Source: a virus (lineage: Duplodnaviria > Caudoviricetes). From it: a stretch of 64,000 nucleotides of DNA. This document shows positions 1 through 64,000 of the stretch, in pieces. Both the position numbers and the translations under genes were made by a program. The notes under the pieces were generated by a model, which saw only the letters and a program-made list of their open reading frames with translations, ran no database searches and was not told the DNA's origin. How positions within the stretch are numbered: the stretch's first letter is position 1; each line of letters opens with the position of its first letter. The stretch spans positions 1 to 64,000 of the IMG/VR virus record IMGVR_UViG_2896164284_000005. One strand, 5' to 3'.

Positions 1-294
1 CTAAACCACAATATCCCCTTTCTCTTTTAAATGTCGATAAATGCGATCTAGCATGATCTGTGTCGGCGTTTTCCCCAAATCATCTTCGGTTAACGGAGCC
101 TCTAGAATGCCTTTCGCATTTTCACTATCGATCCATTTGTAGCTTTCGATAATTGGTGTGAAGTCGGTTACTTGACCTTCGCTATCTACTCCAGTGCCGA
201 TAACGTATTTTGCATTGATTGTGCCATCATCTTGAATAGAATATGTAGCGATAGTTGAGTACATTGGGTTTAAGATTTTGTTAAAAGTTGCCAT
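1..294 (-). CDS. Conserved phage protein at end of tail operon
   Basis: 97 aa ORF, AGGAG RBS; near-identical copy at 53039-53332. Confidence 0.8.
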   Translation of the reverse strand: MATFNKILNPMYSTIATYSIQDDGTINAKYVIGTGVDSEGQVTDFTPIIESYKWIDSENAKGILEAPLTEDDLGKTPTQIMLDRIYRHLKEKGDIVV

Positions 295-457
295 AATGGA
301 CTCCTTGTTAGTTTAGATAAAAGAAAACCCGACCATTTTTGATCGGGCATTGTTAGAGATTTATACTGTTAGTGGTTTAATTGGAAAAATATTGTAACTG
401 CTATCCTCCTATTTTGTATCAAACCGCCTAAAAATTTATTTTACGTTTTCGTTTATT

Positions 458-1273
458 TTATGGATATTGAATAACCATAATATGCGAGTAAAGTTTAGCT
501 GACTTTGACCATGTGACTGTATAATTATCTGATGGTTTACGTCCCACTCCTGAAGCAAGGTGTGAATTTGAAATAAATATTCTCCCCTCCCATGGCTGGA
601 TAAAATATTTTGAAATATCCCACATAGAATTAGCTAATTTAATATGTTGAACTCCAATGCTTCCCCAGAGTACATAATCATTAGCACCAAGTTTTACATC
701 AAATAACTCAGGTGGATAGTCACTATTTGTTACATTAACTTGATACTTGAAGAGATTAGTATCTTTTGCAGATATAAATTTGATGTTGTTAATGATTTTT
801 GAATTATTAGTATATATACATACTCCATTATTTGAGTAAACAGCAATCCCATATTTAGGAGGGTTATCTACTTTTTGTAAGCGATACGCACAGAGTACTT
901 TAATTCTTAATTTATCCACCCCATTAGCAAGTAGATTTAAATCGCCTGACATCTTGTTAAATCCTAAATAAACCTGCATTACACCATTATTACGCCTAAA
1001 TTTTATGGGCTGCATTGCTAAGAATGTCTTGTAATTCCTAAATACCAATTTGCCATTAATAAATATGCTACCATATCTATAAACCATGCACAGGAATTCA
1101 TTAACGAAGCATAACATATCTTCAGGGCGAATATTACTCGGCACGTTAGGTACATTATGCCATTTTGAGTGATTATTTTTATTTTCTTCTAAAATTACCC
1201 CTGCAACTTCAATCAACCTTTCTGCTCCTATTGACATAGGTAGTCCAGGGCAATAAATACCATAATTTGCCAT
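458..1273 (-). CDS. Tail-tip accessory / putative receptor-binding protein
   Basis: Low-GC 271 aa ORF two genes downstream of J; YGI motifs typical of genes following lambda-J-like fibres. Confidence 0.6.
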   Translation of the reverse strand: MANYGIYCPGLPMSIGAERLIEVAGVILEENKNNHSKWHNVPNVPSNIRPEDMLCFVNEFLCMVYRYGSIFINGKLVFRNYKTFLAMQPIKFRRNNGVMQVYLGFNKMSGDLNLLANGVDKLRIKVLCAYRLQKVDNPPKYGIAVYSNNGVCIYTNNSKIINNIKFISAKDTNLFKYQVNVTNSDYPPELFDVKLGANDYVLWGSIGVQHIKLANSMWDISKYFIQPWEGRIFISNSHLASGVGRKPSDNYTVTWSKSAKLYSHIMVIQYP

Positions 1274-1274
1274 T

Positions 1275-1571
1275 TTATACTCCTGCGAAAACTAGGACTG
1301 TCTGGGCGGTTGATTTAATATGATCGAAATCAACCCAATTCCAAGTTAATGTTTTGCCGTTTATGGAAAAATTAATAACTTTACCTTTATGGCCTGATTG
1401 ATAGGCTATATCGTTATTAGTACACATAACAGAACCAACATTATAAGAATATGTTTTCGAACCGTTTGAATTATACGGAATTAATAATATATCCATAATC
1501 ATTGCCGTTCTTTTTGATAAATCAATCTTTCTTCCTCTTTCGTCGGTAGAGACGATTCCGAATTCAGCCAT
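1275..1571 (-). CDS. Small tail-tip accessory protein
   Basis: 98 aa, MAEFGI start, directly after J. Confidence 0.6.
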   Translation of the reverse strand: MAEFGIVSTDERGRKIDLSKRTAMIMDILLIPYNSNGSKTYSYNVGSVMCTNNDIAYQSGHKGKVINFSINGKTLTWNWVDFDHIKSTAQTVLVFAGV

Positions 1572-1588
1572 AATTAAATCCCATTCAA

Positions 1589-4500
1589 TTAACTTAGTTT
1601 TCCAATTTTAACGCGAACAACACCTTTTTCATCATAAATCACAATACCGTCATTCTTCATAACCATGCCTACATTAGCATTGTTACCACGGATTGTAACT
1701 ACGCCATTAGAACCAACTTTAAAAAGGTTGTTAATATTAATACTCCCAGCTGTCACACTTCCCAAATTCGCACTAATCGCAGACAAACTACTGATATTCA
1801 GCTTATCCGCAGTGAGCGACTTAGATACAATATGACCGGCATTAACAGAGTTAGCCGACAAATGACGAGTAGCTATAGCTCCACTGGCTATTTCGTTTGC
1901 AGTGATAGTGTTCGCTGCTATTTGTTGGGCGGTAATGGTGTTAGTTACAATACTGCCACCGTGAATAGCCGTTACACCGCTATTAACCCACGCAGACGGT
2001 TGAGTGGTGTATTGGGTACATTCTTCGAGCATTGGGCGAGCAACATAGACATTAGGGTTAGCACCTGTCGTTGTACCACTACATCTGAAACGTAGAGATA
2101 CACAACCACTCGCAGGACATTGGAATTTAACCGCATATCTGCTCATTCCTTTAATCGTTTTTTGTGCTGAACCATTGACAATAGGCGTTGCACTACTTGC
2201 TACACCTTTCACATAAGCTGATCCGTCAGCACTATACTCTTCAACTAAGATATACCCTGTTTGAAAACGATAAATGTTAGCATAAATACTAAACATATAC
2301 CATTGACCTGCATTTAAGAATACAGTTCTGTAAAGTGGATCAACCCAACCGACATTTGTTGCAGTTGCAACCGTAACAATTGTTTTAATCCGCACCTCAT
2401 TGTCTAAAGCGTCATTCGGATACCAGTCAGCCACACCGTTCTTTTTAGTAAATTGGTTATTTACAGCGAAACTTGTACTTTTAGCACCAACACCCCAACC
2501 ATAAGCATTGTTAGACAAAATCGCATTTTGTAGGAGATTACCACCCAAGCCAATAGCCAATTTGTCAGCACTAATTTGCCCTGCTTGCAAATGGTTAGCG
2601 TTAATCGCTCCTGCTTGAATTTTACCTGCTGTTACTGCATTAGCGCTTAATTTGTTAGCAGTTACCGCATTAGCTTGAATAGCGTTAGCGCCCACACTAT
2701 TAACACTCAATTTCTCTGCTGTAATTGCACCCGACTGAATTTTAATCGCTGTAATGGCATTTGCCGCAATGTTATCCGCCACTACAGCGTTAGTTGCAAT
2801 TTTACCTGCAACAACAGCTCCAGACCGAATTGCATTTGAACTAATAGCATTAGCTTGGATTTGGCTTGCCCCTACACTTCCAGATTGTAAGTGTGTAGCC
2901 CCAATTGCTCCAGCTTGTATTGCATTCGTACCGATGCTATTAGCTGAAATCTGATTAGCAGAAATCGTACCGGTTAATTTTGTTGTAGGTATAGACGCTA
3001 ATTGTGATACTGCAATTGTACCAGTAATCTTATTTGCGCTAATTCCTTGTAATTGACTGTCTGTCAATTGACCACTTAATTTACTGGTAGGAATGGTTGG
3101 CATATTTGTTAATGAGAGCGTACCAATGACTTTAGTCGCATTAATAGACTGAATTTGTTCATCGGTCAGTTTACCGGCTAAATTGGAAGTCGGAATTGGC
3201 GCGAGTTGCTCCGGTTGAATAATACCTTTAATATCTTCGGCAAAAACTTCTGCCATATCTGTGGTATAAATTGAGCCATTCCATGTGTACAACTTGCCAT
3301 CTGCGGTGTTGTGTACTTGGCGATAACCTAGAAAAGTATTAACATCTAATCCGTTAACCGTTTTTATCATCTCGAGATTGCGCGCCGGCAAGGCGGTATC
3401 AATCACTTCGTCAATGATATTTTGACTTAACTTCTCATTTAATAAGCGCAATTCTTCGTCAATATCGACCGCACTTTCACCACGCAACCCAGTTTCTTGA
3501 TAAAACGGTCCGGCGTTTTGCCCTCGCACATGACGCAACCAGTAATAACGAACCTGTCTTGCCCCGACCGTGTGGCTATACATATGCGCATTAACTTTAG
3601 CTAAACGTTGAGATTGGCTAAAATTATCACTATCCGCTACAAAGATTTCAGTTTGAGTAATATCATCAACCCACTTCCAAGATAATGTGATTTCACCAAG
3701 TCCACCTGATATATTCACTTCTTGCGGTACCGGTGGACGGTCAATCACAAAGGTTTGCGATTTTTCACTGACAACTTGCCCACGAGCGTTTTTCGCATAA
3801 ATGATAAGCTGATATTCTCCATCAGGTAATCCATCCAGACTAATGTTCGGTGAGCTTAACCCTTTATCAAAGCGATATAATTTCCCCGCTTTGATAATTT
3901 TAATATCGTAAGTTAACGCCCCATCACCGGTAGAAATATCGGCGACAACATTGACTTTTCCATCAAACCCAACACCAATATCAAGATGTGTAATTTGTGC
4001 GGCTTGGTATAACGTGGTCGCAATCGGTTCAAAATGCGCGCCATTATCCACAATTGCCTCTTTTTGTGGTTCATGTTGCAATCCGGTGATGGTATAAGTA
4101 CCGTCATCATTTTCCGCAATCGCCATGGCTTTATAGCGTTTTGAACGGATTTGTTGCGTAGATAAAGACCATACACCATATTTTGTTAATCCTACTGGCG
4201 CGCGGTCTAATGTCACTTGATTGCCATTCGCTACCCCAAGAATTTTGAGGGTGCTTTGTATAGCGTTATTATCAATATAACTGAAATAGCTATCGCCATT
4301 TAACTCTATTTCGCGATCTAAAGTGACCGTTTTATCCTTAATTGCCAATACGCGACCGCCAATATCGGTACCCGCATAATGATTATCTGCCACCTCAAAA
4401 ATATCACCCGGAATATGCATCAACCCTTCACGTCCAACACTGAACGTAATCGTTTCTTTTTCCAGTTTTTCCGTCTCTAAAATCCAACGCCCGGTGCGAT

Positions 4501-5803
4501 AAGCTTGTCCTCTTGAAGTACAACCGAACGCTGTGACTTTCTTAACATTTAAGCCATACTTGCGAATTAATTCGTCATCCGAGACATATTCAATTTTCTT
4601 CTGATAAAAATCGGATTTATCTAAATACTCCACATGGATCGCATTATGCCGCGATTTCAATGCCGAGTATTGACGCGTAAATTCGCCATTCACCACGTTT
4701 GCATTGGTATAAATCCAAACCGGATCGGCGGGTCTATCTTGAATAACCGTCAATTCGGTACCTGTCCAAACAGGAATAGCACGAAAAATCGAACAAATAT
4801 CATTAATTAACTCATAAGCCGATTTTTGCTCGGTCAACCACGCATTACACGTAAAGCGCGGTTCTTTATTGCCAAAACCATCTGGAACAAGTTGATCACA
4901 ATATTGCGCCACATTATACAGCGCCCATTTATCAATATTGATTTCACCCAACCGTTGCCCTAAGCCATAGCGTTTATTGGTCAAAATATCAAGCAGCACC
5001 CACGCCGGATTATCAGACCAAGCAATTTTAAATGTCCCGTCCCACAGCCCGTTATATTGACGAGTCGCCGGATCGTAATTACTTGGTACGCGAAGTTTAA
5101 TCCCCTTAATTTCATAGTTACGTTGTGGAATAGCATTAAAATATTCACTATCGAACATAATGCCGACCAATGCAGTGTTCGGATAAGCAAATTGTGTATC
5201 AATAATTTCCGTGTAACTTGCCCAAAGGGTTCCGTTTTGCAATCGCTGGCTTTTACTGTCTGCTTCCACACGCTCCACGCGCAAGGTAAACGGGACCGGA
5301 GGTAAATCCGTGATTTCAATATGTTTTAAATATTGCGAACTGTACTTTCCATTAAAAGTGACTGAATAAGGCGTATCATTAACAAAAACCTGTAGCGTAA
5401 CACTGGTCGCATTGGTATCGCCTTGTGAATTTTGCTCATAAAGCGCTTTTACCCCAACAGTCACCCGCACTCTACTGACTTTCTCATCCGTAACAGTGCG
5501 GGTAATGGGTTGTGTTTTTTTCACCTCAACACCTACTGCCACTTCTTTTTCCGATGTATTAAATCCGTCCAGCACATCTTGATCTTGGCTACCAATCGTC
5601 CCCTGCGCCTCAATATTATTAAAATTATAGCTGTTATCGCTGGCTTGGATGGGGGTATTATCCAAATAAACGGATTTCACTCCATCAACCAATCCTTGAA
5701 TTTCACCCTCGGAGACAATTTCAATAATTTTCACCCGTTGTTTGCTGCGCCCGCTTTCCGGCGCCTCATAAGGTGTACGACCGCCACCACCGCCTTTACC
5801 CAT
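1589..5803 (-). CDS. Host specificity / central tail fibre (lambda gpJ-like)
   Basis: MGKGGGG..PYEAPE start, SEGEIQG, WSDNPAW, GCTSRGQA motifs; 15-aa repeats; C-terminal ISSLSAISANLG. Confidence 0.95.
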   Translation of the reverse strand: MGKGGGGGRTPYEAPESGRSKQRVKIIEIVSEGEIQGLVDGVKSVYLDNTPIQASDNSYNFNNIEAQGTIGSQDQDVLDGFNTSEKEVAVGVEVKKTQPITRTVTDEKVSRVRVTVGVKALYEQNSQGDTNATSVTLQVFVNDTPYSVTFNGKYSSQYLKHIEITDLPPVPFTLRVERVEADSKSQRLQNGTLWASYTEIIDTQFAYPNTALVGIMFDSEYFNAIPQRNYEIKGIKLRVPSNYDPATRQYNGLWDGTFKIAWSDNPAWVLLDILTNKRYGLGQRLGEINIDKWALYNVAQYCDQLVPDGFGNKEPRFTCNAWLTEQKSAYELINDICSIFRAIPVWTGTELTVIQDRPADPVWIYTNANVVNGEFTRQYSALKSRHNAIHVEYLDKSDFYQKKIEYVSDDELIRKYGLNVKKVTAFGCTSRGQAYRTGRWILETEKLEKETITFSVGREGLMHIPGDIFEVADNHYAGTDIGGRVLAIKDKTVTLDREIELNGDSYFSYIDNNAIQSTLKILGVANGNQVTLDRAPVGLTKYGVWSLSTQQIRSKRYKAMAIAENDDGTYTITGLQHEPQKEAIVDNGAHFEPIATTLYQAAQITHLDIGVGFDGKVNVVADISTGDGALTYDIKIIKAGKLYRFDKGLSSPNISLDGLPDGEYQLIIYAKNARGQVVSEKSQTFVIDRPPVPQEVNISGGLGEITLSWKWVDDITQTEIFVADSDNFSQSQRLAKVNAHMYSHTVGARQVRYYWLRHVRGQNAGPFYQETGLRGESAVDIDEELRLLNEKLSQNIIDEVIDTALPARNLEMIKTVNGLDVNTFLGYRQVHNTADGKLYTWNGSIYTTDMAEVFAEDIKGIIQPEQLAPIPTSNLAGKLTDEQIQSINATKVIGTLSLTNMPTIPTSKLSGQLTDSQLQGISANKITGTIAVSQLASIPTTKLTGTISANQISANSIGTNAIQAGAIGATHLQSGSVGASQIQANAISSNAIRSGAVVAGKIATNAVVADNIAANAITAIKIQSGAITAEKLSVNSVGANAIQANAVTANKLSANAVTAGKIQAGAINANHLQAGQISADKLAIGLGGNLLQNAILSNNAYGWGVGAKSTSFAVNNQFTKKNGVADWYPNDALDNEVRIKTIVTVATATNVGWVDPLYRTVFLNAGQWYMFSIYANIYRFQTGYILVEEYSADGSAYVKGVASSATPIVNGSAQKTIKGMSRYAVKFQCPASGCVSLRFRCSGTTTGANPNVYVARPMLEECTQYTTQPSAWVNSGVTAIHGGSIVTNTITAQQIAANTITANEIASGAIATRHLSANSVNAGHIVSKSLTADKLNISSLSAISANLGSVTAGSININNLFKVGSNGVVTIRGNNANVGMVMKNDGIVIYDEKGVVRVKIGKLS

Positions 5804-5806
5804 AAT

Positions 5807-6436
5807 TTACCCCTTATTAAATCCTTTACTTTGTTTTTTAGGATTTTTCATTTCTTCCTCAACATCAAATGTTTCCACACCTTGAGAAATGACCAATGAA
5901 CCCGTTAAAATTTGTCCATACGCCAACGGAACCGGACGACCTTGCGCCACCAGATTGCCGAGATTGGAAAAAGAAGTAGATTGCTTTTTCTCTTTATCAT
6001 CCACCTCCCCCATAGTTGGCGTTTTCGTGAGCATTTGTGAAACGCCTCCGAGGGTTAACGCAACCCCCATGCCAAAGACCCCAGCTTGTGTAATTACGCC
6101 ACCAAGCAATCCTGCAGGGGGGATAAAAAACGATGCGCCAATTAACGCAACCCCTAAAATGGTCTGAAAAACTCCGCCACTTTTCGCCCCCTTTATAACT
6201 GGCGTAAAATGGACGGTTTGACCATCTTTCAGGCAATAAAAAAGCCCTTTCTCAAGAGCTTCAGGATTGAGATAGTCTCGACCAATACGGACTTTGTAAT
6301 AGCCTTGCTGTAGCACTTGGCGAAAGCCTTTGATTTGCGAACAAAGCGCACGAATAGCCTCAGCGGTATCTTTCACCTCAAATTTAAACTCCGTGCCAAA
6401 TCGTTTGAGGTTTCCATAAAATTTAACGTTAACCAT
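5807..6436 (-). CDS. Tail assembly protein I (lambda gpI-like)
   Basis: AEAIRAL, QGRPVPLAYG motifs; between K and J. Confidence 0.92.
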   Translation of the reverse strand: MVNVKFYGNLKRFGTEFKFEVKDTAEAIRALCSQIKGFRQVLQQGYYKVRIGRDYLNPEALEKGLFYCLKDGQTVHFTPVIKGAKSGGVFQTILGVALIGASFFIPPAGLLGGVITQAGVFGMGVALTLGGVSQMLTKTPTMGEVDDKEKKQSTSFSNLGNLVAQGRPVPLAYGQILTGSLVISQGVETFDVEEEMKNPKKQSKGFNKG

Positions 6437-6510
6437 TTGCCATCCTTATTTAATTAATACAGGCAATAAATCTTTTAAACTACTTTAAAGAAAATACTTT
6501 ATTAGAGATG

Positions 6511-7242
6511 TTAATGCGTTATGGCGAGATCATTGAATATGCCATTAAAATTGAGATGATCGGCGTCCTTATGACGCCAAATACTGTGCGTGTGTTTAAA
6601 CCAATAGCCATCATATAAATCCCGTTTTGATAAACGGTTGGGACTGTGATGCAACACTTGATGCCATTTGCCAAGATAGATTGCCGCATGGTTTGGCACA
6701 TCTGCCCCTACTTGCATTAAAATCACATCCCCCACTTTCACACCATCATCCGTGCGATAAAACCCCTGTTTTGTCATATTATCTAAATAAAGATTTTCCC
6801 CACTCGTCCACCAGCCATCTTCTCGTTCAAAATCAGGAAAATCTAAACCAGCAAGCATATAAGCATCACGAAAAAGCGTATAACAATCCATTATGCCATG
6901 TTCAAAATCACGTCCAACTAAGTGCGGTACATTTCTAAATTGTTTTATTTGCCCATCGCAGACCAACCACCAATCCAATCCGGATTGTACTTGCATTTGA
7001 CGGTCTGCAGTCGATAGCACTGCTTCACCCTCCGGATGAGAATGGACCACCGCCACAATCCCGTCATATTGATGCGCTAAAAGCCAGTCATCCGTGGAAA
7101 TTTCAAAATAGTTTTCCGGATCGTCAGCAATATTCTCACAAGGTAAGAAAATTTTTTCTTGCCCTTTAAAAACAACAAAACCGCAAATTTCTTGCGGTTC
7201 GTGTTTTAGTGCGTAGTTAATAATCTGTTGTTCAAGTTTCAT
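6511..7242 (-). CDS. Tail assembly protein K (JAB + NlpC/P60)
   Basis: E-I-CG, HSHP..LSTAD, DCYTLFRD, PNHAAIYLG; ATG at 7242. Confidence 0.93.
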   Translation of the reverse strand: MKLEQQIINYALKHEPQEICGFVVFKGQEKIFLPCENIADDPENYFEISTDDWLLAHQYDGIVAVVHSHPEGEAVLSTADRQMQVQSGLDWWLVCDGQIKQFRNVPHLVGRDFEHGIMDCYTLFRDAYMLAGLDFPDFEREDGWWTSGENLYLDNMTKQGFYRTDDGVKVGDVILMQVGADVPNHAAIYLGKWHQVLHHSPNRLSKRDLYDGYWFKHTHSIWRHKDADHLNFNGIFNDLAITH

Positions 7243-7244
7243 AT

Positions 7245-7370
7245 CTACCACCAGCGAATTGATAAGATAAATTCAGGCAATTTCCACCAAATCCCAAATA
7301 AAAACAAGGTGATTAATAAGCCCCACATAAAATGTTTTACCGTTTTGGATTTATCCATAAGTTCAAGCAT
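7245..7370 (-). CDS. 41-aa hydrophobic peptide MLELMDKSKTVKHFMWGLLITLFLFGIWWKLPEFILSIRWW
   Basis: Read manually; AAAGGAG RBS upstream; single TM segment; below ORF-track cutoff. Confidence 0.65.
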   Translation of the reverse strand: MLELMDKSKTVKHFMWGLLITLFLFGIWWKLPEFILSIRWW

Positions 7371-7442
7371 TTTGCGAAACTCCTTTAGTATGTTAAAATT
7401 CATTTAACTTAGTTCCTTCCTGTGTAGAAAGTTGGAATTAAA

Positions 7443-7473
7443 AAGCCCTAAGTACGCCAATACTTAGGGCTTT
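7443..7473. terminator. Hairpin AAGCCCTAAGTA-cgccaa-TACTTAGGGCTT
   Basis: Perfect inverted repeat flanked by A/T tracts, downstream of gene L. Confidence 0.65.
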
Positions 7474-7487
7474 ATTTTGTTAGGTAA

Positions 7488-8204
7488 TTAACCGAGTTTA
7501 TTCACGCTAACAAACGCGCCGAAATTTCGCGCATTGTTTCTCAGCTTACACCCCGTTAAACAGTGACTGCATTTATCTTTTTTCGGATCGCTTATTGGCT
7601 GATCTTTTTCATCCGCCACCGGCGCCCCAGTATAACCACATTCCGATGAACGATATGTCCAAGCGCAGGTATCGGCAAAAATAACCCGGCTGGAAATTAA
7701 CGCATTATCGGTTTCCGTCGGCAACGCCAAAGTAAAACTGGCGACGTCATGTTTTAATGTACTTAACTGCTCAATAATAAATAAACTCAACCGCTCTTGT
7801 GTCGGATCCGCTTTCGGATTGCCATTTTTAAAATTCGCCGCATCGAGATAATGTGCATAAACTTGTCGGCGCCGCACCACAGCCCCGATACATTCCTCAA
7901 ATCTTGCAGAAATCCCCGTCACCACACCAAATAAATTTGACAAGGTTAATGTTGGGCGATTACTCGGTCCCTGCCCATTTAACTCAAAACCACTCGCCTG
8001 TACCGGGTACGGATCATATTGTTTTCCTTGCCACATCACCGGTGCATTTAACTCGTTCGTTCCGGCATAAAATCGGTAAATACTGCCTTGCTCACCTTGA
8101 TTATCCGTTAAATTGCTTAAATCAATTTCATACAAATCTAATAGAGCATTTTGCTCAAAACTGGCAAGATCAAATTTAAATTGATTTGATATGCTGATTG
8201 TCAT
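7488..8204 (-). CDS. Minor tail protein L
   Basis: RPTLTLSN, C-W-YRSSECGY and C-terminal Cys cluster. Confidence 0.93.
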   Translation of the reverse strand: MTISISNQFKFDLASFEQNALLDLYEIDLSNLTDNQGEQGSIYRFYAGTNELNAPVMWQGKQYDPYPVQASGFELNGQGPSNRPTLTLSNLFGVVTGISARFEECIGAVVRRRQVYAHYLDAANFKNGNPKADPTQERLSLFIIEQLSTLKHDVASFTLALPTETDNALISSRVIFADTCAWTYRSSECGYTGAPVADEKDQPISDPKKDKCSHCLTGCKLRNNARNFGAFVSVNKLG

Positions 8205-8274
8205 AACGTTTCCTTGAGTGTAAGAGTAAATTTCAGGTTTATTACAGGCGGACGCACCATTTAAATGATTCCAT
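8201..8274 (-). pseudogene. 74-bp remnant of gpM-like minor tail gene
   Basis: Both ends match the ends of the intact gene at 62365-62691; the centre is deleted. Confidence 0.8.
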
Positions 8275-8338
8275 AATTGTATCTTACCTATTTACAAATA
8301 AACTAATTAAATGTATCTTTATGCTATACAAAGGAGAA

Positions 8339-8617
8339 ATGAAAATGTACAATCCATCTCATCCGGGTTTAATCCTGCGTGAGTACATCGACGGAATGAA
8401 AGTAACCGATATTGCTCACCGTTTAGGGGTAAGCCGCGTTGCGCTTTCTCGTGTATTAAATGGCAAATCCGCTATTTCGCCTGAAATGGCACTTCGTTTA
8501 AGCCAATTGTTACCAAACACATCAGCTGATTTTTGGTTAAAAATGCAATCTGCGTATGATTTATGGCAAGTCGAACAGCGTACACATTTTTCTATCGAAC
8601 CATTGATATTAGCTTAA
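8339..8617 (+). CDS. higA: HigA-family antitoxin (orphan)
   Basis: HPGLILRE..HTH..ISPEMALRL..FWLKMQSAYDL; same protein as 62995-63273. Confidence 0.9.
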   Translation: MKMYNPSHPGLILREYIDGMKVTDIAHRLGVSRVALSRVLNGKSAISPEMALRLSQLLPNTSADFWLKMQSAYDLWQVEQRTHFSIEPLILA

Positions 8618-8653
8618 TAAAGAAAACCCTGCCGAATAGACAGGGTTGATTGA

Positions 8654-11600
8654 TTAGGTAAATGCCCCACCTGCGCGGAAATTATTCTGAATGGCATTAT
8701 TCACTTCTTTTTTCGCAATAGTTGTCATGGTTTGCAATAATTCCACGGTAATCTGCATCTGTCCGTCTTTCTCTTCACTGCTGACCTTGGCTTGCGTCGG
8801 GCTCCCATTGTTGATAATTTGAACATTCACTGATTGCTTTCCGCTTTGTGTAGTATTTTTACCCTGATTACTCAGAAATGTTTTTAAATCTTGGTTTGTA
8901 CGACTATCTACAACGCGCTCACCACGATCAAGCAACCAAGTTCCTTCCTTTGGTATGCTATCAATACCTGAGTGAGCCATACCGCTCAAACTGATACTTG
9001 TCAGTTGAGAAATAACACTCATCCCAGCGGAAGCCACTGCAGCCATATTTGCAAATTTTTGAGCTGGTGTCATCGCTGTTCCATCGCCCATTGCCTGCAC
9101 AATCGCTTGTTGAAGTCTAACCATTGAATCTGCAACTGCAAAAGCTTTTGACATCGCAAACATTGTTTTATAAACACCAGATTGCTTGCCCATTGATTGT
9201 GCAGCTAAATCAGCCATTTGACCAAATGCACCGCCTAAATTTTGCAACCCAGCAGAGTAATTTGATAAATCCTCAAGAATCGTTTTACTACGATATTGTT
9301 CTTCAAGTTGATTTTTTCTTTTCAAAAAATCTTCGTGACTAATTAGCGTTAGATCGTACATTGACTGATTTTCTGCTAGTTTCGTAGCTTGCTCATTCTT
9401 CATTGCTTGCATAGGGTCGAACTCTGCTTTCCAGCGGTCATAGCCGCTCACCGCATTTTGCCCGGCTAATTGAGCTTGTTTATTTCCTGCCTCCCAAGTG
9501 GCATTTTCTGTGGCTTTTTTCGCTTGGTCATGAGTTAAAAGCCCTGCCGCATTGAGTTGTTGAATATCTTGCAAATGCTCTTTTAGCTCGCGTGCATATT
9601 GCAACTCAGGGGCGAACTGTTCTGCTAATTTTGCACGTTCATTGGCAAAACGTTGTGAAATCGCCAATTTTGCTGACTCATATTCTTCGTGTGAAACTAC
9701 CCCTTTTTTATTATGCTCTTCCAAACGTTGGAACATTCGCTGTTGCTCGGCGTCAATTTCTTCAAGGGTGGAACGGCTGTGTTTGCGAACTTCATCATAA
9801 AATTGAAGCCAACTATCGCGCGCTTTTTCACCGCCGCCGCTCTTACTTGGTTTCAAACTTTGGTTAATACCCGCTGTTTGCGTCTGATCTTTGAACATCC
9901 CTTGTAATACTTTCCTGCCCTCAATCAGTTTATTTAAGGTTTCGATAGATAAATCAATGCCTTTATCAGCCGCATTCGCTGCAGTAATCGTACCGTTGGC
10001 AATATCAATTAGTACCTGATTATATTCAGCGCCTTTATCGCCAAGCAATTCATATAAGCCTGCTAAAACAAAGGCGGACTCTGCCTGTCCTTGTTGTTTT
10101 AATTTTGCCACTTCAAGATTTTGCGCTACCGTTAAAGCGCGTTCTTTTAATTTTTTAAACGCCTCATCTAGTTCTAAATTGTTTTTTACTCCACCTTGCG
10201 CCGCCTCTTTCTGTTGTTTTATCGTATTGCTTAAACCGGCAATGACGCTATCTGCCGTATTGGCATCAACGCCTAAGTTTTTCATTTTGGTGCGAAAATC
10301 ATCAATACTTTTGCCATTTGACAAGAACACCCCACCAAGTGCGGTTAATTGGTTGGTTAAAACTGAAAGATCGATATTTTTATTTTCTCGAATCTTTTCT
10401 AATTCCGCGTTTAATTTTTCAATATCTTGCTTGGAACTTTCAAATAACTCCAAACCAAATTGCCAAGCGCTGGTTTGAATTTGGGAAATTTCCGCTTGCA
10501 CTTTGGAAATTTGCTCACCATAATTTTCCATTGCTTGAATTTGATCAAAAATTTTCAAGGTCAACGCGCTTTCACTTAAGCCGTCATAACTTTCTTTTAA
10601 GCGATTATTGGCACTCTCGGTATCTAACGCCGCCTCTTTTGCCTCTTGTGCCTTTTGGCTGAAATAAAATAATGCACCTGCTGCAATAGTTGCCGCTCCC
10701 ATAGGGCCACCAATTAACCCCAATGCGCCACTTAATAAATTTTTGGCTCCTGCGGCTGCACTGCTTGCAATCGATGCGCGTTGAGAGGCTGTTGCGAGAT
10801 TATTCATAGCTGCCGCCTCAGCATTGGCAAGGCCTGTTATCACTTGCGCCTGTTGTGCCATTCTCGCGCGAATTGCCATTCTTGCCTGCTCCGTTTGTGC
10901 TAATTGCATTTGTACACTTAGCGAACGCATATAGGCTTGTGCCGCAGTTAACTCTGCTGCTGCTTGCGTTTGTGTTGCTTTTGCCGCGGTTAAATTTGCC
11001 TGTGCTTGTTTATAGGCTTCAACTCTTGCTAAGACTAAGGTAGATATAAACTTGGCTCCGTTGCCTGTGGCAATGGCTAAAAGCGCACCGGCTAAATACT
11101 CAAAATTCTGCGCAAGAAAAGAAATACCTGCCGCTAAGTTTTCTGTAATACCTAAAGTGCGGTTTTGTTCATCCGCAAATTTCATAAAAGAGTTTTCCAT
11201 TTGTTGCATTGCGCCACCAAATGAAATCGGCATTTGTTCAAATTTTTGGTTAATTTTTTCTGTTGAGCCATTAAAGGCGTCAAAAATCAATTTAGATGTT
11301 AATTGTCCTTCGCTTGCCAGTTTTTTCACTTCGGCACGACTTTTACCCATATATTCTGCAAGCACATCAAGAATAATCGGCGCTGATTCCGCAATGGATT
11401 TAAATTCATCGCCTTGTAATTGCCCTGAACCTAGCGCTTGTGACAATTGGAATAAGGCGTTAGCTTGTTCTTGAGCACCTACACCACCGACAGCCATTGC
11501 TTTATTCATTGTTTCAGTAAATTGCAGAATATCTTTTTGCGCATAGCCATAATCTTTTAAAGCACGAGCCGAACGCGTATATAATGAAGTTGTTGCCTCT

Positions 11601-11914
11601 AAACTTCCTCTTGTACGTTGGGCAATCTCAAATAATTCCTTTTGCACTTGGTTCATTTCAGTCATAGAACTTGTCACAAACTGCACTTGATTGCGTAAAG
11701 ACTGCATTTTGTCCACCAGCGCTAAGATGTGGGAAATCCCACCGCCTATTCCAGATAAAGCTAATAACGCTTGTAAACGTCCAAAGCATTTATTCAATTG
11801 TTCAGTGGCGGTTTCTGTTCTTTTTGCGGCGCGTTCAACATTGTTTAAATCTCGAGTGGATTTTTCTGCGCCGTTTGTGGTCACCTTGATTGCTAAGGTT
11901 GCTAAATCTGTCAT
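8654..11914 (-). CDS. Tail tape measure protein
   Basis: 1086 aa, Ala-rich helical; QLSQALGSGQLQGDEF; GMAHSGID..GTWLLDRGERV. Confidence 0.95.
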   Translation of the reverse strand: MTDLATLAIKVTTNGAEKSTRDLNNVERAAKRTETATEQLNKCFGRLQALLALSGIGGGISHILALVDKMQSLRNQVQFVTSSMTEMNQVQKELFEIAQRTRGSLEATTSLYTRSARALKDYGYAQKDILQFTETMNKAMAVGGVGAQEQANALFQLSQALGSGQLQGDEFKSIAESAPIILDVLAEYMGKSRAEVKKLASEGQLTSKLIFDAFNGSTEKINQKFEQMPISFGGAMQQMENSFMKFADEQNRTLGITENLAAGISFLAQNFEYLAGALLAIATGNGAKFISTLVLARVEAYKQAQANLTAAKATQTQAAAELTAAQAYMRSLSVQMQLAQTEQARMAIRARMAQQAQVITGLANAEAAAMNNLATASQRASIASSAAAGAKNLLSGALGLIGGPMGAATIAAGALFYFSQKAQEAKEAALDTESANNRLKESYDGLSESALTLKIFDQIQAMENYGEQISKVQAEISQIQTSAWQFGLELFESSKQDIEKLNAELEKIRENKNIDLSVLTNQLTALGGVFLSNGKSIDDFRTKMKNLGVDANTADSVIAGLSNTIKQQKEAAQGGVKNNLELDEAFKKLKERALTVAQNLEVAKLKQQGQAESAFVLAGLYELLGDKGAEYNQVLIDIANGTITAANAADKGIDLSIETLNKLIEGRKVLQGMFKDQTQTAGINQSLKPSKSGGGEKARDSWLQFYDEVRKHSRSTLEEIDAEQQRMFQRLEEHNKKGVVSHEEYESAKLAISQRFANERAKLAEQFAPELQYARELKEHLQDIQQLNAAGLLTHDQAKKATENATWEAGNKQAQLAGQNAVSGYDRWKAEFDPMQAMKNEQATKLAENQSMYDLTLISHEDFLKRKNQLEEQYRSKTILEDLSNYSAGLQNLGGAFGQMADLAAQSMGKQSGVYKTMFAMSKAFAVADSMVRLQQAIVQAMGDGTAMTPAQKFANMAAVASAGMSVISQLTSISLSGMAHSGIDSIPKEGTWLLDRGERVVDSRTNQDLKTFLSNQGKNTTQSGKQSVNVQIINNGSPTQAKVSSEEKDGQMQITVELLQTMTTIAKKEVNNAIQNNFRAGGAFT

Positions 11915-11988
11915 TTTTCCTACCTCAAAAATAAAACCGCTTGTATCTCATGACACAAGCGGTTTGATATTGATATTTTTTGCAAAAT

Positions 11989-12273
11989 CTATTTAATGAT
12001 TACATATTTTACCCGATTCTTTTCGACTTCTTTTTGCTGTTGAACTTCCAGCTCTTTCTTTAATCGATCCAAATAGATCTTGTTTTTATAAAGCCCAATC
12101 GCAACAGAACCAATAAGAGTGACAGATAGACCAAAAATCGCAGCATGAAAGAGCGTAATATCTTGAGCAAAAGCCCCTAATACGAAAAATATAACCCAAC
12201 TCATCAGCCAACCGATGAAAACGACTTTTACACAGGAAAATAAGAACATATATCCCCCTCTAAGTTTTTTCAA
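11989..12273 (-). CDS. Small membrane protein (moron)
   Basis: Two hydrophobic segments; start uncertain. Confidence 0.6.
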   Translation of the reverse strand: MKKLRGGYMFLFSCVKVVFIGWLMSWVIFFVLGAFAQDITLFHAAIFGLSVTLIGSVAIGLYKNKIYLDRLKKELEVQQQKEVEKNRVKYVIIK

Positions 12274-12384
12274 AATGTATCATCTTAACAAGGCTACTGC
12301 AATATAAAATGTGATTTATTACTTGTATTACAATTATTACCACTCTATACTTATTCCAACACCTTAATGTAAGAGGATAACACG

Positions 12385-12630
12385 ATGGCATTAACAGTAA
12401 GACTACCAGACGAATTACAACAACGCTTAGATCATCTATCCGTCCAAACAGGGCGAGCAAAATCTTTTTATGTCAAAGAAGCATTAGAAGCCTATTTGGA
12501 AGACTTAGAAAATTTACTCTTAGCTAATGCTGTTCTTGAGCGTGTCCGTTCAGGTAAAGAAAAAACCTATTCATTAGAGGAAGTCGAGAATGAGCTTAAC
12601 TTGGAACGTCATCTTAGCGGAAACCGCTAA
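12385..12630 (+). CDS. relB: RelB/CopG-like RHH antitoxin
   Basis: LTVRLP..RL..L...TGRAKSFYVKEALE. Confidence 0.88.
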   Translation: MALTVRLPDELQQRLDHLSVQTGRAKSFYVKEALEAYLEDLENLLLANAVLERVRSGKEKTYSLEEVENELNLERHLSGNR

Positions 12631-12868
12631 AAAGCAATTAGCCAAACTCGCCAAGAAAAATCCTCAACAGGCTCAACAAATTATCCGTTACCTCAAAACC
12701 TTAGCGACGCTCGAAAATCCACGAGATCGGGGCAAAGGTTTAGTTGGCGATTTATCTGGAATGTGGCGTTATCGTGTTGGAGATTACCGCATCATTTGCC
12801 ATATTGATAATGGAGAATTGTTGATAACTGCCTTAGAAATCGGGCATCGAAGAGAGATTTATCATTAA
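12590..12868 (+). CDS. relE: RelE/ParE-family toxin
   Basis: GKGLVGDLSGMWRYRVGDYRII..IGHRREIY. Confidence 0.92.
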   Translation: MSLTWNVILAETAKKQLAKLAKKNPQQAQQIIRYLKTLATLENPRDRGKGLVGDLSGMWRYRVGDYRIICHIDNGELLITALEIGHRREIYH

Positions 12869-12955
12869 TCAAAACCGAAACACTCACGGAATGGCTTAAT
12901 GCCTTTCTTGATGAGGTTTCGGTTTTGATAATTTAAAGCATTTGTTCAGTAATAC

Positions 12956-13474
12956 TTATTGGGAAATAACAATTTTTGACTTGTGACCTTTACTCACTGT
13001 AACATTTTTAATTAGATAGCCACCTTGACGCTCCATCCCAAATTGACCTGGAACACTCCAAACAACTTCTGTAACTACAATATAATTTCCGTCTTTTATA
13101 GACTCGAACTCAAAATTACCTTCAGCATCACACGTTGTAGTTTTCTTCAACACTTCAAACTCAGGTACATTAGGGGTAAATGTATCAATAGATTTGAGCC
13201 TACTCCCCAACCAAGCATTTACTGGGTATTGAGCATCTAATCTTGCATTGGAGTATTGACTATAAGGATACAAATCAACTGCTGAACCTGCACAATTTAC
13301 CACACCGCCACCTTTTTGGCGTAAAAATGCATTACCTTTTAAAGTTTCTTTCCCAGTTTCCAACTGCTGTTTCGCCTGATGTGCATCAAAAGAATATGGA
13401 ATGTTTACCTGTTTTGATGTCATACATCCAGTTAAAAGTGTTGCAAAAATAGAAATTGCTAATATTTTTTTCAT
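12956..13474 (-). CDS. Lipoprotein moron
   Basis: MKKILAISIFATLLTGC lipobox; beta-sandwich-like CDAEGNFEF. Confidence 0.8.
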   Translation of the reverse strand: MKKILAISIFATLLTGCMTSKQVNIPYSFDAHQAKQQLETGKETLKGNAFLRQKGGGVVNCAGSAVDLYPYSQYSNARLDAQYPVNAWLGSRLKSIDTFTPNVPEFEVLKKTTTCDAEGNFEFESIKDGNYIVVTEVVWSVPGQFGMERQGGYLIKNVTVSKGHKSKIVISQ

Positions 13475-13550
13475 AAATAAAATCTCCACATAAGAAAGTT
13501 TGCTTATTCTATATCAAAGCTATTTTATTTCTATGAAGCAGATCACAAAT

Positions 13551-13889
13551 TTACAAAATCACCTCTCTAAATTGAGCTGAAAGCGTCCAAAAGCCTTGTT
13601 GTTGGTTTGTTTTCCATTCATCACAACGAAATTTCCCTTGCGTTGAATCGTGCGGAGTCCATAAAAAGGCTTTCACTCCTCCCTGTTTATTGAGGAAATC
13701 ATCAATCTGCTTAATTCTGCTTGTTGGGCCACTGAAAGAAACATCATAAACTCGCAAAATATGATTTAAGCCTTTTGGGGAAACTTGTTCATAACCGTCA
13801 CCAAACCCCACTTGAAAGACTTCAGGTTTTTTATTGAGTTGCATTCCCCAATCAGGGTTGAAATTAAAGGTTTCCATTGCCTTCCTCAT
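13551..13889 (-). CDS. Minor tail protein M
   Basis: FGDGYEQ..GLN, GGVKAFLWTP. Confidence 0.9.
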   Translation of the reverse strand: MRKAMETFNFNPDWGMQLNKKPEVFQVGFGDGYEQVSPKGLNHILRVYDVSFSGPTSRIKQIDDFLNKQGGVKAFLWTPHDSTQGKFRCDEWKTNQQQGFWTLSAQFREVIL

Positions 13890-14208
13890 TTTGTGTGTTT
13901 AGAAATATTACGTCCAATTGCTTGATTACGTTGATTTCCCACATGGCTAAGTTCATTTTAAACAACCGATTCCATGCTTCAATCTCAGCGTAAGTAATGG
14001 GGCAAAGCCCCATACCTGACTGACGAGAAAGAGATAGCTGATAAAAAAAGCCCAGCAGATGACTCACTGCAGTGCTAATCTCAATGTTTTCCAGTTCCGG
14101 CGGCATTTCGCCTGTCTGAGCTTGAATTACCAAAAGGTGTTCGCGCAAAGTACAAGTTGATCCTTTAGGTTTTCGGTTTAATTCAAACTCTTTTTTGGCA
14201 TGCGTCAA
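13864..14208 (-). CDS. Tail assembly chaperone, -1 frameshift extension (T-like)
   Basis: Open -1 frame reached from GGGAAAG; PITYAEIEAW motif. Confidence 0.8.
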   Translation of the reverse strand: MTHAKKEFELNRKPKGSTCTLREHLLVIQAQTGEMPPELENIEISTAVSHLLGFFYQLSLSRQSGMGLCPITYAEIEAWNRLFKMNLAMWEINVIKQLDVIFLNTQNEEGNGNL

Positions 14209-14219
14209 TAAGTCGGCAA

Positions 14220-14624
14220 TTAATGTTTCAAGAACTTTCCCAAATCATTGGAATGGTCAAGGATTTGCTCAATCATCCAATCACATTCCGTTAATAACAT
14301 TCGGGCGTTTTCTTCCGTAAACGGCAATTCTTTTTTGTCGCCAAATTCTACATTTTCCCAGTCAACCATACGATTTAATGCCAGTTCAATGCTATCTTCT
14401 TTGATTTCACCCAATTCTTTAAATTTTGGATGACGGGTGCGCGCATTTTCCAATTCGCGCTTTTGCTCTTTGCGTAATTGTTTTGCAAAAAAGGCTTGTG
14501 CGCGATCAGATTTCGCACTCACAACGTGAATGAATACCCCTAATCCCTCTCCTGTGACAGGATGTGTCAGTTCAAAACGGTATTTTTCTGAAATGCTGTC
14601 TTTTGCAAGATCTTTTAAGTTCAT
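14220..14624 (-). CDS. Tail assembly chaperone (G-like)
   Basis: Follows tail tube gene; ends in slippery G GGA AAG. Confidence 0.85.
   Translation of the reverse strand: MNLKDLAKDSISEKYRFELTHPVTGEGLGVFIHVVSAKSDRAQAFFAKQLRKEQKRELENARTRHPKFKELGEIKEDSIELALNRMVDWENVEFGDKKELPFTEENARMLLTECDWMIEQILDHSNDLGKFLKH
14235..14241 (-). other. Programmed -1 frameshift site GGGAAAG
   Basis: In X XXY YYZ register of the G-like ORF; same heptamer as lambda G/T; -1 frame is open into 13864-14208. Confidence 0.85.
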
Positions 14625-14639
14625 TGTAATTCCTCTCTA

Positions 14640-15644
14640 TTAAGCCAATGTATCTTGTACAATCATTGTAGTTGCTTTTTTCAAGCTGTCATCAATGGTG
14701 CTTTCTGCATCATAAACCGCAGGGAATGCGTCAAAATTTAATGTTTGGATCAGGTTATCGCCACTACTTACCTCTGATGAGGTGAGTTTCACACCTGGTA
14801 AAATTAACGTGACATAATCTGAGTTGGCTTCACTTTCAGCGTCCATTCGCAAGGCAAGTGAAAGGGATGTACCATTTCTGACCGCTTGCCACATAGCTTT
14901 ATCTTTCAAGTATGTAGAAAACGAACCGCTGACTTTGACCGTGCCGATAAATACATCAGGCGCATAAGTTGCACCTAAAACAGGCTCACTGCTTGCACCG
15001 AGATCGATGTCAATTTTAAAACCCGTAACAAAGCCTACTTCTTCTTTATTAAGTAACAGCTTTCCTTTTACCCCGGCTAATTTTCCTGATTGAGCAATCG
15101 GAGTAGGATTTGTAAAGTAAATGGCTTGTAGCTCTTCACTTTTTTGCCCTAAGAATGAAACAGTGACAGAGGAAATACCGTTAGGCTGAACATCAATGCT
15201 TATCTTAGAAACACGACAACCTGTATAAACACGGTTTACGTTAATATCTTGGAAAATCTCTTCGATGGTGAATGAGTCCGTGGTGTGATTGGTTTCAGGC
15301 ACAATGAGAATTTTCCCGTTTTTCTCGCCGGTACCATTTGACGTTTTCTTAATAATCGGGGCTTTAGCCTCTGCGGTAAATGTACCACGCAAAACCGCTG
15401 CAAAGAACTGCGACCATTGCCCGGCTGATAGCTCACCTTTAATGTCGCCCTCGACCTTTTCAAAACCGACAATAGAGGCGGAACGTTGTAAATCAGAACG
15501 AATTTCTTCTGATTGGAACGATTCAAAATTGGCATTTAAGGATGTTTCAATGCGTGGAATGATTTTGGCTCCCGTTTTAGCCGGTTTTGTACCAAAAACA
15601 GTTTCCTTACTAACAACCAGTGTTCTTTTGACTTCTTGAGCCAT
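14640..15644 (-). CDS. Major tail tube protein
   Basis: 334 aa; SEEIRSD, YTGCRVSK motifs; gene position. Confidence 0.85.
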   Translation of the reverse strand: MAQEVKRTLVVSKETVFGTKPAKTGAKIIPRIETSLNANFESFQSEEIRSDLQRSASIVGFEKVEGDIKGELSAGQWSQFFAAVLRGTFTAEAKAPIIKKTSNGTGEKNGKILIVPETNHTTDSFTIEEIFQDINVNRVYTGCRVSKISIDVQPNGISSVTVSFLGQKSEELQAIYFTNPTPIAQSGKLAGVKGKLLLNKEEVGFVTGFKIDIDLGASSEPVLGATYAPDVFIGTVKVSGSFSTYLKDKAMWQAVRNGTSLSLALRMDAESEANSDYVTLILPGVKLTSSEVSSGDNLIQTLNFDAFPAVYDAESTIDDSLKKATTMIVQDTLA

Positions 15645-15646
15645 AG

Positions 15647-16054
15647 TTACTCCTTATTCAGCTCGTAGGCTGTGTAATGGATTGTGATAGGTAAAGCCAA
15701 CTTATCATCATTCAAAAAAATACCGCCAATGGTGGGCGGTTGAGAGATAACAACTTGAACATTCTCTTCAATGATAGATTGACCGTAAAAATGATTGCGG
15801 ATTAGCTCCGCTCTTTCTTCGATAGCGTGCGTGCCGTTGCCATTTGGATAGAACAAGGTCACCTGTAAAAACCCTGTTTCAACAGAAAGCGGTTTATCAG
15901 AAATGCTTGCTGTATCGCTGGTTGTTACAGAAAGAAAAACCGCTTGATAAGGCAAACTCACTTTATTGTTTACCCCCTCCCAAGCGGTACTGAACGTGCC
16001 TAATTCCGTTAGTTGCGTTTGTAGAATGGATCGAATGATTTTTTTCATTACCAA
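15647..16054 (-). CDS. Tail terminator-like protein
   Basis: TAWEG, GFLQVTLFYP.G.G; gene position. Confidence 0.75.
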   Translation of the reverse strand: MVMKKIIRSILQTQLTELGTFSTAWEGVNNKVSLPYQAVFLSVTTSDTASISDKPLSVETGFLQVTLFYPNGNGTHAIEERAELIRNHFYGQSIIEENVQVVISQPPTIGGIFLNDDKLALPITIHYTAYELNKE

Positions 16055-16461
16055 AGCCCTAATGTTGGATTTCTAGCTAAATATGCTTTTAACTCTTTAA
16101 CGGTTATCCGAACCATACCTTGAGGAGCTTGGATAGAATAACCATTCTTCGTTTTCCCTGTTGGCTTTTTCGGTGGGTTAGGATAAAGCCCATATTCCAA
16201 CGCAGGGGCATAAGGCAAGTTAGTCGCAATATAAATCACATTGCCAAATTTCGCTTTGGCAATATCTTCATTTGAACCATTAAAATTCGTGGGTAAAGCG
16301 GAAACAGACACCGTCCAACTTCGCCTTAACGCTCCTGTATCAACAGGCGATTTCGCTTGCACTTTCGCAAAAGCCTCTAACGCTACTTTACGAATGACTA
16401 AGTTTTTCCGTTGCTCAATCTGCTCAATTTGTTGCTGAATTTGTGCAATAAAACTACTCAT
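16048..16461 (-). CDS. HK97 gp10-like neck protein
   Basis: SPVDTGALRRSW, NLPYAPALEYG. Confidence 0.88.
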   Translation of the reverse strand: MSSFIAQIQQQIEQIEQRKNLVIRKVALEAFAKVQAKSPVDTGALRRSWTVSVSALPTNFNGSNEDIAKAKFGNVIYIATNLPYAPALEYGLYPNPPKKPTGKTKNGYSIQAPQGMVRITVKELKAYLARNPTLGLW

Positions 16462-16462
16462 C

Positions 16463-16819
16463 TCATTGTTTCCGCCCTTGGCATTGATAAAGCATTGCAA
16501 CGTTAGCCGGTTTTATCGGTTGAACAGCAATAATGCTCCACACTTCGCTATTCACTTCAATCGCTGAGCCTGCCTCTGCTTTTTCTGTCAGATAAATAAC
16601 CACATCGCCTTGCTGTACCGTTGCAAACTCTCGGCTTGCTGAAAAATCATAAGCCAGATTATCAAAAAGACAGTAAGCACTTTGTTTACTGATTTCAGTT
16701 TGCATTTTTCCCGTAGTTGGATCGTATTGCCCAGATATTTGTGTTTTAATCACACAAGGCGAACCAAACTTCTGAATTAACTGCTTGGAGATTTGCTTTA
16801 GTTTGCCGTACAAATTCAA
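16463..16819 (-). CDS. Head closure protein
   Basis: LIQKFG, YDPTTG; gene position. Confidence 0.7.
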   Translation of the reverse strand: MNLYGKLKQISKQLIQKFGSPCVIKTQISGQYDPTTGKMQTEISKQSAYCLFDNLAYDFSASREFATVQQGDVVIYLTEKAEAGSAIEVNSEVWSIIAVQPIKPANVAMLYQCQGRKQ

Positions 16820-16821
16820 GC

Positions 16822-17268
16822 CTACCCCCTTAACAATGACACATTGTTAGTAGATGATGAATTTAAAAAGCGAGAAAGCAACGTTTTGACATACTCAAAC
16901 CGATTGCTGCTACCACTGATAACCGCTTGATTTTCGTAATTGACAGAAATAGGCCCCACTTTCACACTTGCCATCTTCTGCTCTGGGTTCTGATTCAGAT
17001 CTGACTGCAATGCTAATTCGCAAACCGCATATTTCACTTGTAACGGAATTTCGCTACTCTCACGTGGGAATTGTCTGATTTGCGTAGGATCTGCTTTCTC
17101 TCCTATAAAGTGATAGTTGTGGTCAAGGAAATCTGATGCACTGACTAAGCGACGAGCTTTTTGTTCATCATCAAGTTCATTCCATACATCAAAACTGGCT
17201 CTCAATTGATGGTAGCTATTTGCCTCTTCGAGAGAAACATAACTATCCGTTGGTACGTTCAGGGTCAT
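16822..17268 (-). CDS. Head-tail adaptor protein
   Basis: DSYVSLEEA..Y, QFPR, VKYAVCELA. Confidence 0.75.
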   Translation of the reverse strand: MTLNVPTDSYVSLEEANSYHQLRASFDVWNELDDEQKARRLVSASDFLDHNYHFIGEKADPTQIRQFPRESSEIPLQVKYAVCELALQSDLNQNPEQKMASVKVGPISVNYENQAVISGSSNRFEYVKTLLSRFLNSSSTNNVSLLRG

Positions 17269-17593
17269 TGTCGCCCCCTTCCGCTTGCTTTAATAATGCA
17301 ATCAGCCCCTCTTTCTTCGCCCCTTGCGGAATCTCCACATTTAAGGCTTTAAGTGCAGCAGTTAATTCCGGCACGGTCATCTTGTCTAATGGTTTTTCTT
17401 GAGAAGATGATTCAGGCAATGTGTGTTTTGGTAAATGCTGATAACGTTCAGGTGCATCACCACAAACCGCATCGCATTGCTCAATAAAATCCGTTGCGTG
17501 ATATGAACCTAGATTTCGCATAATTAATCCATTTTCTTTTGCAAATTTCACATTTTCAGGTGAAAAATCGTGAGTAAAATAGAGAATTTTCAT
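17243..17593 (-). CDS. Capsid-linked protein with C-terminal HeH/LEM-like motif
   Basis: MTVPELTAALK...AKKEGLIALL. Confidence 0.65.
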   Translation of the reverse strand: MKILYFTHDFSPENVKFAKENGLIMRNLGSYHATDFIEQCDAVCGDAPERYQHLPKHTLPESSSQEKPLDKMTVPELTAALKALNVEIPQGAKKEGLIALLKQAEGGDNDPERTNG

Positions 17594-17648
17594 TCTAAAC
17601 TCCTAAAAAATAGAGCTAACCCTAACAGTTAGCTCTTTTAGCACTAAA

Positions 17649-18599
17649 TTAAAGTGTTTTGATTAACACACCTGCGGTATCTTTATCGAAAGTCGCAGAT
17701 TTAACCCAGTTTGTAGGCGTACCTAATGCCACATCATTTGGCGATTTGCCACCTGCTTGCATATCCCAAGTGTAACCATGGATACCAACATTGTAGGTCC
17801 ACTCAGCTTGATATGTTGCAGAGATATTTTCACCGCCTGTTTTCGGTACAATCACACTGTTAAAGTCATTATTACCACTAACAATGATTGCATTCTCCAC
17901 TAAACCAAGCGTGTTATACGCCGTATTTTGCGTATCAACTAATGCCGGGCTATCGGTAACAATAAACAAACGACCGAATGGATCACGAATGACATTGATA
18001 TTGTCATAAGTGAAAAGTTTTTCCGTATTCGTTAATGCATTGTCAAATAAGCTATGCATTGTGGTTGAATGCAACGCCCAGCCTTTAATCGCACTTGAAC
18101 GATCACCAAATAATGCCGCACCTTTATTCAAAGTACGGAATGTCGGTGCTTTCGTTTTATCATCAAGCACGGTTTTTGTGTTACCACCAATTGCAGCAAC
18201 ACCAGCTAATACAGCGGTGTTCAACATATCCGCCATACGAGCTTTAGCTAATTGCTCACCAATGGTAATTGCCGCTAATTCAGGATTTTTTAAGATCCAG
18301 TGATATTGTTGTGGTTCATATTCCAGTGGTGGCGTACCTGCTGCAACTTTTACCGCCACATTCAACATTTGTTGCAAACGTTTTGAGTCCACTGAACCTG
18401 AGCCATAAGCATTACGGCGGCGAACTAAACCGCTAATTGCTTTAAAGCTAGAACGGATATCAAAGTCCCCTTCCGTTGGTACATTCTGCAGAACGATAGT
18501 CCCTGCTGATGCCTCATTGAATTTTTGAATATCCTGATCAACCATTTCGGTTAATGCTGTTTGGGTCTGTTTATTAAAGACCTGTAAATCAAAAGCCAT
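17649..18599 (-). CDS. Major capsid protein
   Basis: 316 aa following scaffold gene; FNEASAGTI, GYTWD..GGKSP, DTAGV. Confidence 0.88.
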   Translation of the reverse strand: MAFDLQVFNKQTQTALTEMVDQDIQKFNEASAGTIVLQNVPTEGDFDIRSSFKAISGLVRRRNAYGSGSVDSKRLQQMLNVAVKVAAGTPPLEYEPQQYHWILKNPELAAITIGEQLAKARMADMLNTAVLAGVAAIGGNTKTVLDDKTKAPTFRTLNKGAALFGDRSSAIKGWALHSTTMHSLFDNALTNTEKLFTYDNINVIRDPFGRLFIVTDSPALVDTQNTAYNTLGLVENAIIVSGNNDFNSVIVPKTGGENISATYQAEWTYNVGIHGYTWDMQAGGKSPNDVALGTPTNWVKSATFDKDTAGVLIKTL

Positions 18600-18627
18600 A
18601 AATTCTCCTTATGGATTTAAATAATCA

Positions 18628-19362
18628 CTATGCTACGGATTGCATATAAGCAATTCGTTCTTCATCTGTTTTACATTCGCTAAGTGATGTAGGTTTTGTT
18701 GCAGACGAACCACCTGCACCACCGCCACCACCGCTTGAGCCAGAGCCTTTTAGAATAGAGTTTTTGTTAGGGTAAGCATCCACTAAAGCCTCTAACGCCT
18801 CTTCAAAATCCGCACGTTGCCCCGGTTTTACTCGACTGAAAATTTCATTGCCAAACGTATCTTTTGCCAAAATTGCACCGTTTTCATCAATGCTAAAGTG
18901 TTTACCAAAGAACGCTTGAGCGACATCAACAGGCATTGCCAGTTTCTCCGTGACAAACTTAGAGCGAGCAAACGAACCGCCGATCAACTCAGTATGCAAT
19001 TGACCTTGCACTTTCTCTGCTAACGCTTTGGCGTCTGCCAGTTTTTGCTCATAGCCCTTAATCACTTCTTGTTTAACCTTTTCCGCTTCACCTGCATCAA
19101 TCAGTTTTTTAGCATCAAGATTTTCCACCGTTTTTAAGGCCTCTTTTGCTTTTGCAACATCATCAATCCCGTCAAACTTTTTGAGTTCCGCTTCCGCTTT
19201 CTCTTTAGCCTCACGGTGTTGCTTGTTTTCAGCATTGAGCGAAGAAATTTTTTGCATTGCTTGCGGTGCATCAAAAGGGATTTCCTTCCCGTCATCGTGG
19301 ATATACACAGGTTTGCCATCTACAACCACAACATTGCCGTTTTCATCGAGTTTTAATTTCAT
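18628..19362 (-). CDS. Capsid scaffolding protein
   Basis: Coiled-coil with Gly/Ser-rich tail; upstream of capsid gene. Confidence 0.8.
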   Translation of the reverse strand: MKLKLDENGNVVVVDGKPVYIHDDGKEIPFDAPQAMQKISSLNAENKQHREAKEKAEAELKKFDGIDDVAKAKEALKTVENLDAKKLIDAGEAEKVKQEVIKGYEQKLADAKALAEKVQGQLHTELIGGSFARSKFVTEKLAMPVDVAQAFFGKHFSIDENGAILAKDTFGNEIFSRVKPGQRADFEEALEALVDAYPNKNSILKGSGSSGGGGGAGGSSATKPTSLSECKTDEERIAYMQSVA

Positions 19363-19484
19363 TTGGATTTCCTTCCTAAGTGAGTTTGTGTTTCTTCCGA
19401 AACGTGGATAATAAAAAACCGCTTACACATTGCTGTATAAGCGGTTTGGTTGAAATTTAGGTATAAAAAAACCTAGCACTTAGG

Positions 19485-19907
19485 CTAGGTTAGTAGAAAT
19501 AGTTTAGCTTGCTGATATTTCTGCTGTCTTACAAGATCTTTTTCAGTGACTTTTGCTAGACGGCTTAGATCCATGTTATGAGTTAAATCAGCTATCTTGA
19601 CCTTTCTGGCAATCTCGTTAGATTTTACCCTTAAGAGATAGTCTTGGTAACTTTCCCCTTGTCTCTTGGTAATAGCATTAACCGAATCAGCAATCACGCT
19701 ACCAAATAGTTCTGAAATATCATTGAGTGATACTTCTGTATCTTCGACACTATCGTGTAACCACGCTGTTGCAATTACATCATCATTTTCGTTAGCGAGT
19801 AAACCTGCTACAAACGCTAAATGATTGACATAAGGTTGTCCTGCTTTATCTTGTTGATTAGCGTGAATGTGTTGAGCAAACTGTTTTGCTTTAGAAATTA
19901 GCATCAA
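19485..19907 (-). CDS. HD-domain small alarmone hydrolase-like (Mesh1/SpoT-HD)
   Basis: PYVNH, LHDSVEDT, VKIADLTHN motifs. Confidence 0.85.
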   Translation of the reverse strand: MMLISKAKQFAQHIHANQQDKAGQPYVNHLAFVAGLLANENDDVIATAWLHDSVEDTEVSLNDISELFGSVIADSVNAITKRQGESYQDYLLRVKSNEIARKVKIADLTHNMDLSRLAKVTEKDLVRQQKYQQAKLFLLT

Positions 19908-19948
19908 TGTACCTTAGTTTTGTTTTATTTTGACTAATAAATATTTAA

Positions 19949-20152
19949 TTACTGACCTTTCAAATCTCGTACAAGAATCTCATTTTCTGCATCAAAAATA
20001 GCTTTCTGTTCAGGCGTTAGTTTATGCGGATAATCCTGCCAAAAGTTAAATTCAGTGAATTTATCGAATGAAAAAACCAATTCACCAATTTTTTCATCGT
20101 CATCTTTCCACCAAACTTGATCTTTTTTATGATTTTTATACCAAGAGATCAT
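19949..20152 (-). CDS. Small protein, candidate immunity for MuF C-terminal domain
   Basis: ATGA overlap with muF stop; 67 aa. Confidence 0.65.
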   Translation of the reverse strand: MISWYKNHKKDQVWWKDDDEKIGELVFSFDKFTEFNFWQDYPHKLTPEQKAIFDAENEILVRDLKGQ

Positions 20153-23025
20153 TTTTCTCCCCCTAAAACACCTTTTTTCTGCTTATCCTCAGCAGTATTT
20201 AAATACCCTAACACTTCTTTTAGATCTTGTTTCGCTGATTTAAAGCTATCAACCTCAGCTAATTGTATTTTCCTTTTCAAACTATGCTTTTCAGGATTTA
20301 ACCGACAGCCAAATCGTTTATTTAAAGTCTTAATTAAAGAGCCATATTTATTAAAAGACATCCAACCATTTTTATCTTTTGATTGCAACTCAAGGTATTC
20401 TAAACCACTATCGCTAAGCCGTACAATAGCTGCATGCTTACCGGCTCCTAAATAATACTCCTTACCTAATACCAACTCAGAGTTAAGAATATCAGCTGTA
20501 CCTTTAGCCTCTCTTAATACTTCAAACTCTTTTGCTATCACACCCTTTGCTGAAAATAACGTTCTTACATTACGCTTATAACTGAAAAAGTCACAGCTCT
20601 TACCACCACGATAATCCGTAACATCAAGTCCAATTCTATTACCAATATAAGATAAAGCTAAAGACGCACAAGATCCTTTTGTTTCATCACCACCAGCTAA
20701 CTTAGCAATAATATCATCACTAGATAACTGACTTGAAAGCATTTTGACTGGTCTGTATTCGATATTGTAAGCCTTTAAGTCATCAAGCAATTCAATTGTT
20801 GTTTGGTTCAATGACTGCTCTGTATCTAAAAGACCATTCTCCAATTTTACGCTTAATTGCTTTAACGTCAAAGGTCTACCACTCTGATCTAACATATCCG
20901 CAAAAGTAATTACACCTCTACGCCATAAATCCGCCTTACCTTTACCTAAAACCTGATCTTGTTGCTCTGGCGATTTGCTTTTCAACCAATTTTCGTAGTT
21001 AATCTGCTCTGATACAGGGCCATCTTGGCTTGCTCTTGTGCTTGACGGCATTTCTTCCGCATCAATCCCAAGTTCTTTCCAGCTCTTTGTTACAAGCTGC
21101 AAAATACTGCGACAATTATGTGTTATAATGCCATTAGCAATATACCAGCCATCCTTTGTATCGAGATTGTAAACATGCCCACTGAAATCAATGCTTTTAA
21201 TACTAACAATTTGATCCAATCCTACCAAGCCAAACATTCCTTGGCAGATATTTCTCGCCAATTCAACATCTCTATTTATCGGCTGAAGAAATTGCTCATT
21301 GAAAATGGGATCGATATTCGGCAGAACAAAATCAATATTCCAACTAGTCAAGTGATTTCCATTTACGCTCGTGGAGAAACTATTGATAAAACCGCTCAAA
21401 TTTTCAATGTTAGCCCTGCTGTTATTAAACGGATTTTGAGAGAACAAAGGATCAAAATTCGCAACAAAAGAGAACAGTTGATGTTGGATAATGATATTAT
21501 TTTGTTCAAAAATGGCATTACTAAGAGCGATATTGCAGAGCTTTTCCAACAAGGCATTGGAATCAGAGGTATTACTGAACGTTTCAATTTGTCCATACAA
21601 GCGGTGAAGTACATACTTGCAGAATTCAATTTGAGTCCAAGAAATCGCTCCGAACAGCAATTTGCAAGAATGGCTAGAACGCCCTTTGAAGAACGACAAA
21701 AGTTGGCTGCGAGAGCAAATGAAGTTGCTCGTAATCGCATTGAGCCTAAATCCAAAAAGGAACACACTGCCAAAACTCGTGAGCGCAAAGCTTTGGGGAT
21801 TTCCGAAAATGAAAAATTCATCGCCAATCTGCTCTCCAAACGTGGTATTGAGGTTATCCATCAAAAGGCGATTGGTTGCTATAACTGCGATTTGGCTGTT
21901 TTCCCCGTCGCCGTGGAAATCTTCGGCGGTAATTGGCACTGGACAGGTCGTCATTTGGCGAGATTTGAAGAACGAACTCGCTACTTGCTCAATAGTGGAT
22001 GGCATGTTCTCATCATTCCCGCTAATAATACTTCCCCAATCACGGCTCAAGTCGCAGATTATATTGTCTCCTACATTCAACAAGCCAGATGCAACCCAAC
22101 CGCCCCCCGTGAGTATAGGGTGGTTTGGCGTGCAGGTGAGTTTGAAACCTTTGGAACTCTCAATGACGAGCATTTTTCCATTGAACCACCGTTTACTAAC
22201 ACCAGAGATGAGATTACGGGACAGTACAAGACTATCGCCAGATAAACAACGTGGGTGTAAAGGCGGTCGTTGATAAGGAACATCGTGGTCTATCGGCTTT
22301 TTATCCAAATCCCACATTAACCCATCTCTTAATTGACATACCGTTGATGTTCGAGTGTCTAATGTAGAAAGGTGTTTTTCTCCTGCCAAAATATCAAGGT
22401 TTTCATCTCTTAAGGCTTGATGAGCTTTATCTGCCACTTTAGCTACCGCAGTAATTACTAAGGTTTCAGCGTGTCTGCGAGAGGTATTCATCAAATGCTT
22501 AACATCAGTAATTATTTGGCTTGTTTGCTGACCGTCTAGCAACCCTTGGCGAATAATTCCTTCAAACTTAAAGGCAAAATCATTTCCTTGCTTTGCCCAC
22601 CAATCTGCTAAAGGCGAACCTGCAATAATCGTTGCGGTTTTATTCGCTTTTTGCTTATATTCAGGCACCTGATTAAAAAAATCAAAGCCGACTTCATCAT
22701 TGTAAAGCTGATGAATATGTTGGGTTTCCGCCGTAAAAAAACCGCTTAACTCGTCTTGCGTGTAAGCGGTCATTTCTTGATAGACTTTTGCAACTTCTTG
22801 CTTAAGCTCCTTAAGCAGTGTGTCTAATTGCTTTTTAGGTAAAGCATCCACACCTGCAGCCGCTAAACGATTGAGCAACTCACGTTGTGTTTTACTCAGC
22901 TGTTTCATAACCTGCTGTCTAAGATGTGCATCATAACGAAAATGCAGAATTTTGCGATCAGTCAAGGCGTATGCAATACGACTATTCAGGCTTTGTTTCG
23001 GCTTGTCCTGCGAACTCAAGGTCAT
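20149..23025 (-). CDS. MuF (SPP1 gp7-like) minor head protein with intein and C-terminal toxin-like extension
   Basis: STLDTRTSTVC..DG; PPLHPR|CRS split by a Hint domain; C-terminal GSCAS..GKHAA. Confidence 0.9.
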   Translation of the reverse strand: MTLSSQDKPKQSLNSRIAYALTDRKILHFRYDAHLRQQVMKQLSKTQRELLNRLAAAGVDALPKKQLDTLLKELKQEVAKVYQEMTAYTQDELSGFFTAETQHIHQLYNDEVGFDFFNQVPEYKQKANKTATIIAGSPLADWWAKQGNDFAFKFEGIIRQGLLDGQQTSQIITDVKHLMNTSRRHAETLVITAVAKVADKAHQALRDENLDILAGEKHLSTLDTRTSTVCQLRDGLMWDLDKKPIDHDVPYQRPPLHPRCLSGDSLVLSRNLISGVSKRWFNGKMLVIESSKGFKLTCTPNHPILTGGGWVASGLLNVGDNIICDLSRDWGSIISGNDENMPSTIEQVASSFFKSRQMTTCPVPITAEDFHGDGENSQIAVIATNRLLMDNLNTTFGEQIGDEFFIFGNPQSFALTSFGSVFLFGFRLNAITSNFICSRSQLLSFFKGRSSHSCKLLFGAISWTQIEFCKYVLHRLYGQIETFSNTSDSNALLEKLCNIALSNAIFEQNNIIIQHQLFSFVANFDPLFSQNPFNNSRANIENLSGFINSFSTSVNGNHLTSWNIDFVLPNIDPIFNEQFLQPINRDVELARNICQGMFGLVGLDQIVSIKSIDFSGHVYNLDTKDGWYIANGIITHNCRSILQLVTKSWKELGIDAEEMPSSTRASQDGPVSEQINYENWLKSKSPEQQDQVLGKGKADLWRRGVITFADMLDQSGRPLTLKQLSVKLENGLLDTEQSLNQTTIELLDDLKAYNIEYRPVKMLSSQLSSDDIIAKLAGGDETKGSCASLALSYIGNRIGLDVTDYRGGKSCDFFSYKRNVRTLFSAKGVIAKEFEVLREAKGTADILNSELVLGKEYYLGAGKHAAIVRLSDSGLEYLELQSKDKNGWMSFNKYGSLIKTLNKRFGCRLNPEKHSLKRKIQLAEVDSFKSAKQDLKEVLGYLNTAEDKQKKGVLGGEK
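21121..21129 (+). promoter_or_regulatory. Extended -10 promoter TGTTATAAT for antisense nuclease gene
   Basis: Perfect TGnTATAAT ending 45 nt upstream of ATG 21175. Confidence 0.6.
21175..22245 (+). CDS. Antisense-encoded putative homing endonuclease (3 HTH repeats + Vsr/DUF559-like domain)
   Basis: Repeats I..Y..G.S...I...FN.S...I..IL....I..R; SENE..Q..IG.Y.CD....VEIFGGNWH..R..L...GW.VL; ORF also open from ATG 21118. Confidence 0.85.
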   Translation: MPTEINAFNTNNLIQSYQAKHSLADISRQFNISIYRLKKLLIENGIDIRQNKINIPTSQVISIYARGETIDKTAQIFNVSPAVIKRILREQRIKIRNKREQLMLDNDIILFKNGITKSDIAELFQQGIGIRGITERFNLSIQAVKYILAEFNLSPRNRSEQQFARMARTPFEERQKLAARANEVARNRIEPKSKKEHTAKTRERKALGISENEKFIANLLSKRGIEVIHQKAIGCYNCDLAVFPVAVEIFGGNWHWTGRHLARFEERTRYLLNSGWHVLIIPANNTSPITAQVADYIVSYIQQARCNPTAPREYRVVWRAGEFETFGTLNDEHFSIEPPFTNTRDEITGQYKTIAR

Positions 23026-24379
23026 ATTCTACCCCCTCTTCATTTAAGCGAGCCTGTTCATCTTCCCATTCCACATTATCGCTAATCAGCCCACGGCGTT
23101 TTGCCTCATTAAATACAGTTTGCTTTGAAAGTGTGCCTGCTTGTTGCATTTTAATAACCATATCCATTGAGGCATTTGGATCGAGATCGTCATCAATATT
23201 ACCGCTAATTTCTACCTTACCGACATTATCAATACCCAACCACAACCCAACGTATTCCAAGGCTAAATCTAACGCATCTTCAAATTTATTCGCATACAGT
23301 CGCAATAAACTGATTTCTTTACCTTGCTCTTCTTTGGCTTGACTGTCTGTCATCGCTAACACGGTTTTATCTAAGAGTTTCGCCCCGGCAACACGCATTT
23401 GGCTTTCCAGCTCTTTCAAACTGTCTTGCCCTGCGTTAATCGCATTGCCTGAATGTTCGATATAAGCAATTTGAGAGCCGGCAGGTAAATGCAACGCACT
23501 ACCGCCAACTTGTAACTTATTGACTTCAGTATCGGAGAAAATCCCTAATAACGGCACACGAGCGGTATTTAAAATGTTGTCCTGATCGGATTGTGATTGC
23601 CAATGCTTAACATTCAAATAGGCTAATTCAAGCAACGGCGGTTCACCTAACGCAAACACATTGCTTTCTTTCGTAATAAACGGCACAACAGGCACCACTT
23701 CAAGCGGGCGATTTTGCGCAAGAAGTTGCACATCGTCAATCAGCGTCCATTGTCCCTCTGTCGCTTTATACTTACGCATACGACCGATTTCGTACACATA
23801 AATTATTTTTTCAATCTTCGAACCAAACTCGCCATCATCTACCGCCACTTCTTCCATATAGCGGAACTGCGTGATTTGTCGTTTCCCTTTGATTTTATCC
23901 GTTTTAAATCCCAAAACATTTTTAGGCTTAATCAAAATAAAATAAGGACGAGCATTAACAGCTTTCTCATCGGCAATGGTACGAATATTCTCAGTACGGG
24001 TGTAATCCACTAAGCACCACGCCACGCCATAAGTTAAACCTGCATTAAACCAACGAGAAGAAAACACATCGATATTATTTCCCTCTAAATCCACATCAGG
24101 CAAAATATCTTGCTTTAATTTATCGTGAACGTCATTTGTCGTAATCGGCTCAAAAAAAACTCTACCTGTCATTTGGTAGAGCGTTTCCGATAAAGCAGGA
24201 TAAAGCGTTGAGCGGTTAAGTCTGTTTTTATAAGCCTCTTCTTCCTCAAGACTGAATTGATAAAGGTATTTCTTCCCTGCTTGTCGCATTGTTTTAGTGC
24301 CACCAAGCAAATCATCAATCATCACACCTTTTTCATTCAACGCCCTAATTTCCGGCATAATAATAGCAACATCAGACAT
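22982..24379 (-). CDS. Portal protein (DUF4055-like)
   Basis: GGTKTMR, YKNRL, PPLLELAYLN.KHWQSQSD. Confidence 0.9.
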   Translation of the reverse strand: MSDVAIIMPEIRALNEKGVMIDDLLGGTKTMRQAGKKYLYQFSLEEEEAYKNRLNRSTLYPALSETLYQMTGRVFFEPITTNDVHDKLKQDILPDVDLEGNNIDVFSSRWFNAGLTYGVAWCLVDYTRTENIRTIADEKAVNARPYFILIKPKNVLGFKTDKIKGKRQITQFRYMEEVAVDDGEFGSKIEKIIYVYEIGRMRKYKATEGQWTLIDDVQLLAQNRPLEVVPVVPFITKESNVFALGEPPLLELAYLNVKHWQSQSDQDNILNTARVPLLGIFSDTEVNKLQVGGSALHLPAGSQIAYIEHSGNAINAGQDSLKELESQMRVAGAKLLDKTVLAMTDSQAKEEQGKEISLLRLYANKFEDALDLALEYVGLWLGIDNVGKVEISGNIDDDLDPNASMDMVIKMQQAGTLSKQTVFNEAKRRGLISDNVEWEDEQARLNEEGVEYDLEFAGQAETKPE

Positions 24380-24388
24380 AAATTATCC

Positions 24389-25624
24389 TTAGTAAATTTT
24401 AAGTGGATTTTGGCTAAAATCCCCTTTCCGCTGAATACGAGGATTAAGCGCATACCGCAACGCATCAATATAGTGGTTATGAGCATCAACCAATGTTGGC
24501 AACACATCGCCGGACAAGCGGTCGGTTTTGTAGCTATACAAACGAAATTCGTTCAAGGTTTGCTGACAACGTGGGTGAATGTAGATTTTCTTATAGGATT
24601 TAATATGCGCAATCCCATCTTCAACGCTACCTTTCCATTTTGGCACGCCATCAATACGAGACAAGCCGTGCCGCTTTAAATAGCTAATAGACTCAGGTCT
24701 TGCCGAATCCGCGCGTATTACATACTGCTCAATGCCGGCAATACCTTTCTGCAAAAATGTGGCTGTATCATCAAGCTCTAACCCAACTTTGCCGGCCTCA
24801 TATTCAATATACAATTCATCCTTAAACACCCAGCATTTAATCGCTGCGGTTGGGTCGTGGGCAAAACCGAAATCCAACCCGTGATAAGGACCTTCAAAAT
24901 CAGGCAAAGGCTTAAACTCAAGCTCTTGATATTTTCCTCTAAAGACTTGAGCCTCGCTTTCTTCAAGATAATCCCCCTCCCAAATCCAACGATAAGTCGC
25001 GTCATCTAAACGGGCTTTATCCCTTAAGCGTTCTTTCTCCAACACATCAGGAAACCACGGATTGTCGCTATAATTCATCTCAACAATCGCCATACTTTCG
25101 TCTTGATGTTGTCTAAAGCGTAAATCCGTTGCCGAACCTTTCTTTTCAGGGTTCCACGTTAACCAAATTTCCGAACCGCTTTCACGCACCGTAGGCAGAA
25201 GTTTCCGCCACGCCATTTCGCTCACGCTTTCTGCTTCATCAATCCACGCAAGCAAAATCCGTGCTTTTGATTTAATGCTGTCAAGATTGTGCCGTAAACC
25301 TGTAAAAATATAGGAAATTCGACCGCACTTTGTGCGTACATATTTCTCACCAACCTCAAAGAAATCTGCCAGCCACGCCTCGCTTTGAATGGCTTGCTTA
25401 ATTTCTTCTAATGACGAGTCTTCCAACGAGTTCATAAACTCACGACCACACAAAATGACACCGCTTTCGCCTTGCATTGCCAGTTGATACGCCACAATCG
25501 CCGTCATTTTGGCAAAAGTGCGTGTTTTAGCAGAACCACGACCACCAAAACTGCCACGATAACGCATATTAGGCGTTGCAAATACAGGGATAAGTTTAGG
25601 TGGTATTTCAATCTGTGCTTTCAT
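24389..25624 (-). CDS. terL: Terminase large subunit (PBSX-type)
   Basis: GGRGSAKT Walker A, WIDEAE, TWNP, GLDFG, NHYIDALRYA. Confidence 0.95.
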   Translation of the reverse strand: MKAQIEIPPKLIPVFATPNMRYRGSFGGRGSAKTRTFAKMTAIVAYQLAMQGESGVILCGREFMNSLEDSSLEEIKQAIQSEAWLADFFEVGEKYVRTKCGRISYIFTGLRHNLDSIKSKARILLAWIDEAESVSEMAWRKLLPTVRESGSEIWLTWNPEKKGSATDLRFRQHQDESMAIVEMNYSDNPWFPDVLEKERLRDKARLDDATYRWIWEGDYLEESEAQVFRGKYQELEFKPLPDFEGPYHGLDFGFAHDPTAAIKCWVFKDELYIEYEAGKVGLELDDTATFLQKGIAGIEQYVIRADSARPESISYLKRHGLSRIDGVPKWKGSVEDGIAHIKSYKKIYIHPRCQQTLNEFRLYSYKTDRLSGDVLPTLVDAHNHYIDALRYALNPRIQRKGDFSQNPLKIY

Positions 25625-26105
25625 TTTGATTTACCGTTGGTGCAACTAGCTCAATGATTGTTGGGCGATTGAGTGAGCTGTCTGAATTTGTATGATCAAT
25701 AACTTGCTTATCACGCCATTTATCTGGCTGTCTATTCTTAAGCCAAAAAATAGCCGATGTTGGGTCAGGTGGATAATGCTTAATCAGCGGAGTTTCAACT
25801 ATTTGATTTTCTATTACCCGAATATCAACGTCAGGCGCCTCATAACCCAAAGCTCTTTTGTAAAGTCTATCGGCTACATTTGCATCAGCTAACATTTTTC
25901 CCTTTTTTATGGACTCGCAAAAATCAGAATGTTCTAACTTCCATCGGTTTATTGTTGCTTCATCAACATCAAAAAAATCAGCAATATCTTTATCTGTAGC
26001 ACCCAATAAACATAACTTTTCTACTTGAGTAGTATATTCAGACTTATATTTTGTTGGTCTACCACGACCTTTAGACGTAGATTTAACCTCGTCTTTCTTT
26101 GGCAT
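25608..26105 (-). CDS. terS: Terminase small subunit
   Basis: GRPTKY, HTH, PPDPTSAIFWLKNR. Confidence 0.9.
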   Translation of the reverse strand: MPKKDEVKSTSKGRGRPTKYKSEYTTQVEKLCLLGATDKDIADFFDVDEATINRWKLEHSDFCESIKKGKMLADANVADRLYKRALGYEAPDVDIRVIENQIVETPLIKHYPPDPTSAIFWLKNRQPDKWRDKQVIDHTNSDSSLNRPTIIELVAPTVNQNESTD

Positions 26106-26322
26106 AGTGGTTAATCCTTTTAATTTGTTATATATACATTACATCACTTGTGTATTTTCTCGGGAATTTATTCAACCAATCCCGAAACCATACGCAAATT
26201 ATGTAGCATTTACTTTACATTAAAGAAAACCGCAATGTGCTATGCAGTGACTACGGTCATATTTTTTATGAATTTAAATAAAAAAGGCGACCGTTAAGTC
26301 GCCTAAAACAAAATGCCTACTC

Positions 26323-26592
26323 CTAAGGTTTAATAGGCACTTGGTTTTTATTCTGCCATTCGCGAATATTATCTATTTGACTGGCGCATATATCACGCTC
26401 ACTCGTTACTTTAATCAAGTGTTCAACCACATCCCCATAAGTTGCCCCTGTGAATGCCGTCTTTGTACAAGGTGTTAAATAGGCTTGTGGTGGATAAAGA
26501 TATGCAGTCTTTGTTGTCACCTTACTGGCGCAACTGCTTAATAACGTCGTCAGGCATAACAGTGTTAGCGCATTGATTGTTTTTAAGGACAT
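26323..26592 (-). CDS. o-spanin (Rz1-like lipoprotein)
   Basis: Lipobox LSSC; overlaps 3' end of i-spanin. Confidence 0.8.
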   Translation of the reverse strand: MSLKTINALTLLCLTTLLSSCASKVTTKTAYLYPPQAYLTPCTKTAFTGATYGDVVEHLIKVTSERDICASQIDNIREWQNKNQVPIKP

Positions 26593-26887
26593 ATCGCACT
26601 TTCTCCTGTTTTGTTTCTGCTTGAGATTTATATTGATTAGTAAGTGCAGTTTGTTTTTCTACCGCACTTCTTTCTATAGCAAGATTAGTCTGTAATGTTT
26701 TGTTAACTGTTTCTTGTTCAGTAATGATTTGAGCTTGTGCTTGGTTTTCGGCTTTTAAGCTAGAAATTTCTTGTGATTGAACCCAAATCCAACCACACAA
26801 GCTCAAAATAGATATTGCAAAAGCAATTCGTATATATTTTTCCATATTTGAAATTTTAATTATAAAGTTCAAAATGTGGCCCATCAT
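26522..26887 (-). CDS. i-spanin (Rz-like)
   Basis: N-terminal TM plus coiled coil; start probably ~26845. Confidence 0.8.
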   Translation of the reverse strand: MMGHILNFIIKISNMEKYIRIAFAISILSLCGWIWVQSQEISSLKAENQAQAQIITEQETVNKTLQTNLAIERSAVEKQTALTNQYKSQAETKQEKVRYVLKNNQCANTVMPDDVIKQLRQ

Positions 26888-27338
26888 TAAAAGCTTTCTT
26901 TCCTTGCTTACGACGCTCTATTACATAGTCTGCAACTAAATCAGATGTATCTTTAGTTGTATTATTTAGAACACACCACGCGCCACCCCAACGGATTTTT
27001 ACGTTTAATTCCTTAGCTGCCTTACGTACTGCATCAGCAATAGGATAGAAATAACGCCACTCCCAAGATACTTCGCTTACACCGTTTCCATCAAAGTCAC
27101 CCCAAGGAACAAGATCTACCGCGTGACCATAGCCGTCTTGTTGCTTTAGATGTTTGCTATTAGAAGTCTGACTTGCTCCTTGTTTAATAAGTTGAGCCTG
27201 TCTTTCCTGTGAGCGAAGTCCCTCGTTTACTGCAAAATCTTGTACAGAAATTTCTATTGCGCGCTTAACAACTTTGACTAGATTGGGATGAACTCCATTT
27301 AAACGCTCAATACTTCGTTTGCCTAATTTATATGTCAT
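26856..27338 (-). CDS. Endolysin, M15 (L-Ala-D-Glu) peptidase
   Basis: EGLRS.ERQ, SKH...GHAVD, WGG.W, DGPHFEL. Confidence 0.92.
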   Translation of the reverse strand: MTYKLGKRSIERLNGVHPNLVKVVKRAIEISVQDFAVNEGLRSQERQAQLIKQGASQTSNSKHLKQQDGYGHAVDLVPWGDFDGNGVSEVSWEWRYFYPIADAVRKAAKELNVKIRWGGAWCVLNNTTKDTSDLVADYVIERRKQGKKAFNDGPHFELYN

Positions 27339-27357
27339 AAATATTCACCATTGAACT

Positions 27358-27717
27358 TTATTCATCATTCTTTCCGACAAAATTCACATCGTTCACTTCT
27401 ATTTTTTTACGAATCAAAGCAAATAAAAATTTGCGAATTTCTTCCGCTCCGACGAACCCAAGCAAGCCACCAATAAATGTTGATAAATTCTCAGCCACTC
27501 CAAAGTGTGTTAAGAGAGACATGCACGAGAGCGTAAGCGCACCACAAATCGCACCATCCAACATACGTTGGCGATATGAATTTTTCTTTTGCAGAAACCA
27601 CGCTCTAAGCATAGACATAAAAAAAGCCATCACGAATCCAGTGATGGCATTATAGTTTTGCTGTAGGTACGCCAAAATAACGATCCAAATATCAGGTTGT
27701 TTTCCCGGCATTTTCAT
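27358..27717 (-). CDS. Lambda S-like holin with Met-Lys-Met dual start
   Basis: MKMPGK start; three TM segments; DGAICG, GG..GFVG. Confidence 0.88.
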   Translation of the reverse strand: MKMPGKQPDIWIVILAYLQQNYNAITGFVMAFFMSMLRAWFLQKKNSYRQRMLDGAICGALTLSCMSLLTHFGVAENLSTFIGGLLGFVGAEEIRKFLFALIRKKIEVNDVNFVGKNDE

Positions 27718-27821
27718 AACTCCACCCCTTAGCTGGGGCAATAAAAAAGCTCACCTGTTACAGTGAGCTGTGAGTTCTGTTAAGATAAAGTTTCCACACA
27801 ATAAAATAACAGAGGTTTAAA

Positions 27822-28385
27822 ATGTATTTTCGTGAAGGTTATACACACTTCCCCTACCGTTCAGGCGAAGGCTCTGAAGATTGCCAAAACCCCACTCCCA
27901 ATATTGGCGGTATTGATTTACAAAATCATCCTGAGCAAATAGATTTAATTCCCGAAATAGCTTTATTACCAGAATTAAAACAAACGTTAGTTGAACTGAA
28001 TAAGCCGACTAGCCCATTAATCACCCTAGCTTGCTCTCATTGGATAAATAAATATGACAACAGTCATTTTTCATATCTCGAATTTTCTTTCAAAGATCGT
28101 AGTGTTACTAATACTCTACAAAAAATCCAATCCTTTGAAAATAAACTCCATCTTTTCTTAGTAGAAAAGCTAACAGAACAATTTACTGAAGAGCAGAGAG
28201 GCTATTACGTAGCTTATTTAAAAGATCAGGTTCAAGTTTACTACCGCCATTTCTACTATTTAGACGATGAAGAGCCACACACCCTGCTAGGGTTAACGTT
28301 CCTGTTTGAGGATCAAGAAACGGTTGATCTTCACCATAAAGCTCTACGCATTTTCTTAATGCAGTATTCAACTCAAACATCATAA
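27822..28385 (+). CDS. Hypothetical moron between Q and lysis genes
   Basis: 187 aa, GAGG RBS, opposite strand, flanked by hairpins. Confidence 0.75.
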   Translation: MYFREGYTHFPYRSGEGSEDCQNPTPNIGGIDLQNHPEQIDLIPEIALLPELKQTLVELNKPTSPLITLACSHWINKYDNSHFSYLEFSFKDRSVTNTLQKIQSFENKLHLFLVEKLTEQFTEEQRGYYVAYLKDQVQVYYRHFYYLDDEEPHTLLGLTFLFEDQETVDLHHKALRIFLMQYSTQTS

Positions 28386-28501
28386 CCACCAATAAAAAGC
28401 CCCGACGGCATAAACTATCAGGGCTGTTAAAATTAATCTGTGAACATCAGTTACACGACGACCACCATATAACGAAATAATAGTGCAAGTATGCAAGGTT
28501 G

Positions 28502-29011
28502 TCAATATTTAATTTTGATACTTCTTGAATTTTTTCTGCCAGTTCGCAACAAAACGAAACCAACTACAAGAAATTCGTGAATTATCGCTTTTGCCACATT
28601 AAGTTCTTTTTTCACCTTTCGCTTATAAGTATCTAAGCTAGGAACACGAATATTTGATTTACCAGCGCATGGTTGCATTTTCATTTCACCACAATTATCA
28701 CGTAATTTAACTGCAATAAAATTTACCGTTCGCTTATTTACATAGTATGAAAATATAATGAAGTGTAACAAGCTATCGTTATTTTTAAAGAATTTCTCAA
28801 TTCTTTCACTAATCATCATTCCAGTATCATCATCGCACATAGGTTCACTCGGCTCGGCTGGAATAGCAGATTGCATCAATTTAGCAATAATATTAAATTG
28901 TGATTTATCAATACGCCCACTTCGCACCCAAGCCCCCCATTGATACATATGTTCATCAACAAATCTTTCTTGTTCTTCCGTGAGTTGTTTTAATTCGCTG
29001 AATTTACTCAC
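28502..29011 (-). CDS. Late antiterminator Q
   Basis: WGAWV, CDDDTGM.I motifs; upstream of lysis genes. Confidence 0.85.
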   Translation of the reverse strand: MSKFSELKQLTEEQERFVDEHMYQWGAWVRSGRIDKSQFNIIAKLMQSAIPAEPSEPMCDDDTGMMISERIEKFFKNNDSLLHFIIFSYYVNKRTVNFIAVKLRDNCGEMKMQPCAGKSNIRVPSLDTYKRKVKKELNVAKAIIHEFLVVGFVLLRTGRKNSRSIKIKY

Positions 29012-29588
29012 TTTCTAACTCCTTGCACTTCGCTTTATACAACTGAATCTGCGCCTTAATCTCATCCACTGACATCTTCAATGGCGGATGATTGTTTCGC
29101 TCCAAGAACGCCACGCGTTCAACGCCTATCTTCTTAATCAGATTTATCCGATAATCAATAGCGTTACCGCTTTTATGGTTATTACAAACAGAACACTGCT
29201 TATGGATATTATCTTCATTAAAGCGTAGTTCAGGACAAGCACCACGGCTACGATAATGCCCGGCATGCCATTGCCCCTGATGAAACCGACCACAAGAAAT
29301 ACAAGGCTCATCTTTATCACGCAAGCGAATGAATTTATTCACCCACGTCTGAAGTTCATTCAACCAATCAGAACGGCTTTTTAAGCTCTCTTTCGCTTTC
29401 TTGATTTTCTCACGCGCTAATTTATCACGCGCTTTCTCCGCTTTGGCTTTTGCCTTAGAAGTACGCTGTTTAGCTAGCTCAACCCCACATTCAGGACTAC
29501 ACCACTGACGAAAGCTATCGGATGTTTCAAACCTATTTCCGCAAATCCTGCATTTTTTTAACCGCACTTTGATTTTGTTATTGGCCAT
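29004..29588 (-). CDS. ninG: NinG/Rap endonuclease
   Basis: FIRLRD..PCISCG, HAGHYRS, NIHKQCSVCN. Confidence 0.92.
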   Translation of the reverse strand: MANNKIKVRLKKCRICGNRFETSDSFRQWCSPECGVELAKQRTSKAKAKAEKARDKLAREKIKKAKESLKSRSDWLNELQTWVNKFIRLRDKDEPCISCGRFHQGQWHAGHYRSRGACPELRFNEDNIHKQCSVCNNHKSGNAIDYRINLIKKIGVERVAFLERNNHPPLKMSVDEIKAQIQLYKAKCKELESE

Positions 29589-29781
29589 TTATAGCCCCCA
29601 TTATGGCAATACCTAATCCAACTAATCCCCACAAGATAGAGAAAGCAAAACATAGTAAGAGATAAATTAAAAACACTCTCGTAATCAAGAATGAATCATG
29701 GAAAACAACTGCAAAAATAAAAAAGACTATTAATAAAAAGTAATCTATACCAAAGGCTAAAAAGTAATTAATCCAGTTCAT
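29578..29781 (-). CDS. Small membrane protein
   Basis: Hydrophobic 67 aa, low GC. Confidence 0.6.
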   Translation of the reverse strand: MNWINYFLAFGIDYFLLIVFFIFAVVFHDSFLITRVFLIYLLLCFAFSILWGLVGLGIAIMGAINGQ

Positions 29782-29792
29782 TATGATTATCC

Positions 29793-30245
29793 TTAGAAAA
29801 ATTCGTATAAACGATTGATAATATTTTCATCTTTCGTATTATTGAAAACATGCTTGATTGCCGCATTAATCAACGCCTTATAAACTTTCTCAAAACGATC
29901 TTGTTCCATATTGGCATAACTCAAACTTTCTGCCTCAACACGAAAACGACCGTCTAGCGTGTATGTCACCACTCTAAATCCAGCTAATACTGTGAGATTT
30001 TTTCTGAACGTATCGAATTGCGCATCAGGATCTTGAAATTCCCATTCCGTATGCGCACCACTCCAGCAGTCATAGCAGAAACCAAAGAAAGCAAACACTT
30101 TACGGTGAAAGGCTGGATTGCGTTGACGTTTAATCTCAATCTCATATTGTTCATTGTTTTTAAGAAACTTGAGATTTTCTGCCATTTCATCGGTAGCTGG
30201 AGTTAATACCCCACCAGATAACTTAATCATCTGATACTTTGCCAT
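29793..30245 (-). CDS. DUF1367-like nin-region protein
   Basis: RNPAFHRKVFA, FDTFRK.LT..AG, SLSYANM. Confidence 0.8.
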   Translation of the reverse strand: MAKYQMIKLSGGVLTPATDEMAENLKFLKNNEQYEIEIKRQRNPAFHRKVFAFFGFCYDCWSGAHTEWEFQDPDAQFDTFRKNLTVLAGFRVVTYTLDGRFRVEAESLSYANMEQDRFEKVYKALINAAIKHVFNNTKDENIINRLYEFF

Positions 30246-30831
30246 TCTCCACCTGCTCTCTCGTAAAATACCCACCCACTTTCTTAATAAAATCCAAACT
30301 TACCGTCCGTTGTACAAAATCCCCCATGGTCGGATCGAACACAACAACCATCTGCCCTTTGCTGTTGCCTTTGATTTCTTTGCCAGTGACAGGATGAATA
30401 AAAGCAATGCGCCCACCGATAATATCGATCACTTCATTTGCTACGTTATGAATATGCTGTTGATACCACTGCGTAGATTTGTCATTATTCAGTAACATCA
30501 CTACCGTATGACCTTTGTCACGCAAGCGTTTTGCTTGTTTGATAAATGGGCTAACATCGCTATAAGGTGGGTTCACAAAAATCCGTACATTACGACAAAT
30601 TGATAACGATAAATCATTCAGCTTTTCTATGGTCTCTTGCGAAGTGAAATCCACACATAAATTTTCTGAATTATCCGAATCTTCGTCACAACCCTTTCCT
30701 ATCCAATAAAAACACAGATTATTTCTGTTATTTGCGCAACCATCGACATCAAACAAAAATCTGGAATCAAGCCAGTTAAACACGTATTGTGGCGTTTGCC
30801 ATGTATCTTTATCAAATTGTTTATCGGTCAT
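30223..30831 (-). CDS. dam: Phage N6-adenine DNA methyltransferase
   Basis: DTWQTP, FVNPPYS, GRIAF, GNSKG. Confidence 0.9.
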   Translation of the reverse strand: MTDKQFDKDTWQTPQYVFNWLDSRFLFDVDGCANNRNNLCFYWIGKGCDEDSDNSENLCVDFTSQETIEKLNDLSLSICRNVRIFVNPPYSDVSPFIKQAKRLRDKGHTVVMLLNNDKSTQWYQQHIHNVANEVIDIIGGRIAFIHPVTGKEIKGNSKGQMVVVFDPTMGDFVQRTVSLDFIKKVGGYFTREQVENGKVSDD

Positions 30832-31466
30832 AAATTTACTCTCCGCGCGCCTAACATACTGCGCATTTTGGCTAAATAACTTAAATCTGTTTCCAAGGTT
30901 GTTTTGACTTGAACCGTCTTTGGTAACTGAGAACGTCTTGGCGGTATCGGCTCACCACGTGATAGCTTGCCAGCCCATTCATTCAAAATATCTCGTACGC
31001 CTTGCCGTGTTTCTTTAGGCATCCAATTCGCTTTAGAGCCACGCTCAAAAAGTTTTGTTAACAAGTGAAATTCAAGATCGTTTTCAAACTGAAAATGATT
31101 TGCCCAAGCCAAACCACCAGCACGATTAAATTTCTCAAGACGTTCAAGCAAATAATCTTCCGTTGGCAACCCCAAATGCGCGTAATCGTTACCGTTCTTA
31201 CACCAGCTGATAAACTCGCCAATACTTGGTAAATACCCATTTGGCTTTGCTCTCGCTGCTGCCATACCACGTTTCACTTGCTCAAAAGTTTTAATTCCAT
31301 TCTCGGCAAAGCCTAAAATCCATTGTTGTTTTAGAATTTCTAGATGTTCTCCGCTAATTGTCAGCAAAATAGGACAGCTTGCGGTTAAGTTATCAAAAAT
31401 TCGATCAATCATTTTTCTGGCTTGATCAGGCACTTGATTTATTTGCGCTTGTGGTAACGTATTCAT
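30828..31466 (-). CDS. Replication protein P-like helicase loader
   Basis: QWILGFAENGI, LPSIGEFISWC. Confidence 0.85.
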   Translation of the reverse strand: MNTLPQAQINQVPDQARKMIDRIFDNLTASCPILLTISGEHLEILKQQWILGFAENGIKTFEQVKRGMAAARAKPNGYLPSIGEFISWCKNGNDYAHLGLPTEDYLLERLEKFNRAGGLAWANHFQFENDLEFHLLTKLFERGSKANWMPKETRQGVRDILNEWAGKLSRGEPIPPRRSQLPKTVQVKTTLETDLSYLAKMRSMLGARRVNL

Positions 31467-32281
31467 TAAAACACTCCTGCCATTTTTTCAGGGCTTGACC
31501 AGTCTCGCGCATTTTTTTCTGCAAATGTTTCTTTGCGTTGATGCAATGCGCTAGATTGCCGTTTAATTTCCAGTTGATCCCATTTTTCGCGTAATTTTGC
31601 AGGACTGAGAATGTTCGTACGCCAAAACGTATCTTGATTAGCCCATTGGAATAATTCACAAATATCCTTGTGTGTTCGGCAATCTCGCTCTCGCAGAAGT
31701 CTGATTTGATTTGCCCAGTTTTCAAAATTAGGGGTTTTGATGTTCGGACTTAATTTTTTAACCTGCTCACCTATCCACACTGCCGCTTTCATGTCATCGT
31801 CAGAAAAAACAAACTTCGTTTTCTTACCACCGTCTGAAATTTTTTCAGACGAAGAAAAATCTGTAAGATTTTTATTTTGTATATTGTTTTTAATAGTGTT
31901 TTTTGTGTGTGAAGTTTTTTCACTAGTCACTGGTGAACTTTTTTCACTAGTTGTTGGAAAATTTTTCACTAGTGAAGTTTTTTCACTAGTCACTGGTTTA
32001 TAGGTTTTAATTGAGTAAATATTCGTATTTCTTTCGCCAGTTCTACGTTCTAAAATTCCACGTTCAACAAGACTTTCACAAGCATCAATAACGGAACGAT
32101 TACTTAACCCTGTCACTTTCATAAATTGAGAAACAGAAATATAGTCTTCTTCCTTGTTCCAACCTTTTGTCTTGCGCAAAACAACTAAGTAACATTTCAA
32201 CTCTGAATGGGATAATTCAGACAATAATTCATCAATGATTGAATTCGGGAAAATAAAGCCATTAACTTCTTGATTGATCAT
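31466..32281 (-). CDS. Replication initiator (O-like)
   Basis: RKTKGWNK; WANQDTFW..NILSPAKLREKW; internal iterons. Confidence 0.88.
   Translation of the reverse strand: MINQEVNGFIFPNSIIDELLSELSHSELKCYLVVLRKTKGWNKEEDYISVSQFMKVTGLSNRSVIDACESLVERGILERRTGERNTNIYSIKTYKPVTSEKTSLVKNFPTTSEKSSPVTSEKTSHTKNTIKNNIQNKNLTDFSSSEKISDGGKKTKFVFSDDDMKAAVWIGEQVKKLSPNIKTPNFENWANQIRLLRERDCRTHKDICELFQWANQDTFWRTNILSPAKLREKWDQLEIKRQSSALHQRKETFAEKNARDWSSPEKMAGVF
31910..31996. repeat. Replication-origin iterons (4 x TTTTTCACTAGT) next to an AT-rich tract
   Basis: Four direct repeats inside the O gene. Confidence 0.85.
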
Positions 32282-32607
32282 TGCATTAACTCCGAAGCAT
32301 AACGTGACGCGATAAATTCGATTCCTTTACTTGTCACGCGGGTTTGTGTGAAATTGTGACCGTGTTCTGCTGTGCCTGTTTTAACGGTAAACAAACCACG
32401 TTCTTGTGATTTTTGATAAGGCAATAAATTACCCGATTGACGATACAAAAACTTATCTAACACTATCTCTCTATTTATGGATTTTGATAAAATATCGCTT
32501 CGCAATAAGTCTGTTAAATCCATTTCACATAATTCAGCAATCTCACGACTACTCATCGTCAAAGTGCTTGCATTTTTTTCTGATATGTTTAATAATTTAT
32601 TCATCAA
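32278..32607 (-). CDS. Shortened Rha/KilAC antirepressor-like protein (possibly internally deleted)
   Basis: N-terminal MSSREIAELC and C-terminal PYQ..GLF.VK..QTRVTSKG in only 109 aa. Confidence 0.6.
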   Translation of the reverse strand: MMNKLLNISEKNASTLTMSSREIAELCEMDLTDLLRSDILSKSINREIVLDKFLYRQSGNLLPYQKSQERGLFTVKTGTAEHGHNFTQTRVTSKGIEFIASRYASELMQ

Positions 32608-32808
32608 TACAAAAACTCCATTTTGTGTTGGCCTATCGTTTTACACCACCGTTCGCGGTGGTTTTTTATTTGCCTAAATATTCGTCATTGCCCTTAAATA
32701 AGTAATAACCAAGCTAAGGACATAATTATTACAATATGTAAATAAATCATTTTTTCGCTGTGATATACTTTCGCAAAGTAAGTACACAGCTTTTTTATAG
32801 GTTTCATC

Positions 32809-33180
32809 ATGTTTCTTTTTCTCCGAGATTTATTTGCTTACGCAGTCATTCTTTCAGCTCTTCTCCTAACTATTAAAATTCAAGCATTTAGCGAAACAAT
32901 GCAGCACATTATTGTTATATTCACACCATTCGCTTTCATCGTTTTGCATGAATTAATCGCTCGCAAGTTCAAAAAAGAATTTGATAATCGCGCGTATCTT
33001 TCAGCTATTGTTGGTGTTGCTTTATTTGCTGCACTTGGTTCTTTTAGTAAAGATGAACTCATAGAATTGGGCTTCAAAATTCATGATGCGCAGAGCTTTT
33101 TCATCTTTAAACTTTACTTTCATATTTGGGCTATTCTGTTATTGCCGATCGCATTAAGAAAATTCTTCAAAAAAGACTAA
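32809..33180 (+). CDS. Four-TM membrane protein (moron)
   Basis: Hydrophobic; opposite to the pR operon. Confidence 0.7.
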   Translation: MFLFLRDLFAYAVILSALLLTIKIQAFSETMQHIIVIFTPFAFIVLHELIARKFKKEFDNRAYLSAIVGVALFAALGSFSKDELIELGFKIHDAQSFFIFKLYFHIWAILLLPIALRKFFKKD

Positions 33181-33218
33181 GTGGTTAGCCACCGCAGCAA
33201 CGGTAGCTTTTTATTTGC

Positions 33219-33500
33219 CTAAATATTCTTCGTTTTTGCCAACCCAACTTCGGCATGGACAAATAACGCTTGAAGCACATCTCTTGGAACAGGTTTATCA
33301 GAATCTTTAACATGAACCGCTAAACCAATCTCGTCCAAATATGCGGCAACCACTTCCAAATAATTTGTTTTAAACCGAGATAAATTACTTGGATCTATCC
33401 CTATATTTCGGGCAATTTCACAATCTGCTTTTTCTGCCCCTTTCTTATAAATTAAATCTGCAATCATTCTTGCGGATTTGCTTAATTCATTGCGTGCCAT
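33219..33500 (-). CDS. CII-like regulator
   Basis: MARNEL start, HTH IARNIGIDPSNLSRFK; follows cro. Confidence 0.75.
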   Translation of the reverse strand: MARNELSKSARMIADLIYKKGAEKADCEIARNIGIDPSNLSRFKTNYLEVVAAYLDEIGLAVHVKDSDKPVPRDVLQALFVHAEVGLAKTKNI

Positions 33501-33520
33501 TGCATACCTCTTGGGGTAAT

Positions 33521-33727
33521 TTAGTCTTGATATTCGGGGAATAACTCTTTTTTGCTCAAACCGGTAACTTTCGCCCACTCATCAGCAGTAACTTTACGAG
33601 TAGAAATATTTCCACCTCGTACTTGCATTCGATGAATAAATTGAGGAGAAACGCCGAGAGCTGCGGCTAATTTGGACTTTCCTCCTAAGGCATCAATAGC
33701 TTTTTCTAATGGTGTCATTATTATCAA
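33521..33727 (-). CDS. cro: Cro-like repressor
   Basis: AIDALGGKSKLAAALGVSPQ; divergent from cI. Confidence 0.85.
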   Translation of the reverse strand: MIIMTPLEKAIDALGGKSKLAAALGVSPQFIHRMQVRGGNISTRKVTADEWAKVTGLSKKELFPEYQD

Positions 33728-33815
33728 CCTTTGATTTAAAAAATTAAATTAATTATAAACAATATAAGAATTAAATTCAACTTATTGTTGATTGATAAAT
33801 TAAACGTAACGTTTA
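33724..33815. promoter_or_regulatory. oR operators, T(A/C)AAC-N5-GTT(T/G)A
   Basis: Sites at 33724-33738 (one mismatch), 33777-33791, 33801-33815. Confidence 0.75.
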
Positions 33816-33843
33816 TATTAAGCAGATTATATTGAGGTGGTTT

Positions 33844-34533
33844 ATGAATGAAGATACAAAAACAATAGTCATATCAAGACTTGAGCAAATTTTAAAAGAA
33901 CAAGATGTAAATAAAAGCAAGTTGGCAAAATTAACTGGCGTTACACCACAAGCGGTTAATAATTGGTTTAACAGAGGAAACATAAGCAAGGAAAGCGCTA
34001 GCATAATTGCCAATGAATACGGTTACCATCCATCTTGGATTATTGGTATTAGTGACGATCCTAAGCCTTCATATCAATTAGAAGCGGATGAGTATCATAA
34101 GCACCGCATTGATTATTTAGACGTACGCGCAGCTGCCGGCATGGTGGAGTTTAGTAATAATGACTATCCCGAAATTATCAGCTCCTTATGGTTATCTGAT
34201 AATGGAATGCTAGAGTTAATTGGTAAAAAACATTCTGACGGAATTTACTTAATCAATGTGCCAACTGATAGTATGGAACCCACGATTAAAAAAGGTGATA
34301 TTGTGTTTATCGACACAAAGATAAACCATTACACTGGTGATGGAGTTTATGCCTTTGTGGTAAACGGAAGCCTTTATATCAAACGTCTGCAAAAATTAAT
34401 CAGTGGCGACTATAAAATGATCTCGGATAATAAAATTTATGAGCCTGAAATTATGAATAGCGATGTTTATGCTACCGCACAATTTGTCGGCAAATTCATC
34501 CGCAGATGGCATATTGATGTGTTTGATTTGTAA
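33844..34533 (+). CDS. cI: CI repressor (HTH + S24 peptidase)
   Basis: LAKLTGVTPQAVNNW; DSMEP; IKRL; ISDN. Confidence 0.93.
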   Translation: MNEDTKTIVISRLEQILKEQDVNKSKLAKLTGVTPQAVNNWFNRGNISKESASIIANEYGYHPSWIIGISDDPKPSYQLEADEYHKHRIDYLDVRAAAGMVEFSNNDYPEIISSLWLSDNGMLELIGKKHSDGIYLINVPTDSMEPTIKKGDIVFIDTKINHYTGDGVYAFVVNGSLYIKRLQKLISGDYKMISDNKIYEPEIMNSDVYATAQFVGKFIRRWHIDVFDL

Positions 34534-34674
34534 CCCTACTTATCGAAGAAAGAGATAAGTTAACAATTTAATTTTATTGGGTAGCGGTTGAACATAGGGG
34601 TTATTTGTAGGCTAAGTTGGATTTATTTGGTAAAACATCGCATTTATCATAGAAAGAGATAAAAGGAAACGGAA

Positions 34675-35049
34675 ATGACAGAATTTAAAGATGTAAAGCA
34701 AGCGATTGTAGAAGCACAACTTGCTGCAACGCCAAGAGATAAACTTGTTAATGATATAATGAAAGGAAGTGCCGATCTGCTTTCGGCAAACGATATTATT
34801 ACTCGATTGGGTATTAGTGCTGATGAGTTTATGAAATTAGTCAATTTACCAAACCACTCTCTACGAACGAATGGCGGACTAGGGGCTGCGGTATATGCTT
34901 CCAGAAGAATGTTTGATGCTCATATTGAGTTAATCAATCAAGAGCTAGAAAAGAATATATCGTTCCCTAAACCTGATGTATATATTTTAGGAAAGGCTCG
35001 TTGGAAAAAAGAAACCTTTAAGAAATGGTTAGAAGAACAGTGCAAATAA
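34675..35049 (+). CDS. Hypothetical protein, possibly AlpA/excisionase-like DNA-binding
   Basis: FPKPD..GKARW..W; cI-operon accessory slot. Confidence 0.6.
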   Translation: MTEFKDVKQAIVEAQLAATPRDKLVNDIMKGSADLLSANDIITRLGISADEFMKLVNLPNHSLRTNGGLGAAVYASRRMFDAHIELINQELEKNISFPKPDVYILGKARWKKETFKKWLEEQCK

Positions 35050-35201
35050 AGAAAAAGGCAGGTTAAAAACCTACCTCCCCCGAACCGCAAACAAGCGATT
35101 CTCACACTTTACAAAGCACCCCAGCTCCTACGTCTGGGACTTCGGGTCCGTTGCCAGTGCAAGTATTATTACACTAAATAAAATTTGAGTAAAGACTAAA
35201 T

Positions 35202-35942
35202 ATGCTTTCAAAACAAATTATCAGCATTTCACAAAGTCGGTTAAACGCATATCTACTTTGTTTTTACCAAGGAGATACAGCAAAACAGAAAGAAGCAATT
35301 GCGATTTATACCGCCCTACAACATCGTACTGGGATTTATTTTTCACTGATCCAAGAAATTGAAGTTGCACTGCGTAATGAAGTGAGTGAATTGCTACGCA
35401 GTGTTGCACCAAATAATGATTTATATCAATTTTTCCATTATTTAGCACAAGATAGTAATGCACCATTAAGCAAAGAGTCTCAACGCCAGTTACAAAAAGC
35501 GATTAGTGAATGTAGTAAACGGAAATATGATGAAAACGATATCATTTCACATATTACTTTCGGATTTTGGGTCAATTTATTTGACTATGATCCTAAAAGA
35601 AATCAGCATGTTATCTATTGGCAAAAAGTGCTAAAACCTATTTTTAATCGTCGTTTCAGTAGCTTTAAGGATTTATATAATACCCTAAAACAGATAATGC
35701 GTTTTCGTAATCGCCTTTATCATCAAGAAATTGTATGGAATAAAAGAATTGCTAAAAAGCCTGAACATGCATTGGAAAATTTAGAAAAAACGTATAAACA
35801 ATTTGAAGCAACATTAGAAAAAATAGCACCAGAACGCTTTGTATTTCGACAACTTTCTGAAGCTTTAAAATGGCAACGAAATATTTTCTTTGATGAACAG
35901 ATTTTTGTAGCCGAAATATCCGTACTTCCCCAACACATTTAA
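35202..35942 (+). CDS. Abi-family (AbiD/AbiF-like) HEPN protein
   Basis: S.SRL..Y, EVALRN, TFGFW, RNRLYH (RxxxxH). Confidence 0.82.
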   Translation: MLSKQIISISQSRLNAYLLCFYQGDTAKQKEAIAIYTALQHRTGIYFSLIQEIEVALRNEVSELLRSVAPNNDLYQFFHYLAQDSNAPLSKESQRQLQKAISECSKRKYDENDIISHITFGFWVNLFDYDPKRNQHVIYWQKVLKPIFNRRFSSFKDLYNTLKQIMRFRNRLYHQEIVWNKRIAKKPEHALENLEKTYKQFEATLEKIAPERFVFRQLSEALKWQRNIFFDEQIFVAEISVLPQHI

Positions 35943-36131
35943 CTTAAACCGCCCACCGTGACGGTTTTCTTTTATCTCTCAGCCATCGATATCGGTAACA
36001 TTCCTTTCTAAAAATTCCAAAAATCTCACCGCACTTTTCCCTATTCCCCCTAAAAACATCTTCCAAACATCGCTTAATTGTTCAAAAAATAAGCAATCAA
36101 ATAAAAATTTTAAATTTTATTTCCTTTTAAA

Positions 36132-36215
36132 TCAATTATTTGTTTAACAAAAATAAACGCAATATAAATTTAAATTAAACTTAATGTTGACATAGATATA
36201 AACATTTGGTTTAAT
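36132..36215 (+). promoter_or_regulatory. oL operators and pL promoter
   Basis: Same 15-bp operator at 36132 (one mismatch), 36176 and 36199; TTGACA(36187)-17-TTTAAT. Confidence 0.75.
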
Positions 36216-36247
36216 TAACTCATCAAAACGAGATACACACATCTCAA

Positions 36248-36257
36248 CGCTCTTTAA
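36248..36257 (+). promoter_or_regulatory. boxA-like antitermination site CGCTCTTTAA
   Basis: Consensus boxA just downstream of pL. Confidence 0.7.
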
Positions 36258-36323
36258 AAATTTGAAACAGGTTAGTGATGGGGAACCATCAATTCAATCA
36301 ACACATAATTAAAGGAAGAAAAA

Positions 36324-36503
36324 ATGGCGCATGAGCAACCTTATGGTACGCAGCAACCAAAAAAAGACCTGTCTGACAGCGATAAAAATCTGATCAAACA
36401 GGCCATTTTAGAAAGTGTGGCGAGAAATACTGATTATTCGCCAGATGAATTAGCAAAACTTACTTGTAAAGCTATCTATCTGATTGATTCTTATGAGAAT
36501 TAA
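36324..36503 (+). CDS. 59-aa hypothetical protein (paralog of 37135-37326)
   Basis: AAGGAAG RBS; LSDSDKNLIKQAIL vs LTCEDKEQIKYAVL. Confidence 0.65.
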   Translation: MAHEQPYGTQQPKKDLSDSDKNLIKQAILESVARNTDYSPDELAKLTCKAIYLIDSYEN

Positions 36504-36693
36504 AAATCATTGGTAATGATACACCATCGTCTATTGACTCAAATCTACTTGAAAGAGTCTCGATAAAGTCAGCAAGAGAATTTGCGTTTTCCTTATCTAA
36601 GCAAAGAAAAGACGATGCTGTCGAAGCATTTGAAGCTTTTAAAATATCTCTTGCGAAAAGCAAAGCAAGTGAGTCAGCAGATGACTTGTTCAT
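36472..36693 (-). CDS. Hypothetical protein antisense to pL
   Basis: GAGGAG RBS; own TTGTAT-17-TATAAT promoter. Confidence 0.7.
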   Translation of the reverse strand: MNKSSADSLALLFARDILKASNASTASSFLCLDKENANSLADFIETLSSRFESIDDGVSLPMIFNSHKNQSDR

Positions 36694-37134
36694 AATATTT
36701 TCTCCTCTTGATTAAAATGTAGTCGCAGAAAACATTATATTCCTCGATGTAGTCGCATACAAGAGGGCTTGAGCCTTACAAGTATAAAGAAAGGCACTTA
36801 TCACTAACCTGTTTCGAGTTTTAGACAATTTGGTAAAAAAACACTCTAGCGTACTGCCGTTCGGGAGAACCGCCAGCGTTAAGTAGACAGCCTTAACCCG
36901 ATTAGAGTGATGAAATGTCGTAATCAGCGATAGTGAGGCAGTGAACCCACACGGTAACGGCATTTTAACAGGAACCACATTTTTTGGTCTGTTTTTTAAT
37001 TGGTGAAAATGAAAAAGCAACAGACAGCAAACGTCAGCTAAAGGCGTGACAGCTTGGAGAGACTGCTTACATTTCAAAGCACATTTGTGAGTGTGTTTTA
37101 AAATGGCAAACAATAAATATAAACGAGGTCAAAA

Positions 37135-37326
37135 ATGGAAGAAAACCAAGAACACAGCCTAACTTGTGAAGATAAAGAACAAATTAAATATGCTGTATTG
37201 AAAGCAGTTGAAAATGGCTGTACTGAACCTGAAATTTTACTGACTAAAATATTAAGTACATTTGAGCGAATAGATCGCTATGGAAATGTGGTGAAAGGTG
37301 AATCGCTCAAATCTTCGGATCAGTGA
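37135..37326 (+). CDS. Hypothetical protein
   Basis: GAGG RBS. Confidence 0.65.
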   Translation: MEENQEHSLTCEDKEQIKYAVLKAVENGCTEPEILLTKILSTFERIDRYGNVVKGESLKSSDQ

Positions 37327-37330
37327 GTGA

Positions 37331-46680: not shown

Positions 46681-48849
46681 ATGTTTACCTATGGCTCAAT
46701 TTGCTCTGGGATTGAAGCGGTAAGCGTGGCTTGGCAAGAAATCGGGAAACCATTATGGTTTTCTGAAATTGAGCCCTTCCCTTGTGCTGTGCTTGCTCAT
46801 CATTATCCGGATGTGCCAAATCTAGGCGATATGACCACCCTACCACAAAAAATTCTCAATCGTGAAATCCCTACTCCTGATGTTTTAGTTGGTGGAACAC
46901 CTTGTTTTACAGCTGGACATATGGTTTTAACAGATAAAGGATATATGCCAATAGAGACACTTTCTGTTGGTGACTTAGTTGTTACTCATCAAGGACGACT
47001 AAAACCCATCTTGCGTGTGGGTAGCGAAATAAAACAAGTTGGGAAATTAACGGCGGTTGGCTTGCCTGAACCAATCGTCTGTACTCCTGAACATCCTTTT
47101 TATGCTCAAAAATGGCAGACCACAAACACCAAAAAGAATGGCAAATATCATAGGAAAACTATCATTTCCGAACCCGAGTGGATTGAGGCTCATAAATTAG
47201 AAGGCTATCAATGGGTATCATTAACTGATTTCTCAGTTATGCCTTATGGTGGTTTTCACAGCAAACTAACGGATGAAGATGTGCTTTTGATTGCTGGTTA
47301 TTATCTTGGTGATGGTTGGATAAGAAGATGGAAAGGCAAAAATAAAAAAGCTGTTGTTATTTCTGTAAATAAAGAGAAATATCGGAAGTTTTCTCTTTCT
47401 TTTGCCAAGCTTTCTCATCATATTACTACCGAAAATAATTCGGTAATTAAAATCACTATTTGTGACACTGAACTTGCTGATTTTCTTTATTCGCAATTTG
47501 GTGAGAAAGCCGGCGGAAAAACTATACCGGCTTGGTGTTTATCTCATTCTTTCAGAAGTAAAATTTTTGAAGGGTATATGATTACCGATGGCTCTTTTAG
47601 AAACGGAGTTTATACCGCAAATAGCATTTCGAAATCCCTTGCTTACGGCATTGCTGCATTATCCCAAACCTTAGGATATACCTCATCTGTTTCCAAAGTA
47701 ACTGTTGCTCCGACAAAAGAAATCCAAGGAAGAATTGTCAATCAGAATGACTATTATCAAATGCGAGCGTTCCTCCAATCGACATCAAGAAAAAGTCGCC
47801 TTGATGAAAATAGATTATTGAGAAGCGTGCAATCCTTTGAGATAACTGGAAATGAAGTTGTTTATAACATTGAGGTGGCAGATGACAACAGCTACATCTT
47901 AAATAATGCCGTTGTCCATAACTGCCAAGCATTTTCTGTTGCAGGTAAACGAGAAAGTCTTGACGACGAACGAGGAAATTTAACCTTAACTTTAATTCAT
48001 ATTTTGGAGGCGATTGACTATGTTAGAAAACAAGACGGGAAACAACCCTGTGTGCTTGTTTGGGAAAATGTCCCAGGTGTGCTATCCACCAAGGACAACG
48101 CTTTCGGACACTTTTTGGCTGGATTGGTTCAGGAATGTCAGCCATTACAACCACCAAGGGAAAAATGGACGGACGCTGGTTATGTGCATTCAGCGAGAAC
48201 AGTTTGCTGGCGAACGCTCAATGCTCAATACTTCGGTGTTGCCCAACGTCGTAAAAGAGTGTTCCTTGTGGCAAGTGCTAGAAAACGAAGTATCGCCCAA
48301 GTACTCATTGAGTGCAAAAGCGTGCGAGGGCATTTTACGACGAGCGAAAGTGAGAGGAAAGCTGTTACCGGATTCATTGAAACAAGCTTTGGAGCGTATC
48401 GCCAATCAGAGCAAGGTGGAACTTTAAAAGCATCAGGTGGGGTATTAAGCGGAGGAAGCGAAACCCTTATCGTTCACGGCACACAGGACCATATTGTAAA
48501 TCAAAATATTGCACATTGTTTAGGGCGAAATAGCGGACAAGAGAACGTGTTATTTGACATCGCGCATCGCTCTGATGTAGTAAGAGTACAAGATACCAAT
48601 ACTCTCACAAGTACAGATATTCACGCTATATCCACATCTACTCTTGTTCGTAAACTTACACCTATTGAATGTGAACGGTTGCAAGGCTTTCCTGATAACT
48701 ACACGCAAATTCCTTATCGCAACAAACCGGCAGAAGATTGCCCTGATAGCCCACGTTATAAAGCTATTGGTAATTCAATGGCGGTGCCTGTAATGGAATG
48801 GATTGGGCTAAGACTACAAGATTATTTAACTATGGAGAAAACAAAATGA
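46681..48849 (+). CDS. C5-cytosine DNA methyltransferase with intein
   Basis: CSGIE (I), GGTP|CQAFS (IV), ENV (VI), QRRKR (VIII), RKLTP.ECERLQGFP (IX), IGNS (X). Confidence 0.93.
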   Translation: MFTYGSICSGIEAVSVAWQEIGKPLWFSEIEPFPCAVLAHHYPDVPNLGDMTTLPQKILNREIPTPDVLVGGTPCFTAGHMVLTDKGYMPIETLSVGDLVVTHQGRLKPILRVGSEIKQVGKLTAVGLPEPIVCTPEHPFYAQKWQTTNTKKNGKYHRKTIISEPEWIEAHKLEGYQWVSLTDFSVMPYGGFHSKLTDEDVLLIAGYYLGDGWIRRWKGKNKKAVVISVNKEKYRKFSLSFAKLSHHITTENNSVIKITICDTELADFLYSQFGEKAGGKTIPAWCLSHSFRSKIFEGYMITDGSFRNGVYTANSISKSLAYGIAALSQTLGYTSSVSKVTVAPTKEIQGRIVNQNDYYQMRAFLQSTSRKSRLDENRLLRSVQSFEITGNEVVYNIEVADDNSYILNNAVVHNCQAFSVAGKRESLDDERGNLTLTLIHILEAIDYVRKQDGKQPCVLVWENVPGVLSTKDNAFGHFLAGLVQECQPLQPPREKWTDAGYVHSARTVCWRTLNAQYFGVAQRRKRVFLVASARKRSIAQVLIECKSVRGHFTTSESERKAVTGFIETSFGAYRQSEQGGTLKASGGVLSGGSETLIVHGTQDHIVNQNIAHCLGRNSGQENVLFDIAHRSDVVRVQDTNTLTSTDIHAISTSTLVRKLTPIECERLQGFPDNYTQIPYRNKPAEDCPDSPRYKAIGNSMAVPVMEWIGLRLQDYLTMEKTK
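46903..47922 (+). mobile_element. LAGLIDADG intein (340 aa)
   Basis: CFTAGH, CTPEHPF, GYYLGDGW, GYMITDGS, VYNIEV..VVHN|C. Confidence 0.93.
48020..48427 (+). CDS. Nested +1-frame ORF inside methylase (EcoHK31I beta-like)
   Basis: GGAGG RBS 9 nt upstream; ECSLWQVLE..KYSLS..ACEGILRRA..RGK.LP..L.QAL. Confidence 0.65.
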   Translation: MLENKTGNNPVCLFGKMSQVCYPPRTTLSDTFWLDWFRNVSHYNHQGKNGRTLVMCIQREQFAGERSMLNTSVLPNVVKECSLWQVLENEVSPKYSLSAKACEGILRRAKVRGKLLPDSLKQALERIANQSKVEL

Positions 48850-49394
48850 ACCGACTTATCCAACAAATCGAACAATGGGCGGAAGACCGCAACCTGATTA
48901 AAGGCTCAACGCCACAAAAACAAATGCTTAAACTGATGGAAGAGTTTGGCGAACTCTGCGGAGGCATTGCCAAAAATAAGCCTGAAGTGATTAAAGATAG
49001 TATCGGGGATTGTTTTGTGGTTTTGGTTATTTTGGAAAATCAGCTTTATAAATTAGGTCTAACATCGGGAATAGACTGTGCTAACTGGGAAAGTGTAATC
49101 AAAGAATACGACGATCATATACTGTATGAATTACGAAATAAAAATTTAGATAATACTTTAGAGATTATTAAAGATGTACATATGTTTATCCAAACATCTG
49201 GAAGGATTACAAAAAGTTTCTATAACGGTTATAAATTGACGAGAGATTTACGACTTCTTGTCGGTAACTTGTATATGATCTCTTATTGGAGTGAGCAACC
49301 TTTTGAAGAAAGCATCCAACACGCCTACGACCAAATCAAAGACCGCAATGGAAAAATGATAGATGGTGTGTTTGTTAAAGAGGAAGATTTATGA
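48846..49394 (+). CDS. MazG-like nucleotide pyrophosphohydrolase
   Basis: WAEDRNL, KLMEEFGEL, DSIGD, AYDQIKDR.G..IDGVFVK. Confidence 0.85.
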   Translation: MNRLIQQIEQWAEDRNLIKGSTPQKQMLKLMEEFGELCGGIAKNKPEVIKDSIGDCFVVLVILENQLYKLGLTSGIDCANWESVIKEYDDHILYELRNKNLDNTLEIIKDVHMFIQTSGRITKSFYNGYKLTRDLRLLVGNLYMISYWSEQPFEESIQHAYDQIKDRNGKMIDGVFVKEEDL

Positions 49395-49723
49395 AATCAG
49401 ATGAAAAGCATCCAGAATTAGTCGTATGTGCCGCAATTAAATTCGTTAAACGAGACCAGAAAGACATCAACTTAAATCGCTGTGGTGTTGAATTTGTTAT
49501 CCCTATGATTCGCCACTACTCTCCTGATGGACGAGAAATATTAGAAACTATTCAACCTTATTCGGAAGAATGTGAATTAAAAGAAGTTGAGCAGGGTTTC
49601 ATCACAAATTTCAGTCGTTTTATTGGACGAACAGAAGCATTAGAGATAGCAAAGGCTAATAATCAAATTCGATTTGATATCGGTTATGAGCCTGAATGTC
49701 TCTATAGCGAAATGTTGTATTAA
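49391..49723 (+). CDS. Hypothetical phage protein
   Basis: VCAAI, EQGF....RF..R.EA, LYSE. Confidence 0.7.
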   Translation: MKSDEKHPELVVCAAIKFVKRDQKDINLNRCGVEFVIPMIRHYSPDGREILETIQPYSEECELKEVEQGFITNFSRFIGRTEALEIAKANNQIRFDIGYEPECLYSEMLY

Positions 49724-49738
49724 CTTAGAGAAATATTT

Positions 49739-49936
49739 ATGCAATTAGAAGCAGAAAAATTTGCCAAAATTCTCTCTCATCTTCAGGGAATTTGTACAAC
49801 CTTAGGCTATGAAGATATTAAATTCCTTTGTTGGCTAGAAAAAGAAGAGGGCAATATGGAATTTGTATTGGAAGATGGCAAATCAAACCAACGATTGAGT
49901 TTTATTTTACCTTTTAAAAAAGAGGCGACAAAATGA
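49739..49936 (+). CDS. Hypothetical protein
   Basis: In operon; ATGA coupling to next gene. Confidence 0.6.
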   Translation: MQLEAEKFAKILSHLQGICTTLGYEDIKFLCWLEKEEGNMEFVLEDGKSNQRLSFILPFKKEATK

Positions 49937-50235
49937 CCGAAACCATCAGCGTAAACCACCACACTTTTCAAACGCTCGCCATACAGTCATTACGCTACTG
50001 TATGGGGCGTAGAACCTTTGCCGTAATAGATTGCGTGGAGTTTATCCGTGAACATTGGCAAGACCTTACCAAACACACCAAAGCCATCATCATTCGAGAT
50101 TTAGACGAGGCATTGCAATCCCACGAAGACGACCTAAGAGACAATAGAGGATATTGCTACTTAGGCGACCAGTGCGACTACCAAAAATGGAAAAACCTAA
50201 GAAAATGGATCAACTCACAGCCTAGCGAGAGCTAG
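49933..50235 (+). CDS. Hypothetical phage protein
   Basis: RYCMGRRT motif. Confidence 0.7.
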   Translation: MTETISVNHHTFQTLAIQSLRYCMGRRTFAVIDCVEFIREHWQDLTKHTKAIIIRDLDEALQSHEDDLRDNRGYCYLGDQCDYQKWKNLRKWINSQPSES

Positions 50236-50257
50236 GTTTTTTATTGGAGGGGATAAA

Positions 50258-50479
50258 ATGGAAAGTGCATTTTATACACAAGATGAAATAAGAATATTAA
50301 CAGGTGTAAAGTCCAAGAAAAAAACAATGTGTAAAGTATTAAAAAAACAACACATTTCATTCGTTGTAGATGTTAATGGATTTCCTGTTGTAAAAAGAGA
50401 TTTTTTAACTACCACTAAAAAAACAGAAGAAAAACTAAAACCAAAATGGCAGTCTAATGCCTTATCGCATAAAACTTGA
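50258..50479 (+). CDS. xis: Excisionase (DUF4224-like)
   Basis: DEI..LTG.K....C..L....I.F.....G.P.V; upstream of int. Confidence 0.75.
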   Translation: MESAFYTQDEIRILTGVKSKKKTMCKVLKKQHISFVVDVNGFPVVKRDFLTTTKKTEEKLKPKWQSNALSHKT

Positions 50480-50495
50480 TCATGAGAGGTGAAAT

Positions 50496-51527
50496 ATGGG
50501 CAGACATAGAGAACATTACAATCAAAATTTACCTACTCACGTTTATTGCAGAAATCGCAAACGCAAACGTACTGGTAAAGACGTTTTTTATTACTTTTAT
50601 AGATTATCGAATGGAAAAGAAATAGCACTTGGTAAAGATTACAATGAGGCATTGATAAGATGTGCTAGGTTGAATTTAGACCGAGAAAAAGAAAACGAAA
50701 TTATTACATTCACTCTTGTCGCCAAACGATACACAGAAGAAGTTGTTCCGACAAAAGCATTGCATACCCAAAAATCTAATCTCAGCAGCCTTAACTTATT
50801 ACACAAATTCTTTTCAGATCCGCCCGCCCCATTATCAGAGATTGAACCTGAACATATTCGACAATTTTTAGACTGGAAACGTTCTGCGCCAACAATGGCC
50901 AATAAAGCGATTTCGCTGTTTAATACCATTTGGAATAAAGCGAGAGAATGGGGATATACAAAAGATCTCTCCCCTGTTTACGGAGTAAAAAAACATAAAC
51001 AGAAAAATCGTACAAATTATGTTGAAAACTTTGTATTAGAAAAAGTGATGGAATTTGCCGACCAAAATCTAAAAGACCTTATGGAAGTTGCATATTTAAC
51101 AGGTCAACGACCAGTTGATGTGGTGCAAATTCATAAAAACCATATTTATGATGGAGTGTTACATTTTACACAGCAAAAAACAAATGCCAAAGTAAGAATG
51201 GTCATGAGTGGAAGACTGGCTGAGATTTTAACCCCTAGACTGGAAACAACCACAAACTGGCTTTTCCACAACAAAAGAGGTGGAAAGCTAAGCCCTAATT
51301 TATTGGGATATTGGTTTAGAAACGCTAGAAAAAAAGCGATAAACAAATATCCAGAATTAGAAAATGAATTATTGAATTTTCAGTTCAGAGATTTAAGAGC
51401 GAAAGCTGGTACAGATACTGCACTAAATAAAGGCATAGAAACAGCAAGACAACAACTCGGCCATACATCACTACAAATGACGAGAGTTTATGTAAGACGT
51501 GACAAAGTTGTCAGCCCTACAGAATAA
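50496..51527 (+). CDS. int: Tyrosine integrase
   Basis: TGQRP.D, QQKT, FRDLRAK, LGH....MT..Y. Confidence 0.95.
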   Translation: MGRHREHYNQNLPTHVYCRNRKRKRTGKDVFYYFYRLSNGKEIALGKDYNEALIRCARLNLDREKENEIITFTLVAKRYTEEVVPTKALHTQKSNLSSLNLLHKFFSDPPAPLSEIEPEHIRQFLDWKRSAPTMANKAISLFNTIWNKAREWGYTKDLSPVYGVKKHKQKNRTNYVENFVLEKVMEFADQNLKDLMEVAYLTGQRPVDVVQIHKNHIYDGVLHFTQQKTNAKVRMVMSGRLAEILTPRLETTTNWLFHNKRGGKLSPNLLGYWFRNARKKAINKYPELENELLNFQFRDLRAKAGTDTALNKGIETARQQLGHTSLQMTRVYVRRDKVVSPTE

Positions 51528-51533
51528 ATAATT

Positions 51534-52734
51534 TGTAGAAGATCAGACTTGATCTGACAAATCATTATAAAAATGAGAGTTTCCCGTTTAGAATATGAGT
51601 GTCTAAAATTAAATCTAAACAAAAAAGGAAACTCTCATGTTTTATTCTAACAATCCGCTCATTAAACACAAGACCGGTTTACTCAATTTAGCAGAAGAAC
51701 TTGGAAACATTTCTCAAGCTTGTAAAGCGATGGGGATGAGCCGAGATACATTCTATCGCTATCAACAAGCCGTAGAGCAAGGTGGTGTTGAAGCATTACT
51801 TAATCAAACTCGTCGGGCACCGAATATCAAAAATCGAGTAGACGAGCACATTGAGCAAGCTGTTGTAAAATTTGCCCTAGATTTTCCAGCTTACGGACAA
51901 GTTCGAGTGAGTAACGAACTTCGCAAGCAAGGTGTTTTTGTTTCAGCCGGTGGTGTTCGTTCCATTTGGCTACGTCATAATCTTGCTAACTTTAAACAGC
52001 GTTTAAATGCACTAGAGAAAGAAGTAGCTGAGAAAGGCATTATTCTAAATGAAAGTCAAGTCCAAGCCTTGGAACGTAAGAAAGAGGATGATATATCGAG
52101 TGGAGAAATTGAAACCGCTCATCCGGGCTATTTAGGTTCACAAGATACCTTTTATGTAGGTAATTTAAAAGGTGTTGGACGCATTTATCAGCAAACATTT
52201 GTTGATACTTATAGTAAGGTTGCTTTTGCAAAGCTCTACACAATGAAAACCGCAATTGCCGCTGCAGATATGCTCAATGATAAAGTCCTGCCGTTCTTTG
52301 AAGCCCAAGGATTACCGATGTTGCGTATTCTCACCGACCGTGGTAGTGAATATTGTGGCAAGGTGGAAAATCACGATTATGAGCTTTATTTAGCGATAAA
52401 TGACATAGAGCATACTAAAACGAAAGTGAAGCATCCACAGACGAATGGTATCTGTGAACGTTTTCATAAGACTATCTTACAAGAATTTTACCAAGTCGCA
52501 TTTAGGAAGAAAATATATACGGATTTAGCGACATTACAAGCTGATTTAGATGAGTGGTTAATGTATTATAATCACCATCGAACACATCAAGGAAAAATGT
52601 GCTGTGGCAGAACACCGATGGCAACATTACTTGATGGAAAAGGGATTTGGGCAGAAAAGAATTTAAGCTCAAATTAATCTGACAGACACGGTAATTCTAA
52701 ACGGGGACTGTCAGATTAGGTTTGATCTTCTACA
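51534..52734 (+). mobile_element. IS481-family insertion sequence (1201 bp)
   Basis: TGT..ACA ends, imperfect ~26-bp inverted repeats, AATAATT direct repeat on both sides. Confidence 0.93.
51637..52677 (+). CDS. IS481-family DDE transposase
   Basis: HTH; QDTF, LTDRGSEY, PQTNGICERF, YN..R.H. Confidence 0.95.
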   Translation: MFYSNNPLIKHKTGLLNLAEELGNISQACKAMGMSRDTFYRYQQAVEQGGVEALLNQTRRAPNIKNRVDEHIEQAVVKFALDFPAYGQVRVSNELRKQGVFVSAGGVRSIWLRHNLANFKQRLNALEKEVAEKGIILNESQVQALERKKEDDISSGEIETAHPGYLGSQDTFYVGNLKGVGRIYQQTFVDTYSKVAFAKLYTMKTAIAAADMLNDKVLPFFEAQGLPMLRILTDRGSEYCGKVENHDYELYLAINDIEHTKTKVKHPQTNGICERFHKTILQEFYQVAFRKKIYTDLATLQADLDEWLMYYNHHRTHQGKMCCGRTPMATLLDGKGIWAEKNLSSN

Positions 52735-52740
52735 AATAAT

Positions 52741-52968
52741 TTTGGAACATATTTGTTTTTTTGTGGAACGAGTTTTTATTTTCAACATCTAACTTATTGA
52801 TTTATTTTGATTAAAATAATTAATCCTTTAAACTCTCAATTTCTTTGGTAAATAAAGAGTATAGTGTATTTATGCTATCTGAGTAAATGAAAGTGTTCCT
52901 AAAAATTGCTAACAATCACTTTAAAAAACTCTTTAAAATCAATTAGAATATTTTTTATTTTGGAACAC
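52741..52968. other. attP-like junction between tandem prophages
   Basis: GGAAC arm-type repeats at 52741, 52762, 52893 (inverted) and 52959; IHF consensus at ~52790-52802. Confidence 0.6.
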
Positions 52969-53038
52969 TTTCAATGTTCATCTTTATAATGTGACAGGGT
53001 TTACTTTTCTATAAAGGCGGGTTAATCCGCCTTTACTT

Positions 53039-53332
53039 CTAAACCACAATATCCCCTTTCTCTTTTAAATGTCGATAAATGCGATCTAGCATGATCTGTG
53101 TCGGCGTTTTCCCCAAATCATCTTCGGTTAACGGAGCCTCTAGAATGCCTTTCGCATTTTCACTATCGATCCATTTGTAACTTTCGATAATTGGTGTGAA
53201 GTCGGTTACTTGACCTTCGCTATCTACTCCAGTGCCGATAACGTATTTTGCATTGATTGTGCCATCATCTTGAATAGAATATGTAGCGATGGTTGAGTAC
53301 ATTGGGTTTAAGATTTTATTAAATGTTGTCAT
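53039..53332 (-). CDS. Conserved phage protein (copy of 1-294)
   Basis: 96/97 aa identical. Confidence 0.8.
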   Translation of the reverse strand: MTTFNKILNPMYSTIATYSIQDDGTINAKYVIGTGVDSEGQVTDFTPIIESYKWIDSENAKGILEAPLTEDDLGKTPTQIMLDRIYRHLKEKGDIVV

Positions 53333-53518
53333 AATGGACTCCTTGTTAGTTTAGATAAAAGAAAACCCGACCATTTTGATCGGGCATTGTTAGAGATTTA
53401 TGCTGTTAGTGGTTTAATTGAAAAAATATTGTAACTGCTATCCTCCTATTTTGTATCAAGCCGCTGATTGAGTTAAATAGGCATTAAAAAACCGCCTCAA
53501 GGACGGTCTTTCTATGTT

Positions 53519-53944
53519 TTAACCCAATGACAATTTCAGCGGTTTGCCTAGGGCGATAAGGACTTTTTCAATGGCGTCAATTTTCGATCCGTAGCGTGGA
53601 TTTAAAATGCGCCCGATTTCAACCGCACTTAATCCGGCTAATTCTCCAAGGGCTTTTTTGGTTAAGCCCTGTTTGACACGCTCGTTATTGAGCAATACTT
53701 TTGCTTCGAGTTGGCTCGACATTGCGACTAGTCGTTCCCCTACTTTTGGTTCAGTGGGGTCGGGAAAATATTTGTCTTCGTCAAAATAATCTTTGACGTT
53801 ACAAATCAGCAAGTCTTCAAGCATTTCATCAAGTTCAGTCAAATCTTCGCCTTGTGTTACGCCTGTGAGTTTTTCTTCGTCTGCAAAGGTTGCCCAATAA
53901 CCGCCTTTTTCGTGATCGTGGATAACAGCCGGGTAATATCTCAT
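53519..53944 (-). CDS. hicB: HicB antitoxin
   Basis: YPAVI..GGYWATF.D...TQGE; C-terminal HTH. Confidence 0.88.
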   Translation of the reverse strand: MRYYPAVIHDHEKGGYWATFADEEKLTGVTQGEDLTELDEMLEDLLICNVKDYFDEDKYFPDPTEPKVGERLVAMSSQLEAKVLLNNERVKQGLTKKALGELAGLSAVEIGRILNPRYGSKIDAIEKVLIALGKPLKLSLG

Positions 53945-53998
53945 CTTGTTTTCTCCATTATTTGAACCAGTGAAAGCCCCTCTGAGAGAGGCTTTGAG

Positions 53999-54172
53999 TT
54001 AGATCATTCCAAGTTGCTTTTTAATCGTCTTAGCCATATTTTCATCTAAGTCTTTTGAGCCTCTTGATAATCTTGATGTTTTGCCGTTGTAAGTTAGTTT
54101 GTAATGTTTTGTTCCATTCGTTACTGTTACACCGTTTGCTTCAAGCCACCGTTTAAACTCTTTGGGTTTCAC
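53999..54172 (-). CDS. hicA: HicA toxin (57 aa, GTG start)
   Basis: MKPKEFKRWLEANGV...GTKHYKL...IKKQLG; GAGGAG RBS; read manually. Confidence 0.85.
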   Translation of the reverse strand: MKPKEFKRWLEANGVTVTNGTKHYKLTYNGKTSRLSRGSKDLDENMAKTIKKQLGMI

Positions 54173-54255
54173 TGTTTCTCCTCTGTTTGTTTAAGATTAG
54201 AATATTATATACGTTTTCGTATAATAAAAAAAGATTATTTTACGTTTTCGTTTAT

Positions 54256-55092
54256 TTAATATTTTGTTACTTTAAAAAATCGAACGTGTGTTACTCCTGG
54301 ATTTACATGTGCAGTGATTTTAGATCGGTCACTATTTATTTCTAACTGCATACAACTATTAGACGCCGAAGAATGTGTCCAGCCGTTGGGGCATGTTATA
54401 GACATTTTAGTCGTATACTTTGAGTTACTTTTTAAAGTCACAGTGCCTAAATCATCTGCATAAAATAAAAAAGAATTCTCTGTAATATAATTTCCTTTAT
54501 CAAAAAAACCATAACTTTCTTTCTTCTTTTCATAAGACAAATACGTTAAAGATAATTCACCTTTTAATTCAGTTGTTAACTTACTGTTATAAAAACCAGA
54601 CTCATGTTTTAATGATATATTAATAGAATTACCATTCGGAGTTAAAGCTAAATATGTCCCCCCTAAAAAATTAAAATTGACAAACTCAGACCAAGGTTGG
54701 GTATTAAATGTTCGTGCCATCAATTTTTTGTAATTAACATTAAAAATACCATACACTTTATATTTAGTAGGTATTGTCAGAAGTTTACTCTGACCAGGCT
54801 GTAAGTGATTATAAGGGATGTTTATTCGTTCATTATGAGAGTGAGCTATCAAGGTTTCAGGTAATTTATTTGGTATCATTGCTCCATATATCATATTCCC
54901 AACTGGGATTGGTTTAACGAAACAATAAATGCTTGAAACAGCCGCAGAGAGTAAATTAGTGATTGAATTTTCTTGAGTAAGATCAAACGCTTCTGTCGTA
55001 TTTGCTTCTTCTAACCTTATGGGGATAAGAATATATTGGTGGTTTCTAGAATTACTAATAACTCTATTTCCAAGTTTAATTCCATAACTCAT
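54256..55092 (-). CDS. Tail-tip accessory / putative receptor-binding protein
   Basis: MSYGIK start, low GC; same slot as 458-1273. Confidence 0.6.
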   Translation of the reverse strand: MSYGIKLGNRVISNSRNHQYILIPIRLEEANTTEAFDLTQENSITNLLSAAVSSIYCFVKPIPVGNMIYGAMIPNKLPETLIAHSHNERINIPYNHLQPGQSKLLTIPTKYKVYGIFNVNYKKLMARTFNTQPWSEFVNFNFLGGTYLALTPNGNSINISLKHESGFYNSKLTTELKGELSLTYLSYEKKKESYGFFDKGNYITENSFLFYADDLGTVTLKSNSKYTTKMSITCPNGWTHSSASNSCMQLEINSDRSKITAHVNPGVTHVRFFKVTKY

Positions 55093-55094
55093 AA

Positions 55095-55439
55095 CTATAC
55101 ATCATCTTGCATTTTATTTTTTACTTGTGAAATAGTTTTAATATCAATCATATGTTTTATTTTCATCCCATAAAAAATACTTTTTTCATTTGTAATTAAA
55201 ACTGATAAGACAAAAAAGCTTGGATCTACTTCGAATTGAGGACAATCTTCAATAGTAAAGAATGAAACTCTGCCATTATTTAATTCTAAAAAATCATTAA
55301 AGGATGTATATGATGTCAATTCCACTTCACAAGTTGTATTGACGTAATCAATAGTAATTCTCGATACAAAATGAAAACTACGTTTTTCAATATCAGCTAT
55401 TCCGTAATGCATAGCAATGTCATTCTCTATAAAATACAT
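55095..55439 (-). CDS. Small protein downstream of J
   Basis: Start overlaps J stop. Confidence 0.65.
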   Translation of the reverse strand: MYFIENDIAMHYGIADIEKRSFHFVSRITIDYVNTTCEVELTSYTSFNDFLELNNGRVSFFTIEDCPQFEVDPSFFVLSVLITNEKSIFYGMKIKHMIDIKTISQVKNKMQDDV

Positions 55440-58400
55440 TATAATTTCCCTACCTTAACTACTTGAGTATTACCATTCCAAACGGTAAGCGCGCGTGTAG
55501 AAGATGATAATTCAATACCACCTGAACTATCTCGTGCAATTAGCCTAAACCCACCGTTTGCATTGACTTCAAATAGTGTGCCGTAGCTACCATTCAATGA
55601 ACCAATTCTAATACTCCCAGCTGTCACACTTCCCAAATTCGCACTAATCGCAGACAAACTACTGATATTCAGCTTATCCGCAGTGAGCGACTTAGATACA
55701 ATATGACCGGCATTAACAGAGTTAGCCGACAAATGACGAGTAGCTATAGCTCCACTGGCTATTTCGTTTGCAGTGATAGTGTTCGCTGCTATTTGTTGGG
55801 CGGTAATGGTGTTAGTTACAATACTGCCACCGTGAATAGCCGTTACACCGCTATTAACCCACGCAGACGGTTGAGTGGTGTATTGGGTACATTCTTCGAG
55901 CATTGGGCGAGCAACATAGACATTAGGGTTAGCACCTGTCGTTGTACCACTACATCTGAAACGTAGAGATACACAACCACTCGCAGGACATTGGAATTTA
56001 ACCGCATATCTGCTCATTCCTTTAATCGTTTTTTGTGCTGAACCATTGACAATAGGCGTTGCACTACTTGCTACACCTTTCACATAAGCTGATCCGTCAG
56101 CACTATACTCTTCAACTAAGATATACCCTGTTTGAAAACGATAAATGTTAGCATAAATACTAAACATATACCATTGACCTGCATTTAAGAATACAGTTCT
56201 GTAAAGTGGATCAACCCAACCGACATTTGTTGCAGTTGCAACCGTAACAATTGTTTTAATCCGCACCTCATTGTCTAAAGCGTCATTCGGATACCAGTCA
56301 GCCACACCGTTCTTTTTAGTAAATTGGTTATTTACAGCGAAACTTGTACTTTTAGCACCAACACCCCAACCATAAGCATTGTTAGACAAAATCGCATTTT
56401 GTAGGAGATTACCACCCAAGCCAATAGCCAATTTGTCAGCACTAATTTGCCCTGCTTGCAAATGGTTAGCGTTAATCGCTCCTGCTTGAATTTTACCTGC
56501 TGTTACTGCATTAGCGCTTAATTTGTTAGCAGTTACCGCATTAGCTTGAATAGCGTTAGCGCCCACACTATTAACACTCAATTTCTCTGCGGTAATAGCA
56601 CCTGCAGAAATTTTAATCGCTGTAATGGCATTTGCCGCAATGTTATCCGCCACAACAGCATTGGTTGCCAATTTACCTGCAACAACAGCTCCAGACTGAA
56701 TTGCATTTGAACTAATAGCATTAGCTTGGATTTGGCTTGCCCCTACACTTCCAGATTGTAAGTGTGTAGCCCCAATTGCTCCAGCTTGTATTGCATTCGT
56801 ACCGATGCTATTAGCTGAAATCTGATTAGCAGAAATCGTACCGGTTAATTTTGTTGTAGGTATAGATGCCAATTGTGATACTGCAATTGTACCAGTAATC
56901 TTATTTGCGCTAATTCCTTGTAATTGACTGTCTGTCAATTGACCACTTAATTTACTGGTAGGAATGGTTGGCATATTTGTTAATGAGAGCGTACCAATGA
57001 CTTTAGTCGCATTAATAGACTGAATTTGTTCATCGGTCAGTTTACCGGCTAAATTGGAAGTCGGAATTGGTGCAAGTTGCTCCGGTTGAATAATACCTTT
57101 AATCTCATTGGCAAAGACGTCTCCACTATCTGCAACGTAAACCGTACCATTCCAGGTGTACAGTTTACCATCTGCAGTGTTGTGTACTTGGCGATAGCCC
57201 AAGAACGTGTTCACATCCAGTCCGGAAACGGTTTTTATCATTTCCAGTCCACGAGCAGGTGCGGCAGTATCGAAAACTTCATCGATGATATTTTTACTTA
57301 ACTCTTTATTGAGTTCTTCCAATTTCTCATCAAGATCGACCGCACTTTCGCCTTTAATGCCTTGCTCTTGATAGAATGGACCATTATTAATACCGCGCAC
57401 GTGGCGTAACCAGTAGTAACGGGTTTGTTGCGCACCAACCGAATGTGAATAGAGTTTACTCAGCACTTTAGCGACTTTGGTCGCGTTGGCAAAATTCGTA
57501 TCTTCACTGGCGAAGATTTCTGTGTAGGTGACATCATCCACCCAGTCCCACTCAATTGTAATTTCACCTAATCCACCACTTACAATAACACCGGTCGGCA
57601 CTGGCGGTTTATCAATGGTAAACGTAGTTGTCTTTTCACTAACCACTTGACCATTTTTATTTTTGGCGTAAATGACAACGGTATATTCGCCATTTGGCAA
57701 ATGCTCAAATGAAATATTAGGATCGGTCAATCCGCGACGGTACTCAAACAACTTGCCGTCTTTAGTAATACGCACATCAAACGTTACTTCACCATCACCA
57801 GAGCCAATATCCACGGTGACATATAATTTGCCGTCATAACCGGTTTTTGCGCCCACATCATTAATTTGTGGCGCTCGATAGGCGGTTTTCGTCGTCGGCA
57901 CAAAGTGCGCACTTTTGTCCACAATAGCTTCTTTTTGCGGCTCGTGTTGAAGTGCAGTAATAGTAAATGTGCCATCTTCATTTTCAGTCAATGAGATAGC
58001 TTTATACAAGCCTGATTTAACAGTTTCCGTAGTTAAAGCCCAAACACTGTACGCACCAAGATCAACTGGTGAACTTGCCAATGTTACGGTATTGCCACTT
58101 ACCGCTGTAATGCGAATTGTATTTTCTTTCGCTGAATTATTGATATAAGTCAAGAAACTATTGCCAGATAATTCAATTTCACGATCTAATGTAACATTGC
58201 TACCATTGACCGCAAGCACGCGGCCGCCAATATTCGTACCGGCGTAGTCATTATCGTTAACGCGAATAATATCACCCGGTAAGTGCATTAGACCTTCGCG
58301 ACCAACAGTGAATGTAATGGTTTCTTTTTCCAGTTTTTCTGTTTCGATGAGCCAACGTCCTGTACGGTGTGCTTGTCCGCGAGATGTACAACCAAAGGCA

Positions 58401-59689
58401 GTAATTTCCGTTAAATTTAAACCGTTTTTTGCAATAGATTCATCATCAGACACATACTCTACCGCACTTTGATAACCGTTAGTTTTATCTGCATAACTCA
58501 CTTTTACTGCGTTATGACGTGATTTCTTAGCAGAATAAGAGCGCTCAAATTTTCCGTCTTTAACATTAGCATTGGTATAAACCCAACTTGGATCGGTTGG
58601 ACGATCGATAATGGCTGAACACTCTCTTCCAGTCCAAACTGGAATAGCGCGGAAAATAGAACAAATGTTGTTAATGACTTTGTAAGCGTCGTCAATATCG
58701 GTAATCCAAGCATTACAAGTAAAGCGTGGTTCCTTGCCACCAAATCCATCATCCACCATAACATCACAATAACGTGCAATGTCATACAGCGTCCACTTGT
58801 CACAACTGAACGAGCCAAGCATATTGCCTAAGCCATAACGCGAATTAGTAATAACATCAAATAAAATCCACGCTGGATTATTCGTCCACGCAATTTTAAA
58901 AGTACCATCCCACATACCATCATAAGCACGTGTTTCAGGATCGTAATTGCTTGGCACTCGAACTTTAATCCCTTTTATCAGATAATTACGCGCGGGAATG
59001 CCGTTGAAATAGTCTGAATCAAAGCTTACCCCTGCTACAGCAGTATTAGGATAAGTAAATTCAGTGTCGATGATTTCAGTATAACTCGACCAAATTGTAC
59101 CGTTCTGCAACGTGTTCTTATTACTATCAGCTGTAACACGTTCAACGCTAATGTTAAACGGCACAGACGGCAAATTATCAATCACTAGCATTTCTAAATA
59201 TTGACTTGAATATTTGCCACTAATAGTGTGATCGTAAACTTGATCACCAACTTTGATTTGTAAATTAACAGATGTTGGATTTGTGTCACCTTGATTGTTC
59301 TGCTGATAAAGAGCCTTAACGCCGAGCGTGAAACGTAAACGCGTGATACGTTCATCTGTAATCGTGCGTACAATTGCGCCTGTGGCTTTCTTTACTTCAA
59401 CGCCAACATTAACTTCATTCTGTGATGATTCGTAACCTGATAATGTTCCTTGGTCCTGTGTACCAATATTTAATTCACCGCTCACGTTATTAAAGTTATA
59501 ACTATCATCCGCATTTTGTACTGGCGTATTATCTAAATAAATAGACTTCATACCATCAACAAGACCAGTAATTTCACCTTCTGAAATCACTTCAACAATG
59601 TTGACTATCTGTTTTGAACGACCCGTTTCAGGCGCTTCCACCGGTGTATGACCACCACCGCCACCGCCTTTTGCACCAAAAATTCTCAT
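55439..59689 (-). CDS. Host specificity protein J (prophage 2)
   Basis: Same motifs as 1589-5803. Confidence 0.95.
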   Translation of the reverse strand: MRIFGAKGGGGGGHTPVEAPETGRSKQIVNIVEVISEGEITGLVDGMKSIYLDNTPVQNADDSYNFNNVSGELNIGTQDQGTLSGYESSQNEVNVGVEVKKATGAIVRTITDERITRLRFTLGVKALYQQNNQGDTNPTSVNLQIKVGDQVYDHTISGKYSSQYLEMLVIDNLPSVPFNISVERVTADSNKNTLQNGTIWSSYTEIIDTEFTYPNTAVAGVSFDSDYFNGIPARNYLIKGIKVRVPSNYDPETRAYDGMWDGTFKIAWTNNPAWILFDVITNSRYGLGNMLGSFSCDKWTLYDIARYCDVMVDDGFGGKEPRFTCNAWITDIDDAYKVINNICSIFRAIPVWTGRECSAIIDRPTDPSWVYTNANVKDGKFERSYSAKKSRHNAVKVSYADKTNGYQSAVEYVSDDESIAKNGLNLTEITAFGCTSRGQAHRTGRWLIETEKLEKETITFTVGREGLMHLPGDIIRVNDNDYAGTNIGGRVLAVNGSNVTLDREIELSGNSFLTYINNSAKENTIRITAVSGNTVTLASSPVDLGAYSVWALTTETVKSGLYKAISLTENEDGTFTITALQHEPQKEAIVDKSAHFVPTTKTAYRAPQINDVGAKTGYDGKLYVTVDIGSGDGEVTFDVRITKDGKLFEYRRGLTDPNISFEHLPNGEYTVVIYAKNKNGQVVSEKTTTFTIDKPPVPTGVIVSGGLGEITIEWDWVDDVTYTEIFASEDTNFANATKVAKVLSKLYSHSVGAQQTRYYWLRHVRGINNGPFYQEQGIKGESAVDLDEKLEELNKELSKNIIDEVFDTAAPARGLEMIKTVSGLDVNTFLGYRQVHNTADGKLYTWNGTVYVADSGDVFANEIKGIIQPEQLAPIPTSNLAGKLTDEQIQSINATKVIGTLSLTNMPTIPTSKLSGQLTDSQLQGISANKITGTIAVSQLASIPTTKLTGTISANQISANSIGTNAIQAGAIGATHLQSGSVGASQIQANAISSNAIQSGAVVAGKLATNAVVADNIAANAITAIKISAGAITAEKLSVNSVGANAIQANAVTANKLSANAVTAGKIQAGAINANHLQAGQISADKLAIGLGGNLLQNAILSNNAYGWGVGAKSTSFAVNNQFTKKNGVADWYPNDALDNEVRIKTIVTVATATNVGWVDPLYRTVFLNAGQWYMFSIYANIYRFQTGYILVEEYSADGSAYVKGVASSATPIVNGSAQKTIKGMSRYAVKFQCPASGCVSLRFRCSGTTTGANPNVYVARPMLEECTQYTTQPSAWVNSGVTAIHGGSIVTNTITAQQIAANTITANEIASGAIATRHLSANSVNAGHIVSKSLTADKLNISSLSAISANLGSVTAGSIRIGSLNGSYGTLFEVNANGGFRLIARDSSGGIELSSSTRALTVWNGNTQVVKVGKL

Positions 59690-59704
59690 ACCATTTCCCT
59701 TTTA

Positions 59705-60337
59705 TTAATTTCTGCCTTTAAGTGCTGATTTCGTTGTATTTGCCGGTAAGTTTTCTTTTATTGTGACCGTTTCTACACCTTGTGAAATAATTAACGATCC
59801 TGTCCGAATCAATCCATAAGCCAATGGAACAGGTTTGCCTTGCGCCACGAGATTGTTTAAGTTGCTAAAGGCAGTAGATGATTTTTTCTCTTTTTCATCT
59901 CTCGCTGTATCAGCATTTGGCATTCTCGTAAGCATTTGCGATACACCACCTAACGTCATAGCAATACCCAATCCCATTACAGCACTTTTAGTAATTAATC
60001 CGCCTAATAAGCCAGCGCCTGGAATAAAAAACGACGCACCAATTAGTGCCACGCCTAAAATGGTCTGAAAAACGCCGCCACTTTTTGCTCCCTTTATAAC
60101 CGGCGTAAAATGGACGGTTTGACCATCTTTCAGGCAATAAAAAAGCCCTTTTTCAAGAGCTTCAGGATTTATATAATCTTTACCTATTCGTACTTTGTAA
60201 TAGCCTTGTTGTAGTACCTGGCGTAGTCCTTTGATTTGTGTGCATAAGGCACGAATAACTTCGGCGGTGTCTTTGACATCTAGTTCAAATTCTGTGCCAA
60301 ATTGTTTTAGCTTGCCATAAAATTTAACATTAACCAT
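59705..60337 (-). CDS. Tail assembly protein I
   Basis: Homolog of 5807-6436. Confidence 0.92.
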   Translation of the reverse strand: MVNVKFYGKLKQFGTEFELDVKDTAEVIRALCTQIKGLRQVLQQGYYKVRIGKDYINPEALEKGLFYCLKDGQTVHFTPVIKGAKSGGVFQTILGVALIGASFFIPGAGLLGGLITKSAVMGLGIAMTLGGVSQMLTRMPNADTARDEKEKKSSTAFSNLNNLVAQGKPVPLAYGLIRTGSLIISQGVETVTIKENLPANTTKSALKGRN

Positions 60338-60387
60338 TATATCCTCGCTTAAGCCGTATAAGCGTTGTTAAACGCGATAAAACCATA

Positions 60388-61125
60388 TCAATCTGTGACT
60401 GCTAAATCATTTAAAATGCCGTTAAAATCTAAATTAGCGGCGTTTTTATGTCGCCAAATCGAATGCGTATGCTTTAACCAGTAGCCATTATAAAGATCGC
60501 GTTTCGATAAGCGGTTTGGACTATGATGTAATACCATTTGATCGCCCAAATAGATAGCTGCATGATTAGGTACATCTGCCGCAATTTGAATTAAAATCAC
60601 ATCGCCTAATTGTGGATCTTCTACTCGCACAAATCCTTGACCTTGGATGTTGTCTAAATACAGATTTTCGCCGTTATCCCACCAGTCATTAGTACGCTCA
60701 AATTCGTCCATTTCGTAACCTGCCAACATATAGGCATCACGGTAGAGTGTGTAGCAATCCATTATGCCGTGATCGAACTCACGACCTAGTAAGTGCGGTA
60801 CGTTTCTGAATTTTTTTAAGCTTTGAGTTTTATTGTGTACCAACCACCACTCTAACCCTGTTTGAACTTGCATTTGTCTATCTTGCGTAGAAAGCACAGC
60901 TGAACCATTGAGTTCTGGATGAGAATGAACAATCGCCACAATTTGACCGCACTTTTCCGCGCGAAGATAATCTTCGTCAGAAATTTCAAAATATTCAGTC
61001 GGATCTATCGCTTGATTTTCACAAATAATAAATTGATTTTCTTTACCGTCAAAAACAACAAAACCGCAAATTTCTTGCGGTTCGTGTTTTAGGGCATAGT
61101 CGATAATTTGGTGTTCGATTTTCAT
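60388..61125 (-). CDS. Tail assembly protein K
   Basis: JAB + NlpC/P60 motifs. Confidence 0.93.
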   Translation of the reverse strand: MKIEHQIIDYALKHEPQEICGFVVFDGKENQFIICENQAIDPTEYFEISDEDYLRAEKCGQIVAIVHSHPELNGSAVLSTQDRQMQVQTGLEWWLVHNKTQSLKKFRNVPHLLGREFDHGIMDCYTLYRDAYMLAGYEMDEFERTNDWWDNGENLYLDNIQGQGFVRVEDPQLGDVILIQIAADVPNHAAIYLGDQMVLHHSPNRLSKRDLYNGYWLKHTHSIWRHKNAANLDFNGILNDLAVTD

Positions 61126-61619
61126 TTTAGTTCCTTTATAAAATCTTTGATAAATCGAATATTTTCTTGCCGAGTTTTCTCATAAAGGATAGAAAGATTT
61201 TCTTCAGACTCTTTTTTGCATACGTTAATTGGATAAGTCAAGGCAGCTTGATACACATTATAAATCCAACTAATGACTTTCCCATTATGAATAAGTAAAG
61301 CATCTGTTTTATGTCCATCATAATTATTCGTTTCCCACGTACAAATTACGTAGCCTTTAATTGCTTGTTCCTTGCCAACTGTTGCCCAATAAGCAGGATT
61401 TAATGGTACAACAAAACCATAATCTCCGGCTTTTTGTTCATACATTTGAGGTGCACTGGTGCGAATGTATTGTATCGGTGTAATGTCGCGCTTACCTTGA
61501 TAAAATTGCTGAGCAATTTGCTGATAATGACTAGGATAGCTACCGTAATCTTGGGTTATAGGTTGAGTGCTACAAGCAGAGACCATGGATGCAATGAATA
61601 AAGAAAAGAAAGCTTTCAT
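61122..61619 (-). CDS. Lipoprotein moron
   Basis: Lipobox VSAC; DYG.YP motif; lies between L and K. Confidence 0.75.
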   Translation of the reverse strand: MKAFFSLFIASMVSACSTQPITQDYGSYPSHYQQIAQQFYQGKRDITPIQYIRTSAPQMYEQKAGDYGFVVPLNPAYWATVGKEQAIKGYVICTWETNNYDGHKTDALLIHNGKVISWIYNVYQAALTYPINVCKKESEENLSILYEKTRQENIRFIKDFIKELK

Positions 61620-61651
61620 ATTTAATCTCTCTTTATGGAATTTTTTTCATT

Positions 61652-62368
61652 CTACCCCAATTTATTCACACTCACAAATGCCCCGAAGTTGCGTTGATTG
61701 CCGCGAAGTGTACAGCCTTGTAAACAGTGACTGCATTTATCTTCTTTAATCTCTACGGTCGGGTTGTCTTTATCCGTGAAATAACGCGTACCTGTATAAC
61801 CGCATTCACTTGAGCGATATATCCAAGTGCAGGTATCCGCCATAATGACACGGCAAGGAATTTTGGCATTATCTGTTTCAGCCGGCAATGCAAGGGTAAA
61901 TGTGGCGGCTTCCTTGTTTAAAGATGACAGTTGTTCAATGAAAAAACAGCTGACAACCTCCTGATTTGGATCGGCATTTTTGTTACCATTGATGAAATTT
62001 ACCGCATCAAGATATTTGGCATAAACCTGATGACGTCGAACAATCGCCCCCACACACTCTTCGTATTGGTTGGCAATACCTGTCACTAAGCCGAATAAAT
62101 TCGACAATGTTAATGTTGGGCGGTTGCTCGGGCCGCTACCGCTTTTTTCAAAACCACTGGCTTTGACCGGATAAGCGGAATAGGTTTTCCCTTGCCATAC
62201 TAAATCGTTTTTCAGTGCATTTTTACCACTATAAAAGCGATAAATATCGCCTTTTTCACCAAGATTATTCTTGAGATGGCGCATATCAATTTCAAACAGA
62301 TCTAATAATGCGTCTTGTTGTAATTGCGATAAATCAAGTTTTAATTGATTTGATATGCTGATTGTCAT
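61652..62368 (-). CDS. Minor tail protein L
   Basis: Homolog of 7488-8204. Confidence 0.93.
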   Translation of the reverse strand: MTISISNQLKLDLSQLQQDALLDLFEIDMRHLKNNLGEKGDIYRFYSGKNALKNDLVWQGKTYSAYPVKASGFEKSGSGPSNRPTLTLSNLFGLVTGIANQYEECVGAIVRRHQVYAKYLDAVNFINGNKNADPNQEVVSCFFIEQLSSLNKEAATFTLALPAETDNAKIPCRVIMADTCTWIYRSSECGYTGTRYFTDKDNPTVEIKEDKCSHCLQGCTLRGNQRNFGAFVSVNKLG

Positions 62369-62691
62369 AACGTTTCCTTGAGCGTAAGGGTAAATTCAGT
62401 ATATTCCAGTCCGTTTTTAGCCGGCCACTGCAAACACCGCACTTTTTTCTGTGTCTGAGTATAAGGATCGTTATATAAAAATGGCGTAACTGCATTGTGT
62501 TTAGCTAAAAACGCATCCACTTTTAACGCTTCTTCATTTTTCACTTTTACGACAACAGTATATTCACGCAATAAACTATTCAATCCTTTTGGCGCACTTT
62601 GATTATAACCATCACCAAAATCTACTGAGTAAATTTCAGGCTTATTACTAATGTCACCATCAGGGCGGACGCACCATTTAAATGTTTCCAT
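62365..62691 (-). CDS. Minor tail protein M
   Basis: METFKW, FGDGY.Q..P.GLN. Confidence 0.9.
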   Translation of the reverse strand: METFKWCVRPDGDISNKPEIYSVDFGDGYNQSAPKGLNSLLREYTVVVKVKNEEALKVDAFLAKHNAVTPFLYNDPYTQTQKKVRCLQWPAKNGLEYTEFTLTLKETL

Positions 62692-62761
62692 AATTGTATC
62701 TTACCTATTTACAAATCAACTAATTCGATGTATCTTTATGCTATACAAAGGAGAAAGACAA

Positions 62762-62983
62762 ATGATCTTATCTTTCAAGCATAAAGGACTTGAGCAATTT
62801 TTTCTGACAGGTTCTACAGCTGGTATTCAAGTTAAACACGCCACTAAATTGAACTTGTTGCTACACCCTTTAAAGGGAAATTTAATTAATCACTGGTCTG
62901 TTAAAGTCAATGGAAATTGGCGGTTAACATTTAAATTTGAAAGTGGTCATGCTGAAGTGGTTGATTATCAAGATTATCATTAG
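62762..62983 (+). CDS. higB: HigB toxin, apparently internally deleted (73 aa)
   Basis: MILSFKHKGL..F and LHPLKG..WSVKVNGNWRLTF..DYH; central segment appears missing. Confidence 0.75.
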   Translation: MILSFKHKGLEQFFLTGSTAGIQVKHATKLNLLLHPLKGNLINHWSVKVNGNWRLTFKFESGHAEVVDYQDYH

Positions 62984-62994
62984 GAGTTTATATA

Positions 62995-63273
62995 ATGAAA
63001 ATGTACAATCCATCTCATCCGGGTTTAATCCTGCGTGAGTACATCGACGGAATGAAAGTAACCGATATTGCTCACCGTTTAGGGGTAAGCCGCGTTGCGC
63101 TTTCTCGTGTATTAAATGGAAAATCCGCTATTTCGCCTGAAATGGCACTTCGTTTAAGCCAATTATTACCAAACACATCAGCTGATTTTTGGTTAAAAAT
63201 GCAATCTGCGTATGATTTATGGCAAGTCGAACAGCGTACACATTTTTCTATCGAACCATTGATATTAGCTTAA
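62995..63273 (+). CDS. higA: HigA antitoxin
   Basis: HPG..HTH; downstream of higB. Confidence 0.9.
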   Translation: MKMYNPSHPGLILREYIDGMKVTDIAHRLGVSRVALSRVLNGKSAISPEMALRLSQLLPNTSADFWLKMQSAYDLWQVEQRTHFSIEPLILA

Positions 63274-63309
63274 TAAAGAAAACCCTGCCAAATAGACAGG
63301 GTTGATTGA

Positions 63310-64000
63310 TTAAGCAAATACGCCACCAGCACGGAAATTGTTTTGAATCGCGTTGTTGGTTTCTTTTCTTGCGATTCGTTGCATAAGCTCTACAGTAATT
63401 TCCAACTCATTACCATTTTGCTTAGTAGAGACATCTGCTTGCGTAGGTTCGCCATTGTTAATGACTTTTACCGACACATTGCCAGTTGTCCCGCTTTGGA
63501 CTGACTTAGCATAACTAGTCACATTACCAACCGCGCCACCATTCGCAAAACCGCGTGTTGTGCCATAGTTGAGATAATTCAGGTAATTCAATCCTATACG
63601 TGATGTTGCTTCTTTGGTTAACACATACTCGCCTTTATGGACAATACCGGCAGGAGTGTACTTACCGCCAAAACCAGTAAAGCCACCATCATCAAATCCA
63701 ACTAAACCGCCTTTGGCATAGCCGCCTACATACCCACCATCAGCAAAACCAAATCCCATAGCTGACATACCTTGTTTAATTGCATTAAACAACATCATTT
63801 TAATGATCATCTTTGATATATCAGAGATGATAGATGTCGCTAGGGATCTAAAATCTGCTTTGCCTGTCATTACTAAATCTGTAATAGCACTAGACATTCC
63901 ATCAAAAGCAGATACGGTGATATTTGATATGTTACCTGCAACATTCGTTACATCCGCTTCAATCTGTGACATACCCTCTTTCACACCATTGATAGCATTA
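63310..64000 (-). CDS. Tape measure protein, C-terminal part (lambda-type)
   Basis: TGKADFRSLA.SI, GGKYTPAGIVHKGEYV; runs off the window edge. Confidence 0.9.
   Translation of the reverse strand, partial: NAINGVKEGMSQIEADVTNVAGNISNITVSAFDGMSSAITDLVMTGKADFRSLATSIISDISKMIIKMMLFNAIKQGMSAMGFGFADGGYVGGYAKGGLVGFDDGGFTGFGGKYTPAGIVHKGEYVLTKEATSRIGLNYLNYLNYGTTRGFANGGAVGNVTSYAKSVQSGTTGNVSVKVINNGEPTQADVSTKQNGNELEITVELMQRIARKETNNAIQNNFRAGGVFA

What the first reader, a model, noticed from the sequence alone, without database searches (positions are those of the whole stretch)
21115..22248. Intein whose homing endonuclease is a separate gene on the opposite strand
Seen: the MuF intein has intact splicing blocks (CLSGD, TPNH, VYNL..THN|C), and excising it restores PPLHPR-CRS. 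Its ~280-aa centre has no LAGLIDADG or HNH motif and reads like an antisense shadow. The complementary strand, in the same codon register, is open from 21118 to 22245, i.e. from the penultimate His codon to the second codon of the intein. It encodes three tandem HTH repeats, a basic linker and a Vsr/DUF559-like nuclease (SENE..Q..IG.Y.CD..VEIFGGNWH..R..L..GW.V). Known: intein endonucleases are normally in-frame domains; Vsr-like EDxHD enzymes are phage homing endonucleases; antisense endonuclease genes occur in some group I introns. Inference: this is a two-strand mobile element. The sense strand must stay stop-free and splice, while the antisense strand supplies a free nuclease that can be expressed independently of the late head operon. 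I do not know of a described intein with this layout.
Basis: partly seen in the sequence, partly recalled or inferred. Interest (0 to 1): 0.96.

Follow-up and report, generated by a model that had tools for sequence, protein, structure and literature searches.

The report
MuF intein with antisense homing endonuclease
A self-splicing protein insert (intein) in a prophage head-assembly gene carries its DNA-cutting mobility enzyme as a separate gene on the opposite strand, codon against codon; it is real and under selection on both strands, but a 2025 preprint already described the layout.

Summary
The muF gene (20149-23025, minus strand) holds a 378-codon class-1 intein (21115-22248). An open frame on the plus strand, in the same codon register (21118-22245; likely start ATG 21175), encodes three HTH units, a helical linker and a Vsr/DUF559-like nuclease.

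Both frames are under selection. The plus ORF uses none of the three codons that would stop muF (chance about 4e-10). The same layout is intact in 75 of 76 related loci from many phyla. The plus frame is the constrained one in the centre, and the intein frame at the ends. The nuclease folds confidently (pLDDT 93.5; best fold match I-Bth0305I). The sense-frame centre does not fold.

Start codon, Shine-Dalgarno and stop codon of the nuclease gene are written into conserved intein codons, and synonymous-codon bias supports this. Intein-less alleles exist in close relatives.

The layout is not new. Gosselin, Arsenault and Gogarten (bioRxiv 2025) describe anti-sense VSR-like endonucleases in actinophage minor-capsid inteins, and the Gordonia copies are homologues. 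This scan has also met the layout many times on other DNA. Expression and cleavage are untested.

Verdict: a new member of a known kind.

The parts
20149..23025 (-). muF (head morphogenesis) gene, 958-aa precursor including the intein
   Evidence: ORF list. Pfam Phage_Mu_F 36.1 bits (cut-off 29.6). PHROG head morphogenesis families, E 1.8e-147.
22249..23025 (-). N-extein (259 aa), ends ..PPLHPR
   Evidence: 67% identical to the intein-less MuF of Mannheimia phage vB_MhS_1152AP2.
21115..22248 (-). Intein, 378 codons: Cys1 (22246-22248), block B TPNH (22120-22131), block F GHVYNL, terminal HN (21115-21120)
   Evidence: Sequence. Contigs of relatives skip exactly 1134 nt here.
20149..21114 (-). 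C-extein (321 aa plus stop), begins with Cys+1 (21112-21114), CRSILQLV..
22039..22248 (-). N-terminal lobe of the HINT splicing domain (intein residues about 1-70)
   Evidence: AF2 block pLDDT 79-94. Foldseek matches to RecA, RadA and DnaB mini-inteins, prob 1.0. The minus frame is the more conserved here.
21115..21225 (-). C-terminal lobe of the HINT domain (intein residues about 342-378; blocks F and G)
   Evidence: AF2 block pLDDT 82-93. Minus-frame identity 0.57 against 0.34 for the plus frame.
21274..21861 (-). Sense-frame centre of the intein (residues about 130-325): translated spacer with no confident fold
   Evidence: pLDDT under 50. No Pfam domain. The minus frame is the less conserved frame here.
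21175..22245 (+). Antisense nuclease gene, 356 aa plus stop (an upstream in-frame ATG at 21118 is probably not used)
   Evidence: 88 relatives; conserved M-P-x-K start; pLDDT 93.5.
21193..21624 (+). Three helix-turn-helix units (nuclease residues 7-150)
   Evidence: Pfam HTH_7, HTH_28 and HTH_23 above their cut-offs. Nine helices in three bundles plus one linking helix (98-112). Profile match to 2lvs, E 3.6e-7.
21646..21789 (+). Helical basic linker (residues 158-205)
   Evidence: AF2 helices 158-168, 171-186 and 192-205.
21790..22092 (+). Vsr/DUF559-like nuclease domain (residues 206-306). Conserved D239 (21889-21891), E248 (21916-21918), H255 (21937-21939)
   Evidence: Foldseek top hit 3r3p_A, prob 1.0, TM 0.63; 3hrl TM 0.70. 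Profile against PDB: 3hrl 1.1e-6, 3r3p 2.1e-5. MTES_1575 hit in 45 of 54 relatives. Conserved columns.
22093..22242 (+). C-terminal tail of the nuclease (residues 307-356), encoded opposite intein blocks A-B
   Evidence: AF2 strands, block pLDDT 76-94. Kept stop-free: 0 forbidden codons among 9 Leu and 15 Ser codons of the intein N-lobe, chance 6e-5 in the window; stop-free in 26 of 30 loci.
21121..21129 (+). TGTTATAAT, an extended -10-like element, complement of the I-I-T codons of block G
   Evidence: Read. A TAnnnT hexamer sits at the same fixed place, 45 nt before the start, in 40 of 63 loci. The scanning tool did not call it because no -35 is present. Inferred.
21163..21177 (+). Weak Shine-Dalgarno (GAGA) and start codon ATG 21175, complement of the Leu and His codons of block F
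   Evidence: Block F His is CAT 31: CAC 5, and block F Leu is CTC in 29 of 36.
22243..22245 (+). Stop codon TAA of the nuclease gene, complement of intein codon 2 (Leu, TTA)
   Evidence: Leu2 is TTA or CTA in 37 of 41 inteins.

Best explanation
This is a two-strand mobile element. It combines a class-1 intein in the conserved PPxHxx|CR(S/C) motif of the phage MuF head-morphogenesis protein with a homing-endonuclease gene on the complementary strand, in the same codon register. Shown here: (1) the muF frame runs unbroken through the insert and ends in intact splicing blocks; (2) the antisense frame encodes a conserved, confidently folding protein with HTH units, a linker and a Vsr/DUF559-like nuclease; (3) both frames are under purifying selection, each dominant in its own part, and each avoids the codons that would stop the other; (4) the nuclease gene lies wholly inside the intein, with start, Shine-Dalgarno and stop written into conserved intein codons; (5) the insert is present or absent at exactly this site among close relatives. 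Inferred: MuF is translated as a precursor, and the two HINT lobes fold around a roughly 200-residue unstructured spacer and splice PPLHPR to CRS. The nuclease would be transcribed from a promoter-like element inside the intein's 3' end and translated separately. It would bind an intein-less muF allele through its HTH array and cut near the CGT|TGT junction. Repair from the intein-bearing copy would then copy the whole 1134-bp unit. Because the gene faces away from the late operon, it could be made when muF is silent, for example from the prophage.
For: Anatomy. Conservation of the layout: the nuclease match lies opposite the annotated MuF gene in Gordonia phage Fosterous, Salmonella phage PK2 and Vibrio phage 1.197.A. 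The minus frame in the same register is open across the match in 34 of 35 phage or viral loci and in 41 of 41 loci from bacterial genomes of many phyla. The other two antisense registers are open for only 3-192 codons. Selection: on 30 unique inteins, plus codons 136-297 have plus-frame identity 0.29-0.55 against 0.18-0.47, with plus position 3 the most variable. At the ends the minus frame is more conserved (0.57 against 0.34 and 0.45), with minus position 3 the most variable. There are no forbidden codons in the centre in 30 of 30 loci (per-locus chance 5e-7 to 0.44) and none in the N-lobe in 26 of 30. In the 20 codons upstream of the nuclease start, 14 of 30 loci do carry one, which serves as an internal control. 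Folds: nuclease pLDDT 93.5, top Foldseek hit the I-Bth0305I catalytic domain. The sense intein model is confident only at residues about 1-70, 82-101 and 342-378, and matches mini-inteins. Hard-wired signals: ATG, GTG or TTG lies opposite the block F His in 50 of 63 loci. His codon CAT:CAC is 31:5 there against 65:68 in exteins (P 5e-5). The block F Leu is CTC in 29 of 36 against 22% in exteins (P 6e-13). Leu2 is TTA or CTA in 37 of 41 against 18%. Mobility: the Mannheimia phage MuF has the uninterrupted PPLHPRCRSILQLV. Contigs in three runs from three studies join 21111 to 22246 (4-nt ambiguity), skipping 1134 nt, with flanks about 95% identical. Only 1 of 200 other genomes of the host family has even a weak relative.
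Against: There is no direct evidence that the plus strand is transcribed or translated. The RNA runs found are kept as contigs and cannot show strand. The promoter scan called no plus-strand promoter upstream of 21175, because there is no -35. The -10-like hexamer is present in only 40 of 63 loci, and the window's Shine-Dalgarno is weak (GAGA). Nuclease activity, target site and splicing are untested. The E-D-x-H-D signature of the I-Bth0305I family could not be mapped: the invariant D239 aligns to Ala in 3r3p, and the Pfam nuclease hit is below its curated cut-off. One related locus (L010) has stops in both frames. Loci are related, so counts and P values overstate independence.
Confidence: 0.8

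Rival explanations
1. The antisense protein is functional but has been taken over for another role, and homing is secondary or lost. Possible roles are a prophage-encoded nuclease or DNA-binding protein that excludes related incoming phages, or a regulator.
For: The protein has an array of one to five HTH units of variable number. It has its own possible promoter facing away from the late operon. It sits in a prophage within a bacterial genome. It is rare in the host family. The preprint reports that some groups of these inteins look vertically inherited.
Against: In 76 of 76 loci the nuclease gene is found only inside an intein, broken in one of them (L010), and no free-standing copy turned up with the same search patterns. 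There is an exact presence/absence polymorphism at the splice junction. Cutting intein-less muF would give exclusion and homing at once, so the two readings are hard to separate.
Confidence: 0.12
2. The antisense ORF is a decaying relic of an endonuclease gene that once invaded a mini-intein. It is no longer expressed and stays open only by ancestry or chance.
For: There is no expression evidence. One relative (L010) is broken. The window's Shine-Dalgarno is weak.
Against: Plus-frame purifying selection is seen across relatives only 30-47% identical. The catalytic columns are invariant in 54-56 sequences. Synonymous-codon bias preserves the start, Shine-Dalgarno and stop. Upstream of the start, stops do accumulate (14 of 30 loci), so openness is not a general property of this DNA.
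Confidence: 0.05
3. The gene is really fractured: a split intein with a free-standing endonuclease gene between two muF halves, as in Dassa et al. 2009. On this reading the long sense ORF is an annotation artefact.
For: The nuclease belongs to the Vsr-like group that occurs in fractured genes (abstract and passages read).
Against: The muF frame has no stop across the insert in the window or in 75 of 76 relatives. It is kept open against codon usage, which only makes sense if it is translated through.
Confidence: 0.02

Closest known systems
Full inteins with an anti-sense VSR-like homing endonuclease in actinobacteriophage minor capsid proteins (Gosselin, Arsenault, Gogarten, bioRxiv 10.1101/2025.01.02.630785; abstract and sections 8 and 15 read)
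   Same: The layout is the same: endonuclease ORF on the antisense strand of the intein, with a Vsr-like nuclease for which the authors' HHpred matched 3R3P. The host protein type is the same. The Gordonia phage copies (Fosterous, Vivi2, Affeca, Angelicage, Malisha) are homologues of the window's nuclease (29-30% over 72-78% of its length; 35-38% in the nuclease domain). In Fosterous, the one locus I opened, the match lies opposite the MuF-like gene.
   Different: The window is a prophage in a 2.66-Mb bacterial genome whose nearest phage relatives are Mannheimia and Pasteurella phages, not an actinophage. [quoted passage not shown] Here the ORF spans intein codons 2-358 and overlaps the folded N-lobe. 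The preprint passages I read give no codon-level selection tests or expression signals. Its supplements were not available to me.
Inteins with an anti-sense LAGLIDADG endonuclease ORF (Synechocystis DnaX, Chloroflexus SpoVR-like; Gorbalenya 1998 and Gogarten 2002, as cited in the preprint; I saw only the citing passages)
   Same: The endonuclease is encoded on the strand opposite to the intein.
   Different: The nuclease family (LAGLIDADG) and the host genes are different, and these are cellular rather than phage.
Fractured genes: split inteins with a free-standing Vsr-like endonuclease gene between the halves (Dassa et al. 2009, PMC2677866; abstract and passages read)
   Same: A separate, self-expressed Vsr-like endonuclease gene sits inside an intein, mainly in phages. 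The proposed origin is the same: invasion of an intein by a free-standing endonuclease gene.
   Different: There the host gene and intein are broken into two ORFs and splice in trans. Here the sense frame is continuous and the nuclease is antisense.
I-Bth0305I, prototype of the EDxHD homing endonucleases (Taylor et al. 2011, PMC3239194; abstract and passages read; PDB 3r3p)
   Same: Best structural match of the nuclease domain and a significant profile match (E 2.1e-5). It also has an N-terminal DNA-binding region followed by a C-terminal Vsr-like catalytic domain.
   Different: I-Bth0305I is intron-encoded and in sense orientation. Its DNA-binding part is described as NUMOD-type, whereas here there are HTH_7-type repeats. 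The conserved D..E..WH pattern here aligns better with the DUF559-like protein 3hrl.
Canonical large inteins with an in-frame LAGLIDADG or HNH domain (for example the VMA inteins of PMC8966425; passages read)
   Same: A HINT splicing domain split by an insertion that provides homing.
   Different: In those, the endonuclease is a domain of the same polypeptide. Here the same stretch of the polypeptide is an unstructured spacer, and the enzyme is a separate protein from the other strand.

Membership tests
Intein (HINT domain, class 1) | N-terminal Cys or Ser nucleophile | tested here: met
   Cys1 follows PPLHPR. Cys is present in all 33 complete related loci.
Intein (HINT domain, class 1) | Block B TxxH | tested here: met
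   TPNH at intein residues 40-43. T, N and H are invariant in 24 sequences (that call's numbering is one lower).
Intein (HINT domain, class 1) | C-terminal His-Asn followed by Cys, Ser or Thr at +1 | tested here: met
   ..GIITHN|CRS.
Intein (HINT domain, class 1) | HINT fold | tested here: met
   The confident parts of the AF2 model match the Mtu RecA, Pho RadA and Ssp DnaB mini-inteins, prob 1.0, E 4e-3 to 3e-2. TM values are low because half of the model is disordered.
Intein (HINT domain, class 1) | Pfam Intein_splicing above the curated cut-off | tested here: not met
   28.8 bits against a cut-off of 35.8 (E 1.2e-6). This is a score shortfall, not a missing motif.
Intein (HINT domain, class 1) | Precise in-frame removal restores a conserved host motif | tested here: met
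   The uninterrupted PPLHPRCRSILQLV is present in the Mannheimia phage MuF. Contigs skip exactly 1134 nt.
Intein (HINT domain, class 1) | Protein splicing activity | not testable with these tools
   Needs expression of the precursor.
Anti-sense VSR-like HEN inteins (Gosselin et al. 2025) | Endonuclease ORF on the antisense strand inside a contiguous intein | tested here: met
Anti-sense VSR-like HEN inteins (Gosselin et al. 2025) | Vsr-like nuclease, homologous to the actinophage copies, in a minor capsid (MuF-like) protein | tested here: met
   tblastn hits lie under the annotated MuF-like or head-morphogenesis genes of Gordonia phages; the opposite strand was checked in Fosterous. Fold and profile matches.
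EDxHD homing endonucleases (I-Bth0305I) | Vsr-like catalytic fold | tested here: met
   3r3p_A is the top Foldseek hit, prob 1.0, TM 0.63 on the target. Profile E 2.1e-5.
EDxHD homing endonucleases (I-Bth0305I) | Composite catalytic motif E-D-x-H-D | tested here: inconclusive
   The Glu of VAVEIF aligns with a Glu of 3r3p, but the invariant Asp of YNCD aligns with Ala. I could not map the remaining motif residues.
EDxHD homing endonucleases (I-Bth0305I) | Site-specific cleavage of the element-free allele | not testable with these tools
   Needs a biochemical assay.
DUF559 / REase_MTES_1575 (Vsr-like PD-(D/E)xK clan; the clan assignment is recalled, not from a call) | Pfam match above the curated cut-off | tested here: not met
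   Window domain 24.7 bits against 38.2. MTES_1575 is hit at E up to 0.01 by 45 of 54 relatives and DUF559 by 4 of 54.
DUF559 / REase_MTES_1575 (Vsr-like PD-(D/E)xK clan; the clan assignment is recalled, not from a call) | Conserved Asp, Glu and His of the active-site strands | tested here: met
   D, E and H of YNCD..VAVEIFGGNWH align with D, E and H of 3hrl. They are invariant in 54 sequences.
Fractured gene with split intein (Dassa et al. 2009) | Host gene and intein broken into two ORFs | tested here: not met
   The sense frame is continuous in the window and in 75 of 76 related loci.
Homing endonuclease gene (functional sense) | Sporadic presence or absence at one precise site among close relatives | tested here: met

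The most novel reading that the evidence does not exclude
This nuclease clade may exist only as an antisense passenger of inteins, and the overlap may be engineered to the codon. The -10 element would be written in block G. The Shine-Dalgarno and start are written in block F, the stop in intein codon 2, and about 65 codons encode parts of two folded domains at once (HINT N-lobe; last helix and tail of the nuclease). The orientation would let a prophage make the enzyme while the late operon is silent, so that incoming intein-less relatives are cut, giving homing and superinfection exclusion in one act.
Probability: 0.35. Interest if true: 0.75.

Novelty: new member of a known kind. Interest (0 to 1): 0.5.

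Why it matters
The layout is an extreme case of antiparallel dual coding, with two unrelated proteins read from the same codons and each frame policing the other's stop codons. It shows that an intein and a free-standing-type endonuclease can form one portable unit without being fused. The family is far wider than the actinophage survey that first described it. I found 77 cultured-phage records (62 of them Salmonella phages) and 41 bacterial-genome loci (40 from the phylum-wide scan, one from the window's host family). In most phage records only the sense gene is annotated, so the nuclease gene is systematically missed. The hard-wired start, stop and promoter-like elements give concrete handles for testing how such a gene is expressed.

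Tried and rejected
I used the search for related loci instead.

The VIA-align second look was not available, so fold evidence rests on Foldseek alone.

A search for longer proteins carrying the nuclease domain in frame found none. The tool itself calls this weak evidence.

RNA evidence: 23 runs held at most 9% of the sampled words. I laid four of the 23. All four are kept as contigs and cannot show strand or expression. None covers the interior of the intein apart from a 37-nt conserved piece in a wastewater run. So nothing can be said about transcription. Only the joints are used as evidence.

The promoter scan called no plus-strand promoter upstream of 21175.

Literature searches that gave nothing relevant. 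PMC8966425 and PMC4853749 were opened and do not bear on this. The Jerseyvirus paper PMC8425127 names an intein-containing capsid morphogenesis protein but, in the passages shown, no antisense gene. I found no paper in this library that reports the antisense layout outside actinophages. Supplementary files of the preprint were closed and may list more hosts.

Rows dropped:
- L010, L026 and L029 lack a complete boundary and were left out.
- L024 and L025 are identical to L023.
- L020 was dropped because my boundary pattern gave a 712-codon span with five plus-frame stops. I did not resolve it.
- In one search, 8 loci did not fit the block pattern and were not counted.
- One search used a stricter pattern (36 loci).
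- In one search, three loci (L009, L014, L063) were caught one residue early and fall outside the Leu2 count.

An error of mine: the reference I gave for the sense intein (21112-22245) is shifted by one codon. It lacks Cys1 and includes Cys+1, so residue numbers are one lower than true intein numbering. The conclusions are not affected.


Full report
**What is there**

The window holds a minus-strand ORF, 20149-23025, of 958 aa. It is a phage MuF/head-morphogenesis protein: Pfam Phage_Mu_F scores 36.1 bits against a cut-off of 29.6, and PHROG head-morphogenesis families reach E 1.8e-147.

After ..PPLHPR the protein continues CLSGD.., has TPNH forty residues on, and ends the insert with ..SGHVYNLDTKDGWYIANGIITHN before CRSILQLV. 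These are the marks of a class-1 intein: Cys1, block B TxxH, a terminal His-Asn and Cys+1.

The plus strand is open from 21118 to 22245 (375 aa). It uses the same triplets as the muF frame.

**The antisense frame encodes a real protein**

- Pfam finds HTH_7 (37.8 bits, cut-off 23.8), HTH_28 and HTH_23, plus a sub-threshold REase_MTES_1575 match at residues 232-300.
- The big protein collection holds 88 relatives, up to 46% identical. Some are named very-short-patch-repair endonuclease by their source.
- An alignment of 56 sequences shows one to five HTH units and a conserved core: Q.AIGPYNCDLA..PVAVEIFGG.WHW.G.HLAR.E.R.RY.LN.GWHVL. Y236, N237, D239, E248 and R267 are invariant, counted from the conserved start.
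- AlphaFold2 on that alignment gives mean pLDDT 93.5. The model shows three three-helix bundles (with a linking helix between the second and third), a long helical linker, an alpha/beta domain and a beta-stranded tail.
- Foldseek's best PDB match is the catalytic domain of the homing endonuclease I-Bth0305I (3r3p_A: prob 1.0, TM 0.63 on the target, E 1.5e-2). The DUF559-like protein 3hrl has TM 0.70.
- A profile of the nuclease domain alone (54 sequences) hits 3hrl at 1.1e-6, 3r3p at 2.1e-5 and Vsr at about 0.1.
- MTES_1575 is hit by 45 of 54 members and DUF559 by 4.

**The sense frame of the centre is not a domain**

No LAGLIDADG, HNH or other family is found in it. An AlphaFold2 model of the sense intein, built from 24 sequences, is confident only at true intein residues about 1-70, 82-101 and 342-378. 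It falls below pLDDT 50 from about 130 to 325 (that call's numbers are one lower because my reference was shifted by one codon). The confident parts match mini-intein structures such as Mtu RecA, Pho RadA and Ssp DnaB, with prob 1.0. The invariant minus-frame motif DFHGD in the middle is simply the complement of the nuclease's VAVEI active-site strand.

**Both frames are kept open by selection**

For muF to read through, the plus ORF must never use TTA, CTA or TCA. It has 0 of 24 Leu and 0 of 19 Ser codons of these kinds, although the other long ORFs of the window use them for 50% of Leu and 22% of Ser. The chance of this is about 4e-10.

I then collected relatives:
- three phage records;
- 32 viral contigs;
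- 40 loci from bacterial genomes, from Pseudomonas to Chloroflexota, Actinomycetota, Bacteroidota, Cyanobacteria and candidate phyla;
- one locus from the host family.

The minus frame in the same register is open across the whole nuclease match in 34 of 35 and in 41 of 41. The other two antisense registers are open for only 3-192 codons. The exception, L010, differs from its near-twin L009 by substitutions that create a stop in both frames.

Across 30 unique inteins there are no forbidden codons in the centre in 30 of 30. Per-locus chance ranges from 5e-7 to 0.44, with a median of 0.05. There are none in the intein's N-terminal 105 codons in 26 of 30.

In the 20 codons that lie upstream of the nuclease start, 14 of 30 loci do carry one. 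So openness is not a general property of this DNA.

**Which frame is constrained where**

I used a codon alignment of the 30 inteins, guided by either frame, and the result was the same both ways.

| Plus-strand codons | Corresponds to | Plus-frame identity | Minus-frame identity | Most variable position |
|---|---|---|---|---|
| 136-297 | last HTH, linker, nuclease core | 0.29-0.55 | 0.18-0.47 | third position of the plus frame |
| 1-27 and 325-378 | opposite intein blocks F/G and A/B | 0.34 and 0.40-0.45 | 0.57 at 1-27 and 325-351; 0.44 at 352-378 | third position of the minus frame |

**The overlap is deeper than a gene in a junk spacer**

The nuclease ORF runs from the complement of intein residue 358 to the complement of residue 2. 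Its last core helix (residues 291-306) and its 50-residue tail lie opposite the confidently folded N-lobe of the intein.

The tail is kept stop-free: chance is 6e-5 in the window, with 9 Leu and 15 Ser codons. It contains columns invariant in 56 sequences (Y314, R315).

The block B His codon is CAC in 28 loci and CAT in 4, against 68:65 in exteins. CAC reads as Val in the plus frame, so this points to a plus-frame constraint even there.

[quoted passage not shown] In this family they do not.

**Expression signals are written into conserved intein codons**

- Start codon: the nuclease start lies opposite the His of block F (GHVYNL). ATG, GTG or TTG is there in 50 of 63 unique loci. That His is CAT in 31 loci and CAC in 5, against 65:68 in exteins (Fisher P 5e-5).
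- Shine-Dalgarno: eight to nine bases upstream, the complement of Asn-Leu gives GAGGTT. The Leu is CTC in 29 of 36, against 22% of extein Leu codons (P 6e-13). The window has the weaker GAGATT.
- Promoter-like element: forty-five bases before the start, the complement of the hydrophobic pair and Thr of block G gives a -10-like TAnnnT in 40 of 63 loci. In the window it is TGTTATAAT at 21121-21129. The scan tool did not call it because there is no -35, so I treat the promoter as inference.
- Stop codon: the stop is the complement of Leu2 of the intein. Leu2 is TTA or CTA in 37 of 41 inteins that have Leu there, against 18% in their N-exteins.

So everything the nuclease gene needs lies inside the 1134 bp that homing would copy. 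The loci are related, so the P values overstate independence. However, they are only 30-47% identical in protein.

**Mobility**

- The MuF of Mannheimia phage vB_MhS_1152AP2 is 67% and 77% identical in the flanks. It has the uninterrupted motif PPLHPRCRSILQLV.
- Contigs in three sequencing runs from three studies join window position 21111 to 22246, with four ambiguous bases, which includes the exact intein borders. They skip 1134 nt, and their flanks are about 95% identical to the window.
- Inteins are not removed from RNA, so these contigs represent intein-less alleles in close relatives.
- The genome has one copy.
- Of 200 other genomes of the same bacterial family, one has a weak relative (24% identity), which has the same layout.
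- All related inteins whose borders I could read sit in the MuF-type H..|C..HN|C(R) site. L061 sits at another Cys of the same kind of protein.

**How it most likely works**

Shown here: the anatomy, selection on both frames, the folds, and the presence/absence polymorphism.

Inferred:
1. The precursor is translated through a roughly 200-residue spacer and splices.
2. The nuclease is made separately from its own signals.
3. Its HTH array recognises the intein-less muF allele.
4. The Vsr-like domain cuts it.
5. Repair copies the unit.

The orientation could allow synthesis from the prophage while the late genes are off. I have no evidence for or against this.

**Comparison with what is known**

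- Gosselin, Arsenault and Gogarten (bioRxiv 10.1101/2025.01.02.630785, version of 20 Oct 2025; abstract and sections 8 and 15 read) report anti-sense VSR-like endonucleases in full inteins of actinobacteriophages. Minor capsid proteins are among the hosts, and they report an HHpred match to 3R3P.
- The same preprint cites anti-sense LAGLIDADG inteins from 1998 and 2002.
- My tblastn shows that the Gordonia phage copies are homologues of the window's gene.
- Dassa et al. 2009 describe the same nuclease group as free-standing genes inside split inteins.
- Taylor et al. 2011 characterise I-Bth0305I.

In the library searched, I found nothing on this layout outside actinophages. Jerseyvirus papers mention the intein only. 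This scan has met the same arrangement many times on other DNA: 212 notes hold my five search words (not all need concern this layout), and all eight shown describe it; several follow-ups cite the same preprint.

**Verdict**

The element is a new member of a known kind.
- the breadth of the family;
- the codon-level evidence for two-way selection;
- the overlap with the folded N-lobe;
- the hard-wired start, Shine-Dalgarno and stop;
- the exact empty alleles in close relatives.

Expression, splicing and cleavage remain to be shown.

Noticed in passing
window 19485-20850: The MuF protein continues about 200 residues beyond the MuF core. Residues 755-958 match PHROG phrog_7104, of unknown function. 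A 67-aa ORF (19949-20152) overlaps its stop, and a 140-aa ORF follows (19485-19907). Other notes of this scan read these as a toxin-like extension with partner genes. I did not test that.
   Followed up: no
L010:3070-3090: Compared with its near-identical twin L009, a few substitutions create a stop in the nuclease frame and, on the same bases, a stop in the muF frame. It is either a dead copy or a sequencing error.
   Followed up: partly
L061, compared with L058 and L064: In one Anaerolineaceae locus the same kind of intein sits at a different Cys of the MuF-like protein (..TCAM|C..HN|CWAMDG..). This is upstream of the site used in two related loci (..HPNGR|C..). It may be a case of site switching.
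   Followed up: no
L020:2911-5877: My boundary pattern gave a 712-codon span with five plus-frame stops beyond the nuclease ORF. The host ORF is 989 aa. This may be a second insertion or a wrong N-boundary, and I did not resolve it.
   Followed up: no
L002 (Salmonella phage PK2) 2408-3217: A few phage records, PK2 among them, annotate the antisense ORF as a hypothetical protein. In most of the 60 records listed of 77 that carry the nuclease domain, only the head gene is annotated under the match.
   Followed up: partly
window 22120-22131: The block B His codon is CAC in 28 loci and CAT in 4 across relatives, although exteins use both equally. CAC reads as Val in the nuclease tail (R-E-Y-R-V), a sign of plus-frame constraint inside a splicing block.
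   Followed up: partly
L039 (G090:C19:11626-15378): The only other hit among 200 genomes of the host family is a 24%-identical nuclease. It again lies antisense in an open 801-codon frame, with CFPGQ.. and ..SN|CRC borders.
   Followed up: partly

Follow-up and report, generated by a model that had tools for sequence, protein, structure and literature searches.

Candidate expression signals for an antisense homing nuclease within the splicing-motif codons of a phage MuF intein

The window analyzed here is a 64,000-nucleotide stretch of a tailed-phage record (IMGVR_UViG_2896164284_000005), and its MuF-like gene lies in a prophage of a low-GC gammaproteobacterium (genome GC 38.5%). This head morphogenesis gene (20149..23025, minus strand) is an ORF encoding a 958-codon precursor, intein included, and follows portal and terminase genes on the same strand. 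The precursor matches Pfam Phage_Mu_F with 36.1 bits, above the cut-off of 29.6. The insert, delimited from the translation, spans 378 codons or 1134 nt (21115..22248, minus strand). Its N-terminus reads CLSGDS, with the Cys1 nucleophile encoded by TGT at 22246-22248, and the translation also contains TPNH, the TxxH of block B. The C-terminal junction, GIITHN followed by Cys (21112-21132), comprises Ile633 (ATT, 21127-21129), Ile634 (ATA, 21124-21126), Thr635 (ACA, 21121-21123), and the terminal His-Asn at 21115-21120 (His636, CAT, 21118-21120; Asn637, AAT, 21115-21117), with Cys+1 encoded by TGT at 21112-21114. The same ending is found in 173 of 181 related loci. The Pfam Intein_splicing profile scores 28.8 bits, below its cut-off of 35.8 (E=1.2e-6), with a match stretched over residues 278-637. 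By its terminal residues and block B motif, the insert is a class 1 intein with a HINT splicing domain, and splicing is predicted.

An intein-less allele is present among relatives. Their contigs, from two RNA runs of two studies, join 21111 to 22246, skipping exactly 1134 nt. The RNA data consist of assembled contigs from 24 runs with word shares of at most 0.08, four of which were compared with the window; contigs of this kind cannot show transcript starts or strand. None of the four covers 21136-22207: X1 gave no match to the window, X5 and X12 carry the intein-less relative allele, and X8 covers only 20600-20934. The MuF protein of Mannheimia phage 1152AP2, with 553 codons, is likewise without the insert. 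A search of the same genome with the N-extein for a second MuF copy that could serve as a homing target found only the one copy.

On the plus strand, a homing-nuclease gene of 356 codons (21175..22245) lies within the intein in a codon-complementary register with the intein frame. Its stop codon, TAA (22243-22245), is the complement of intein residue Leu2. The plus-strand ORF uses TTA or CTA for none of its 24 Leu codons and TCA for none of its 19 Ser codons, compared with TTA for 79 of 199 Leu codons and TCA for 23 of 122 Ser codons in the neighboring genes. The minus frame is open across the nuclease in all 106 relatives. Both reading frames, intein and nuclease, are under selection.

The predicted nuclease combines three helix-turn-helix repeats with a Vsr-like nuclease core, and it retains all residues that are invariant in the alignment of the family. 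Its AlphaFold2 model (pLDDT 87) finds I-Bth0305I (3r3p) and Vsr (1cw0/1vsr) as the best PDB folds with probability 1.00; with the full-length query, the E-values reach only 5.5e-3 to 1.8e-2. Sequence-level matches are weak, including Pfam MTES_1575 (21.6 bits, below the cut-off) and PDB 3hrl (E=0.028). On the strength of the model, the nuclease has a Vsr-like/EDxHD fold, and homing activity is predicted. It shares at most 47% identity with any relative found, and a search of 201 host-family genomes found the nuclease in only 2.

The initial annotation had placed a perfect extended -10 element in the I-I-T codons of GIITHN. The sequence bears this out exactly: TGTTATAAT at 21121..21129 on the plus strand is the reverse complement of Ile633-Ile634-Thr635 in block G and matches TGnTATAAT at nine of nine positions. 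The GAGA (21163-21166) and ATG (21175) described downstream of it are also in place. The element lies wholly within the mobile insert and spans codons -5 to -3, so that it adjoins the splice junction but excludes the junction residues His-Asn. The best -35 match at spacers of 16-18 is 2/6, and since there is no -35, TGTTATAAT is missing from a generic promoter scan. With standard -10 to +1 spacing, transcription is predicted to start at an A seven nt past the -10 hexamer (21136, plus strand).

The bare motif by itself is not beyond chance in the window: TGNTATAAT occurs twice on both strands of the 64 kb, against 4.50 ± 1.96 in shuffles. This count and the low GC of the genome would fit a functionless by-product of AT-rich Ile codons, with the nuclease silent in this prophage, and the rarity of the nuclease in the host family is compatible with a dead-end copy here. 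Several observations oppose this reading. The probability of ATT ATA ACA given I-I-T is 0.015 under the codon usage of the neighboring genes, in which ATA accounts for 7 of 116 Ile codons; the invariant nuclease residues are all kept and both frames are intact. As the bare motif is no more frequent than chance in the window, the case for a signal rests on the relatives, where the silent-site z-scores reach 19 and make a chance origin most improbable.

The relatives comprise 172 related MuF intein loci with the same antisense nuclease, representing 128 unique sequences and 107 clusters at 80% identity, whose mutual independence is incomplete. Gordonia phage Vivi2 was kept outside the counts, as a simple motif search found no standard His-Asn-Cys junction near its nuclease start. 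The expectation for silent bases was taken from the codon usage of each locus's own extein. The third base is A at codon -4 in 105 of 127 sequences (25.3 expected, z=19.0), T at codon -5 in 91 of 128 (38.7 expected, z=10.8), and A at codon -3 in 59 of 128 (22.7 expected, z=8.8). Read on the opposite strand, these three biased bases give T-G-n-T-A-n-A-A-T. On either side, codons -1, -2, -6, and -7 stay close to the expected values (z = 0.5, 0.3, 2.5, and 1.1), and the third bases of the junction Asn and His codons vary freely. Free synonymous variation at the I-I-T codons in homologs retaining the antisense ORF would have spoken against the initial annotation; the variation is instead strongly biased at all three.

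The final A at codon -4 persists across amino acids, as ATA (42/47), GTA (26/38), TTA (7/8), and GCA (9/10). In a same-amino-acid control, 75 of 93 Ile, Val, or Leu codons at -4 end in A, compared with 11/105, 16/64, 12/102, and 5/107 at codons -5, -9, -17, and -20, and with 1248 of 7638 (16.3%) in exteins. Unrelated inteins (PF14890, 401 genomes) yielded 22 places, 20 of which were read; most represent a single intein of ribonucleotide reductase in which codon -4 encodes His or Tyr. Six of the 20 have Ile, Val, or Leu there, two of them ending in A, and the set is too small and too related to serve as a control.

TANNNT is found at the window's offset in 89 of 128 unique sequences, whereas the next best offset has 35, and it is kept there in 25 of 41 loci even at a GC content of at least 60%. 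A perfect TGNTATAAT occupies the same offset in 28 of 107 clusters. Of the 71 clusters that have TANNNT, only 45 also retain TG, and 36 of 107 clusters are without TANNNT at this offset. Among loci lacking the motif, TANNNT is commoner 17-22 nt downstream, at x+26 (9/36 versus 3/71) and at x+31 (12/36 versus 1/71); the compensation at x+31 comes largely from one clade with IASHN as block G and represents few independent events. Phage Aaphi23 carries TGTTATAAT at x+23. Overall, the motif is conserved beyond what the overlapping protein requires.

The other silent-site biases fall on the predicted translation signals of the nuclease gene. The predicted leader (21136..21174, plus strand) is 39 nt long and unstructured; the segment 21136-21200 has a minimum free energy of -1.6 kcal/mol (z=+2.1), a value matched or bettered by 199 of 200 shuffles. 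At the predicted start position, an A is weakly preferred in the family (46/128, 24.7 expected, z=5.0). The putative Shine-Dalgarno sequence (21163..21166, plus strand) is the complement of Asn-Leu codons in block F (YNLD). GAGG is the consensus in the family (52/107 clusters), and the window has the weaker GAGA form, which is found in 13 of 107 clusters. The third base of the corresponding Leu codon is C in 81 of 127 sequences (30.1 expected, z=11.5). The start codon, ATG (21175..21177, plus strand), has as its reverse complement the His codon CAT of block F (codon -21), whose third base is T in 102 of 126 sequences (57 expected, z=9.1). Of 106 clusters, 59 have ATG, 9 have GTG, and 2 have TTG at the start offset, and 23 more have ATG two codons later.

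An earlier start codon, ATG 21118, with which the ORF begins in the ORF listing, was considered and rejected. It lies upstream of the predicted transcript start, and the use of CAT versus CAC at its His codon is as expected (z=0.3). The ATG or GTG complementary to this His codon is cut off by an in-frame stop from the offset of ATG 21175 in 42 of 106 relatives, which supports the initial assignment of the nuclease start to 21175.

The conserved silent bases could serve another purpose, either slowing ribosomes with rare codons ahead of the junction or forming a binding site for the helix-turn-helix repeats of the nuclease. ATA, GTA, and TTA are uncommon codons, final A has a low share among Ile, Val, and Leu codons in exteins, and the nuclease does carry DNA-binding repeats. 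However, the preference for GCA among Ala codons at codon -4 is not a rare-codon effect, and codon -5 favors the common ATT (75 of 94 Ile codons). Moreover, the biased bases at the three codons combine into the extended -10 consensus of sigma70 and into no other obvious signal, the remaining bias falls on the Shine-Dalgarno sequence and start codon of the same gene, and loci without the motif tend to carry one slightly downstream. A purpose other than promotion is unlikely.

Alternatively, the nuclease could be transcribed by read-through or from a plus-strand promoter outside the intein, with TGTTATAAT adding little. Promoter-like plus-strand sites with a -35 are present at 19597, 19825, and 20105. 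Such sites occur only at chance number (12 versus 13.0 expected), lie in host-gene or neighboring sequence, and would be left behind when the intein moves. No conserved promoter element is present in the extein next to the junction; among the relatives, no conserved -35 was found there, with a family mean of about 2.4/6. External transcription would also leave the silent-site bias inside the intein unexplained, and it is unlikely as the main source of the nuclease transcript.

Comparison of the relatives demonstrates selection on the silent bases composing the motifs. We consider it probable that TGTTATAAT is a genuine DNA signal under selection, whose most likely role is to drive the Vsr-like homing nuclease as a sigma70-type promoter that works independently of a -35. 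The initial annotation proposed that the insert carries its own sigma70 promoter in the very bases that encode the splice junction. The bias at codons -3 to -5 supports this proposal, with the caveat that these codons adjoin the junction residues His-Asn and do not include them. That the selected motif acts as a promoter, where transcription starts, and when the gene is expressed are our inferences.

Extended -10 (TGnTATAAT) sigma70 promoters function without a -35 element. The predicted element in the window shares their nine-of-nine match and absence of a -35 but is embedded in opposite-strand codons. Because promoters of this class do not depend on a -35, the nuclease could be transcribed by the sigma70 RNA polymerase of the host at any site into which the intein inserts. 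In the proposed mechanism, the 1134-nt intein in the prophage MuF gene would be a self-contained mobile cassette, with its homing nuclease read off the opposite strand, codon against codon, and all nuclease expression signals within the last 21 intein codons. The extended -10 in the Ile-Ile-Thr codons of block G would drive a transcript starting near 21136, with an unstructured leader of about 39 nt, a Shine-Dalgarno sequence in the block F Asn-Leu codons, and an ATG in the block F His codon. Transcription of the nuclease would then be independent of the late head operon, to which the transcript would be antisense; any effect on the operon follows from geometry only. It seems somewhat more probable than otherwise that splicing blocks F and G double as such a portable cassette (-35-independent promoter, leader, ribosome site, and start), with residue 2 providing the stop.

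The antisense layout has already been published. For actinobacteriophages, a 2025 preprint (bioRxiv 10.1101/2025.01.02.630785) describes MuF-like minor capsid proteins that carry full inteins with an anti-sense VSR-like homing endonuclease. As in the systems described there, the window has a MuF host gene and an antisense nuclease with a Vsr-like, possibly EDxHD, core in a contiguous intein, and three of the Gordonia phages named there, Vivi2, Fosterous, and Angelicage, are tblastn matches of its nuclease. Unlike them, it comes from a low-GC gammaproteobacterial prophage and has a nuclease with no more than 47% identity to any relative found. In the main text of the preprint, the word "promoter" is absent, and antisense expression and silent-site constraint in blocks F and G are unaddressed. 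A literature search for a promoter overlay of this kind, or for an antisense-nuclease promoter inside an intein, found none.

Antisense homing nucleases in inteins have thus been reported only recently, and their expression has so far been unaddressed. If promoter, ribosome site, start, and stop all lie in motif codons, every signal of a selfish nuclease gene would be hidden in the codons of its protein-splicing carrier, and the element would be independent of the regulation of its host gene. Such independence would explain continued mobility within a structural gene that is expressed late. Production of the nuclease could then take place early in infection or in a silent prophage, and the nuclease transcript could dampen the opposing late head gene; inteins of this type may yield antisense RNA against the phage late operon. 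The locus would be a clear natural case of three layers in one DNA (intein protein, nuclease protein, and transcription and translation signals) in which silent-site selection is measurable. Annotation pipelines miss the nuclease gene hidden in such inteins, as they label the region as a head protein and nothing more.

Fractured genes, as described by Dassa et al. (2009; PMC2677866), consist of split inteins whose halves flank a free-standing gene for a Vsr-like or GIY-YIG endonuclease, and promoter-like elements and hairpins occur in their 5' untranslated regions. They share with the window a related family of intein-associated nucleases, in which the nuclease has a gene to itself, preceded by dedicated signals. 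In fractured genes, however, the endonuclease shares the strand of the two split-intein genes that flank it, whereas in the window it is on the opposite strand of a contiguous intein. The signals of fractured genes also lie in non-coding spacers, as T4-type late promoter-like elements and hairpins that sequester the ribosome-binding site, while those predicted here lie in the coding sequence of the other strand, with a sigma70-type -10 and an unstructured leader.

The best structural match of the modeled nuclease core is I-Bth0305I (3r3p; TM-score 0.63 on the target). I-Bth0305I is an EDxHD homing endonuclease from a group I intron in the recA gene of phage 0305phi8-36 (PMC3239194). It differs from the window's nuclease in sequence (16-17% identity), in being intron-encoded on the sense strand, and in its DNA-binding modules.

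The predicted intein of the MuF-like head morphogenesis gene ends in codons that read, on the opposite strand, as an extended -10 element. The gene (20149-23025, minus strand; 958 codons; Pfam Phage_Mu_F match) carries a 378-codon insert at 21115-22248 (minus) that starts with CLSGDS and ends with GIITHN, the C-terminal splicing motif block G, followed by Cys. The initial annotation proposed that the Ile-Ile-Thr codons of block G double as the promoter of the antisense nuclease gene within the intein. TGTTATAAT is exact at 21121-21129 (plus) as the reverse complement of ATT ATA ACA (Ile633, Ile634, Thr635), and the proposed ribosome site (GAGA, 21163-21166) and start codon (ATG, 21175) are likewise present. 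The probability of these three codons given I-I-T is 0.015 in the window. The window contains two copies of the pattern TGNTATAAT, where 4.5 are expected, and this count alone is not above chance. Its sole other occurrence, TGATATAAT at 34752-34760 (plus), lies inside a plus-strand ORF (34675-35049) and has no gene obviously downstream of it. The 21121-21129 site has no -35 and is therefore skipped by a generic promoter scan.

Codon choice in homologues, suggested in the initial annotation as a test of this proposal, is decisive. The window's nuclease as query retrieved 32 viral contigs and one genome contig, and an alignment of 19 nucleases retrieved 558 viral and 386 metagenome relatives, of which the best 80 of each set were used. 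Adding phage Snoke and the window brings the set to 181 loci, every one of which has a plus-strand nuclease. A His-Asn-Cys type junction with standard spacing and complementary register is found in 173 of them; the other eight (L029, L070, L112, L115, L117, L162, L168, and L177) were dropped for contig-end cuts or odd spacing, and one further locus was left out because its flank is too short. The remaining 172 loci yielded 128 unique 90-nt segments, grouped at 80% identity into 107 clusters that are not fully independent. Third codon bases were tested against the extein codon usage of each locus, with codons counted back from the intein end and plus-strand offsets from x, the first base of the complement of the terminal Asn codon (21115 in the window).

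The silent bases are biased towards the motif. TANNNT stands at x+9 in 89 of 128 unique sequences, compared with 35 at the next best offset; the commonest hexamers there are TATAAT (39) and TACAAT (23), and 28/107 clusters have a perfect TGNTATAAT at x+6. The strongest bias is at codon -4, whose third base A supplies the first T of the hexamer (105/127 vs. 25.3 expected, z = 19.0), followed by T at codon -5, giving A at the fourth position (91/128 vs. 38.7, z = 10.8), and A at codon -3, giving the T of TG (59/128 vs. 22.7, z = 8.8). The neighbouring codons are -1 (Asn; C in 78/128 vs. 75.6, z = 0.5), -2 (His; T in 60/128 vs. 58.6, z = 0.3), -6 (A in 28/128 vs. 18.6, z = 2.5), and -7 (T in 48/128 vs. 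43.0, z = 1.1). These neighbouring silent sites are at expectation, which speaks against shared ancestry as the cause of the bias. The A of codon -4 is also retained across amino-acid changes (ATA 42/47, GTA 26/38, TTA 7/8, GCA 9/10). Ile, Val, and Leu codons end in A in 75 of 93 cases at codon -4 vs. 16.3% in exteins, and in 11/105, 16/64, 12/102, and 5/107 cases at control codons -5, -9, -17, and -20. The motif is still present in 25 of 41 loci with at least 60% GC. As an outside comparison, 20 unrelated inteins were too few to use: 6 have Ile, Val, or Leu at codon -4, and 2 of these codons end in A.

Where TANNNT is missing at x+9 (36 clusters), TANNNT more often appears further into the intein, at x+26 (9/36 vs. 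3/71, p = 0.002) or x+31 (12/36 vs. 1/71, p = 5e-6). Most x+31 cases come from one clade ending in IASHN and so reflect few independent events. Phage Aaphi23, whose host is related, also carries this antisense nuclease; its block G reads VFVSN without a -10, and TGTTATAAT instead stands at x+23, 17 nt further into the intein (about 1268-1276 of its locus, L207). Among relatives, no conserved -35 was found on the extein side, consistent with an extended -10 that lies wholly within the mobile unit.

The signals of translation initiation overlie block F, the preceding splicing motif. The third base C of its Leu codon supplies the first G of GAGG (81/127 vs. 30.1 expected, z = 11.5), and the third base T of its His codon supplies the A of ATG (102/126 vs. 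57, z = 9.1). The clusters have GAGG in 52/107 and GAGA, the weaker Shine-Dalgarno of the window, in 13/107. The predicted leader (21136-21174, plus) is unstructured. The listed start of the nuclease ORF is ATG 21118, which is complementary to the penultimate codon (His) of the intein. This start was rejected, since in 42 of 106 relatives an in-frame stop separates this position, opposite the junction His codon, from x+60. Of 106 clusters, 70 have ATG, GTG, or TTG at x+60 and a further 23 have ATG displaced downstream by two codons; the start is thus ATG 21175, as originally assigned.

The nuclease ORF fills the intein nearly exactly, in codon-complementary register with the intein frame. It ends with TAA at 22243-22245, opposite the TTA codon of Leu2 in the intein; this codon adjoins that of Cys1, the two together spanning 22243-22248. 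Most of the 106 clusters have TAA or TAG opposite a Cys-Leu start of the intein. Both reading frames are under selection. TTA, CTA, and TCA, which read as stops on the complementary strand, are all absent from the plus-strand ORF (0/24 Leu and 0/19 Ser codons); in neighbouring genes, TTA makes up 79/199 Leu codons and TCA 23/122 Ser codons. In 106/106 relatives, no stop codon interrupts the intein frame opposite the nuclease. The protein contains helix-turn-helix repeats (Pfam HTH_7; resolvase-like matches) and a C-terminal nuclease core (structure model pLDDT 87), which as modelled best matches the homing endonuclease I-Bth0305I and Vsr (probability 1.00). Opposite the last ~110 nuclease codons (21919-22248) is the intein's N-terminal splicing domain (blocks A and B); one stretch of DNA thus encodes two conserved protein domains, one on each strand. 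Some 375 nt beyond the nuclease stop, within the N-extein, the plus strand has a terminator-like hairpin and T run (22620-22637). An antisense transcript might stop here, although the region has no more sites of this type than chance predicts (3 vs. 4.3 expected).

The codon-choice comparison supports the promoter interpretation, with the extended -10 as the predicted promoter of the antisense nuclease. We infer promoter activity and its timing, and likewise an antisense effect on the head operon. The RNA runs that were found, assembled contigs of small share with the intein-less allele, show no transcript start. The element belongs to a described kind: MuF inteins that are contiguous and house an antisense VSR-like nuclease are reported from actinobacteriophages, and the Gordonia phages named there are matches of the window's nuclease (bioRxiv 10.1101/2025.01.02.630785). 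The word "promoter" is absent from the main text of that preprint, and our literature searches yielded no account of signals for the expression of antisense intein nucleases. For split-intein loci, promoter-like elements and hairpins have been described ahead of free-standing nuclease genes, on the same strand and in non-coding spacers (Dassa et al., 2009). As far as our searches reach, a promoter, ribosome site, and start codon overlaid on splicing-motif codons are an unpublished property of this kind of element.

The insert forms a discrete mobile unit. Two RNA libraries of related organisms, from two studies, yielded contigs with an intein-less MuF gene, ~95% identical to that of the window, in which 21111 is joined to 22246 and exactly 1134 nt are absent; this allele is a putative natural empty homing site. 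The insert is also absent from the Mannheimia phage 1152AP2 homologue, and the nuclease occurs in only 2 of 201 searched host-family genomes, counting the window's own. The surrounding prophage head module (minus strand) comprises the small and large terminase, portal, and MuF-like genes, and the closest named phage relatives of the window are Mannheimia and Pasteurella phages. The C-extein (20149-21114, minus) is long, at 321 codons. The homologous gene in some Salmonella phage records is annotated as NAD+--asparagine ADP-ribosyltransferase, and the MuF protein may therefore have an extra C-terminal domain. Between the MuF and scaffold/capsid genes, a 140-codon ORF (19485-19907, minus) encodes a His...HD-type motif, which presumably resembles that of HD-domain phosphohydrolases.
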